This document shows, in pieces, positions 1 through 64,000 of a stretch of DNA of 64,000 bases. Under the pieces are notes generated by a model that saw only the letters and a program-made list of their open reading frames with translations, searched no databases and was not told the DNA's origin. Position numbers and translations under genes: made by a program. The first letter of the stretch is position 1, and the number at the start of each line of letters is the position of its first letter. Source of the DNA: Mustelus asterias (Eukaryota); the NCBI RefSeq assembly GCF_964213995.1, contig NC_135819.1:46934001-46998000 (forward strand). Direction: 5' to 3'.

Positions 1-369
1 CACCAGCGTAAAACAGGCTGCCATTCTCCCAATGGCAGATCAGTTAACCCGCTGCCTAGTGGTACGAACACCATTTGCATTAATTTAAATCTCATAAATG
101 CTCATTAAAACAGCTGCTCGCCAGAATCGTCTCATGCTTTCCAAATTGCATCATGCCAGCACAAAATCACGCTGGCTTCAAACCCATTTGAAAAGGAACC
201 CGTGCTCAAGTCAAACCTCTGTTTGCTCGAGACTTTGTGGAGAGTGCAACATACATAGCCCACCGGCCCACCAGCTACGCCGCTCTTGTTGCACTGAATG
301 CCACACTGTTGCAGAAGAATGGTTCATGCCCTCCAGTTCCATGCTGATGTTGTCTCTCTGACTCGTTTC

Positions 370-947
370 GTGATATCATTTTAAACATTGACAGACAGGG
401 TGGTCAATGCACCCTTGTTGGACTCCAACTTCCTACCCCTCGGCCTTCTCTCTGCCTTCCATTGTTCGTCATTCTGCCCCATCATCTTTCCCCTCTACCT
501 TCCATTGTGCCCCCTTTCCCTTAATCTTGCACAGCCCTTCTTCCCCATTACCACAGCACTGTGCTGTGGGACATGTGCAGTCTCCATATTGGCTGACTGC
601 ACCCGGGGTTATGGACTGCAGGGGTCTTCTGCTCCTGGTGAGGACGCCGTTGTCTGTATGGACACCACTATGCTGCAGAACTCATGCAGCTGTCACTTTA
701 GCCAACTAAAAATTTGACCACAGATCGGGTGCGAGGTGACGGTGGGGCTGATGAAGTCAAGGATGGTAATGGGGAAGAAGGGCTGTGCAAGATTAAGGGG
801 AAGGGGGCACAATGGAAGGTAGAGGGGAAAGACGATGGGGCAGAATGACAAACAATGGAAGGCAGAGAGAAGGCCGAGGGGTAGGAAGTTGGAGTCCAAC
901 AAGGGTGCATTGACCACCCTGTCTGTCAATGTTTAAAATTATATCAC
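370..947. repeat. inverted repeat: 184-bp arms (370-553 / 764-947), 210-bp spacer
   Basis: Arms are reverse complements with about 4 mismatches; explains the twin ORFs 388..717(+) and 693..929(-). Confidence 0.95.
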
Positions 948-2440
948 TGTTTACTGGGAGGGGATGCACACAAACTCTGGTACGGGCGGGGGCAGAGTCT
1001 CATTAATGTAGCATATTAGGAATGGTTCACACCAAGACTCAGAAGTTGGGGGTGCTGTGGTTTGGGAGATCACTGTTGTCCTTAGTCCTCATTGCAAGGG
1101 AAACTATGTGATGGTTTTTGTTTTTGTTCAGGGGTTTTCAGACAGGAATCAGAGTGCAGACATTCCTGTTGCTACAAGGAAACGAGTCAGAGATGACAGA
1201 TAGACCAGGGGCTATGTGGACCTCACAGTCAAGAGACAGGAGACAGTGCAGAAGTAACAATCAGTGGGAGCATAGTGTAATCCAGCTGCAGCGAGGGACA
1301 ATGATGGGGTGCAGTATTATTGGGGGAGGCTGGAGAATATCAGGAGGTAGATCTACCTTCATATCATGAGGTTCCAGGTAAATTGGAGGTGCGCAGACAG
1401 TGAGGGAGAGAACATCGAACTCTGTTTGAGATGTAGCAGCACAAGTTTGAAGTGCCTGAACAGTGGCATCCAGCAAAAACAAAAATAACATCAGTTCTCT
1501 CAGAGAGAGGTATGAGGCACTGCTAAGCTAGACCATGGGGCTACTTCTTGGGGTGCACAGTTACTTGTTGGTGCCGCCACAGTAGACAGATCCAGGTCAG
1601 TTATAAAGGAGAGGGGTCTCAATGCCTAGGAAGCAACTGTAAGCCAATCATTTCCTTCAGTGCTGTTAAAGGGATAGACAGAACTCAAGCTTCACATCAA
1701 AGTCTCAACAACGGTAGAGTATAAGGTAGGAACGCAGCCTTGGAGAATGAAGGCAAGAGTGAAGGGGGCACAGCTACATCATGTCTGGCATCCCATCAAT
1801 GAAGGGTAGTCATGGGTTCACAATGAATACCATTCATCATTAGCCAAACTGCTTCCACTCATTGACCATGAGCAACTGAAAGGTCATCAGTATGCCACGT
1901 CAAAGAATGGAGAGCAGGGCTACTTTGGTTTAATCATTTCACACTTTATAATCCCACAGAAGGCTCCAGATGTCACATTTCTGGAATGGAATGTTGCTCA
2001 CCTCAACGTGTGTGAGCATCTCAGGAGCAAGGCTGCATCAGGCACAATGTTGTGGAGCCTGGACAATTCCCATAGGGAGAGCTTCCCTTTTTGCACTCTT
2101 TATTCATTGTTGTCTTCAATGTTTCATTTCAGACAGAAAGCAAAAGGACAAATATATCCAGGGCTAAATACTCAGAGTCCTCATTCAATGGGGGTGGCGA
2201 AGGAGGGAGAGGTGTCACCATGTGCAGTTCCAGCAGGAGGCATCAGCTGGGGACATGGCCAAGCGGAGCCAGAGCATGAACAGGAAAGAGAGTAGGAAAG
2301 GCCCAGATAGTGGAGGTGACTCGTCAGATCAAGCATTTATAGTCAAAGAGTATCCTACTTACAAATCAATGAGATGCAGTGCCAGACATGTCTGTGCTTG
2401 TTCCAAGAACTCATACATCACATATGCTACATTTTTCCTA

Positions 2441-2660
2441 CACAGTGGTTAGCACTGTTGCCTCACAGCTCCAGGGACCCGGCTTCGATTCTCGGGTTTC
2501 TCCTCTCAGTCCAAAAGATGTGCTGGTTAGGTGCATTGGCCATCCTAAATTCTCCCTCAATGTACCCAAACAGGCATAGGAGCATAGTGACTAGAGAATT
2601 TTCACAGTAACTTCATTGCAGTGTTAATGTAAGCCTACTTGTTTCACTAATAAACTTTTA
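2441..2660 (+). mobile_element. tRNA-derived SINE (HE1/V-SINE-like head, tail type B), internally deleted
   Basis: CACAGTGGTTAGCACTG head; ...CAGTAACTTCATTGCAGTGTTAATGTAAGCC tail shared with other copies. Confidence 0.85.
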
Positions 2661-4499
2661 AAGGATCCGGAAACTAGTTTCACTGAGTTTCATGTCATTG
2701 GAATGGATATCTGAGCAGGAGGATGGCTAAACCTTGATGCAAGAGAATTCCAAAATGCAAATTCACAATGCCTTCAGTTGACTAAAACATTCACATATCC
2801 ATCAATGACAACAAAAAAGTGCAATTTATTTAGTGATAGCACCCCCAATAGCACACCAATGAACCAGAAGTGACATCAAAATTTTTTGAAACTTTTTAAC
2901 CCTGCCGCTATGCCTCAGTGCAGTCCTGACGTCTGCAGCAGAGGTGGAGGCAGCCTGCTAATTGCTATGTCTGATGCCTATGATGACCTTGGCAGCTGCC
3001 CTCCAGTAGCTCAAGGCCTGGAGGGCCCCGCCTGATAAGGGTCTCCTGCTCAGGGCAGAAGCACCCTCAGTAGTCTGTGTTACTGGAGCGCGGGCGGGTA
3101 CAGGCAGAGGTAGCCTCGCATCCTTGGGAGTGTTCGAAAAGTATTAGCCCTCAGGGTATCCTACCGACAGTCAGCACCCCAGGCTGCCTGCTGCAAGATG
3201 GTGCACCTGGACGGAGGCCAAGCTGCCTCGTCCCCATGTTGCCTACATCCTGATGGTGCCCACCAGGGTGTGGGTTGTGGAGTCCAGGACTGAGCACAAA
3301 TCTGACAAGACTTACTGGCACAAGCTCTCCATGATGGAGCAGCTTGATAAATGGGATGGTGGTGATATGCAACTGTCCACAAGAGAAGAGTGTTGGTATC
3401 CGTCCCCATTGATGGATGAGAGATATCTGTGAAGAGAGCACTGGATGCACGTTTGATACTGGACGGAGCCAAAAGGAGACTGACTCTGCCACTGTGTGGT
3501 GCTTCTGCCACAGTTGCCAGCCAGGCTGGCAAATGAGGTGCGATTCAGGTGCTTCTTGAAGCCACCCCACAGGCATAGGACACACTTTACGTCCGAAGTC
3601 CTTGGATCAAGGTCTCAAGAGCTTGGTGGTTGAAGGGGGGTGCTGCCACCTTCTTCAGGCCTTTTGCTTCTGGCTGGATGCCACCTTTAACAGTCTCGTG
3701 AAGACAGGTGGCCTGGAAAGTGTGATACAAAAATGTGTTGGACTGGTGTTTAAATATGGTTTTAGGACATTCGAACCCACCAGCTGACAGACAACTCAGC
3801 TCCAAACCCCTGAGGTGTTTCAGAGAGATACTCACCTGTGCATATTTCAACCGCAAAATGGGGTGCAAATTCCTGTCATTCCAGCCAGCGGGAAGGGCAC
3901 CACCAGAACCACCCACCACCACACTTAGACAAATAACTAGAAAATTCCATCCGAGGAATGGAGAATGTGTGCATTGTTGCTTGGGGTAGGCATCCTCCAT
4001 CGGTACCTGTCTTTCTTCCTCCACATTCTCAAGGCGTGACAACCCTCACCACTTTAGCAGAGATGCCAGTTTTCTTCACCTCTTATTCTGCTGCACATCT
4101 ATTCTGGACTACCTTTTGTTTACAGGGTAATATCGCAATATGGGATCGTGTCCTAGTACGGTTTTACTATTTAATCATTCCTGCCTTCAGGGTATTACAG
4201 ACAATTCCCCTTTGTGCTTTCCATCCACAACTCTGCCTTTGTTGTGTGACTGCTTAAAAGCTATTCTTCTCCAAGAATCTGCAGATTCTAATGAAAAGTC
4301 ATTGACCTGAAAAATTAACACCTTTTCTATCTCTACAGATGCTACCCAGCCTGCTGAGTGCTTCTGGAATTTTCTGTTTTTATTTCACACGAATTATGTT
4401 TATCCACCCTTAATTTTTTTTAAAATCAGGTATTTATATTGTAGCTCAGGCATCAAATAAAATGGCATTGCTGCAATGTGCCTCCGTATCAGGAAACTG

Positions 4500-4860
4500 T
4501 GAACAGGTTGAGGCTCTTTTCACTTTCAAAGAGAGAAACAAAAGTGACTTGATGGGGTCTTTAAAGTTATGAAAGGGTTGATAGATTAGATGCAAAGATG
4601 TTTCCACTTGCAGGGGAGACCAAAGTTTTGGTCATTAGTTTAAGATAATCACTAAAATATCCAAGAAGAAATTTAGGAGAAACTTCCTTACCCAGAGAGT
4701 GGTTTACAAGGTGTAACTTGCTGCTGCAGGAAGTAGTTGAGGTGACTAAGGGGCAGCTAGATAAGCATAAGGGAGAAAAGAGCATTTGGATTTGTTGATG
4801 GGGTTAGATGAAAAGAATTGGGAGATGGTTCATGTGGAGGATAAACACCAGCATGGACCT
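4500..4860 (+). mobile_element. decayed CR1 LINE 3' end
   Basis: Similar to the 3' portions of the CR1 copies at 25.8-26.2 kb and 59.8-60.1 kb. Confidence 0.6.
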
Positions 4861-4864
4861 CAAC

Positions 4865-5135
4865 GCGGCACAGTGGTTAGCACTGCTGCTTCACAGCGCC
4901 AGGGGCCTGGGTTCAATTCCCAGCTTGGGTCACTGTCTGTGTGGAGTTTGCATGTTCTCCCCATGTCTGTGTGGGTTTCCTCCGGGTGCTGCAGTTTCCT
5001 CCCACATTCTGAAAGATGTGCTGGTTAGAAGCATTGACCCAAACAGGCACCGGACTGTGGCGACGAGGGGAATTTCACAGTAACTTCATTGCAGTGTTAA
5101 TGTAAGCCTTACTTGTGACTAATAAATAAACTTTA
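4865..5135 (+). mobile_element. tRNA-derived SINE (tail type B), near full length
   Basis: A box/B box (GGTTCAATTCC), conserved central domain, AATAAATAAAC end. Confidence 0.9.
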
Positions 5136-6199
5136 ACTCTTGGGCCTCCTCCTGTACTGCAAATACTAAAAGATATGTAACCTCAATACTTTTCTGCAAT
5201 GAATTTCACCTGCCTTGTGTCAGCCCAATCCATCAACCAGTCTGTAAGCCATTCATGGTTAATAATGTCCCCAGAGGTCCAGACCTCATCCTTTTAACAT
5301 GACCATCTAATTTTGGCAGGGCAACATCAATGTTTGACGCATCACTGCTTCAGTACAGGTCAAATACAAATCAAGTCATCAATTGCTATGTTTAAACCTG
5401 AAAAATCATTGCTTTTCTTTAAAAAGACAGGCTAATTTCTGGAAATACAACACTTATTTATCAATCTTTCACAGAATAACTAAATAATAATTCTCTAATT
5501 TATCTTAAAATTCCTTTAAAAATAAAATTAAACTTGATTTTTTCTGTGTTTACTTTGCTTTGTGCATACCATATAATGTTCAAATTTAAGATCAATGACT
5601 TACAGTAGGTATTAATGCTCTGAATGTTACCAATCATTAATATTTTCATCTCATGCTATCAGATAAAACTTATACTCATGATTTCACTTGGTAAAGGGAC
5701 AAGAAATAATTATCTTCAATTGCCAAATACAGTGTGTGCAGATCTCCTCTCCTGAGATGTGGCAAATGTACAAAATATTTTATGTAACTAGACAACGAGG
5801 CTAAATTATTGATGAAATGGTCATCAATAAAATAATTACCGTCTCCCAGACAAGATATATAATTTTGTTGTAAAGATGTAACTGTGAAAGGAAGGTGAGC
5901 CACACTTGGTCACAATATTTAATTAGCTTAAAAACAGCTTTAATTTCAAAAGGAAGTCAATCAAATTTTAGTGATAGATTTATTTTTCAAATACTTGCCC
6001 ATCGATGCAGCTGATATTTTTCTCTCTAGATTAGGTCAATTGAACCCCAAATGTATTTGTTTTTTAAACATTCTTAGTTAACAAACCAAATATTTATTGA
6101 ACTTGGGGAAAGAAAATACACCCCTTTGCACAAAGAATTGGACAAATCCATTATGCTTAGCAAATCAAAACAAATGCATACACTGCAATTCTCTGCAGT

Positions 6200-6555
6200 A
6201 AAGAGAAGCAATGAGTCAAGCTGTCATCCGATGAATGCCGCCCACAATTACTTCATGCTGCCTTACCACTCCAAACGGGCTAAATCTGAATGTGATCTCC
6301 AGAGACAGAAGGCTGCAGCATGCTACTTTCACTGGACATTTTCAGAAGCTTATTGATTGCTTAGTTTAGAGAAGCAACAGCAACCTACTGTTATAGGCTC
6401 ACAAACTCGTCAATATTATATGCTAAAATAATAGCAATAGAAAGCTGGTTTTGTTGAAAGGATCAGCTTCAAAAACAGCTCTGATGAGCGTCTTCATGTT
6501 GTACTCTGCTAACAAAAGGATTGTGCATACAGAATGTTTTTGGTGTTCAGCTAAG
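6200..6555 (+). other. GPR22: probable GPR22 non-coding exon 1 (5' boundary uncertain)
   Basis: Non-repetitive block ending in a consensus donor AAG|GTAAGA at 6555/6556, upstream of the GPR22 CDS; the mammalian gene has non-coding upstream exons. Confidence 0.5.
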
Positions 6556-7718
6556 GTAAGATTCCTTTAATTTTCTATGTTATCAAAGTAGCTAAGGACG
6601 CACAATTTGGTGCTAACATTTGAACTAGCTTGTATTAAGAGTTAATGTTTCTGATAAATATTTCATGAATACAATACCAAAAGATAATTTATGACAATTT
6701 TACTCTTCATTATATAACCAAGCTCCAAGTAGTAAATTAGAAAGGATACCAATACTTTTATCGATGTCAATAAAATGAACATTCCCAAGTAGAAGTGCAA
6801 TTAAATATTGTTTTCTAACAATGGAGCATTATACCTGCAAAGCAATTACAATGAGCTTTGGTAACAAGTTGAAGGAGCTATGATTGACTTTTGCCAATTT
6901 GAACAACTGTTTAAATGGCTAGACAGTAAAGCATTTTTTTTTTGGAAAACACATTTTGCATATCGGCCTGGGGGAAGATTTCCATACAAGAATATTTCGA
7001 TTTCCTCTACCTCAGTTTTATTTGGATAAATTATCTGTATTATCTTTACTTAAATGACAGTTTTGGATTAATTACAATCCTAGATCTGTCACATTGATTT
7101 TGTCCACTATACAAAGGAAATTAGCAATTCTGGTCCAAGCTGTTAATGTTACATTTTATCATCTGACATTATAATAGTTTCTATTTCATTTTATTCTTCA
7201 TATCCTTGTAATATTAAGTTTACTGAATTATCTTTGACAATTAATTTACAAAAATATTCAACATCACAATTTTGAACTCATCTTATTTGCATGCATTGTG
7301 TCGCATAATATAAAATTTATTTACATTCACAAAATTACTTCTATTCATACAACATAATTTTACTGTTTTATACTCTGCAAATCATAGTTTCACTAAGATT
7401 TTAAATTATTATTCTTCTGCCAGAATTATGCATGTTTTATTGATAGAACTTACCACTTCATTCTTGCTTTGCCTCCTTCCTAATTTACCCTGCTATATCC
7501 AAAGTTCTTTCTCAGTCAGGAGGCTAGTATTCTAATAATGCACAGATCTTGCAATGTATTCATGTCGCTCCTCAAATAACATGTTTGTAGGCACACAGGT
7601 GATAAGGTTTCCTAGGACACTTAGACAAGGCTGGCAAACCAGTTTATTGAACAACGCCAAGTATGAAGTTTAGTGAAAAATCAGGATTCAAATTCTTTGA
7701 ACTGCTGCTTACTAGTTT

Positions 7719-7903
7719 GGGCAGGATTTTCCAGCCCTTCCTGCCGGCGTGATTTTCCTGTCCTGCCAAGTTCCCACACAAAGGGCCATCGATTTTGGTG
7801 GGAAAGGTAGATCCAGCTGGCAGCCAATGGCTTGTTGCCTTCATTGTTGAAAAACACGCCTCAGGGGAGGGGGTGTTGAGGGAGAGAGTGGGAAATCCTG
7901 GCC
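7719..7903. mobile_element. MITE / non-autonomous DNA transposon
   Basis: 15-bp imperfect TIRs GGGCAGGATTTTCCA ... TGGGAAATCCTGGCC; 185 bp GC-richer island in AT-rich intron. Confidence 0.65.
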
Positions 7904-8240
7904 AAAATGTCTAAGCATACTGGTGTTACAGCTGTCACGTCACAAGATTACATGCAAGTCCAACACAATAATACCGAATGGAAAATAATGATGATGATTT
8001 TTATATAAAACTTAGCACCCTCCAAAACAATTCACAAACTTACCTTTTTAAAATTTCAGATGTTTTCAAAATAAGATAGCCAACATGCAAAGAAGTCATC
8101 TAGGAATGGGGAATTTAATTTAGTGTGGGTTTAACAATCTCTTAGTCTGAAAATGTACACCAGAAACTTTAACAGGCAACCTTTGTTGCGTTAGGTATAC
8201 AGAACATTATTTGACCAAAATTGTTCTCTCATTTTTGTAG

Positions 8241-9166
8241 GAAAGTTGAAAACTAAACTACGCAGAAGGACACAATATTTATGAATACACCTATAGGCTG
8301 CAGCAGAAATTCAAAAACCCCATCACTGATATCAGGCACGTGTTATCAGCTGAAGAGGGTCGCATAAATGGCCCAGATTATTTGAAAACATATGGAATAT
8401 TCTGATATTATGAAGAAACCTAATACAATTTGAAATCATCTATCATCTAGTTTGACTTTGAAAAGGCATTAAGACTGTCAGATTCTTCTATGCTCCTCGC
8501 TACCATTTTACTGAAGTGTTATGGGAACTCCCTTGAGGAGATATTAAAAACTGAAAACTTGAGAAACAAGAACAGAATCTGGAAAACGGCAACTCAAACA
8601 GCTAATTTAGTTCCATGTAACCCAGTCCATGTTTTGTTCTAGATAAACTAATTTTGCATCCTAATTATGCAAACTACTTTCAATTCTCATTAGAGAGAAA
8701 GAACATTTATATTCAGCAACTGAAGAATCTCAAAGGAGTGCATAGATGTTATTATTAGAAGTGTATGATTAGTATTTAATACACAGCATATTTTGGAATT
8801 TATTAACATTGAACATTACTGAAATTAAAAAGAACTTAACAAAGATGCTGAAATCTGACAGAAATGGAAATGGCACACGGCATCTGTGTTGAAAGTGCAG
8901 TTTATATTTCTTCAATGGCTGAATCACTAATACATTGGCAGTTATACTATTAACTGAAGAAGTGACCAGAACAACTTTTCAAAACATAAATTAAGAGTCT
9001 CATAGTTAAATGGATACAATGGATGGGATACAAATAGTTGAGCTTTGGGTCCAAAGTCAGATGCCATATTACAACAATGATGATGCCAAATGAAGTATTC
9101 CATTTTAATTTTATGACATTGCTCATCAGATTGGTCTCAGAAGCTACAGAAAAATCTAGGGAAAAG
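8241..9166 (+). other. GPR22: probable long GPR22 non-coding exon 2
   Basis: Acceptor TCTCTCATTTTTGTAG ending 8240 and perfect donor AAG|GTAAGT at 9166/9167; repeat-free interval. Confidence 0.45.
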
Positions 9167-11961
9167 GTAAGTCACAAAATAAATTATTTGCTATTAAAAA
9201 TATACTGCAAAGACAATTCTTCAAAATATATTTTTAGGTTAGTTAACTTCTCAACAGTTTTTTTCTGGGTCTGTGCCCAAATAATCCTGAAAATTAAAAA
9301 ACAAAACATTTTAACTCTTCCTGGAATAGCCATCTTCCAGATATCTATGTCTGGAACAAATTTTCTCTTTGTACTATTGTTAGGTGCAAATTGCTCCGCT
9401 GGACACAATTTAGGCCATGATTAACCTTCATCTGTTCTAAAGTAATTCCCCATCAATTTATGGTGCAGATATGATACAGTTCAGGAGTTACTCACTGAAA
9501 ATTAATTTCATACAATGTTATTTCAAGATCATTCACATCAAATATAAATTGTACCGAGATTTACAAGAATCCAATAGGGTTTCAAATATCTGATGGGAAT
9601 ACTAATTCCAGCAAGGTTAATTAGTTCAGCTGCATGTTAGGCGGCAGTTTTCATGGCTACTTCAAAAATTTCATGTTAGCTGCAGGTAATTTTTCCCTCT
9701 TGACATTACACAAAAGGAAATACAGTGGCCTGGAAAACTAATTTTATATCTACGCAATGTCAATTTTTTCCATTATGATAAGAATTCCACAGATTTAATA
9801 TAATAAATTTTAAGAATTTTTAAAATTATATTTCAGCTTCTAATGTATATTTCACTCTCTAAGATTTCTACACAGTGATGGAAGATCGATACATTGTACT
9901 TCCTGGTTTGCTCAAATCCCAGTTGTGGATTCCCAATGTAATACTGATTCTCCCTCCTGCGTAGCAATATACCTCAGCAGTACAAATACAGTAAAACCTC
10001 CCTAGGCACTTCACTTGAGCATTATCAAACAAAAATGTGCTACCGAGCAACTAAAAGGAGATATTAAGGCCAGGTGACCAGAAGCTTGATCAAAGAGGTA
10101 GGGAGGGAAAGAGGTTTAGAAGGGGAATTCCAGAAATTAGGACTTTGGCAGCTGAAAGCACAGCCACCAATGGTGAAGCAATTAAAATGTTAGAGACCAG
10201 GCTTGTAGGAATATTTTGGAAGAGTTGTGGAGCTGGAGAAGTTCAGAGGTATGGAGAGTCGAGGCCATGGAGAGATCTGAAAACAAAGTGAACACAGAAA
10301 ATGGTCGAAGTAGCTTACCTCCCAGAAACACTGCAGATTTTTCTTGCAGTAGAACTGAGGTTAGAACTTAAAACCACACAAAAGGAGAGGTGTGAATGTA
10401 AATGATGCAGAGGAAAATGGATTCTTTAGAAACTCGTGCAAGAAGGCATGTGGGTTAATCACAAACATGAGTGAGGGAGATTTAAATTCTAGGTCAGAGT
10501 TATGAAGGAAAAGTGAAAGAGAAAATGTAAACACAAACTTTTCAGTTGTGAAGATAGCAAATTGTCATTGTTTGCCATAATTCCAGCCATGTAAGTGACA
10601 CAAACTACTGCCATCCACACTTAAACAATTTAATACAAAAATCCACAAATAATTGTCAACGATTCCCTGGTCCTCCACAGGATAAACTGAAGTCACTGCT
10701 TATGACACTTTTTTTTAAAAGAAATCACTGAAATTATCAGGATTTCTCCTTTTATGCTGTAACATTGCTGTTATCCCAACCCCCCCCCCCCCCCCCCCCC
10801 CCCACCACCACACAACAGTTATGTCTTGGTAACGAGGTGTAACTGTGTTTTCAGCAGTATACAAAGTCAGAAGTATTGAAGAAACTCGCTGGCCTAGCAA
10901 ACTAATTTAAATGTGTAATGTCATTTTTTTCTATTATGATAATAATTCCATAGTATTAATCTAATAAGCTTTAATACAAAGTTTTTTTTTTAAAAGTGTG
11001 ATATTTCAGCTTCTAATGTGTATGTCCAAATCTTTATTTCATTCTCTAAGATTACTAAAAGGTGATGGATGATCAATACATTTTACTTCCTGGTTTGCTG
11101 TCAATGAGAATTCTTCAATGTGATTGACTACCTATACTGCTTGATGAAATCACTTTAGCTGGACATCCGGAGATTCCCTTGACTTGGTACCAGATTTAAA
11201 GAAAAATGGAAATCCATGGCACACATGTCGCAATATCTTTACAGGCATCATTTCCTGAGGTCAGTGGCAAGCACATTTTGCTGTTTGCAAAATCCAGACC
11301 ACTGAGTAAACACATTGCATTTTGTTTTACTGAAACCATCAACTCCAAATCCTCCCACTTGTATCTATATTAACTGGTGAATGCATACATCATGGTTACT
11401 AAAGAGCAAGAGGAAGAGGCCGGATGAGAGTCCTGGATTTTAATTAACAACATTAAAAATAGATGATGGTGTACACTTATTATTCATTCATATATGAACC
11501 ATGTAAACACATGAACAACTTTCCAAGCATTTGTCTGAAACCCTTTCCCATACCAAGCCAAACAGCTTATTTGTTTACTTGCCTGGATTACTTATGTCAA
11601 TACACACCTGTGCCTAATTCAAATATTAAGTGCAAATATTTATGATGTTAAAAAAGAGTTCAAATAAGTAACCCACAATGTTGATTTGTTTTTTGCAATT
11701 CTTTCATCATCATTGCAGCATTTTTTTCTATTTGTGATTAATGTACATCTTCCAACTTGCATGTTGCTGACCAAATATGGCCAGAAGAGGGCAGCAGCAT
11801 GACACCTTTAAACATTATTCCGGCAATTCCAAACTACGTCATTTTGTTTTTTATACAGTTGCTTATACTTGCACATTTAATTCCTGAAGGTGCAATTGGA
11901 TAGCAATAAAGAACAGTATCTCTCGCCAATTGTTTCCTTTCCCATCCCAGATACACAATTT

Positions 11962-12260
11962 TAAAGTTTATTTATTAGTATCACAAGTAGGCTTACATCA
12001 ACACTGCAACATAGTTACTGTGAAAATCCCCCAGTCACCATATTCTGGTGCCTGTTCAGGTACACTGAGGGAGAATTTAGCATGGCCAATGCACCTATCC
12101 AGCATGTCTTTTGGACTGTGCGAGGAAACGGGAGCACCCAGACGAAACTCGCGCAGACATGGGGAGAACGTGTAGACTCCACAGACAGTGACTCAAGCCA
12201 GGAATCGAACCCAGGTCCCTGCCGTTGTGAGGCAGCAGTGCTAACTACTGTGCCACCGTG
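11962..12260 (-). mobile_element. tRNA-derived SINE (tail type B)
   Basis: Reverse complement of the 4865-5135 family. Confidence 0.9.
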
Positions 12261-12544
12261 GTCACCACTGCTGAGATTAGCTAACCGAAGTACCAGCTAA
12301 TTTCCATGGATCAGGCAATCTAATATGGTACATTTGACCATTTTGGCAACAAAAGAATTGCCTAGAGAATTATTTTTTTCATGAAAACATTTTAAGTAAA
12401 TATTTTAACATAGGACATAAGAGCAGGAGTAGGTCATTTGGCCCTTTGGGCCTGTTCTGCCATTCAATAAGATCATTGCTGATCTTACTGTGGTCTTGAC
12501 TCGACCTTCCTTTTGCCCATCCAACTCAGCCTTGAATAGATTAA

Positions 12545-13205
12545 ATGCCATCAAGCCAAAAAGACATTCGACCTACCTCACAAACGAGTAATATAGGATA
12601 TGAATTTCAGCACTGGTGTGATCCAACCATTGGTGGATCATACAAAACAACATATCTCTTTGGCTACTCGCAACAGGCAAAGTACTGACCGCACTCAACT
12701 AGCCCATGCTTGCAAAACTCACAACCGAGGTGTCAGACATTACAAGTGATTCTGTGACTGGGCAGCACTTGCGAAACGATCCAAACCGTGCTGAGAAGTA
12801 CACTGCCAACCAATTTAAGATAATCAGTCATGTTCAGAATGTGGCTCACCTGTGTGTGTAAGAAGCTACATATACTCACACATGGGACCCTGTACTTTGC
12901 AGAAAGAATTGTACCACGCATTGTATCTTTTTCAATTGAATAAAAGCTCGAGGGACGACCAGTCCCTGGATAATTCCTTATAGCAATGTGTAAACCAATC
13001 ACGGTTGACCTGCGTGGTTTGAATTCAAACAAAAGCTTGGCAGTTAACTTTTCCCTGGTGCATTCTCCACATGAATGCCTCTACCAATAGAGCCCATTTT
13101 CCAGCCAACCAGCACCCTCTTCCAAGCAGTATAAATTGTTGTTCCCTCTGATAAATGGTATTCTTGTGAATTGGTCCTGATGAGTGCAAGAAGTTTCAAC
13201 AGCAT
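12545..13205 (+). mobile_element. Penelope-like element 3' fragment (GIY-YIG remnant plus terminal repeat)
   Basis: Remnants such as YEFQ, DS.TGQHL and EATY.HT..PVLCRK; ends in a CTGATGAG hammerhead-like box. Confidence 0.6.
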
Positions 13206-13290
13206 GACTATTTTTTAAAAACAAAAAACAGTAGAGCTTAAAATTCTTGTTTACATTTTCAGGAATGATCAAAATCATCATCTACAAAGA

Positions 13291-14532
13291 ATGTGTCTTC
13301 ATCTTATTTTACAAGTCACCATGCAGTCAGAAATAAATTTGACAGTTCGAGATGAGATTTATAATATCAACGGCAATGCATATTGGACTCTTCCCTATCC
13401 AGCAAGTTTTCAGGCATCACTTACTGGATTTTTCTTACTAGAAATTGTGTTAGGACTGAGCAGCAACTTGACAGTATTGGTACTTTACTGTATGAAGTCA
13501 AACCTGATTAATTCAGTCAGTAATATTATCACTATGAATTTGCACATACTGGATGTTGTTATATGTGTTGGATGCATTCCCCTTACAATAATTGTCACAC
13601 TTATTTCACTAGAAAGCAAAACGGCTTTGATTTGCAATTTCCATGAAGCTTGTATTTCTTTTGCTAGTGTAGCAACAGCAGTAAACGTTCTTGCAATCAC
13701 TCTGGATCGTTATGACATTTCGGTTAAGCCAGCCAATCGGATTTTGACCATGAGCAGAGCAATAACATTACTAACATCAGTGTGGATTGTGTCCCTTTCC
13801 GCATTTACAATTCCTTTTATTGAAGTCAGCTTTTTCAGTCTACAGAGCAATGAAAACACCTGGCAAAATAATACACTCTTGTGCATTGGTGTGAATGAAT
13901 ACCACAATGAATTGGGAATATATTATCACCTTCTAATGCAGATTCCTATCTTTATTTTCACTGCTATTGTAATGTTGATAACCTACAGGAAAATACTTCA
14001 AGCACTGAACATCCGAATAGGCTCACGATTTTCAACTAGGCAGAAAAAAACAAAGGGGAAAAAGACCAGGCCACTAACTATACAACATGAGAATACTAAT
14101 CAATCAGAAAGCAACAGAGGACACAATGTAATACTAGGAGTCAGAACTTCAGTCTCAGTAATAATTGCCCTAAGAAGGGCGGTTAAGCGCCACCGTGAAA
14201 GGCGGGAACGACAAAAAAGGGTTTTCCGAATGTCGCTTTTAATTATTTCAACTTTTCTTATTTGCTGGACACCTATATCAGTTTTAAATACTGTTATATT
14301 GTATAAAGGTCTAGATGATGTAATGATAAAATTAAGACTGTGCTTTCTAATCATGGCTTATGGAACAACTGTATTCCACCCTCTACTATATGCATTTGCA
14401 CGGCAAAAATTCCAAAAGGTCCTCAAAAATAAAATGAAAAAGAAAGTAGTCTCAATTATTGAGGCTGATCCCAACCCCAACAATCCAGTAATCCACAACC
14501 CATGGCTAGATCCCAAAAGAAACAAAAGATAA
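13291..14532 (+). CDS. GPR22: G protein-coupled receptor 22 (class A orphan GPCR), single coding exon nested antisense in COG5 intron 6
   Basis: 413-aa ORF with 7 hydrophobic segments and LDRY, CWTP and HPLLY motifs; recognisable GPR22 segments (CMKSNLINSVSNIITMNLH, GVRTSVSVIIALRRAVKRHRERRERQKRVFRMSLLII); position matches known GPR22/COG5 nesting; acceptor TTTTCAG ends at 13262. Confidence 0.97.
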   Translation: MCLHLILQVTMQSEINLTVRDEIYNINGNAYWTLPYPASFQASLTGFFLLEIVLGLSSNLTVLVLYCMKSNLINSVSNIITMNLHILDVVICVGCIPLTIIVTLISLESKTALICNFHEACISFASVATAVNVLAITLDRYDISVKPANRILTMSRAITLLTSVWIVSLSAFTIPFIEVSFFSLQSNENTWQNNTLLCIGVNEYHNELGIYYHLLMQIPIFIFTAIVMLITYRKILQALNIRIGSRFSTRQKKTKGKKTRPLTIQHENTNQSESNRGHNVILGVRTSVSVIIALRRAVKRHRERRERQKRVFRMSLLIISTFLICWTPISVLNTVILYKGLDDVMIKLRLCFLIMAYGTTVFHPLLYAFARQKFQKVLKNKMKKKVVSIIEADPNPNNPVIHNPWLDPKRNKR

Positions 14533-14750
14533 CTTTCAATAAAAATAAATTTAAACAAAAAGTTCTGTTTCAGGGACTGAAAGTAACTAATGTGGATCAA
14601 CAGATCTTCACCAGATACTGAGAGAAAATAACTTGCACCCCTTATGAAATCCACAAAAAAAAATGCCATTGATATGTGCAGACTACATCAAGAGCATCAA
14701 GCTGATTTGAAAATCAACTAACTGAACTTGCAAATATGTCGGCTAATCAT

Positions 14751-14756
14751 AATAAA
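14751..14756 (+). terminator. candidate GPR22 polyadenylation signal
   Basis: AATAAA about 220 nt after the stop; other AATAAA hexamers occur nearby. Confidence 0.3.
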
Positions 14757-16374
14757 TGTTACTCCACAATATTGTACAGATTTACTCAATTTTCTAGTTC
14801 ATACAACTGATTTTCCCCCATTTACCTAAATTAGGCTCACACCATTGTAACTAAACCATTTGGACTGTATTCTTTCAATGAGTCATGTTTTTGAAATCTT
14901 TGAAAAGTTCACTTGTAAATAATGTGGGAGTAACGCAAGCATTATGGTTAGAGGCAAGAGTGGAGCAAAATATTAGAAAGGAGCAACTTAAAAAGTAATG
15001 TCTTATTGAAACCTTCACCCACCTCCATATCCAACTGATCACCCTTCACCAATTTCCAACACCTTTCACCCCAATACCGCTTTCGTATAGCACTTTTCCA
15101 TGCAAGTAGAAGAAATAGAACATCTTTTATCGACTCCATTCTCACCGTCAAGGCCCGAAACACTGTTTTCAAGTGAAACAGCAATTTGCTTGTACTCATT
15201 TCAATTGAATGTATGGCATTTGCTGCTCACAATGCAGAGCACTTCATCTCTTGAGCCTTCTGGACTCAACATTGAGCTCAACAACCTTAGATCCAAACTT
15301 CTGTCCCATTTTGATTTTTCTTTGCTGGTTTGGTCTCTCTCTCATTTCTTTCTTAATGTCTTTACTTTGCATTCAGATGTCAGCTATCCTGCCATTCACA
15401 ACTCTTTTAGACAAATCTCTTGTTTCTTTACCTGTCCCATTACTATTCTCTTTGGTCTTGCCCCAAAATTACTTGTCATTTAATTTTCCCTGCTCTCCAT
15501 TCAGTCAGACTTTCCCTTTTGCTATTCTTCCCCACCCTGTACTACAAAGAGCTTCAAAGTCACATGCACACAGTTTATAGTCATAGCCTCAGGGCAACAC
15601 ATACATAACACAATAAAATACCAGTTTTTGAATCACAAAGGGGAGAAGTGTTGCTTTAATCTCAAGAGCTACACAATGAAAAAAACTCTTGTTCATATCG
15701 TGCCTTCCACAACCATAGCATGATCCAAAAGGGTTTAAAGCCAATGAAGCACTTTTTGAGGTTGTAATGGAAGAAGCATGGCAACCAATGACACACAGTA
15801 AGCTCCCACAACAACAATATAATGGCAAGATCATCCGTTTTGTGATGTTGATTGAAGAATAACTATTTGCAAGGACACCAGGTATAACAGCCCTGCTCTA
15901 TTTCAAAAGTAACACCAGGGATATTTTATCACTCGAGGAGGCAAGAAGCGCTTTGATAGAATGCCGAGGCAATAATTCTACCATCTAAACCATGAACTGG
16001 AAACTCAAGCCACATCTGACCCCGGAACGTAATTAAAAAGATCATTCTGTATGGGAACCAAAGCTCAAGGGTAAACAATTCCAGTAACAGTTATCAATAG
16101 AGAATCATCAACATTATTGCAGTTACTTTATATGAATTGCATGAATGGTCATAAATTTTCATGTTACCTGTACACATTCCTGTTCTAATCTTTTAAGAAT
16201 AAACTAATATTCAGAAATGATTACCAGTCATGCCCAAATTGAAGTCAACTCAATTACTTTTCCACAATTGGCAAGAGGGTAAATTGATTCCTAATTTGAA
16301 ATATTATTGTTCAACTATGGAACTGTATCAGATAGTCCAAGGTTCAATTATAACTTCCCCAATTAGGAGGAGTC

Positions 16375-17020
16375 AGTAGCATAGTTGTATTGTCACTAGA
16401 CTAGCAATCAATAGACCGAGACTAATGCATTAGGGACGCAAATTTATATCATAGAAATCATAGAAACCCTACAGTGCAGAAGGAGGCCATTCGGCCCATC
16501 GAGTCTGCACCGACCACAATCCCACCCAGGCCCTACCCCCACATATTTACCCGCTAATCCCTCTAACCTACACATCCCAGAACTCTAAGGGGCAATTTTT
16601 AACCTGGCCAATCAACCTAACCCGCACATCTTTGGACTGTGGGAGGAAACCGGAGCACCCGGAGGAAACCCACGCAGACACGAGGAGAATGTGCAAACTA
16701 TATATCCTACCATGTCAGATAATGGAATTTAAATTCAATTTGTAAAATCTGGTATTGAAAGAAGGATCAGTAATGGTACAATTCTGAAACTATCACTAAT
16801 TGTCCTAAAAGCCCATCGGGTCCACAAATGTTCTGCAGGAAAGAAAGTCTACCACCTTGCATGGTCTGGCCTATATGTGACTCAAGGTCCACAGCAATAT
16901 GGTTGACTCTTAACTGCCTCTGAATTGGCCTATCAAACTATTCAGTTCAAGGACAATTGGGGACGTGAAACAAAAATTAGCTTTGCCAGTGACACACACA
17001 TGCCATGAAAGAATTTTTTA
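16375..17020 (+). mobile_element. tRNA-derived SINE (second family) interrupted by an HE1-like SINE at 16447-16700 (-)
   Basis: Outer parts match the intact copy at 50815-51147; inner part matches the reverse complement of 28446-28770. Confidence 0.75.
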
Positions 17021-20000
17021 AAACTTCCCATTCAACATAGTGAAAGGTAAAGGAATAACTTTGCATTTATACAACACCTATTGTGTCTTTAGGATGTTCC
17101 AAAGTGCTTCACAGTCAACTACTCACTTATGAACTGTGGCCACTATTTTGTAATAAACGTCGCAACCAATAGACAACATTTAGAAAGTTAGACCAACAGA
17201 GAATATGTTTTGGTGGTAGTTTGAGACAAGAATGGGAGATTGACAAAAATCCGTGACTTCTTTAAATAATGTTGCGGAATCTTTCATGTCCACCAGAATA
17301 GGTAGATGAGGGCACCATTTAACAACTTATCCAAAAAAGGACACTTCCTCGAGCACCTCTTCACTATTACAGGGAAGTCAGTTAAAATTTCATATAAAGA
17401 GCTTGAACACAAGCTTCTGAATCAATGGTCAGGTTCAGATTCAACTGAGTCAAATCCAACAGGTATATAAACATATTCTGAGACAGCATTTGTCCCTGCA
17501 AACACATTTTGAAAATCATAAATTTAAAAGAAACCCTTGATCAAAAACAACCCAAACTTTACGAGCCAAAGACTTAGGGATTTATTCTAGAGTTAGGTCT
17601 ATATGCCCCTGGGTCAGATGGCTTTGGGTTCGACTCCAATACAAGCAGTTAACTGTATAACCTAGGTTGAAGGAGCAAGAGCAATGTTGGAAAATCCATC
17701 CTTCAATTGAGACACTAAAGCAATATCACATCATGCAAGGTAAACATTAATGGTCCAATGGTTCAAAGAAGAGCTGGTAATTCTCCGACTGTCTTTCCTG
17801 ACTTTCCTCCCTCAATCAATGCCACTAAAAACTAGGCTAGCAACACATCGGATTTCTGTTAATAGGGTTATGACCGGCACAGAATGAATGTCACATTTGC
17901 CTCTTAAAAACATTCAATGCACGGTGTTATGAGAAGCTTCGAGATATTAGGATAAAAACGGTACATTAAAAGACCCTGTATAAATGCTAGTTCACAGGTA
18001 TTAGTACTATATTAAAACTTCTCACAATGTTATCTGTATTGAAATTCTATCTTAGATTACACCGCAAGTTATTTTGATACAGGAAGTGCAAATAGAAGAA
18101 AAATGTTAGATACAGATATTTTGTAGTTCAACCAGATTTCAGATACGTATCAACTAAATGAATTGGACATTTCAATCTAGAGATAATCAGCAAACATGCT
18201 AACCTACTACATCGCTGTCTGATCAGCAAAACAGATCACATTTTATGAGAGTCAAATATGCAATTACATCTATTTACTGATGCGTGGTTGATACTTATTT
18301 AATTCGAAAGGCGTCAGGAGACGCTGGGGAGCCAATACAATAATCAGATTGGAATGAAAAGTAAATTAAAACAGCAATTTGTACTCAGCAATAAGTAGTG
18401 ATATTATCTGTCACAGACAACTAAGTATTTCCTTTTCTGTGCCCCTGCTCAATAATTTTGGATGTGGATGTGTCATTTTTACACCTTATAATAACCCAGC
18501 AACAAACTTTTTTTTATTTAAAAATGAAGATTATTTAATTTCTGACACATTTGCTCCAGAATCAAACAATGTCATATCTCACTCACTTGATCCACCTACA
18601 CCATCACACACACAAAATTAAATAGAGTAAGATAAAGCAGTAATTATAAAAGTGGAATCTGACTCAGTCCCTATTTCATTGCAGGCCTGATGTTTCTTAG
18701 GCGAGTTAATATTTTGGCCAGAATACGAAGCTACAAAGATTCTTGCAGTTTACATAATTGACCAGATGTGCATTTCTCAGGTCATCTTGAAGGTGGAGAG
18801 GGAAGCGAGTCCTTTGTTCTCCTTCAAGATATTTGCTGTTAGACACGTTTGCTGCTTAGCTGTCTGCAGCAGTCTGATGGCTTTACTCGCAAGACTCTCT
18901 CTCCCTCTCGGATGGAATTCTCTTGAAAGCCAGTTTGAGATCTCCTAATTTTTTTTGTTTTTCTTATCATGTGACCTTACATGAAATGTCATGTCACTAT
19001 CCAAATTAGGTGCTGAGGTAAATCAATAAACCATCCAGATTAAGTTTTCCCACCTGTGGGTTTGGTCAGCCACAAGCCCTTGGTTGGAGAAAGGCAAATC
19101 ATCATTGTTACAATGACGATGTCAAGGGGCCTTTTCTACCTTTCAGTGTGTCACAGAGATAAGCTGGTTTCTCAAACCCACAAAAGACAACCTGGTGACC
19201 GTCTGAAGCCATCTTAATATTATTATTTTTTTTAAAAACAGCTTTTAGAATTTAGCCTTAAAGATTTATAGTATTGTCATACCAGTACTTGACATGACCG
19301 CTGAAATGGAGGTGAACAAAGCGAAGTGAACAACCTATATAGTCCCCTGCCATTTCTTTAACTTGGAGGATAAGAGTACAAAGTTTACAAGTCTAAGGCA
19401 AGGTTAGATGTGGAACATACATCGAAAGGTATCGGATTCTGGTTCAATTAACATTTTAAAACAGAATTTGATCAAAACCTATGAAGAAAGACAATTAAAT
19501 ATTGCAGAGATAGCAACAGCAATGCTGGTCCTTCATCCCCAGAATATCCAACATGGGGAAGGAAAAGGTACATGATAGAATAATAGTTGGATTCCAAAAG
19601 GAGCAAGTTTAATTTGTTGAATGCTCTTTTCTCACTGCAAATGTTATGTTCATTGTACATATACATTAAAATTGAGATGAATTAATAATTATTGCCTCGT
19701 GTGCTTTATGTTGCTTTCAAACAATTTTTATGATATCATTATTCTTGTCATTCCTTATAATTTCTTCTGCAATTCTATCAAGTCAAAGTTTGATCTTCTT
19801 TACATCTACAAAATGCAATATCTTTGCGACTTCAGAAAACCTTCAAACCAACTTGAAAATAAAGCTGATGGCAAGATTGCATATTGGTATATAGAGAGAT
19901 TTGTAACTGTGTCCTAAATGCTGGGAATGGGAGTTAGTGTTGGATGTATTTTTTCTGCTTGGTGGGTGGAATATGTAATGCTTTCTTGTCATTGAAAAAC

Positions 20001-21569
20001 TCTACTACATCTGTTCAGTGGGGGTGGGTTCCGCATTCTCTGCTAAGTGTTAGCTAGGCAGCATAGTCAGGGAATGATCTAATATCTGGAGATGGAAAGT
20101 GTTGGTTCAACTTCTGCTCAGTGTGGGGGTATGGGGAAAGAGGGAGAAAATGATTATATAATGTATTGATCACCTTCTTTCAAATCCTTCCCTTGCTCAG
20201 TGGTAGTTTTTTTTTGGGGGGGGGTGGAAGAGCTGTCACTATTTGTGCAATGGGCAAAGGAGGTGGGGGGCGGTCATTGCAAAATGGAGCTAAGACTATA
20301 ACTGCCATGAAATAGGATCTTTTTTACCATGGAAGGCAAGATTCAAAATCATATCCAGATCTGGAAAGGAGCATATATTGTTGACAGTCGAGTTGACAGA
20401 TAGAGAGCAACAGTATGTAATACAGGAACAACCTATCAAAATGAAGTAACTCTAAAGCCCAAACAAACAGGCTGGGCCCACTTTCTGCTTCTTTAAACAA
20501 AATATGTGTTTTTATTTTAATTTCTTTTCGATCTTTTTTTTCCCTCCTTTTAAAAATATTTTTAAATTACTGGATGGAAAGTGTTCCTTTAGCATTATTC
20601 TGAAATGCACCTGGCCTTGTCCACGTTGTGGATACAGGTGATGCACAGGTTATATTACACACCAACCAATCCATGTATATTTTGTCATGATGATTGGCAA
20701 AGAACTTGAGGTCACATAAGGGGACATTTTTTTCTCTTTATGCATTAAGTTATGATCTGGAATGCACAGCACTGCAGATTTAATGATAAGTTTTAAAATA
20801 AATTTCTGCAGGGCCATGAGGAAACAGCAGAGGAGTGGAACCAATTGGATAGCTAGTTAAGGGTGTGCCCTGGCACAAAAGGCAAAATGCCTCCTTCTGA
20901 GTTACATCATTCTATGATTTTAGTCATGAAACAGTCATGGGTCATCCAGATGCTCAGAGGGAAATACAACAATCTAATAAAATTTGATAATTAGCAAGAG
21001 AAAAATAACTCAAATATTTTCTTACTTAACGCTGTAAAAAAAAAGACAACATCCATTTTTGGTTCCCGTCGCCAACGAAAACCTGAATTTATTTCTTCAC
21101 TCTACTATTGACAGCCATGTATTTAGCCGCTAGAGTCCCATCCTCCCCATTCCACCCTCTTCATTTAAAAATTCCTTAAAACTCTTTCATCCATTGGCTT
21201 TTAATTTCTCAACCAACTCATTATTTTTAAATATTCACCTCCTCATTATCTACTGTTTTGCAATCTTCAATGAAAATTCATCAAAATAAGCCCGTAGAGT
21301 TATCCGCAACACAGAAGGACGCCATTTGACCTATTGTGTTTATCTCATCTGTCTGCGGAGCAATCCAGTTAGTCCCTCTCCCTCACTCTTCCAATTTCCT
21401 TTTGAAATTTCTGCTTCCAGCACTCATATGGGCATCCAGGTCATTACCACTCACTGTGTACAACATATTTTTCCTCCTTGCATCTTTTATCCAAAAACCT
21501 TAAATCTGCATTCTTTGGTCCTTATACCATCTGCTAAGCATGAGGAGTACTGGAGAACTGGAAATTCTT

Positions 21570-22445
21570 GCCTGTTGATACGAAAAGTGCAACACAATTG
21601 TGCTGCTCACAACTGGCATTAACTGCTTGAGATGGATTTATCCTGCTTTCAATGGGCAGGCATACCTGGACAATTTTCCACATTACCGGGTAGATGTTGC
21701 AATTGTACTGAAGAGCTCGGTTAGGGACATGGCTAATTCTGGAATACAAATCTTCAGTACCATTGCTGGAATGTTGTCAGAGTCCCTAGCCTTTGCAACA
21801 TCCAGGGCCTTCAGCTGTTGCTTCAGAACACGTGGAGTGAATTGAATTGACTGAAGAGTGGCATCTTTATGCTGGAGATCTCAGCAAGAGACCAAGATGG
21901 ATCATCCATTCGCATTTCTGGCTGAAGATGGTTGCAAATGTTTCAGCCTTGTCTTTTGCATTGATGTGCTAGGCTTCCTATCATTTGAGGATGGAGATAT
22001 TTGTCGGGCCTCATCCTTCTGTCAGTTTTCAATTATCCACCAGGATTCACAACTGGATATGGCAGGACTGCAGAGCTTAAATCTGATTCATTGCTTTTCG
22101 GATCACTTAGCTCCGTCTGGTATGCAAATAGCCCTATTTTGTAGCTTCACCATGCTGACAACTTATTTTTAGGTGCGCATGGGCATGGTACATCTGGAAT
22201 GCTCTCCTGCACTCTTCATTGAACTAGAGTTAATTCCTCAGCTTGATGTTATTGGTAGGATAGGGGATATGGAGGGCCATGAGATTACAGATTGTGGTTG
22301 TATACAATTCTGCTGTTGTTGATAACCTACAGGACCTCATGGATACCCTGTTTTGAGATGCTAGATCTGTTTCAAGTCTATCCCATTTAGCACGATGGAA
22401 GAGCCGCAAGACACAATACAGGATACCCTCAATGTGAATTTGGGA
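21570..22445 (-). mobile_element. decayed non-LTR retrotransposon fragment
   Basis: Broken LINE ORF2-like peptides on the minus strand (e.g. WKIVQVC, KWDRLETDLASQN); followed by a short CR1 RT piece at 22450-22620 (+). Confidence 0.6.
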
Positions 22446-23211
22446 CTTCGGTGGAAAGAGAAGCTGTGGGAAGGACACAGAAGCTGCAAAGAGATACAAA
22501 CAGGTTAAGTGAATGGACAACAAGATGGCAGATGGAATATAATGTAGGGAAGTGCAAAGGTAATTCGTTTTGGTTGTTAGAAAAGCATAATTACTTTTTA
22601 AAAGGGTGTGAAAGTTATAAATTTCTGGGGTCTAGGTCGATGCCAAGTGGTCCATCCGGTTTCATTCCTTTTTGACTTGTCTGTAACCATTTGTTACAAC
22701 TGAGTGACTTGCTAGGTGCATTCAGTGGGCATTTAAGGGTCAAGCACATTTCTGTGGGTCTGAGTCACATGTAAGATGGCAGATTTCCTTCTCTAATGGA
22801 GCTGTCAATTCCAGATTTATTAATTGGATTTAAATTCCATCGGCTGTTGTGGTGGATTTTAACCCATGTCTCAAAAGCAAACTTACCCCAGTCCAACGCT
22901 GGCATCTCCACATCAAAAGCATTAGCCACTGAATTGCTGGTCTAGTGACATTACCATGATGCCACTGCCTCCTCATTTGAGCTGCTGGGGTTGACATTAT
23001 TATATTCACAAATATCTGCTACTCTGAAAGGCTTATTTTACACTGACCCATACAGACTAATATGGTTAAGGAAATTGAGTTGATGACATCGCTGCAACTT
23101 TTGCTACAGACTCCATTTCACAACAGATCATATTATAAAGCTAAAAATCCTAGTTGGTAGAAGTAATGTTTTAGATAAGCAACAAGTAACATTTTGGGTT
23201 TATTTACTTAC

Positions 23212-23332
23212 CCAATTCATTGAGACTCTGAGCAGCTTTCGTGATTTCTCTGCTTCCTCCCTGTAGTTGGACTTGGAGCCGTTTACTTAGGTACAAAATA
23301 CGAATTATCCTTCGAAGTAAATCACAAGCTGC
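23212..23332 (-). CDS. COG5: COG5 coding exon 6 ([40 protein letters not shown]); gene continues beyond the left end of the window
   Basis: TTCAG acceptor and G|GTAAGT donor; 121 nt; matches COG5. Confidence 0.95.
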
Positions 23333-24449
23333 CTGAATAAAATTCAAGGATATCGATTTGCTGAAAGTTTTGGAAGCATTTTATCCTTGTAAATTCCATT
23401 TTTATGAAGTTAATAAATTTTCTTAAATTTATAAAAGTTCAAACGGCATTCCTTATTTTAATCTTAAGTACATAGAACATTAATATCATGTGTGCTTTTT
23501 TGTTAAAAATGCAAGTTTTAAACTTGGCTGTCATTCTGGATTCCAATAATCAAGTTCCCAAATTTTACATCAGAAAATTTAAATTAAGTAAACCTTGGAA
23601 TGAGAAAACCCTTTTGACTCATCATGCCACTTACTTCTGCAATTAATGCATGAACACCTCAATCATAGACCTGTCTCACAACCCACATCATGAATCTCAA
23701 TGTTCTTTTCCTAACTAGCAAGTAAATCAAGAGATAACACCTCAAAAACTCTCAATTCTCTTTTCCAACAGTTCAGAGTAAGGCTATTTGACCACAGATA
23801 TGTAAATCCTTCCCAAAGTAAAAAAACAATATAATCTTCTCTCTGACATTTGATTATTTGCCCACCCATATACCAATGGTTGGTTTGATTATCAGTAGCT
23901 GCAGACCAAGCATAAATATCTTTGAATGACTTGGTACAATACTTTTCATCAAGTTAAAATGGTCTAACTTTGACTGAAACAATATTATTTGCAACATTAC
24001 ATTTGCTTGAACACCAAGTTTAAGACAAATAATGCATGCTGTCTTCTCATTTTTCAAACATTGAAGTGATAGGCTTTTAAAATTGCAAAGGTTACTCAAA
24101 ACACTATTAAAATGAAATGGTCAAGCAATACTTTCAGTTCAATCACAATCAAACAAGGAAACTTGGTATTCTAACTAGGATATCCTTTATGTCTTGAATT
24201 TACTTTTGACTAAAATGTTTAAGGTTGAAGCCTTTAAATTGAACATTGGAACCTCAACAGAAAAAAACTAAAAGATCATTCCCACAGTCTTCAAAGGGAT
24301 TACAGGGTGTAATGGGTTGCTGATCAAAATGTTCGGCTCTTAAGGTACATTGATTATCTAAGTAGAAATAACATCGTAAACCAACCAAGACAGTATTGGA
24401 ATAATTAAGTATGTAAGTAACAAAAAGCATGGAAGTGGGGTTCAGCAGA

Positions 24450-26219
24450 AGATGAGAAGGAGGATTTAATAATAGGAAACGAGGAAATGGCCGAGGCCTT
24501 GAACAAGCTTTTTGTGTCGGTCTTCACAGTGGAGGACACAAATAGCTTACCAATAATTGACGGTCGTGGGACTGTAGGGGGGTGAGGATCTTAAAAAGAT
24601 CACTATTACTAAAGAGGTCGTGCAGGGTAGGCTAATGGGATGAAAGGTAGACAAGTCCCCTGGTCCGGATGGAATGCATCCCAGGGTACTAAAAGAAACG
24701 GCAGAAGAAATAGCAAATGAATTAGTTGTAATTTATCAAAATTCACTGGACTCTGGGGAGGTGACAGCTGATTGGAAAACAGCTAATGTAACGCCACTGT
24801 TTAAAAAACGAGGTAGACAAAAGGCAGGTAACTACAGGCCAGTTAGCTTAATATCCGTAGTTGGGAAAATGCTGGAATCTATCATTAAGGAAGGAATAGC
24901 AGGACACCTGGAAAAGAATGGTTCAATCAAGCAGACGCAGCATGGATTCATGAAGGGAAAATCATGCTTGACTAATTTACTGGAATTTTTTGAGGATATA
25001 ACGAGTGCGGTTGACAGAGGGGAACCGGTGGATGTGGTGTATTTAGATCTCCAGAAGGCATTCGATAAGGTGCCTCACAAAAGGTTGCTGCATAAGATAA
25101 AGGTACACGGAGTTGGGGGTAAAGTGTTAGCGTGGATTGAGGATTGGCTATCTAACAGAAAGCAGAGAGTCGGAATAAATGGGTGCTTTTCCGATTGGCA
25201 ATTAGTGACTAGTGGCGTGCCGCAGGGATTGGTGCTGGGGCCTCAACTATTTACCATATACAGACGATCTGGAGGAAGGACCAAGTGTAGGGTAACAAAG
25301 TTTGCAGATGACACAAAGATGAGTGGGAAAGCAAATTGCGTGGAGGGCACAGAGAGTCTGCAGAGAGATTTGGATAGGCTAAGTGAGTGGGCAAGGATCT
25401 GGCAGATGGAGTATAACATTGGTAAGTGTGAGGTTATCCACTTTGGAAGGAATAATAGTAAAATGGACTATTATTTAAACGGTGAAAAATTACAACATGC
25501 TACTATGCAGAGGGACCTGGGGGTCCTTGTGCATGAATCACAAAAACTCAGTTTGCAGGTGCAGCAGGTAATCAAGAAGGCAAATGGAATGTTGGCCTTT
25601 ATCGTGAGAGGGATGGAGTATAAAAGGGAGGTCATGCTGCAACTGTACAGGGTACTGGTGAGGCCTCACCTAGAGTACTGTGTACAATTTTGGTCCCCTT
25701 ATTTAAGAAAGGATATATTAGCTTTGGAGGGGGTACAGAGAAGGTTCATCAGGTTGATTCCGAAGATGAGGGGGTTAGCTTATTAGGAGAGGTTGAGTAG
25801 ACTGGGCCTGTACTCATTGGAGTTTAGAAGGTTGAGGGGAGATCTTATAGAGACATATAAGATAATGAAGGGGCTAGACAGGGTAGAAGCAGCGAGGTTA
25901 TTTCCACTTACAATGAAAACAAGAACTAGGGGGCATAGCCTCAAAATACGGGGGAGTCAATTTAGAACAGGGTTGAGGAGGAACTTCTTCTCTCAGAGGG
26001 TAGTGAATCTTTGGAATTCTCTGCCCAATGAAGCAGAGTTAAATGTGTTTAAGTCACAGGTAGATAGATTTTTAACCATTAAGGGAATTAAGGGTTATGG
26101 GGAGCAGGCGGGTAAGTGGAACTGAACCCACTGTCAGATCAGCCATGATCTTATTGAACGGCGGAGCAGGCTTGAGGGGCTAGATGGCCTACTCCTGCCC
26201 CTATTTCTTATGTTCTTAT
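24450..26219 (+). mobile_element. 5'-truncated CR1-clade LINE, relatively young
   Basis: ORFs 24674..25786 and 25793..26125 encode CR1 RT (NYRPVSL, KAFDKV, GVPQG, KFADD, LEYCVQFW); (TTCTTATG)n tail. Confidence 0.95.
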
Positions 26220-26699
26220 AAGGTGGGGGTGGGTGGAAGCAGACAGTTAGGGAATAAGGGTTTGAAAATTCAGTTTACGATTGAATACCTACAGTCTGGT
26301 TCAACACACACAACTGATTGAGAGGGAGATGGCAAAAATATGATGTTTGAAGCAGAGGCCAAAGAAGATGGCATTCATTGGAAGAAATTTTGACTCAAAC
26401 AAGAGCAGATGTTGGACTAACAGACTAGGAGAAAGACAATAGAGGAGTTGTGAGAATGAATGGTTGAGATGAAGTGCCAGAGTACATATGGAAGCTGACC
26501 CCAAATCTATAGTTAATGCACTCAAGTGGCAACATGTAGAAATGGAAGAGGGGAGGGCAAAGAATGCTCTCTTTGGGGAGTTAGAAGATAACAATGTGAT
26601 GGCAAGAAGAAAAGCCATTGCTAGGGGTATTCTGGCACGGGTAAGACTGGGACCACCCATGAGCAGTTCCAACATTACTGAACACCGCCCCGCCCAGCC

Positions 26700-27090
26700 A
26701 GATCAACATCCTGGGGTTCCCAGTGACCAGAAACTTAATTGGACCAGTGATATAGATACTGTGATTACAAGAGCAGGTCAGAGGCTGGGAATTCTGAGTA
26801 ATTCACCTCCTGACTCCCCAAAACCTGTCTACAACTACATGGCAGTAGTCAGGAGTGTTTTGTAACACCATCAATTGCAAGTTCCCCTCCAAGTCATGTA
26901 TCATTGTAACACGGAACTAGATCACCGTTTATTCATTATTGCGGTGTCATAATCCTGCAATTACCTACACCAGATGAACTGCAGCTGTTCAAGAAAATGG
27001 GTCACCGCCACATTCTCAAGGGCAATTAAGAACAGGCAATAAGTACTAGCCTTGCCAGCAACACCCACATCCCATGAAAGATTTTTTTAA
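26700..27090 (+). mobile_element. LINE 3' fragment
   Basis: DQKLNWTS...RAGQRLGIL RT C-terminal remnant; 3' end shared with 35100-35660 and the second SINE family. Confidence 0.6.
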
Positions 27091-27669
27091 ATGACTTAAC
27101 AGCCTTGCTGAAATTAGTGCATCTGAACTGGGATGTAAATAATAGGTTGTTGTCTATTTGAATTGTCAGCAATTTTGTAACTTGCTTTACCAAAGCTATT
27201 TTTTTTTAATGAGTTTCCAGATGCATGGCGATATCACAGAAATGAGTCTAGCCAAAAGGGGACAGAAGCCCCTGAGAAAATGTCACTAAGCTGTTTTGAT
27301 ACTTATCAAATTGACCTTATAACCCCTTCCCTTTTTCAGCAGCGTAAGAAATACATCTCTTGGGTGGAGCCGTCAGTTCAGATTCTTTGGCCTCAACAGA
27401 AGTACCCGCATCCAGCATGCACCTCCCAAACTTTACTGCCTTTGGCAATAAGAGCCAAACAATAATGCTTTGTAGGAGTATGTGGGTTGCTTCGCATTGC
27501 ATTACAAATAGTCTTGTAGTAAATTATAGTAAATCTGCCAAAAGATTTCCAATCCACAAGGTTGTTATAATAGAAAATGCACAATCAATTTAGCCTATTA
27601 TTTGTTTAGAAGTAGAATAATAGAATGGTTGCAGCACAGGAGTAGAGTTAATTATAGGCCAAAAAGGTA

Positions 27670-28210
27670 AGCCTTCCCTCTCCCACCCAGAACCACAATA
27701 GGGCTCCTCTTTCCTCTGCTTCCACCCCACAAACCTCCACATTCAACAGATCATCCTCTGCCATTTCTGCCACCTACTGTGTGATGTCATCACCAAATAT
27801 ATCTTCCCTTCCGCTGGCATTCCAAACTAACCGTTCCCCGTGTGACACCCTGGTCCACTCCACACACATTTCCAGGTTAAACATATTAAGATTTACATGT
27901 ACTTCTTCAATTTAGCTTAATGTATTTGCTGCTCACAACACAGTCTGCTCTGCCTTAGAGGGACCAAACACAGACTGGATGACTGTTTTGCACAACATCT
28001 CCGTTCAGTTCACAAGCACAACCCCAAGTTTCCAGTGGCCTCGTTTCTCCACTTTCTCTCATGCTGACCTCTCTGTCCTTGGCCTACTTCAGTGATCCAA
28101 TGAAGCTCAATACAAGCTTGATGAATAGCACCTCATCTTTCGATTGGGTACTTTACAGCCTTCCAGATTCAGTACTGAGTTCAACAATTTCAGACCCTAA
28201 TAACTGCCCC
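27670..28210 (+). mobile_element. Penelope-like element GIY-YIG fragment
   Basis: Remnants of FTCTS..L..CICCSQ...GTK.RLDDCFAQHL; related pieces at 15060-15300, 56440-57070 and 63320-63725. Confidence 0.65.
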
Positions 28211-28445
28211 CTTTTGTTTTGGTCTTGCTAATTTTTTTGGCTTTTGCATTCGAGAGAGATGGTGGCAAAGTGGTCATGTTACTGGACTAGTATCCAGAGG
28301 CCCAGGCTAATGCCACGAGGAACAGGTTCAGATCCCACCACAGCAGCTGGAGGAATTTGCAATCAATTAATACTCTGGAATTAAAAGCTAGTCTCAGTAA
28401 TGGTGACGATGAAACTATTATCGAGGGAAGGAAATCTGTTTTTAA

Positions 28446-28770
28446 CACGGCAAGGTGGCAGAGTGCTTAGCATTGCTGCCTGCCTCACATTGTCAGGGGC
28501 CTGGGTTCAATTCCAGCCTTGGGTGACTGTGTGGAGTTTACACGTTCTTCCCGTGTCTGCATGGGTTTCCTCCGGGTGCTCTGGCTTCGTCCCACAATCC
28601 AAAGCTGTGCAGGTTAGGTGGATTGGCCATGATAAATTGCCCTTTAGTGTCAGGGGGATTAGCACGATAAATACATGGGGTTACTGAGATAGGGCCTGGG
28701 TGAGATTGTTGTCGGTGCAGACTCAATGAGCTGAATAGCCTCCTCCTGCACTGTAGGGATTCTATGATTA
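28446..28770 (+). mobile_element. HE1-like SINE (tail type A, CR1-like tail)
   Basis: Same head and body as the other SINEs; ends CTGCACTGTAGGGATTCTATGATT. Confidence 0.85.
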
Positions 28771-28814
28771 TTCTGCCATTCACACTTCCTCTAGACACAT
28801 TTAATTTGTCCGAT

Positions 28815-30583
28815 TAAGGATCAACAAGGTCATCTATGTGTGGATCCACAAGAGATGGGTGAGATCCTAAATGAATATTTCTCATCAGTATTCACTGTTG
28901 AGAAAAGCATGGATGTTTGGGAACTTGGGGAAATAAATAGTGATGTCTTGAGGAGTGTACACATTATAGAGAAGGAGGTGCTGGAAGTCTTAAAGTGCAT
29001 CAAGGTAGATAAATCTCCGGGATCTGATGAAGTATCCCAGGACATTGTGGGAGGCTAGGGAGGAAATTGCGGTTCCCCTAGCAGAGATATTTGAATCATC
29101 GATTGTCACAGGTGAGGTGCCTGAAGATTGGAGGGTGGCAAATGTTGTGCCTTTATTTAAGAAGGTCTGCAGGGAAAAGCCTGGGAACTACAGGCCGGTG
29201 AGCCTCACATCTGTAGTGGGTAAGTTGTTGGAAGGTATTTTGAGAGACAGGATCTACAGGCATTTAGAGACGCAAGGACTGATTAGGGACAGTCAGCATG
29301 GCTTTGTGAGTGGAAAATCATGTCTCACAAATTTGATTGAGTTGTTTGAAGGGGTAACCAAGAAGATATATGAGGGCAGTGCAGTTGATGCTGTCTACAT
29401 GGACTTTAGCAAGTTCTTTGACGAGGTACCACATGATAGGTTGTTTCATAAGGTTAAATCTCACAGGATCCAGGGTGAGGTGGCCAAATGAATACAAAAT
29501 TGGCTTGACAACAGAAGACAGAGGGTGGTGGTAGAAGGTTGTTTTTCAAACTGGAGTCCTGTGACCAGCGGTGTGCCTCAGGGATCGGTGCTGGGTTCAG
29601 TTACTTGTCATTATTTATTAATGATCTGGATGAGAACATAGGAGGCATGGTTAGTAAGTGTACAGATGACACCAAGATTGGTGGCATAGTGGACAGTGAA
29701 GAGAGGTTATCTAGCATTGCAATGGGATCTTGATCAATTGGGCCAGTGGGCTGACGAATGGCAGGTGGAATTTAATTTAGATAAATGCGAGGTGATGCAT
29801 TTTGGTAGATCAAACCAGGGCAGGACTTACTCAGTTAATGGTAGGGCATTGGGGAGAGTTATAGAACAAAGAGATCCAGGGGTACAGGTTCATAGCTCCT
29901 TGAAAGTGAAGTCACAGGTGGACAGAGTGGTGAAGAAGGCATTTGGCATGCTTGATTTCATTAGTCAGAACATTGAAAACAGGAGTTGAGACGTCTTGTT
30001 GGAGTTGTACAAGACATCGGTAAGGCCACACACGGAATAGGGTGTACAGTCCTGGTCACCCTATTATAGAAAGGATATTATTAAATTAGGAAGAGTGCAG
30101 AAAAGATTTACTAAGATGCTACCGGGACTTGATGATTTGAGTTATAGGGAGAGGCTGGGTAGACTGGGACTTTTTTCTCTGGAGCGTAGGAGGCTTAGGG
30201 GTGATCTTATAGTGGCCTATAAAATAATGAGAGGCATAGATCAGCTAGACAGTCAATATCTTTTCCCAAAGGTAGGGGAGTCTAAAATTAGAGGCCATTG
30301 GTTTAAGGTGAGAGGAGAGAGATACAAAAGTGTCCAGACGGGCAATTTTTTCACAGAGGGTGGTGAGTGTCTGGAACAAACTGCCAGAGGTAGTAGTAGA
30401 AGCGGGTACAATTTTGTCTTTTACAAAGTGTTTAGACAGTTACATGGGTAAGATGAGTATAAAGGGATATGGGCCAAACATGGGCAATTGGGACTAGCTT
30501 AGGGGTTTTTTAAAAAATGGGCGGCATGGATTAGTTGGGCCGAAGGACCTGTTTCCATGCTGTAAACCGCTATGACTCTATGA
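28815..30583 (+). mobile_element. 5'-truncated CR1-clade LINE (second subfamily), frameshifted
   Basis: RT fragments in ORFs 29027..29491, 29696..29989 and 30095..30451; CTATGACTCTATGA tail. Confidence 0.93.
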
Positions 30584-31507
30584 CCACTCCCTTTGACTGT
30601 GAGTCACCAACTCATTTGTCATTTAATGTCTCTAGTCTTCATTCCTATCAGAGACTTCTCTTCTGTTCTTTTTCCACTCTCATCCATTTCACCAGCTTAA
30701 AACCTATTACGTTTTTAAACTTTTCCCAGCTCGGAGGGAAGATTATTAACCTGAAACATTAACTCTGTTTCTCTCTCCACAGATGATGCCTGGCCTGCTG
30801 AGTATTTCCAACATTTACTGCTTTAATGCATCCTTCCACTCCTTGGTATCACGCACTCTATGATCTGCACTGCATCACCGTGTTCAATATCCCATCATCT
30901 AAATGCTATTCACACTTAAAAGTGGCGTTGATTTTCCTTTTGAGAAATGTAATTGCGTAAATTTATCAGAATCTGGCATGGTCTTTTTCAATTTCATAGT
31001 TAGGCATTTCAAGACCATTCATGTGGTATGTATATTGTATCAATTTTCATCTGTCACTGTACTGGCCACATATATATTTTACCCAACTTATTCAATTATT
31101 TTTCACCGTCTCCTCCATTTCCACTCCCTCTTCTAATATAGTATCATGAGCAAAATTAGCCACTTTCTGTTGAGTTTCAGAATCTAGGTAATTTGCACTC
31201 AGACATTTAATTACATTAAAAAGTGTTAAACAAGTTGTTGTTATTGGGTGCAACTACAAACAGTAGTGACCCAAACACAAAACCCATTCACTTTTCCACT
31301 CACTGAACATAACTGAGTATTCATTGTTTTCTACCCGTGAGCCAATTTCTTATCCGTTCTGAGGATTTACCCTGAAACCTGCAGTTCTGAGTACAACTTA
31401 CAAACTGTTCTCAGAACTTCGTTAACCTGGAGGGAAGAGAAATCTAAAACCCGAGGTTTATATAAAACTATAACTCTTATGTACAGGTGTGTATTAATAA
31501 AGTGTAC

Positions 31508-31577
31508 CTGTAATCTGGCCAACTGCGCAGTGCGAGCAACAATCTTGTTATATGGGTCAACAATTTTTCCTCTGATC
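31508..31577 (-). CDS. COG5: COG5 coding exon 5 ([23 protein letters not shown])
   Basis: CAG acceptor and CAG|GTACAC donor; 70 nt; within ORF 31367..31630. Confidence 0.95.
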
Positions 31578-32656
31578 CTGTTGGAGAGAGAAAAAAAAGA
31601 GCTGCCAAACAAGCAAATGATCAGGTTCACAGAGTTTTGTGCAGATCTGAGAATTATACATTAAGAGCTTGTTATATTCCAGAAGCTTATGCTCCAAGTA
31701 TTCGAAAAAAGATTTGATTCTATAGAGTGCAGGAAACAGAGCAAGATATGGCCATTCAGACCTTTTGGCCTCTTCCACCATTCGTTGGGCCGCATTTTGC
31801 AGTGACATTAATGGCGACGCATTCAACATTCGCCATGGCTGGATGTTGGAGAGGCCCCACAACTTCTACAGTAAACATACTGTTGTGCACAAATTCAAAA
31901 GTTACAATGGGCCAACCAATATTAATCCCAAAGGTTCACTACTTCAAACAGCAAGTATGAAATCAGTGCAAATCTGGTTTAAAGGCTCACTAATTAAAAA
32001 TTCATTATTTTAAAAATTTTAGACCTGTATTGCCAGGTGCTTCCTAAAAATCACCCTGTAACCTTCTACATTCCAGGGAATGCAAGCTTAGTTTATGCAA
32101 TCTCTCCTCAGAATTGAATCATTGGATTGTGGCACACCATTCCATTGGTTGTAATCTCCACGATAGTGACAAAAGATGATTAATGCATACTATATGCTTT
32201 GCACACCAACCTATTAGCATCACTATGTGCATCATATTTGTCTTGGTAACCAAAACAGTATCGCATAATGAGTAGCAAATCTTCAAGCTTGTCCTTTTGA
32301 GATCCTCTAAGAATTCTGAACATTCTGGGTGTTTTTTCAATTACCTGTATTTTGATCAATTACATCTAAATCTCAAATCCATTTATCTACCATTGCTCTG
32401 TATCTATTGATAGCCTTAGCAAACAATATAATCAGATACTGTGCTGCTTCTATATGCAAATCTCATGTAATGTTTCAGAATTTTCTTACTATTTTGGTCA
32501 CATGACAAAATATACAGTTTCTGATACAACACCCCTTAATGGTAAGTGCTGATGTTGGACAACTGCTTAGTGAATCACATTCAGCAAGATTTCTGGTACC
32601 ATTATTTCACAGATTCAATATTTTATGAAAGTCAAAGTGCTACGGTTGCACTATAC

Positions 32657-32711
32657 CTGTCAACAGTGCACTGTAGAGCAGCAATCCGAGTCTGCATCAT
32701 CTGAAGAACAC
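32657..32711 (-). CDS. COG5: COG5 coding exon 4 (GVLQMMQTRIAALQCTVDR)
   Basis: TAG acceptor and AG|GTATAG donor; 55 nt; matches COG5. Confidence 0.95.
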
Positions 32712-32769
32712 CTAAAATACATAAACATTTTCATTTATTCACAAGACATGTTGTTTTAAGTCCTATTAT

Positions 32770-33460
32770 TTACAGAGTAAGTCATTCAACCCTTCAAGGT
32801 TATTCAATTGGATCATGGTTGATCTTTAAATCAACTCCTCTCACACACCTATACTCCATACCCTTTAATACACTTCTCTAACAAAAATGTGATGATCTCA
32901 ATCTTGAAAACGTGAATCGATCCAGCATCCAAAGCTTCATGGGGGAGGCAGTTCAAAATTACAACTACCCTTTGTAGTGCTTACCAATTTCATTCTTAAA
33001 TAACCTAGCTATCTGCCCATTGGTCTGGATACCACCACCAAAGGAAACAGTTTCTCTGTATTTACCTTACAGAATCCTTTTCTTCTTAAAATAACACACT
33101 TCGCTCACTCCTTAACCTTCTAAGCTGAAGGGATATTAAAGCAAGTTTAGGCAAAATGTCCTACTGTAAACCTAGCATCATTCTGATAAATACATCATTC
33201 CTGAGGTTCAGTGCCCAAGACTGAAAAGTTGTCCAAAAGGCATCCGACTAAAGCTGTGTACAGCTCAAACATCATTCCTCGCCATTTGTATTCCAACCCT
33301 CTTGGGATAACGGTCAATATTCCATTAGCATTTTTTTTATTTTTTGTACTTGTGCATTAACTTTCAGGGGTGCACATGAACACTTAAATCCCTTTGTACT
33401 GCCACAGCATCTAATCTATGACCATTAAGAAAATATTCTGATGCCTTTGATGTAAATTGG
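32770..33460 (-). mobile_element. decayed CR1 3' fragment
   Basis: Reverse-strand similarity to CR1 3' ends in this window. Confidence 0.5.
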
Positions 33461-35099
33461 ATGATCTCAACCCTATAATTCAGATGGAAAACAGGTCAAA
33501 AGAAATTCATCTGTTATTACATGGACAATAAAGCTTTGTAGTGTCCATGTTTCAGGCATTCTATATAAAATAAAATTATGAACATTTAACAAAAATGGTG
33601 CAGTGGTTATTTAATATACAGATAATTAATATTACTGAAATAGGTCATTTGATCCAAGTTTGTGCCTTTACTTCCTGCATGTGGCAACTAATCTAATTCC
33701 ACAACACACCCCCATACAAGAAAATAATGTTTTTGTCAACAATCTAATTGCCTTATGAAATAAAATTATGCACTCTTTCACAACAAAATACTGTTAACTT
33801 CATTCTGTCTTCTAGGATGCTTCAGTCACCGATTAGGAAATTTACTCTACATTTATCTGTATCTACATTTGAGTGTGTAATCCTGGGACCAAGTGGAAAC
33901 ATTCTATTCTCTAATCATCAAAGTACACCATGAGAAGGGCACTCCACATTCAGGACTTTTGTCCTCCATCATCTTTAAATGTTAAATCATTTGGAAAATC
34001 ACAATGGGATGATCTAGATATGTGGGTAGTGACTCGGAAAAGTAAAAACCATAATGTCAAAAAGAAAAGCAAATTTTAGATAAACTTAATTATTGGATTT
34101 AAATTTAATTTAGTGAGGAACCCCTGAAATATTCCTACACTGAAAAAGGAATGAACAAATTTTAAAAGTCACAAAATAGACACAGCTAAGGAATTCACTA
34201 CCACCGCGTGGCTGAAAGGATTGATATAGATGCATTTAAGAGGAAGCTGGACAAGAATTTGAGGGAGAAAGTCATAGAATATTCCTTCGATAGATTTAGA
34301 TGAGGAGGATAATATGGGAGGAGATTCGAGCTCATCACATCTATTCTAATGTTGTATTTCCTGCATAAGCCTGTGCACTTTAACATATCATTCTAAAGGC
34401 AATCTTGAGCATCATTCCTTGCTATTTTCTTAAATGATTTCAGAGAAAACGTTGCATGATCCCCTCACAATTAACAAACTAATAAATGGCAAATAAACAG
34501 GTTTTTTAAAAAATACAGCTCAAGAAAGAAACAATTCAAATTACTTCATTATCTGTTAAATGTGAAATTCACTCATTGTTATGGCCACATAGTTATCACA
34601 AATCACCAATGGACACAGGTCACTTTTTATTGACCAATATATCTATCTTTTGGTCACATTTGTCAGATAAGCAATCACAATGCTTAAATAAATGAGGTGT
34701 TGTTACTATGACATCAATCAAATTAACAAGGACAAACAAAACCAATTACATTTCTGCTCTCAAATTACTTGTGCTTATGAATATAAATGCAGAACCCCAT
34801 TAAATAAACACGGAATCCTTTAAACTGGGCAGAAGATTGAGTGTAGCTAAATGAAATTGCCAAGGCGAAAGAAGATAGATTTCAGACTCACATCTTAATA
34901 CCTGCCTTTATCCTGTTACTTTGCATGATTAAATACAAGTCTGGATGACCCTTCATCAGAATTAACCATTGAAACATTAGCTCTATTCTCTCTCCACAGA
35001 TGCTGTCAGACCTGCTGAGATTTCCCAACATTTTCCGTTTTTGTTGTAGATTCCAGCATCCGCAGTAATTTGCATTTATCTTAGCCAAATAAATACTTT

Positions 35100-35660
35100 G
35101 GCTACCAGAACAAGCAGGCCAAAACAGGTAGGAATCCTGACTCCTCAATGTCTGTCCACCAACTACAAGGAGGAATACAATGGAATATTCTCCATATGCC
35201 TGGTAGAGCCAACACCAACACCCAAGAAGCTTGACACCATCCAGGACAAATCAGCCCCCTTGATTGCTACCCCTTTCACAAATATTCAATACCTTCACCA
35301 CCGATGAAAAGCAGCAGCCACGTGCACCAGCTACAAGATGTACTGCAGGCACTCACTCACTTAGGCAGCACCTCACAAACTCACTACCATCTAGAAGGAT
35401 AAGGCAGCAGATACCTGGGAATACCACCTGGAAGTTACCCTCCAATCACTCACTTGGATATATCTCGTGGTTCCGTCACTGTTGCTGGGTCAAAATCTTG
35501 GAAATCCCTCCCTAACAGCATTGTGGGTATATCTATGCCTCAGGGACTGCAGAGATTCAAGAAGGGCAGCTCATCGCCACCTTCTGAAGGCAACTCGGGA
35601 TGGGCAATTAAATGTTGGCCGAGCCAGCGATGCCCATATTCCATAAATGAATTTTTTAAA
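35100..35660 (+). mobile_element. LINE 3' fragment
   Basis: KKLDTIQDK remnant; tail shared with 26700-27090. Confidence 0.6.
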
Positions 35661-36841
35661 GATCTTTATCTGCAAAACCATCAAAATTTGACTAGTAAAC
35701 CTGATGAAACACATATGGCTATATTTTGGACAGCATTCCTTTTTTTGCACCCTCACCTTGGATCATGCCTAATTCTGGAGAACTGCTCGCTGCAATTTCT
35801 GGTTTATTGGGTTTCCTAGTTCATTGCCATTTGAGGATTCTTCCCCATTGAGGAAGGGATATCCTGACCCTTGGATCTGTACAAAGCAAGGTATGTGCTG
35901 TAGGGCCGGAATGCCAGGCAGATCGCAGCCAAGTTGGTGAGGGAAAATGGTGCATATTAGTGTCCTGCATATTCCTGTCTAGGATCCCCACACCTTCCAT
36001 GTGCTGCATCTGCTAATGTTCGATGTGCTGGAGAGCAGATGGGGGCTTAACAGCTCATCTGCACCTAGTGTGCTGGCAGAATACAGCTGCCAACTCAGGT
36101 TGGAGGCACACCTGGAGATTTGATCACATGGTGTTTAAGCACATGACATTAGACCATGTGACATCAAATCGAATGACATCTGCAAATACTACTGAATTTA
36201 TCTTACAGTGGTTGAGTCTTATAGAACTGAGAATCTTTAAATGGTTCTGATCCAACATTTGTGAGAAGGCCCAGAACCAGGAATCCACCAAGATGAAGGA
36301 TACAGAAAATGGGAAACTATTCTCGCCATGTTCTGAAACGCCATTACCCAATCTTCCTTCCCCTACACCACTCCCTGAGCCACCAAATTCCCGGTTTCCC
36401 CCTCTCCTCAGCTTTCAAGCAGCTGCGGTTTCACAGGCTCCAAAGCCAGAGGCCTTCTCTCACACATTACCATGAGCCCTTCACTAGACTGAAAATTCCA
36501 GCTTTATCCAATGTCCATAACAGAAGACAAATCAAAGAGAAATCCACTTATACCACTTAGACCTGTGATTAAACTGCGTACACATTCAATCTCAGCAACA
36601 GATGGGTTTCATTGCCAATATGCACCAAAATAATTTTTCACTTATCACCACACACTTATGTCCCCAGTGTTTTAAGTTGTGACAGTTGAAGGCTGTCCAT
36701 AGTCCATCATTTGCATGTGACCATGGTTTGAAGGTACAGATTGTGTGCGTTAGTTGGGACTGTATGAGTGTTCAATTTTTGCAGTGTCTAGTTGTACAGG
36801 TTTCACTGTATTGCAAAATTTGTTTCTATTTTAACACTTAC

Positions 36842-36899
36842 CTTCCAGTGACTCTATCCCAGTAGCTTGAGCAAGAAGATTTTCATGTCTTGCAACAAC
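36842..36899 (-). CDS. COG5: COG5 coding exon 3 (VVARHENLLAQATGIESLE)
   Basis: AG/GT boundaries, 58 nt, phase-compatible, matches COG5 peptide. Confidence 0.95.
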
Positions 36900-37084
36900 C
36901 TGAAAAACATTGGTTTTATAAGTTAATGAACATGGTATCTTGTGCAACAGGTATTCTGTACTATATGAAACTTAAATTTAATTTAACAATCTAGTTTATA
37001 AAGATCATCCCTGGACAATGAATTAAAGTGGTGCAAATAGTAGGTTGATTTTTAAGGCAGATCATTGGGATCGCGATAGTAGCC

Positions 37085-37390
37085 AACACAGTGATTAGCA
37101 CTGCTGCCTCACAGTGTCAAGGACCCAGTTTCCATTCCGGCCTTGCGTAACTGTCTGTGTGGAGTTTGCACATTCTCCGTGTGTCTGCATGGGTTTCCTC
37201 CAGATGCTTACGTTTCCTCCCATACTCCAAAAATGTGTAGGTTAGGTTGATTGGCCATGCTAAATTGCCCCTCAGTGTCATGGGAAATAGAAAGGTAAAT
37301 AAGTGGGGATAGGTCTAGGTGGGATTGCTGCTGGGGCAGATTCAATAGGCCAAATGGCCTCCTTCTGCACTGTAGCGATTCTATAATTCT
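37085..37390 (+). mobile_element. HE1-like SINE (tail type A)
   Basis: Matches 28446-28770. Confidence 0.85.
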
Positions 37391-38035
37391 AAATATACTT
37401 ATCTTTCATTGGCATAGAGCACCAGAAATTGAAAAGTAGTCATTCTCAAGCACTAACACTCACTGATTTGCATAAAACACGACCAAAATATTTTAAAATA
37501 CACGACTTCCAGATTTCATCAGAAATCACCACTTAAAAATTCCTTGTGCAAGAGGAAAGAAACAAATAAATTAAAGATTGCCTAGTCTCAAGAACCAAAG
37601 TCAGCCCTGAAGAAAGGATTCAAAATCAAATCTCTTAGTGCATCTTGTTGTGCTAAGAAAATCACCCTTGGAATTTCAGAAATAAACTCATACAACAGAA
37701 ACACTCTTACTCATGCACAATAAAATAAAGTAACTCCCTGCAAATTTGATGGATACAATTCCCAAAATAAGAGCACTGCAGGGACATGGAAAACAGTGAA
37801 ACAGGCTCTTTACTTTTTGACACTGTTGGTCCATTCTGTTGTAGATACTTAGCATGTTTGGGTAAACCATCAGTGTTATGTAAAGCTTTGACTTTTCATG
37901 GATGAGACAAGGTTAGTTCCGCTTGATGCCAGCCAAGCCAACCACTTCAGTATAATTTCTAGGAGAGTTCATTAGCTCCTTGCTTGCTTCATAAAATTCA
38001 CATATCTGGCTAGTAGCAAAACAACATTTTCTTAC

Positions 38036-38175
38036 CTGTATATGAAGTTCTTTATCCAGTTGACTAATTCCTTGAGCAAGTTTTGCCAGTTGTTCAACTA
38101 TTACTGCTTGATGAATGGATTGAGCAGTATAGGTCTTTACATCAAATTCTTCCTTCAAGAAGTCTGTATAACATT
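38036..38175 (-). CDS. COG5: COG5 coding exon 2 ([47 protein letters not shown])
   Basis: TTCAG acceptor and CAG|GTAAG donor; 140 nt; near-identical to vertebrate COG5; overlaps ORF 37913..38158. Confidence 0.96.
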
Positions 38176-39867
38176 CTGAAAAAGGTTAAGGACGTTTTGT
38201 AAATATTTCGCTGAAATAACATTATATCAAATAAAAAATGTGATATTAAAGAAAAACAAGCAAATGTTAATTTTTACCAAATGTTTTATCTTTGAATTTC
38301 TTCTTCAGCACTCCAATGAACATTTATTAAATCAATCATCATTATCTAATGATAGATAACCAGTTGATCTCCTATAACAATGCTCACAGATGGGAGGTTT
38401 CAGAATTTTAATGCAGTAGCAGTTTAAAATCATAGTAAATTTGCCAATATTGCATCACACAATAAAAAATATTCCTGACAGGTACTAACGCAAGCCTCAA
38501 ATATTTATTGTAATGTCATTTTACAATATTGTTTAAAAACCTGTTAAGTAAAGAACGTTAAAATAAACAAAATACTATGGATGCTGCAATCGCCTGTGCG
38601 CTCGTGCACGCAGTGGGGACGCATATGTCTGTGTTTGCATTGAGGCAATACATGTATGGGATATTTAAAAAGGAGGAGGGGTTAAGATGGAGGCGAAAGG
38701 TCAAAATCTAAAGTTGACAAATTCAACTTTGAGAGCTGCAGCGTGCCCAACCAAGGAGGTACGGAACTTTGTTTATTCTACTTTCTCCAAAGCCTCCCCT
38801 TTTCACTTTGTTATTTTACCTCCAACACTAGATTTGAAGTCTTAGATGGAACAACTTGCATTTATACAGTGCCTTTAAATAGTAAAACATTGCAAGGCAG
38901 TTCATAAGAGCATAGTCAGAAAAAAATTGATAGAGCCAGCAAGGAGATATTAGGGCAGATGAAGCTCAGTCAGAGAGGTAGATTTTAAGGGGCAGCTGAA
39001 AGGAGAACAGTTTGGAGAATCAGAACAGTGATAGACAAAATTCCAGGGCTGAGGATCTGCAAAGGATATGGTGTGGGGGAAGTGCACAAGGGGAACAGCT
39101 AGATTTGATCTTTCCTCACTTCTTTTCCCAAACCCTTTAGCATTTCCCCCTTCATATAATTGGAAAATATTTTTCTTCTTAGTGGATTTGTAATTCGCTT
39201 TCATTCTTCTAGCACTAAGGAATTCATCACTGTTAAACTCCAAAGTTCAACATCCTTGAAAGTAGTCATTTTCTGTGGAGTGAGTTTGATTTACAGTAGC
39301 TGTAAGCAGAGCATTAATACCAAAGAAATCTCCCTGCTGCAACCGTTCAAAGTTAATTTCCCTTAGGGACAGAAAAAAACTCAATGCAAACACTACTAAA
39401 TTACTAAACAAAAGTCTTGAGGCTAAATTACACAAAATATTAAAATGTGATTTTCTTTCTCTTGTTTAGAGATCTTGTTGCAAATGTTGTACTTGGCTCT
39501 CATGATGTAGGTTGTTTTGATGTGTGTTGGGTAGAAACAAGGTAGAGCAACAACTCCCATGATCCACCTCTCTCAACACAACCCCATTTCAGCAATGGTT
39601 GGAAATCCCTGCATCTGACCTCCAAAAAGAAGCATTGGCCTATATAAAGAAACCATTTACAAGCATTTCTATTATTAATGACGAAGGCTACGAGTAAATA
39701 TAACAAAGTGGACAGAATTACCTAACTTCGTTAAATGCTGATCACAAATATAATTTTAGCTGTGCATGCTGATCTGCTTCAAATGATGATCAAAAACACT
39801 GATGAAATTAAGCGATTATCAAATCAGTACATGATTTGCAGAAGGCTACGTTTGGACAACATTTCAA

Positions 39868-40107
39868 AAGTTTATTAGTGTTGCAAGTAGGCTTACATTA
39901 ATACTGCAATGAAGTTACCGTGAAAATCCCCTAGTCGCCACACTCCCGGCACCTGTTCGGGTACACCGAGGGAGAATTTAGCATGGAGGAAACTGGGGAA
40001 CCCGGAAAAACCCACGTATAGGGAGAGCGTGCAGACTCCACACAGACAGTGGCTCACGCCAGGAATCAAACCCAGGTCCCTGGCGCTGTGAGGCAACAGT
40101 GCCACCG
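39868..40107 (-). mobile_element. tRNA-derived SINE (tail type B), internally deleted
   Basis: Matches the 4865-5135 family. Confidence 0.85.
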
Positions 40108-40649
40108 AATGCTTTGGTGGGTCTTATCATTTGTCACTGCTTTTTGGAAATTTCCCATCTGTGCATGACTGCAAACGAGCTTCTGAGATAGTTCTGTGGG
40201 TTAATTCAGCCAAGCAGAACGATCTGTGGTGGTTATTTAAACTGATGAATGTCTGGCCTTCGTGTCCACAGTATCATTGACGATGCAGATTGGGTTGCAA
40301 AACTTTTCATTATGGTTGGGGGGGGGGGGGGGGGGTTCCTCTTACAATAAACTCCAACAAGGACCAATCCCATCCGATTAACACATAATCGATTCTATTT
40401 GTTTTCATTTCTCCGCTTCCTCCCTTTAATAATTCATAATGTGCACAGCAAAGTACGGTCACAAGAATGAGTGCAATCAAAAGCACTGGAGCTTGTGGAA
40501 AAGAGCAGCTGAAAAAACAGAGTAAGCTGGGGGCCTTGCTCTTTGAGGAGTTGATATGTTGGGGTGACATTGTCCACTCCCCACAACAACGTGTTTGGGT
40601 CAGCGGGTTGGGGGGGGGGGGCGGTGGTGGTGGTAAGCAGCACCCTTAC

Positions 40650-40707
40650 CATCCAGGAGTAATTCCTTCACCGAGTCTCGCAGCCGACCACCTCCACTTC
40701 CTTCCAT
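40650..40707 (-). CDS. COG5: COG5 coding exon 1 (MEGSGGGRLRDSVKELLLD)
   Basis: ATG at 40707 in strong Kozak context (GCCAACATGG); G|GTAAG donor; 58 nt; peptide resembles the COG5 N-terminus (MEGG...VRELLQD) and is in phase with exon 2. Confidence 0.9.
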
Positions 40708-40709
40708 GT

Positions 40710-41150
40710 TGGCGGACTAGTGACGCTCGCGCGGGGGCCTGCTGGGTCTGTTTGACGCACGCGCGGTCACGAGAGGGTGAACCGTTGGGCCCAGTGGCGG
40801 GGCTCGCGCGGCCCCGACAGCCAATCACTGAGCTTCAAATGGGGGGGCGGGGGGGCAGCTCCGGGTGCGGTACACCAAATCACAGGTGGACTTTAGGGGC
40901 GCTCCCAGGCAGCACCACCAGCCAATCACTGCGGAGCTCAGCAAAAAGCTGACAGCCAATCACAGGTGTCGAAACCGGGGAGGCGGGTGCTGCGGGTGAA
41001 GACAGCCAATCACAGGTGGACCTGGGGGACGCTCGAGGCACCGCCAACCAATCATTTATAAGAAGCGGCGGCTGAATAGCCAATCATAGGTGGGCCTGGA
41101 TTGACTGGCAGAAACGTCAGCCAATCACCGCGAGTCAGTGAGGGGGGGGC
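40710..41150. promoter_or_regulatory. bidirectional COG5/DUS4L CpG-island promoter with multiple CCAAT (NF-Y) boxes and GC boxes
   Basis: CpG-rich; CCAATCA at 40821, 40922, 40956, 41006, 41048, 41080 and 41121; GGGGCGGGG near 40844; the two ATGs are 650 bp apart on opposite strands. Confidence 0.85.
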
Positions 41151-41356
41151 TGAGTGAAGTGAGTGAGTGAGGCGGCTGGAGGCCACGGGTCAGAGGTGAG
41201 AGTTGAAAGTGACAGGTTGTGTGGGCGGAAAACGGCCTCTTGCACCGGGGGTTGATAGTCATCGCACCAGATCGTTTGTATTTTCCACCCATCACTCCCC
41301 CAAGTCGTCCCACCCAGTCGGAGGTGATCGTGAGCTGCTCGGGGCGAGGAATTTCC

Positions 41357-41466
41357 ATGAACAGTGAATACCTGCCCGCCGGATCCTGGCAGCAAAGATG
41401 CCTCGTCGACTTGTTCCAGCCGGGCCACGTTGTGAAGATCTGTGCTCCCATGGTGCGATATTCAAA
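41357..41466 (+). CDS. DUS4L: DUS4L (tRNA-dihydrouridine 20a/20b synthase-like) coding exon 1
   Basis: MNSEYL...VVKICAPMVRYS; Dus-family APMV motif; AA|GTGAGT donor; 110 nt. Confidence 0.9.
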
Positions 41467-41575
41467 GTGAGTGCTTCTGCCCCAACAACCGTGAAATGGT
41501 CACCATTTGTTGCCTGTATTGTATATATATATATTTGTTTGCTTAAAATACTCAAGCATTTCTGACATTCTGCAG

Positions 41576-41697
41576 GTTGGCATTTCGGTCACTGGTCAGA
41601 AAGTACGATTGTGAACTGTGTTTTACTCCAATGATCATTGCTTCTGCCTTCCTGAGATCCGGCAAGGCCAGAGACAATGAATTCACCACAAATTATG
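41576..41697 (+). CDS. DUS4L: DUS4L coding exon 2 (KLAFRSLVRKYDCELCFTPMIIASAFLRSGKARDNEFTTNY)
   Basis: TGCAG acceptor and G|GTAAG donor; 122 nt; matches DUS4L. Confidence 0.96.
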
Positions 41698-41771
41698 GTA
41701 AGGTATATTTTTGAATTGCACTTTTTTCAGGTGTGACCGATGATAATATTTCCTCTCCGAAATCCATTGCT

Positions 41772-42500
41772 TTTATTTATTACTGTCACAAGTAGGCTTA
41801 CATTAACACTGCAATGAAGTTACTGTGCAAATCCCCCTAGTCGTAGAATCATAGAAACCCTACAGTGCAGAAAGAGACCATCTGGCCCTTCGAGTCTGCA
41901 CCGACCACAATTCCATCCAGGCCCTACCCCCATATCCCTACACATTTACCCACTAATCCCTCTAACCTACGCATCTCGGGATGCTAAGGGGCAATTTTAG
42001 CATGGCCAATCAACCTAACCCGCACATCTTTGGACTGTGGGAGGAAACCGGAGCACCTAGAGAAAACCCATGCAGACACGAGGAGAATGAACTCCCACTC
42101 ACCTGACGAAGGAGCAATGCTCTGAAAGCTGGTGGCGTTTGCTACCAAATAAACCTGTTGGACTTTAACCTGGTGTTGTTAGACTCCTTACTGTGTAAAC
42201 TCCACACAGACAGTGGCCCAAGCCGGGAATCGAACCCAGGTCCCTGGAGCTGTGAAGCAGCAGTGCTAACCACTGTGCTACCGTGCCGCCCTCCGTCACC
42301 ACACTCCGGTGCCATTCGGGTACACTGCAGGAGAATTTAGCATGGCCAATGCACCAAACCAGCATGTGTTTTGGTCTGTGGGAGGAAACCAGAGCACCGG
42401 GGGGAAACCCACACAGACAAGGGAAAAATGTGAGATTCCGTACAGACAGTGATCCAAGCCAGGAATTGAACCCTGGCGCTGTGAGGCAGCAGTGCTGTCC
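41772..42500 (-). mobile_element. triple-nested cluster: tail-B SINE split by an HE1-like SINE (41844-42290), itself split by a Penelope terminal-repeat fragment (42091-42194, +)
   Basis: Each outer element resumes where it was interrupted; the inner piece matches 45653-45760. Confidence 0.8.
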
Positions 42501-43547
42501 ACTTTGCTGAATGTGCCTTCAGTCAAAAGAACTAGTCATTTGATTTTCAGTACTGAATACAATATAGTAATAATTTCAAAATTAATAACTTTTTAAAGAA
42601 GTGGGGAACATATTTACAGGGTACAAAAGCCATAGTTATTTGGCTCGTTGGCATTACATACTACTTTTTATACGTTATGGATGAGAATAGGATTTGAAGT
42701 ACATACAACCTCTGATGTTTACCCAAACTTCATTTTTAAAAGCTTGTTTCGTGATTAAGGTCATTGTTTTTCCTTCTCAAACCTTTATTACATTTACTTA
42801 AAATGCATATACAAACTCCATTTATATGTTTTCCATATAATCTAGATTCATTACGATACCTCATTATTGGAAGCCACATCCTTTTAGGTGAGAAAGCTAA
42901 ACTAAGGCCCTGTCTTGTGCTGCTATTTGCAGGAAAGCAAGCAAGTTCTCCTGGTGTTCTGGCTGACATCTATCCCTCAACCAATACCCATAAATCAGAT
43001 TTACTGTCATTTATCTCATTTGTTGTTTATTCAATGTTGATGTGGAAATTGGTGCTGCATTTGTCTCCATTACAAGTGACTACTTTTGAAAGTATTCCAT
43101 TGATCGTAATACACTCTGAAATGTCCTGAAGATCTGAAAAGAATGAAATAAAAGCAAGATTTTTTTGCATTCTCGACAGGCCAGCTGGAATCTGCTGGTA
43201 AGGTTGTAGAGGAGTGTAAATCTGTAAGATTGGTTCCTCAAATTTAACTTGCATGATAAGAGCTGCTTCATCCAAAAGGTTTATAGACTTAACTTTAAAT
43301 AGGTTCACTATACCAGTGGTTCACTGCAGAGGTAGTTTATGTTTAGGAGTGCAGCTGACAGATCAAGAACTTAAATCATAGAATCATAGAATACGAAAGT
43401 ACTTTAGAAGAATTCTTCATCAATCCACCATGAGGTAACCCATTTCTTCACTGCTTTACATCCTGCTCTGGGTTATTTCTGTAACAAAGGACTTTTTTTA
43501 TGAAGATTGGTCATTAACCCAGTTCAAATCTCCTACCAAGAGAAACT

Positions 43548-43712
43548 TGGTGTTGACTTGAACTGTGGTTGTCCACAAAGGTAAGATAAAGATAAGAATT
43601 ATTCTGCTTCCATAAATGTTGGAAGTTACATTGTTTATACAAACTTAGGATCAAAAGTAGATCATTTACCCTCAAGCCTACTTTACAAATGAAAACTTGG
43701 GTGTATAGGGCA
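43548..43712 (+). repeat. 165-bp direct duplicate of 44196-44360 (end of DUS4L exon 3 plus donor and intron start)
   Basis: One mismatch seen; offset 648 bp. Confidence 0.95.
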
Positions 43713-44110
43713 ATAGTTGTGATGGGGGTTTGCCACTCCACTTCCATTGGAAGAATGCATCCTGCTGGATGTCAACCTCCTATTCAGAGACTTCCATCTC
43801 TGCTCACCTGTGCTATCTAGAGTGAGGCTCAAACCCATAACCTAACATAGAGGTTCACTCCATTAGAGGAGGAGTTCCTGTAGAACGTGCTGATGAAGGT
43901 GCAACAAATACAATTGTATTCTATCTCCAAATAATGACCAGAGAAAGAGTACTCAGTGTTTTTTCAGGTTTAGAGCACAACAATGTTCTTGTTACAGAAA
44001 GTTGCTAGGTGTAAGGTGTCAAACCAAAGGAGATGGAATTTATTTAAACAGGACAGAAATTGTGTAAAGTAAAACTCTACAGTGACATATCATGCACTTT
44101 ATTTTCACAG

Positions 44111-44228
44111 TTGATCGTCCACTTGTTGTGCAGTTTGCTGCTAATCATGCGCAGGATCTAGCTGATGCTGCTTGCATAGTTTCTCCATTTGCAGATGGTG
44201 TTGACTTGAACTGTGGTTGTCCACAAAG
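44111..44228 (+). CDS. DUS4L: DUS4L coding exon 3 (DRPLVVQFAANHAQDLADAACIVSPFADGVDLNCGCPQ)
   Basis: CACAG acceptor and AG|GTAAG donor; 118 nt; contains the Dus active-site NxGCP motif. Confidence 0.96.
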
Positions 44229-44599
44229 GTAAGATAAAGATAAGAATTATTCTGCTTCCATAAATGTTGGAAGTTACATTGTTTATACAAACTTAGGATC
44301 AAAAGTAGATCATTTATCCTCAAGCCTACTTTACAAATGAAAACTTGGGTGTATAGGGCATTTTTCAGAACCACCAGGTGACTCAAAGCACTTTGCAACC
44401 AGTGAAGTACTTTCCAAGTGTAGTCACTATTGCAATGTAGAAAATTTAGTAACCAATATGCATGCACTCAACAAACTCCCACAAACAGCAGTGTGAAAAT
44501 AGCTATATAATCAAGTCTTGATGACCTGCACCCCAGAGATCATTCCCTGCTCTTGTTCAAAATAGTGTCATGGCAGGCAGATGGGGCCTTGGTATGTCT

Positions 44600-44900
44600 T
44601 GTTAGAATGTAACCGGTGACAACTTTGTATTGGATGTAATGTGACCAATGGGAACAAGATGTAAGGGTCAGCTGACCCAGTAAACCATGGAACCAATTAC
44701 AGAGTGATGTCATAGTCAGCTGATCCACTTTAAATAAGGAACTATGTAGAATTCTGGAGAGCTTATAGTGGCCCAGGGCAAGGCCCCAAGTTTGGAGTAA
44801 TGATGTTTCTTTATTGAACCCTTTCTTTGATTTATAAGTTGGAGTAAGTTTTGTTGTATTTTCATTAGTTGCATTTTGAAGAGTTCCTTCTGAAGAAACA
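44600..44900. mobile_element. probable solo LTR
   Basis: TGTT...AACA termini; flanking 5-mers TGTCT/TATCT; interrupts the host SINE. Confidence 0.55.
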
Positions 44901-45006
44901 TATCTCATTCAAAAGATGGCACCTGCAACAGTGCAGTGTTTTTTAAGTACTGCATTCGAGTGTCAATCTTGATTTTTGGGTTTAAGCACTGGAGTAGGAC
45001 TTTAAC

Positions 45007-45789
45007 ACAGTAAGAAGTTTAACAACACCAGGTTAAAGTCCAACAGGTTTATTTGGTAGCAAAAGCCACACAAGCTTTCGGAGCTCCAAGCCCCTTCTTC
45101 AGGTGAGTGGGAATTCTGTTCACAAACAGGGCATATAAAGACACAGACTCAATTTACATGAATAATGGTTGGAATGCGAATACTTACAGCTCATCAAGTC
45201 TTTAAGAAACAAAACAACGTGAGTGGAAAGAGCATCAAGACAGGCTAAAAAGATGTGTATTGTCTCCAGACAAGACAGCCAGTGAAACTCTGCAGGTCCA
45301 GGCAACTGTGGGGGTTACAAATAGTGTGACATGAACCCAATATCCCGGTTGAGGTTGTCCTCGTGTGTGCGGAACTTGGCTATCACGAACTTCCGCACAC
45401 ACGAGGATGGCCTCAACCGGGATATTGGGTTCATGTCACATTATTTGTAACCCCTACAGTTGCCTGGACCTGCAGAGTTTCACTGGCTGTCTTGTCTGGA
45501 GACAATACACATCTTTTTAGCCTGTCTTGATGCTCTCTCCACTCACGTTGTTTTGTTTCTTAAAGACTTGATCAGCTGTAAGTATTCGCATTCCAACCAT
45601 TATTCATGTAAATTGAGTCTGTGTCTTTATATGCCCTGTTTGTGAACAGAATTCCCACTCACCTGAAGAAGGGGCTTGGAGCTCCGAAAGCTTGTGTGGC
45701 TTTTGCTACCAAATAAACCTGTAGGACTTTAACCTGGTGTTGTTAAACTTCTTACTGTGTTTACCCCAGTCCAACGCCAGCATCTCCAC
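45007..45789. mobile_element. Penelope-like insertion with inverted terminal-repeat duplication (arms 45004-45374 / 45391-45761)
   Basis: 14-bp direct repeat AGTAGGACTTTAAC at 44993-45006 and 45790-45803; right arm encodes the GIY-YIG C-terminal FRTHEDGLNRDIGFMSHY. Confidence 0.88.
45655..45699 (+). ncRNA. minimal type-I hammerhead ribozyme motif (mirror copy on - strand at about 45066-45110)
   Basis: CAC-CTGAAGA-A-GGGGC(TTGGA)GCTCC-GAAA-GCTT-GTG: core boxes, 5-bp stem II, palindromic AAGCTT stem III, CAC/GTG stem I. Confidence 0.65.
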
Positions 45790-45932
45790 AGTAGGACTTT
45801 AACCCGGAACCCTGTGAGTGCCACCAGCTGAGCTAGAGCTGACACAATGTGTGGCCATTCAGTGAAATAATGGATGATCTGTGACGTGGTATCCCTTCAC
45901 ACCTTTGGTTAACAAAATACCACCCATCTCAT

Positions 45933-46196
45933 TGTGGTAACCCCCACACGAAGTCCATGGGGAATCGCTGATTGATCTCGCTGAGGGGCTTGTTAAGTAT
46001 GAGTTCCCCTGGTAACAGGCAGCAGTCTGCCCAGCTGGAATTCATTACCTGTGTCTTTTATAAGGCAGATCCAGGACTGGGCCTGTTGAACTGTAATCCC
46101 AGGCAGGGACTAGTGAGTGTACACCATGGTAATGGTTTTACTTTGCATTCTGTAATAAACTATGTTCCTTTCCAGTCGACTTTGTGAGTCATTACA
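45933..46196 (+). mobile_element. solo LTR (Gypsy-like)
   Basis: TGT...ACA termini, internal TATAA and AATAAA in LTR order, 5-bp TSD CTCAT/CTAAT. Confidence 0.65.
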
Positions 46197-46229
46197 CTAA
46201 TCTAGCATCAATTGCTGTTTGTGGAAGAG

Positions 46230-47000
46230 GGTTCAAAACTTATACCACCGTCTGTATACAGAGTGATTCCTAATTTCACTCCTGAAAGATCTAGCTCTAA
46301 TCTTTAGACAATGACCGCAGTCCTAGATTTCCCAACTAGCAGAAATAGTTTTGATCAAAGCACCCCTTAACCCTCTAAATTCCAGGAAATATATCCAAGC
46401 TTGTATACTCTTTCTGTAATTTCACCCATGGAGTTCAAATACTGCACCCTCTCCAAAGTCAATATAACCTTCCTTAGGTATATGTCAAAACTTCTCACAG
46501 TACTCCAAGTGTGGTCTCACCAGAGTTTTGTGTAGCTGAGGCATGATTTCTGCTCCCATTATGTTCTCCCTTTCTAGATATAAAGGCCAACATTCCATCA
46601 GCCTTTCGGATTATTTTCTATATCTGCTCATGACATGTCTATGACCTATGCATTCAGCCTCATCAGTCATTTTGTCCCCACCCCACAGTTTCAAACTTTT
46701 CACCTTGAGAAAGCACTCTGTTCCATTCTTTCAGATTGAATGACCTCAGATATGCCTACATTGAAATACATTATCAGTTTTGCCCATTCAGTACCTTTTT
46801 GTGATATTACGTTTCCATTGACATCGCTTGCAATGCTACCTGTCTTTGTGTCATAGGCTAATTGGATATGTGGCTTTCTGTCTTATCATCTAAGAAGTCA
46901 ATAAATCCAATGAATTGTTGAGACCCAAAGTAAATATTCAGCTGGTCCACCATTTCCTAAGTTTCATTGACACTATCAGTATTATTAGTTTTTAATGGGC
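46230..47000 (-). mobile_element. decayed CR1 fragment
   Basis: Reverse-strand RT remnants (VRPHLEY-like at about 46500-46520). Confidence 0.55.
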
Positions 47001-47307
47001 CGAGATTGTTCCTGGCCACCCTCTCTTTTTCCCCCAAAGGATTGTAAAAAAATGTTTCTGTTGATTTTGAAACTGAGTTTTTTTCTCATATTTGTTTTAT
47101 CACCCTTTGCTGTTATTTGTATCTCGTCTGCTCACCAGGATCTGTGCCCTTTTTGCAATTTTTTTATGCTGCTTCTTTTAGTTTTGTCTTTTGTCATTTT
47201 ACCATTTCTTTGCGCTTTGCTTCCTATTGTATATAAATGTAATTTTAGTTCTAGATGAAACATCTTTGTGTAAGAACTACTACTTTTCTTTAATGTTTGT
47301 CTATGCT

Positions 47308-47469
47308 TTTTCACCTTGAGAAAGCACTCTGTTCCATTCTTTCAGATTGAATGACCTCGGATATGCCTACATTGAAATACATTATCAGTTTTGCCCATTC
47401 AGTACCTTTTTGTGATATTACGTTTCCATTGACATCGCTTGCAATGCTACCTGTCTTTGTGTCATAGGC
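47308..47469 (+). repeat. 162-bp direct duplicate of 46697-46858
   Basis: One mismatch seen; offset 611 bp. Confidence 0.95.
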
Positions 47470-47554
47470 AATCCTGTGAGCCACATCTAGCAATAGTTAT
47501 TTAACAAATTGCTAATATTGCAATATGCATGTTGTATATTAAATTTTTTTGCAG

Positions 47555-47677
47555 GTGGGCAATGGCAGAAGGATATGGCGCTTGTCTAATAAATAAACCA
47601 GAACTGGTTCAGGACATGGTGCGTCAGGTCAAGAATCAAGTGGAGTGTCCTAACTTTTCAGTCTCCATTAAGATAAG
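47555..47677 (+). CDS. DUS4L: DUS4L coding exon 4 (WAMAEGYGACLINKPELVQDMVRQVKNQVECPNFSVSIKI)
   Basis: TTTTGCAG acceptor and AG|GTAAAT donor; 123 nt. Confidence 0.96.
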
Positions 47678-48859
47678 GTAAATACTACAGTTCTGGAAAT
47701 GCAATAGGACATCAGGTTTCAAATTTTATAATTTTTAATTTAAATATGTACTTGGGTGATGTTGAACTGGGACAGTTCCTGTAAAGTTAGGATAAATATA
47801 GCAAGAAACAGTATTATTATAATAGTCATAGCAGTATCTTCTTCACATAACAAGAAACAGAAATTTGTGAACTTGCCAGAAAGTAGATTAATTTTCTTGT
47901 GTTGAGGATTAACCAGACAACACATGATGAGTACTCAATCTCCTAAGCTTTTATTACTTGCTAGCAAGGAGAACAGACGCAATGAATTTCACTATTATAT
48001 TCTGTTGATTCATACAGATAATTAGCAGTTATAATTAATTACAGCAAATGAGACACAAGCAACTTTCTAATCCTTGATTTGCATGCATAGTCCACCAATC
48101 AAAGCGTAGCTTTTTGGCCTTTCTTATTCAATAGAAAACCGTCTCTTTCATTAGCGTAATATGTCAACATAGCTTGTTTTTTGGTATTTGTCATGGTAAC
48201 TTGTCTTTGTTTCATCCTTTGGCCAAGGCCGGGAATGCAGTGTTTATGAAACTGACACAAGGTTAGATTAGTTTATTTCCTGAATACGCAATCGCTGACT
48301 TCAAATGAGGCCTTGTTTGACAATAAGATTTTTTTCCATTCTCACTGACAGAGTTGCCTTGTTGTTGTAACTTAACTTCCACAATGAACTCCATAGAATA
48401 TGGATCCTTTGCTTTTACACACTTATCACAAAGGTGTTCTTTGTTAAAATTTCAAACTTTTTACTTCGGAGCCACCATTATACCATGATGGTGATCAAGA
48501 GTGCTATGAAATGGGAGATGTAGTATTGCTTGTTAAACTCTTTCTGAATATAATTGTCCTCAATTTAACTCATAAAAAATGTTCTTAACTTTTGGTGAAC
48601 GTTAACAGAGCTGACAGCCTTATATATATATATTTGGTGCAGGCATTTAAGTTCCCCTCTACAAGTTGGTTTCTTATCCATTGTTTGTACACATGATTTG
48701 ACTTAATGTGGCGTTACTGTATTAATGAGAATACTACCTAAACTTACTGCTTCTAAATAAACTATGTTAACAAAAGATTTTCCCCCTAATTCTGCGAAAC
48801 TTATTGAAATGTGCTTTTCAGTCACTTTATTTTGTATAGTTATATTTTGCTCATTGCCA

Positions 48860-51800
48860 TTGATTGTCCCTTGATTTGAGGATGATGTCTACTCAGCATC
48901 ACAAGTTTCTGCCATGAGTCCTCCTGTGACTGAACAACCCACTACTCAACCCACAGATCTTTGCCACAAAGGGCAGGACACCAATGAGGTGGTGGGATCC
49001 AGAATGCAGAATTTGTTTTCTTTCCCCTGTTGCTGTTGTACCTCATCATTAAGGTGCTGTGACTCAAAGCATGATGCAGCTTCTTGGACAAGCTGTCACA
49101 TTCTGAACTATGGGTAGTAAGCTCCTTCCTCCAGGTCATTAATGTTAGTCCTGTCACATTTCAACGGGAGCTTCCAAGTAACTCTGAAGCATTTTCTTTG
49201 TCCTGGAATGTTGGGCATTTGACAGTTAAAAGAACAGGACCTGGAAGGAGAGACAGTTTTCAGCCATCCAGACACAGTGCCCAATCCATCGAAGTTGATT
49301 TTTCAGGAGTTTTGCCTGAATATTTGTGGAGTTAGCTTCAAGAATGATGCTAGTGTTTGTTCATTTGGTCCTTCCATTGAATCTGGAGGATGCATGTAAG
49401 AATTGCTGATACAATGCCTCAGGCAAACTTGGAATTTCTCTAGCACAATATGTGTTGCTGCTACTCAGTCCAGCTCTTAATGAAGTACATGATTGTGACA
49501 ATGACAACTGCTGTGTGCACGTTTTTTTAACATAAGATGGTCTCTGTTGTCAAACTCTCACTGCCATAGTTTGTAGAAGGCTGAGCTGGCACAGCTGATT
49601 CAGTGTTGGATCTCCTCATCAATGCTGGCTTTTTGATGGAGGTTGCTGCCAAGTTACGGGAAGTACTGACGTGTTCCAGAGTCCTTCCCCCTAACATACA
49701 TGAGAAGTGGAATATTTGGCTGACCAGGTGTGGGTTGATACAAGTTTTTTTTGCCAACTTTCAAGGACAAGCAGAGCTTATTCTCTGCAGAATTGAGGAG
49801 TGTGAAAATGACCTGCAAATCTGGTGCAGAGTTAGCAACGATACTGCAGTCATCTGCAATCTGTAGATCATGTATGTCTTTGGTGGTCAGTTTAGTTTTT
49901 GCCTGGAGTCTTGACATCTTGTCAGTATTTGATACTGGTTTGAGAGGGCAATCAATCTTTGATCATCGTCCGGTAGATAGAAAACAACATGAAGCCTATC
50001 TCACAACCTTGCTTGAGCCCAGTTGAATCTTGAAGGCATCTGTTTCAGATCTCCCATTCAGGACAGTTGCAGTCGTATCACAATGAAGCAATTGCAAGGT
50101 TGTGATGAAGTTTCTTGAACTCCCAAATCTTTGGAGCACAATCCATAGAGTCTTGTGATTTACTGAGTCCAAAGCTTTAGTTAGGTTGGTGAATGCAATG
50201 ATGAGGTCCTGATGTTGTGCTCAACATTTTTCTTTGATTTGTCTGGTAACAGGGAGGTTCGGAGGTTTAAAGCCACTAGGAGAATGTCTCAAGGATTTCC
50301 TCAGCCCAGGATGTGGCAATTCTGGAGAATGCATCTCAGAAATTTCCCTGCTATGGATAAGAAACAAATACTTTGATAGTTCGTACAGCATGATTTATTT
50401 CCCTTTTTAAAAATCATTGAAATTGTTGGATTACTGAAGGAGGGATTGGGGCCTTCTTTTTCTTCCCAAATCCATAGGATATATTGGAATGAGTAAAACT
50501 CCATCAGCATTAAAGACTGGAATATCATGAAAGTGCAGGCTTTATTGTTTTGATTCCTTGTTGTAACGCTCATAATAATGTGGTTCACTCAGGGATTCTA
50601 CCATAGGGTACTGGGGAATAGCCTGGAGAATATCAGCTGTCACTGTAGATTCACAGTTGAGGAGCTGCTGAAAATGACACCTTGAACATTGACGGATCTT
50701 TACGAAGAGAAACATCACCTTGTGAGTGAAGGGGATTTTGTCCACTTGACTTTGTCTGTAGACAGCTTTTTTTGAAGCCATCAGGGCTCTGATGTCATGA
50801 TATTCTGATATTCTAGGCGATGGTCTAGTGGTATTATCGCCAGACTATTAATCCAGAAACTCAGTTAATGTTCTGGTTGGAATCATGCCACAGCAGATGG
50901 TGGAATTGGAATTCAATAAAAAATATATCTGGAATTAATGACCCTGAAACCATTGTCGATTGTCGGAAAAACCTATCTGGTTCACTTATGTCCTTTAGAG
51001 AAGGAAATCTGCTATCCGTACCTAATCTGGCCTACATATGACTCCAAAGCCACAGCAATCTGATTGACTCTCAACTGCCCTCTGGCAACTAGGGATGGGC
51101 AATAAATGCTGACCAGCCAATGAATCTCACGAATGAATAAAAAAAATATTGTTGGATCTTATGGGCTTCCTCTTCCCACCACATTTTCGCTTCTGGATTT
51201 ATCTTTGAGCATCAGCCTTGAGCTGTTGGAGTGCTGCCTTCTTGTCTTGTGACCTTGGGTTTTACTGCCAGGAAATGAAGGTTGCTCATTTTTGTTCTAG
51301 GACATCTGTGAACTTCAGCATTGGTTTCATTGAACAAGTCCAGGTGATGACACTGTTTGGGAACAAGGGTCTATAATAGTTGACTTTATTTCATCCCATC
51401 GTTCTGGAATTGAGCGAATGTGTGAAGATTTTCCAGATTGATCATAAGCTACACTTGGAATTCCTCTTTGGCCGGGTTGCTTTAAAGCTAAGACAATAAT
51501 CACCTTCCTTTTGGACCTTTGGGCTTTGCGATGTCTGGATGCTAGGTGGATGTTCATCACTGACCGAATAAGTTGATGATTTGTCCAGCAGGGTCAGTAA
51601 CCCGCAATTACATTTTACTACTACCATTTAGATAGTAATTGTTCTGATATTACTTAATCTAACATGTTGCCTGTGAAATATTCTGTACAGACACTTCGAC
51701 CAGTTTATTACTCAAAGCCGCATTTACCTTTTGCTCTTACAAAGGACAGTGGTTCAAACTCAGTTTTATTAAAACACTTGCAAGTTAATTTACTGTTGTT

Positions 51801-52450
51801 TCTTTAAGTTAACTTTTCCCCAAACTAGGCTGAAAAACACATACCACCCACTCTGGTGAACTTGGCTGGGCTGTTGGATTCAATCCATTGAGCTCGAGTC
51901 GATGGATGAACTCAGAATTTTCTTGGTACAAAGGTGGATCTTGCACGTCCTCTTCAATCATCACGGAACACAGTAGTCCAGTCGAATCTTTGCTGGGGTT
52001 TGTCTTAAGATGTACATTTTTATTCCCCTCCCTGAGCCCTTCTGGAATGTTCACTGGCTTTTGGACAATGGGGTCACAGCACCCAATGAGGTTACAGCAC
52101 CCAATGAGGTTAAGCCAGGTCATCCTAGGTGTTCATGTCTCTTTTCAAGATATGGTTAATAGCAGGGAGTCTGGCTGAATACAGGAACATAATGTCTTGT
52201 TCAGTTGTTCTGGCTGAGTACCTCTTGATGCGTTTTGGGTTAGAACAATTCTTCCATTGTTAGGGTCAAGCACCTCTGTTCAATATGCAAGATAGGTCTG
52301 GGCTGGTCCCTACTGGCTTTTGACCTGTGGTAACCTTGTCCTGTCCAAGTTGTATCAGGCTTTTTGCTTGCAGAAGCTGTTAGAATTGGACACTGGGCAA
52401 CTAGGCTGAACATAAAATTGGACATTTTAAATTAATACGCAACTAGTGTG
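48860..52450 (-). mobile_element. decayed RTE-clade LINE, interrupted by a SINE
   Basis: Minus-strand peptides LQAKTK...DLQIADDC (RT motif), FKKGNKS.C.NYQSI.FLSIAGK, LHIEQRCLTL. Confidence 0.7.
50815..51147 (+). mobile_element. tRNA-derived SINE (second family), near full length
   Basis: tRNA-like head, GAATGAATAAAAAAA tail; related copies at 16375-17020, 22690-22970 (-) and 28260-28440. Confidence 0.75.
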
Positions 52451-52552
52451 TGGCCTAGTTGCTCAGACCATTTGCCACAAACATGATATATGATCTGTTT
52501 CATTCTAGGTTTAAATTCGCCTCTGGTATTCCATGATTTGCTTTGATTACAG

Positions 52553-52779
52553 AATACACAAAGACCTAGCAAGAACTGTAGATCTTTGTCGGAAGGCTGA
52601 GGCAGCTGGAATCTCTTGGATTACTGTTCATGGCAGAGCAACAGAGGAACGGCATCAACCAGTGCACTATGACACAATCAAGATTATTAAAGAAAACTTA
52701 AATATACCAGTAGTAGCAAATGGAGATGTAAGGAGCAATAAAGATATTGATTTTGTGCATCAGCTGACAGGAATTGATG
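52553..52779 (+). CDS. DUS4L: DUS4L coding exon 5 (IHKDLARTVDL...TVHGR...VANGDV...TGID)
   Basis: TACAG acceptor and G|GTAAG donor; 227 nt; HGR and ANGD Dus motifs; within ORF 52533..52796. Confidence 0.96.
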
Positions 52780-53542
52780 GTAAGAGATCCTGGTGAAGAA
52801 AATATAGTAAATCCAACATTTTAATAGATTTAATAATGATATGATAAACTTGAATAGATTGATCTCTATTGATGGGCTATTTATCATTCCTTTCAAAAAC
52901 TATTGGAAGGATGACAGCAGCAGGAGGAAGTTTAACATCCAAACACGCTTCCTTAAATATTTGTTATTTGAATTGGTCCCTCCTCTTAAATATTATTTAC
53001 TCCAGCGGAAGCAGCAATGGGGGTTCGATTTTGATAAGCTGCATTCATCTTGCAGTAAATATTCTATACCCCAAAACAATTAAGTTCTGTCACTTTATTT
53101 CTGTTTTCTTTCGTTCCATCTCCTTTCACGAAGGCATTAGTTTTGTGCTGCAGTTCACCTACACAGGTACCACGTCTCCTCAGATACCTCACCGAAGCAA
53201 TTTTTCATGTGTCAACCTTAATGGGGAAATTTGGCAGGCAAAGTCAGTTTCAGGAGCATCACAACTGAGATCCTGTTTTCCACTAAGATCCATATGTTTA
53301 CTTCCATCCAGAGAGTATCACTGAATATCAAATAGGAGTGGGAATCTGGTTTCTCTTCTTGCTATATCAGTGACATTGAGGCCAATTGTAGTATTCCTAA
53401 TGCCATCCAACTGAGTTTTGCTAACTCCCCATGCATTAGTGATTGAACATAAACCTTCCTGCCATGTATGACTACTACTTGCACCTGAACCCACTGAGCC
53501 ACTGAAAAATCCTTTAGTGTGTTTTTGATAATTTATTAATAT

Positions 53543-53800
53543 AAGACCATAAGATACAGGAGCAGAATTCGGCTATTCGGCCCATTGAATCTGCTCCGCC
53601 ATTCAATCATGGCTGATAAGTTTCTCAACCCCATTCTCCTGCTTTTTCCCTGTAATCTTTGATGATTCTTTTACCAATCAAGAACCTATCAATCTCTGTC
53701 TTAAGTACATTCAATGAGCTGGCCTCCACAGCCTTTTGTGGCAATTAATTCCATAGATTCACCACCCTCTGGCTGAAGAAATTCCCCCTCATCTCAACTC
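53543..53800 (-). mobile_element. CR1 3' end fragment
   Basis: Starts with the TAAGACCATAAGA tail repeat; reverse match to CR1 3' UTR. Confidence 0.7.
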
Positions 53801-54366
53801 AAGGGATGACCCTTTAGAATTATGTTTGAAAGTTAGTTCACTTTTCACTTAAACATTTCAACTCAAGGATGTACTCTTTAAATAAAGATTCACAATTTAA
53901 AAAATAATGAACTGTTTGTGTAAGACAGGGTACTTAAAAATGACTTATTTTACCATTCAATTCCTTGATGTGATTTTAAAAGTTTCACATAAGTTTGTTA
54001 ATTTCACGTTTTGTGCAGGATCTTTTATGAGCATAATACTTAATCAAAAATGTAATTTTGGCCTAAAGACTTTTCTGGTCTAAAGAGTACTATGTTTATA
54101 ACAACTTGGATGACTGCAATTGTAGAGCATGATACTCCTGTGGGAGTCTTGCGTTTACTTGCATAGAAGGCTTGTTTAGGAAGATGGAAAATTGACAAGA
54201 CTCGTTTTCCATATTATTCAGTATGTTAGTATCCATGGGTCATACAATCTTATCCTTTTGCTCAAGACTATTATTAGTGTATCAACTTACCTTTTTGAAA
54301 AATGTACAAACACGCCTTTAATTTGTATCTGCTTTTAAATGATGTCCCTTTGTTTACTGCATACAG

Positions 54367-54614
54367 GTGTAATGGCTGCACGGGGCCTTTTAGCAAATCC
54401 TGCTATGTTTGCAGGATATGAAGAAACCCCTTTGCAGTGTGTTCGGGACTGGGTTGACATTGCTTTGGAGCATGGAACACCGTACACTTGTTTTCATCAC
54501 CATTTGATGTACATGTTGGAAAGAATTACTTCAAAGCAAGAAAAGAAAATCTTTAATGTGCTGTCAAGTATGTCAGCTGTAATAGACTACCTCAGTGACA
54601 ATTATGGCTTATGA
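54367..54614 (+). CDS. DUS4L: DUS4L last coding exon (GVMAARGLLANPAMF...DYLSDNYGL*)
   Basis: TACAG acceptor; 248 nt to TGA; the six exons total 948 nt = 315 aa plus stop. Confidence 0.96.
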
Positions 54615-54955
54615 CGCCATGTAAGTTATTTTTTTAATCAGTCTGATAATGAGCATATTTTTAAAAACTTGAAAGGAAATCCAGACTTAGCTTTTAGCCT
54701 TGTGACATGTGGTAAAGCAAACCTATTGCAGACAACAGAAGTTATGATGATAATGTGAGCTAGCACCCAGAATGTCATGGATAAAGGAGAAGTCATTATC
54801 CCCCAAATGTTATACTAGAAGGATATTGCTTTTCAATTCATTGTGATTTGTAGTGGTTTTCCTTCTCAATAGTTTTCACATCAACTATATTTTAAATAGC
54901 GCTGAGAACGTCAGCCTTTCAAGTCATTTTAACGACAAATTTATAGGTATTATTA

Positions 54956-54961
54956 AATAAA
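54956..54961 (+). terminator. candidate DUS4L polyadenylation signal
   Basis: AATAAA about 340 nt downstream of the stop, followed by T/GT-rich sequence. Confidence 0.45.
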
Positions 54962-57900
54962 ATTTTGTATTTCACCATGGGTTAGTTTTAGGAAATGTTA
55001 AAATAAGTTGCTTTCATCTCTAAAATTAACAATTATGCTTTATTGTTCCATTTTGTGGGAAATTGTGTGTATTCTTTCATTCAACTTTCTATATATAGTC
55101 ATATTTTAACAAGATATGGAAAGTTGATTAAAATATAAATATTGCCTAAATGTTCAGATATTTTAAGATAAAAATATATTATATTTCTTTACATCCAGGT
55201 GGGTACACTTTTTTTTAAAATCTAAGAGTTGCTAAGTACATGATTGATGCAGACTTTCTCTTTATCAGTACAAACATCTACTCCAGTGAGGACCTGAATG
55301 CCTAAATCACCCATATCCATTCATAAGCTATGAAATCTGTGGCATAAAAATTCATGATGTTGAATAGAGAATTTTGTGCACATATTTTTATCCCAGACGG
55401 CCTCAAACTGTCTTACAGTATTGATTAGCTGCACTGGTTATGTCTAGAAGGGTCCTATTACTCCAGTAGTGCTTCACACTGTAAACCATGTGGCATTTTA
55501 AGATAATGGGTAATTTTATTTTTGTGTTTAGAAAGTGAATAAAATCATTCTATATAGATGCTTTAGCATAGGATAAAATCCTTGCAAAAAATGAACAGAC
55601 CTACATTGCTTTGACGTGCATCATCACTATCACTACAGTCACGTGCACTTCAGACATTCTCAAAGCGTTGGGGACAGCGGAGTAGAGCAGGTTTCGACGC
55701 TGGCAGTTGGTGACTGAATTTGTTATTAACGTGCATAAACAGTTTAATAAATTTGTAATGCAATACATTTTGTTTAAATCAGGGCAGATCATATTTAGAA
55801 TAAATGCCACATTGAAGAAAGAAAGGTTTTTAAATATTCTACCAAAAAATCACTGATCTTCATCCCTCAGTACTTATTTTGCTTGCAATTCTTCCTTTTG
55901 ATAATTCCAGTGAAAAGGGCAGCCTGATTACAAGAAGAGATTTCCTGTTTGTACTCGTCAGCCTTTTTAGTAAAATCATCAACAGGTATTATTTTCTACC
56001 CCTTAACTCATTTTATTTTCTCTCTTCACAATGGTTCAGTATTTTAGCAGATTATCTACATATGCATATAAGCAGTTATTTTATGTATATGTGATGGGAA
56101 GTATGGATAGTAACTTAATGTTTGTGAACGATTCACAATAAGAGGTTCAGATCATGTAAACCACTTGAGCTTCGCTCTCAATTTATCAGCATCCTTTGAT
56201 CCCTCAGATTTGTTAGTTATAACTAAATTCCAATAATGTACAGGTGAAAATTCTGGAGACTTTTTTTCTTCAGTGTTGGGACAAACAGCAATATAAGGCA
56301 GACTCTCGCAAACAAATTGCACAACTTTAACTTAAGTAATATCAGGCTTTATTTCACTGCACATTACAGACAAATATCATGAATAGGAGGTAACATAAAT
56401 GCTCAGTATCTCCATTTTAATTCTCCTTCCTTTACTGACCTCTGTTCTCAGCATCCTTCACTGTTCTAATGATCCCAAGTCAGAGCACCTCATCTTTCCT
56501 GGGTCACAACAGCCCATCTTTTAATTGAGCACAATACAGTGTTCCAGACTCAACTCTGAGTTCAACAATTTCAGATCATAAACACTGCTCCCATTTTTTT
56601 TTTAAGACAGCAGGTACTATTTACAGTTCCTCTCTCTAGACCATTATTTTGTTTCTTTACCCATTACCACTTCCTTTTAATCATTCCTGCCTTTCATCCT
56701 ATTGCTGACCTCCCCCCCCCCCCCCCCTCCCTCCCTCCCACCCTCCCACAAACCTGTTACATCTTTAACCTTTGACAGTTTTGAATAAACGTCGACAACC
56801 TGAAACTTTTAACAGTTTCTCTCTCCAGATGCTGCCTGAGCTGAGCACTGCTGGGATTTTCCAGGTTTTTTAATTTCGGTTTCCCAGTATCCACAGTACT
56901 TTGCCTATCTTTTGCTCAGTATCTCAAGCTGACCCAGCTCTGGCGAAGGGTCATCCGGACTCAAAACGTTAACTCTTCTCTCTCCACAGATGCCATCAGA
57001 TCTGCTGAGATTTTCCAGCATTTTCTGTTTTTGTTTCATTTTCCAGCATCCGCAGGAATTTGCTTTTATCTCAGTTTGTCATCTATAGATTAATGTAGCA
57101 AACATCATTTTAGTCAACTTGTATCAACATTCAATATTGGGGTGAAGCACTTCTGAAGTTTAGTGAAGTAGAACAGAGTAGATTTATAATTACTTTGTTA
57201 AATAGCTTACATAGTAACTTCCTTCATTATGTCTGATGAAGTTGATATTTTTCTATTTTCCTAATACCTCAAAGTTTCTGATAACCCAGAATAAAATCAG
57301 GGTCTTTGGAACTGTAGTGTAGTAAGTTAGACACTACCTTTTTCAAATCTGGCTTCTAGATTGCAACCCAAACTGATTAGATAGATTTCTTCTTTCAATT
57401 GGCTTTAAAAATCCAGTAAGATTAAATTCATTTCGGTATCTAGTTTTTAATGGGGATGGATGGATGGACCTACAACATAATACTATCAATGTCATTCCAG
57501 CCAGGCTAAAGATGGTTGATGTGGGAAGTAGGGGAATAAATTTTACACTGATGTAATGGAGGGTGCTGTTGTGGTACAGTATTGGGGAAGGATGGGGGGA
57601 GCTTTATTCTGCGCCTGACTGCAATGTATAATGCCACTGGAAACTTGAAATGGAGGATTCCCCCAGCAATGGCTTCCCTCACCATGATCTGCATAAAAAC
57701 ATTTTTTTTTTATATTACTGTCTTTGACCATGTAGCGACACTCCAATGAAAACAATGACACTTACCACAATATAGAAAGAACCATACACATGGCACCAAA
57801 GGACTGAATACCACATTATTTATCCAAACTTGAAATTGTTTTATTCTATTATTAGTGCTTCATTCCCCAGAATAGCAAGGCATTTGTTCTAGTGACAAAT

Positions 57901-58379
57901 ACCATTCTTTAGGATTGCACAATATAGGACATGAACAAGACTGGCTATGATAGTTACTGATTGTTTAATTAGGCTATAAATACAGATCAAAAATAACCAT
58001 GGAGGTTAACCTACTATATAATATGAATATTGTTTCGTGTATAAAACTGCCAACATTCTGTTACTTATATTACCTATACCAAATTTGGGTGTATTCTTGT
58101 CAATTATATATTGTCTGTTTTTCACATATTGTGATTTAGTATTCGCCTTGTCATAAATTATTCCATAATTTATATATTTTTGTCATTTGAAATTTTGGAA
58201 TAAAAATATTACTAAAATTGTTCATTTGTTAATTAATTCAGTTCAAACAATCAACATAATTCATAGAAACGTAGAATGTAGAAGCAGGAGTAGGCTGTTT
58301 CAGGCCTACTCCTGCAGGTTTCAGTTGTCCATCACAACAACCCTGTTGTTTTTACATCTTCCACTAATCTGCTGACGTT

Positions 58380-59330
58380 CAGTTCCTCCATTTCACAACC
58401 CTGAAAGTGTGATTGCACCCCTCCTGTTCCTAAGTTCTACCCATATGGCCTCACTGCATGATCCCACCAAGGTCTGAATAGCTGTGACATTCTCCCTAAT
58501 CAGTAAAGCAACAGCCTCACCTCATTTGTCACCTTCCCTATCTTGCCTGAAGCATCTAAATCCTGAAATGCTAAACTGCCAGTCCTGTCTTCCTTTCATC
58601 GAAGTTTCCTTAATTGCCACAACATCATAATTCCATGTAGTCCAAGCTTCAAGTTCATCTGCCTTACCTGACATATTCCTTGCAGAAAAGCAAACACACC
58701 TCAGTCCATCTGTTCTGTTGTGTTTTGTACACTCTCCTTGTGTTTTATTTCTCTGAGCCTTACTGGACTCATTCACTGAGTTCTCCACAGTCTCTTTACT
58801 CTCTGACCTACTGCTGTGGATACCACCCCCCTACCATATTAGTTTAGATCCACCTGAACTGCACGATCAACCGCATTTTCCTTCCCCCCTCTATGTTGTT
58901 AGTTCCAACATGGACCACGACAACTGGCTGTTCGCCCTCCTGCTTCAGAATGCCCTGTGCCTGCTGAGACATCCTTGGCCCTGATACCTGGGTGGCGGCA
59001 ACAGACCATCCTGGAGTCTCGATCATGATCACAGAAGCGCCTGACTATGCCCCTTACTATTGAATCCCCAACTACCACTGCATGCCTGCACTTTGACCCT
59101 CCCTGCTGCACAGCAGAGCCAGCAGTGGTGCCACTGTCCTGACCACTGCTTTCATCATCCTGATATGCTGTCCTCCAGTCAATCCAAGCGATCTATTAGG
59201 AGCCTCATTTGTACGCACCTCCTGCAAATGTAGTTCTCCGGGACAGTCCAACTGTCCTGGAGAACTACATTTCTCCGGCACAGTAGTTCCGGATTATCCA
59301 CATGTCAAAGGTGGAGCATAGCATGGTGTG
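58380..59330 (-). mobile_element. CR1 LINE 5' portion: ORF1 (Cys-rich region plus SGNH esterase) and start of ORF2 endonuclease
   Basis: VVVGDSIVRG, VVVHVGTNNI (GDS/SGNH motifs), ENYICRRC, SARNM..KADELEAW..NYDVVAIKET. Confidence 0.8.
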
Positions 59331-59774
59331 ATCAACATTATCATCTGTTAGTTAATTAAAATTTAATTTGTGTGGACCATCTTTAAATTAAATTGGTCGG
59401 TCAACCAAGTTAATTGCTCACTTAACTGTCTTGGTTATTGCCCACTATAGCAAGAACAAATTAGAATTAAATATAATCTAAATCTTGTCTAAACCACTAT
59501 ATTCAGTCCCACTGAACTAAAATATTAAAGAAATAAAGGGGTTAAAAATATACTTCACCTGACCACAACTCACCAATGAGAGGCCGCCCTCTGAACCCAT
59601 GACATCAGAGAGTTCCCTGATGGTCGGCTTCTCCACCGATTTCCTGGCTGCTCCTGTAAAGGTGAGTTTCCGACATAGACTGACACCTGCTAACTTCCAA
59701 TCCAACAAAACCTTCCCTGAATTTTGGGAGTTTTTGTAAATTAAAACCAATGCATCAACTGTCTTAAGAAGAAT

Positions 59775-60165
59775 GTGGAGAGACCTTATGGAGACATATA
59801 AGATTATGAAGGGAATAGATTAGAAGCAGGGAGGTTGTTTCCACTGGCAGGTGAAACTAGAACGAGGGAGCATAGCCTCAAAATAAGGGGGAGCAGATTT
59901 AAGATCGAGTTGAGAAGGAACTTCTTCACCTGAAATGTTGTGAATCTGTGGAATTTCCTGCCCAGTGAAGCAGTTGAGGCTACCTCATTGAATGTTTTTA
60001 AGGTAAGGATTGCTAAATTTTTGAACAGTAAAGGAATTAAGAGTTGTGGTGAGTGGGCGGGAAAGTGGAGCTGAGTCCATGAAAAGATCAGCCATGACCT
60101 TATTGAATGGCAGAGCAGGCTCCAGGGGCCAGGCGACCTACTCCTGCTCCTAGTTATGTTCTTAC
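59775..60165 (+). mobile_element. CR1 3' end fragment
   Basis: Closely similar to 25830-26219. Confidence 0.85.
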
Positions 60166-60819
60166 CCTCTTAGCCACTTCTTTTGAAACCTTAGTGTGAG
60201 GTCTATCCAGATTTGGGCATTTATTAGCCCACAAACCCAACAACTTGTTCTAAATTTCTAGTTAAAAAAAAGGGATAAGGGCATATGGGGAACAGATGGA
60301 TTTGAGACCCGGAGAGATCAGCCCATGATGATCTGATTGAACGGTGGAGCAGGCTCGAAGGGCTCAATTTGCCTACTTCTGCTCCCAATTCCTATGTATC
60401 ACTTCCCTGGTGGTGGCAATTTCCCTGAGTTCCTCCCTCCCTTCTATTTCCTGCTTTTTCTTTCTGTTCACTGCCACAGTCATGGATTTGCCATAGTCAT
60501 GGATTTTTTTTTGTCCTTGGTGAAATTTTCCAGGGCATGAAGGATAGTTGGTGAACAACCCCCCCCCCCCCCCACGAAACTCCTACCTCAGTTGCCAGGT
60601 GATTATAGTTTGAAAAGGAGTCCTTTTTTTTCATTGAGAACAATTCATCCAAATACAAACCAAAATAGATCATAATTTCACAATGGATTACAAACCGGGA
60701 TGCATTTCAAATTTCACAACAATAAATTGTAAAAGCGACAAACCAACATTACACAATATTAACAGTCAATGTGCCATCCTTCACACATCAGCACGAACTA
60801 AATTTGGAAAAAAGGAGTC

Positions 60820-61300
60820 ACAAACACACACGTGTCCGGGGGAGCGAATGAATGGGTGACGCGCGCCCGGCCAATTGTCCTGCGTGATGACGCGGGGTTT
60901 ACGCCGTTGACGGCGCTCGAGTGCAGGACCGTTGGGGAGGCGAGGGGCGCTGGATCGTGTTGGGGGGATTTGCCGGCAAAGCTTTCAGCAGGCAAGAACA
61001 TTCTGGAACTTTCCGTCCGCTCCGCGCGTTTAATCCCCTTTCGTCGGGTGTTCCGGCGCAGTTGAAGGGGCTTGCCTGTTATTATTATGATGATGGGGCG
61101 TGGAGGGCCCCGTCTCTCCTCCCCCCCCCAGGGCAGGGCCAGGGCTGCGCTTCTCCTGGGGCAGCTGGTAACCGCCATAAGTCCTGGAGTCTGCTGCACA
61201 CAGCCAGGGCTTCGAACAGTCAATAACTTCATGCCACTGGAGCCCTGAGATAAGTCTCTAACTCGCACATTGTCACTTCCGTGTTTTAATTTTTTGTTTT
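60820..61300. promoter_or_regulatory. CpG island/promoter, probably of the next gene (BCAP29 by synteny); possible non-coding exon ending at 61167
   Basis: Dense CpGs, CCAAT and TGACG motifs, ACTTCCG ETS-like site, possible donor CTG|GTAACC; no coding exon seen in the window; gene identity inferred only from human gene order. Confidence 0.55.
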
Positions 61301-62508
61301 GACGCTGGGCCCATCCCTCATTTCATTTACTTACCCCACAACCTGGCGACTATTTCCTTCTTTAGCAACGCCTTATTTTTGGGAGCCTGGTTGGTAAACC
61401 GAGCTCCGACTAGATTTTGTTCCCCCCCCCCCCCCGTGCCCACTCCCACTTGCCCGCTTCTGGTGCTGTTTTGCTCGATGTTCATTTCATTTCAATCGTT
61501 TTCTATCATTTTTCATAAATGTTCTGTGAAAGGAAAAAACCAGAGGATACGCCTTTTTATTCTCTTCGGCATGATTTGGGGAAAATCATGCCGAAGAGAA
61601 TTTTAAAAAGCCCCCTCCCCTTCATTCCTCATTTAAGTTTGGTGAAAGTGAGTGTTATGTTGGAGAGGGGCAACACTTTTAGACAGCCAGAACTGTGCAT
61701 TGGAACACTTTTAAAAAATTATTTGTTCCTAGAAATCAAATCAAAAATTGTCCGGCACCTTTCCCTCCACCATTTGTTCATGTATTTAGCGAATGCAAAT
61801 CCCGGGAGCCAAACTCATTAGCTGAATTTAATTTAATTTAACTCTGTCAGTTAGTCTGTAAGAAGGGACATTCCTCGGTGACTTGCAGAATTGTGTACTC
61901 TCCACAAGTGCATTTGCACTGAGGTCCCAGCTGTGGAGATTGGCTGCACAGGGGCCTTGACTTGTCCTGAACTTCCACGTTAAATTGCAAACATCCAAAA
62001 TGCGTAGAATATTTGTAGAGTATGTATACACTACATTAATAAAACAGATAATAATTCCAATATCTGATGTTTACCTTGTGCATTAGACCACCCGTGAGTT
62101 TTACATAACCAACCAAACTCTTAATCCTTTTTTCCCCAGAAAACCATCCAATTGTCTGTTGAACTTATTTATATATTTTCCGCTTCAGTGGTGCAGCCTG
62201 GCAACTTACTTGACAGTTCTATTGTGTGCCTGTTGTGTCTGACTTCCCTGTTTACTCTAGACTTTTGAATTTCACATTGTTCCTCCTAATATTTGACCAT
62301 TCGTAATTTGTCAAATTTTGTTGATCTTATAAACTTGATATTCACAAGGCCTGTTTCAAAGAACATAAATCCAATTTCCCCAACCTTTTCCAAACTCAAG
62401 AGTTTCTGATGCCTGGATTTGCCTTTGTTTTCCTCTGTATACACTAATAGGCTCTGATATTCAAAACTAATCTTAATTGCCTTAACCATTTTTTAAAGTG
62501 CGTGCTTA

Positions 62509-62810
62509 AAGTTTATTTATTAATGTTACAAGTAGGCTTACATTAACACTGCAAAAAAGTTAGCGTGAAAATTCCCTAGTTGCCACACTCCAGCATCTGT
62601 TCGGTTATACTGAGAGAGAATTTACCATGACCAATGCACCTAACCAGCACTTTCAAACTGTGGGAAGAAACCAAAGCACCCAGAGGAAACCCACACAGAC
62701 ACGGGGAGAACGTGCAGACTCCATACAGACAGTGACCCAAACTGGGAATCGAATCCGGGTCCCTGGCACTATGAGGCAGCATTGCTAACCACTATGCCAG
62801 CGTGCTACCC
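62509..62810 (-). mobile_element. tRNA-derived SINE (tail type B)
   Basis: Matches 11962-12260. Confidence 0.88.
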
Positions 62811-64000
62811 CACAGTGCAGTACAGTAGTGACATTTTCCATTTTTCAAATAAATGATCCTCTAGCTCCTGAAGGAAATTACTAGTTCTTGTTAGTTTTTC
62901 ATTGCTGCATACAAATTGAATAGAGACAGATTAAGCCTTACAGGAAAAAGACAGATGATCCCATCAATGTGGGCTGGATTTCAAACCAGTATCCAATCCA
63001 TTATGTCAGTCTCCTAACCTGCTGATGCCCTTTTATTTCTAAAGCCCCCCCCCCCCCGGAGCCTTGGAATTATCCTACTTGTTTGTATTCTTTCCTCTTT
63101 TTCTGACCTGTCTTTTTTCCCCAGCGCCAAGAAGGGATTTGTTGAAATTAATTTTTTCATGTGAGTGCGAATGAACAATTTTTAAATTAAAGGCTCTATA
63201 CTATAAACTGGTCTAATTGATTTTTTTTTGATTGGAGAAATCTGTGCCTAAAGGAAGAATAGATTTGAATGTAAACTTACATTAGATGTGGGAAGTAATA
63301 AAATATAAACAATACTGTTCACCATGTCCTCACCTTCCACCCGACCAGCCTGCACGTTCAACATGTCATCCTACAATATTTCTGTCGTCATCTGGCATGT
63401 CACCACAACGAAACACATCCTCCCCACCACTCCTGTTTTGGCATTCTGAGGAGATTTTTCAATCTGCAATACCCTAACCCATTCTTCAATCATTCCCAGC
63501 ATACCTCTATGTCCCACGGCACCTTCCTTTGTAAGTGCTGAAGATACAAACCTGTCCTTTACCATCTCCTTTCTCAAGTCCCCAAATAGCCTTTTGCGAT
63601 GAAACGATGATTTACTTGTACTTTTGAAATACTGTTTTTAGTCATATTACAGTCTCCTCTACTTTTGAAAAGACGAAACCCGGATTGGATGAATGCTTTG
63701 CAGAATACCTTTGTTCTGTCTGCTGTCTTTATTTATCCATGTCATATGACCTGAGCCAGGACACACATCCTAGTATTACTGAGTGGGCATAAAGAGGAAG
63801 CTGTCGTTTGGTGATTCCATTGCCACTGTTGGTTATAAACAGTATTCTTCAATGGTTGCTGTACCTCCCCAAATTAACTGAGGAAATTTGCTATCTTTTT
63901 GATACTGGCGTAGATCTTGATATATTCCCTGTTGGCTCAGGCCTGGTGTTTCTGTCTCCGCACCTGAACTCTTTACCCTGCAATGTATGATGCACAGTGA

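What the first reader, a model, noticed from the sequence alone, without database searches (positions are those of the whole stretch)
44993..45803. TSD-flanked Penelope-like palindrome with a hammerhead motif on each strand, inside DUS4L intron 3
Seen: 371-bp arms (45004-45374 / 45391-45761, about 8 mismatches, 16-nt spacer) flanked by a 14-bp direct repeat. Each arm holds an intact CTGAAGA/stem II/GAAA/GCTT motif. Established: Penelope-like elements often carry inverted terminal repeats and minimal type-I hammerheads whose palindromic stem III needs a dimer. Inference: the DUS4L pre-mRNA contains one sense ribozyme (predicted cut after 45693) together with its antisense copy. It should fold into a roughly 370-bp hairpin that masks the ribozyme and could be an ADAR or Dicer substrate, i.e. 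a self-silenced ribozyme insertion in a housekeeping gene.
Basis: partly seen in the sequence, partly recalled or inferred. Interest (0 to 1): 0.7.

Follow-up and report, generated by a model that had tools for sequence, protein, structure and literature searches.

The report
Mirror-image Penelope retrotransposon stump, shark intron
This DNA palindrome in an intron of a shark's DUS4L gene is two back-to-back broken ends of a very abundant Penelope-type jumping gene, laid out like thousands of sister insertions, and its two hammerhead motifs are likely passive passengers that would be locked in a long RNA hairpin.

Summary
In detail: 371-bp arms with 8 mismatches, a 16-nt spacer, an exact 14-bp target duplication, a minimal hammerhead motif on each strand, inside coding intron 3 of DUS4L. 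It is a 5'-truncated, head-to-head insertion of a young Penelope-like retrotransposon (RT + GIY-YIG, Neptune/Nematis-type linker). The same 34-nt hammerhead motif occurs 11,293 times in this genome; 20 of the first 100 listed places pair head-to-head, and 20 of the 30 closest copies share this layout (inverted tail-less arm, tailed sense arm; 11-14-bp duplications). A relative's contig shows the empty site. The layout, opposite-strand hammerhead pairs and weak ribozyme activity are published for this class. A hairpin masking the ribozyme is predicted (-717 kcal/mol), but follows from any such insertion; nothing points to a host function, and editing or small RNA could not be tested. Family-level extras: a TG-N16-CA target preference (22 of 34 sites; this site matches 3 of 4 bases) and arms that share alleles (20 of 20), fitting a two-strand cut with double priming. 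The scan found this family pattern before at other loci of this genome. Ordinary; low interest.

The parts
44993..45006 (.). Left copy of the 14-bp target-site duplication
   Evidence: Identical to 45790-45803; family duplications are 11-14 bp in 34 of 37 inverted insertions
44990..44991 (+). Left half (TG) of the family's preferred TG-N16-CA target; the right half at 45805-45806 matches one base of two
   Evidence: 22 of 34 rebuilt sites match all four bases against 10 of 204 shifted controls; this site scores 3 of 4, centred on the duplication
45004..45385 (-). Inverted, 5'-truncated, tail-less copy of the element's 3' end; its outer 3-4 bases overlap the duplication
   Evidence: 97% identical to another genomic copy; stops 28 nt short of the tail end
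45069..45105 (-). Minimal hammerhead motif of the inverted arm; antisense in DUS4L pre-mRNA
   Evidence: Identical to the right-arm motif
45375..45390 (.). 16-nt spacer: about 11 nt of extra inverted-arm sequence plus a few bases at the joint of the two arms
   Evidence: Sequence; arm starts differ by 8 positions on the reference copy
45391..45789 (+). Sense, 5'-truncated copy: last codons of the GIY-YIG endonuclease (stop at 45448-45450), 3' repeat, hammerhead, tail
   Evidence: Translation matches the C-terminus of the RT + GIY-YIG frame of copy L033
45660..45696 (+). Minimal type-I hammerhead motif, sense in DUS4L pre-mRNA; predicted cut after 45693
   Evidence: Core 45663-45669 and 45686-45692, stem II 45671-75/45681-85, stem I 45660-62/45694-96; core positions differ in 6 of 1034 aligned cells against 89 of 658 at free positions
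45762..45789 (+). One-sided Penelope 'tail', present on the sense arm only
   Evidence: 33 of 37 inverted arms end 24-35 nt short of the tail anchor; 30-40-bp one-sided tail described in PMC8557442, PMC3846280, PMC11167929
45790..45803 (.). Right copy of the 14-bp target-site duplication
   Evidence: a contig of organism D joins the two flanks without the insert (record 13)
44229..47554 (+). Host intron: coding intron 3 of DUS4L (between exons 44111-44228 and 47555-47677)
   Evidence: tblastn of a shark DUS4L-like protein and splice dinucleotides

Best explanation
This is a dead, 5'-truncated, head-to-head insertion of a high-copy Penelope-like retrotransposon in DUS4L intron 3, likely made when the element's endonuclease cut both target strands about 12-14 bases apart and both ends primed copying of the element's RNA, and its hammerheads are likely passengers without a host function. 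Shown: structure, family identity, copy number, target duplication, one-sided tail, target preference, allele sharing between arms, empty site in a relative. Inferred: (1) a symmetric, probably dimeric cut at a TG-N16-CA-like site; (2) one target end primes at the tail end and gives the sense arm, the other primes about 30 nt upstream and gives the tail-less inverted arm; (3) both copies come from the same template and stop early, here about 400 nt in, and are joined with a few extra bases; (4) gap filling leaves the 14-bp duplication; (5) when DUS4L is transcribed the antisense arm comes first and is predicted to pair with the sense arm over about 370 bp, leaving the ribozyme unfolded and offering a generic double-stranded substrate for editing in an intron that is spliced out.
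For: Arms encode the end of a frame that in longer copies carries RT (PF00078, E 4e-11) and GIY-YIG (PF01541, E 8e-4, below cut-off). Motif count 11,293, reversed-pattern control 0. Of 100 listed places, 21 neighbour pairs lie within 3 kb (0.9 expected), 20 of them head-to-head, none tail-to-tail; a loop allele agrees in 20 of 20 such pairs against 33 of 78 distant neighbours. 20 of the 30 best-matching copies, this one included, carry an inverted arm; 33 of 37 inverted arms end 24-35 nt before the tail anchor; 34 of 37 have an 11-14-bp duplication. Either arm can be the longer one, which two separate priming events explain. TG-N16-CA at 22 of 34 sites against 10 of 204 controls. A purified PLE protein cuts and extends both strands, starts at two sites that bracket the tail and is modelled as a dimer (PMC11167929). 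Empty site in organism D.
Against: The double-priming route is not proven: 12 of 37 insertions, this one included, have arms that start within 15 nt of each other, which fold-back self-priming, as proposed in PMC3846280, explains equally well, and later deletion of palindrome centres could create unequal arms. Allele sharing could also come from gene conversion. PMC11167929 reports an AT-rich cut preference for a Poseidon element, unlike the motif seen here. No listed contig spans the centre or the left junction of this locus, and the right-junction contigs hold only 24 element bases, under the tool's 31-base rule. 5 of the 8 arm mismatches are G-U wobbles in the pre-mRNA strand, a faint hint of hairpin retention, but 5 of 6 transitions is within chance.
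Confidence: 0.85

Rival explanations
1. Same dead Penelope insertion, but formed by fold-back: one cDNA turned on itself and copied back, and the hairpin was resolved about 30 nt short of the tail.
For: Near-equal arms in 12 of 37 insertions; shared alleles 20 of 20; many short palindromes centre on natural near-palindromes of the element (listings); self-priming proposed in PMC3846280.
Against: Insertions whose tail-less arm is hundreds of bases longer than the tailed arm (L002, L006, L020, L021, L034) need an extra deletion step; the fixed tail-less end matches a second RT start site shown in vitro (PMC11167929); the target motif is two-fold symmetric.
Confidence: 0.25
2. The insertion has been co-opted: the hairpin keeps the ribozyme off and, when edited or unwound, lets it cut or otherwise regulates DUS4L.
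For: Both motifs are intact and the sense one faces the gene's direction; the hairpin is very stable; an older sense copy of the motif lies in intron 2.
Against: Any head-to-head copy gives this arrangement; about 2,200 such pairs are expected from exact matches alone (20 per 100 of 11,293); the insertion is absent in a relative; intact motifs are the norm in this young family; arm divergence is typical; the intron-2 copy has a G at the cut position, which by general knowledge is not cleaved; metazoan minimal hammerheads cut poorly (PMC4209133).
Confidence: 0.04
3. The palindrome is a fold-back sequencing or assembly artefact.
For: No listed contig spans the whole insert, its centre or its left junction.
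Against: Arms differ at 8 sites, some at known family polymorphisms; the tail is one-sided; an exact 14-bp duplication frames it at a family-typical target; flanks are not mirrored; dozens of other loci show the same design; the two flanks are joined directly in a relative.
Confidence: 0.02

Closest known systems
Insertions of endonuclease-bearing Penelope-like elements: inverted 5'-truncated copy, one-sided 30-40-bp tail, target duplication (PMC8557442 passages; PMC3846280 passages)
   Same: Head-to-head inverted copy, tail on one side only, short target duplication, heavy 5' truncation.
   Different: Here both copies are short stumps (about 400 nt) with nearly equal arms; duplications are 11-14 bp against the 8-10 bp quoted for Adineta; no full-length frame in this insertion.
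Neptune/Nematis clades of C-terminal EN+ PLEs (clade features as in PMC8557442)
   Same: RT, then a CX4CXXC linker, then a GIY-YIG-type domain in copy L033.
   Different: No phylogeny was built, so Neptune and Nematis are not told apart; the sampled targets are not microsatellites but fit TG-N16-CA.
Minimal type-I hammerheads of metazoan PLEs (PMC4209133, parts 1-2 of 4 read)
   Same: Conserved core, one extra base before stem II, G10.1-C11.1 pair, palindromic 15.2-16.2 without loop 3, short stem I; that paper also notes dual motifs 100-700 bp apart on opposite strands (here 561 bp).
   Different: Stem II is 5-6 bp, shorter than the 7-8 bp given for Schistosoma; the cut base is U; sharks did not turn up in my paper searches.
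Poseidon element of Anolis in vitro (PMC11167929, parts 1-2 of 4 read)
   Same: Two RT start sites bracketing the tail, both strands cut and extended, dimer model: matches the two arm ends seen here.
   Different: Different clade; AT-rich cut preference; that paper does not, in the parts read, derive the inverted arm from the second start site.
Inverted Alu pairs in primate introns (recalled, no call)
   Same: Two opposed repeat copies in one intron form long double-stranded RNA that editing enzymes can act on.
   Different: Alu pairs come from two separate insertions and are far less perfect; here one event gives a 98% hairpin.

Membership tests
EN+ Penelope-like element | Single frame with RT followed by a C-terminal GIY-YIG endonuclease in family members | tested here: met
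   L032 572-aa frame RT E 4e-11; L033 frame RT E 8e-6 and GIY-YIG E 8e-4 (below Pfam cut-off), ending in the peptide that the arms encode
EN+ Penelope-like element | Inverted 5'-truncated copy next to the sense copy, with a 30-40-bp tail on one side | tested here: met
   This locus: tail 45762-45789; 33 of 37 inverted arms end 24-35 nt short
EN+ Penelope-like element | Short target-site duplication and an empty site | tested here: met
   14 bp exact; empty site in organism D, 184 and 281 contig bases on the two sides
EN+ Penelope-like element | Partial-tandem pseudo-LTR ahead of a full-length frame | not tested
   No full-length copy was among the 50 loci fetched; the three longest examined were truncated or broken
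EN+ Penelope-like element | RT groups with PLE/telomerase RTs in a tree | not tested
   No tree built; PDB sequence search gave no hit
Neptune/Nematis clades | CX2-5CXXC zinc-finger-like linker between RT and EN (absent in Penelope/Poseidon) | tested here: met
   CX4CXXC at residue 192 of the L033 frame; definition from PMC8557442
Minimal type-I hammerhead ribozyme | Conserved catalytic core, stem II with G10.1-C11.1, palindromic stem III, cleavable triplet | tested here: met
   Sequence and pairing; core 6 of 1034 differences against 89 of 658 at free positions over 94 copies
Minimal type-I hammerhead ribozyme | Stems kept by compensatory change | tested here: inconclusive
   94% of 85 cells paired in 11 sequences, above all slid controls (28-57%) but not above shuffles (107 of 500); one pair with two-sided change
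Minimal type-I hammerhead ribozyme | Match to an Rfam hammerhead model | tested here: not met
   No hammerhead family at E<=10; expected for a motif lacking helix III, so this lowers only the database assignment
Minimal type-I hammerhead ribozyme | Self-cleavage | not testable with these tools
   Needs an in vitro assay; the free monomer's lowest-energy fold is not the active one (-14.1 against -10.7 kcal/mol)
Edited or diced intronic inverted repeat | A-to-G edits or small RNAs over the arms | not testable with these tools
   No RNA run of this locus with raw reads was available

The most novel reading that the evidence does not exclude
This shark Neptune-type family records a sequence-selective, two-fold symmetric integration: a dimeric endonuclease cuts TG-N16-CA about 12 bases apart and both ends prime from the element's two start sites on one RNA, stamping out thousands of near-perfect palindromes; those in introns would be the shark's main source of long double-stranded RNA, a one-step counterpart of inverted Alu pairs. 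This locus would be one clean example, not a special one.
Probability: 0.45. Interest if true: 0.5.

Novelty: new member of a known kind. Interest (0 to 1): 0.18.

Why it matters
The locus itself matters little: it is one of thousands of like insertions and shows no sign of host use. The family is more useful. Its many young, cleanly framed copies let one read the Penelope integration reaction from the genome (cut geometry, target preference, two priming sites), a step the literature read here calls undefined, and they predict a large load of perfect intronic hairpins whose editing could be measured in shark RNA. Neither point depends on this copy.

Tried and rejected
Rfam scan: no hammerhead hit. 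PDB sequence search with the L033 frame: no hit. Sequencing runs: no RNA holder listed, so expression, editing and small RNA stay untested. Laying contigs on the left junction and centre (runs X1, X3, X8, X9) showed no cover at 44952-44995 and no listed piece across the spacer; the tool filters records, so this is no finding. Organism B's contig stops matching at the first base of the right duplication (record 18), as an empty site would, but its other side is not listed. Right-junction contigs in X1 (0 differences) and X9 (5 differences, 2 gaps) carry only 24 element bases and do not count as bridging. Idea that the site was chosen by homology (the duplication resembles 45721-45734 inside the element, and the right arm has the target's base at 45723): the other sampled duplications show no such likeness on inspection and one other copy has the same base, so I treat it as coincidence. 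Lead that stumps pile up at the ribozyme cut: palindromes centred within 8 nt of the predicted cut number 417, against 495 at a control point 18 nt downstream, so raw counts show no excess; 41 of 100 arm ends in the first 50 listed loci sit exactly at the cut, but the matching tally for the control was not done, so that figure has no control; read by eye, most control centres fall in one class at a natural near-palindrome, which blurs the comparison. Selection on the hairpin: 5 of 8 mismatches are wobbles, not distinguishable from chance. Dropped rows: 3 of 37 inverted insertions without a duplication of 10 bp or more (L019, L024, L038) were left out of the target-motif count; 17 of the 20 listed pairs were fetched. 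Paper searches for the target motif, for twin priming in Penelope and for shark Penelope hammerheads (listings only) gave nothing direct; the library lacks most subscription journals, and no supplements were read.

Full report
Observation. The palindrome is as described. Arms 45004-45377 and 45388-45761 are 98% complementary; 8 mismatches lie in the 371-bp core, with a 16-nt spacer, and 44993-45006 equals 45790-45803. The arms fold as RNA at -717 kcal/mol, z -78 against 20 shuffles. The right side carries 28 further bases, 45762-45789, with no partner on the left. The host gene is on the + strand: Pfam Dus hits at four places in this window, a 99% match of one exon to a catshark tRNA-dihydrouridine(20a/20b) synthase-like protein, six exons by tblastn, and intron 44229-47554 by splice dinucleotides. 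The insert is in coding intron 3.

What it is. The inner ends of both arms translate to the same short peptide and stop. That peptide ends the long frame of copy L033, which has an RT match, a YIDD motif, a CX4CXXC linker and a GIY-YIG match; copy L032 has a 572-aa RT frame (E 4e-11). RT followed by GIY-YIG defines endonuclease-bearing Penelope-like elements, and the linker marks the Neptune and Nematis clades (PMC8557442, passages). No tree was built. Each arm is thus the last 370-400 nt of such an element.

How common. A DNA search of the own genome gave 2,469 candidates, the 40 scored being 96-100% identical. The exact 34-nt hammerhead motif, with one two-way position, occurs 5,679 + 5,614 times; the reversed control 0. 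Among the first 100 listed places, all on contig C1, 21 neighbour pairs lie within 3 kb where 0.9 are expected; 20 are head-to-head like this one and none tail-to-tail. Scaled up, that is about 2,200 pairs from exact matches alone. Of the 30 best-matching loci, 20 have an inverted arm (three after extending the flank), and so do all 17 pairs fetched of the 20 listed. In 33 of these 37 the inverted arm ends 24-35 nt short of the tail anchor, and 34 have an 11-14-bp duplication. This layout is the published norm: an inverted 5'-truncated copy and a one-sided 30-40-bp tail (PMC8557442, passages), framed by a short duplication (PMC3846280, passages); dual hammerheads 100-700 bp apart on opposite strands were noted in PMC4209133 (parts 1-2 of 4).

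Real, and recent. A contig of organism D joins 44817-45010 to 45816-46095 with about 10 bases between (record 13): the empty site. Contigs of this organism and of organism C begin 24 bases inside the tail and run into the right flank, too short to count as bridging; the centre and left junction were not seen in listed contigs, which the tool says proves nothing. Differences between the arms, the one-sided tail and the exact duplication are not what a fold-back chimera gives. Arm divergence here is 8 of 354 compared bases; the family mean is 1.6% within a locus and 2.4% between loci.

How it likely formed. After a lead from earlier notes I tested the target: 22 of 34 rebuilt sites have TG-N16-CA centred on the duplication against 10 of 204 shifted controls; other spacings from 10 to 22 reach at most 6 of 34; this site has 3 of the 4 bases. 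A two-way loop allele agrees between arms in 20 of 20 pairs against 33 of 78 distant neighbours, and some loci share variants seen in no other sampled copy, so both arms come from one template or were homogenised. A purified Poseidon protein cuts and extends both strands, starts at two RNA sites that bracket the tail, and is modelled as a dimer (PMC11167929, parts 1-2 of 4). The simplest reading (inference) is a symmetric staggered cut, each end priming at one of the two start sites, early stop, and end joining in the middle. Either arm can be the longer, as this predicts. Against it, 12 of 37 insertions have arms starting within 15 nt of each other, which fold-back self-priming (PMC3846280) also explains; a shared broken 5' end of the RNA would reconcile the two.

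The ribozyme. The motif has the parts listed for metazoan minimal hammerheads: core, extra base, G10.1-C11.1, palindromic stem III, short stem I. Over 94 copies, 10 of them from older subfamilies, core positions differ in 6 of 1034 cells, stem II in 22 of 940 and free positions in 89 of 658, so the element lineage has kept it. Pairing in 11 sequences is 94%, above slid controls but not above shuffles. Rfam does not find it. Such motifs showed no cleavage as monomers and little as dimers (PMC4209133), or needed the element's protein, and were dispensable for insertion in vitro (PMC11167929). In the pre-mRNA strand the predicted fold pairs 46 of 46 bases of the motif region with the left arm; the sense-antisense duplex of the 56-nt motif is -115.5 kcal/mol against -39.5 for two sense copies together and -14.1 for one alone; the hairpin has unbroken helices of 149 and 146 bp. 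Masking is therefore well predicted, but it is automatic for any head-to-head copy in any transcribed region. A test of whether sister stumps pile up at the cut site was inconclusive.

Function. Nothing indicates a role for DUS4L. The insert is lineage-restricted, typical in layout and divergence, and intronic. Editing of so long a duplex is likely on general knowledge of ADAR (recalled) if it forms before splicing, but no suitable RNA data were available, and an edited intronic hairpin would still be a by-product.

Novelty and verdict. A new member of a known kind. My searches (listings, plus passages of PMC6155905 and bioRxiv 10.64898/2026.07.22.740005) found no paper on shark Penelope hammerheads, on this target motif or on double priming in Penelope; the library is partial and no supplements were read. 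Earlier notes of this scan report the same family pattern at other loci of this genome. Interest 0.18 for the locus; the family-level mechanism would merit about 0.5 if shown.

Noticed in passing
window 42089-42204: An older (84% identical) 5'-truncated, tail-less stump of the same family, sense to DUS4L, in intron 2, seemingly inside another repeat; its hammerhead has G at the cut position and G-U at the base of stem II, so likely dead.
   Followed up: partly
window 43548-43712 and 44196-44360: 165-nt direct repeat, 99% identical: the 3' end of DUS4L coding exon 3 with its splice donor and the start of intron 3 is copied 648 nt upstream into intron 2; a possible decoy donor or repair-templated copy.
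   Followed up: no
window 46697-46858 and 47308-47469: A second local duplication, 162 nt, 99% identical, 611 nt apart, in the same intron 3.
   Followed up: no
window about 44570-45850: The insert sits in a decayed repeat that looks like a tRNA-derived Deu-domain SINE on the - strand (label recalled, not tested); that repeat is itself interrupted by a roughly 300-bp high-copy segment at about 44600-44900 with TG...CA ends, possibly a solo LTR.
   Followed up: no
window 44994-45007, 45721-45734, 45791-45804: The target duplication closely resembles a stretch inside the element's own 3' end, and the right arm carries the target's base at 45723, found in 2 of 47 sense copies; treated as coincidence.
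   Followed up: partly
window about 40650-40710 (- strand) and 40820-41130: A likely first coding exon of a divergent neighbour gene (COG5 by recalled synteny, untested) and a GC-rich shared promoter with about six CCAAT-box-like repeats.
   Followed up: no
window 370-553 and 764-947: Another inverted repeat, 184 bp, 98% complementary, not matching the Penelope end.
   Followed up: no
protein hits P0002, P0003, P0005 and others: Many vertebrate database entries fuse DUS4L with BCAP29 domains, including sharks and rays: a widespread read-through annotation.
   Followed up: no
L038 (G000:C1:7206000-7209500): An inverted pair with a tail on both ends and no clear duplication, the one exception among 37.
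   Followed up: no
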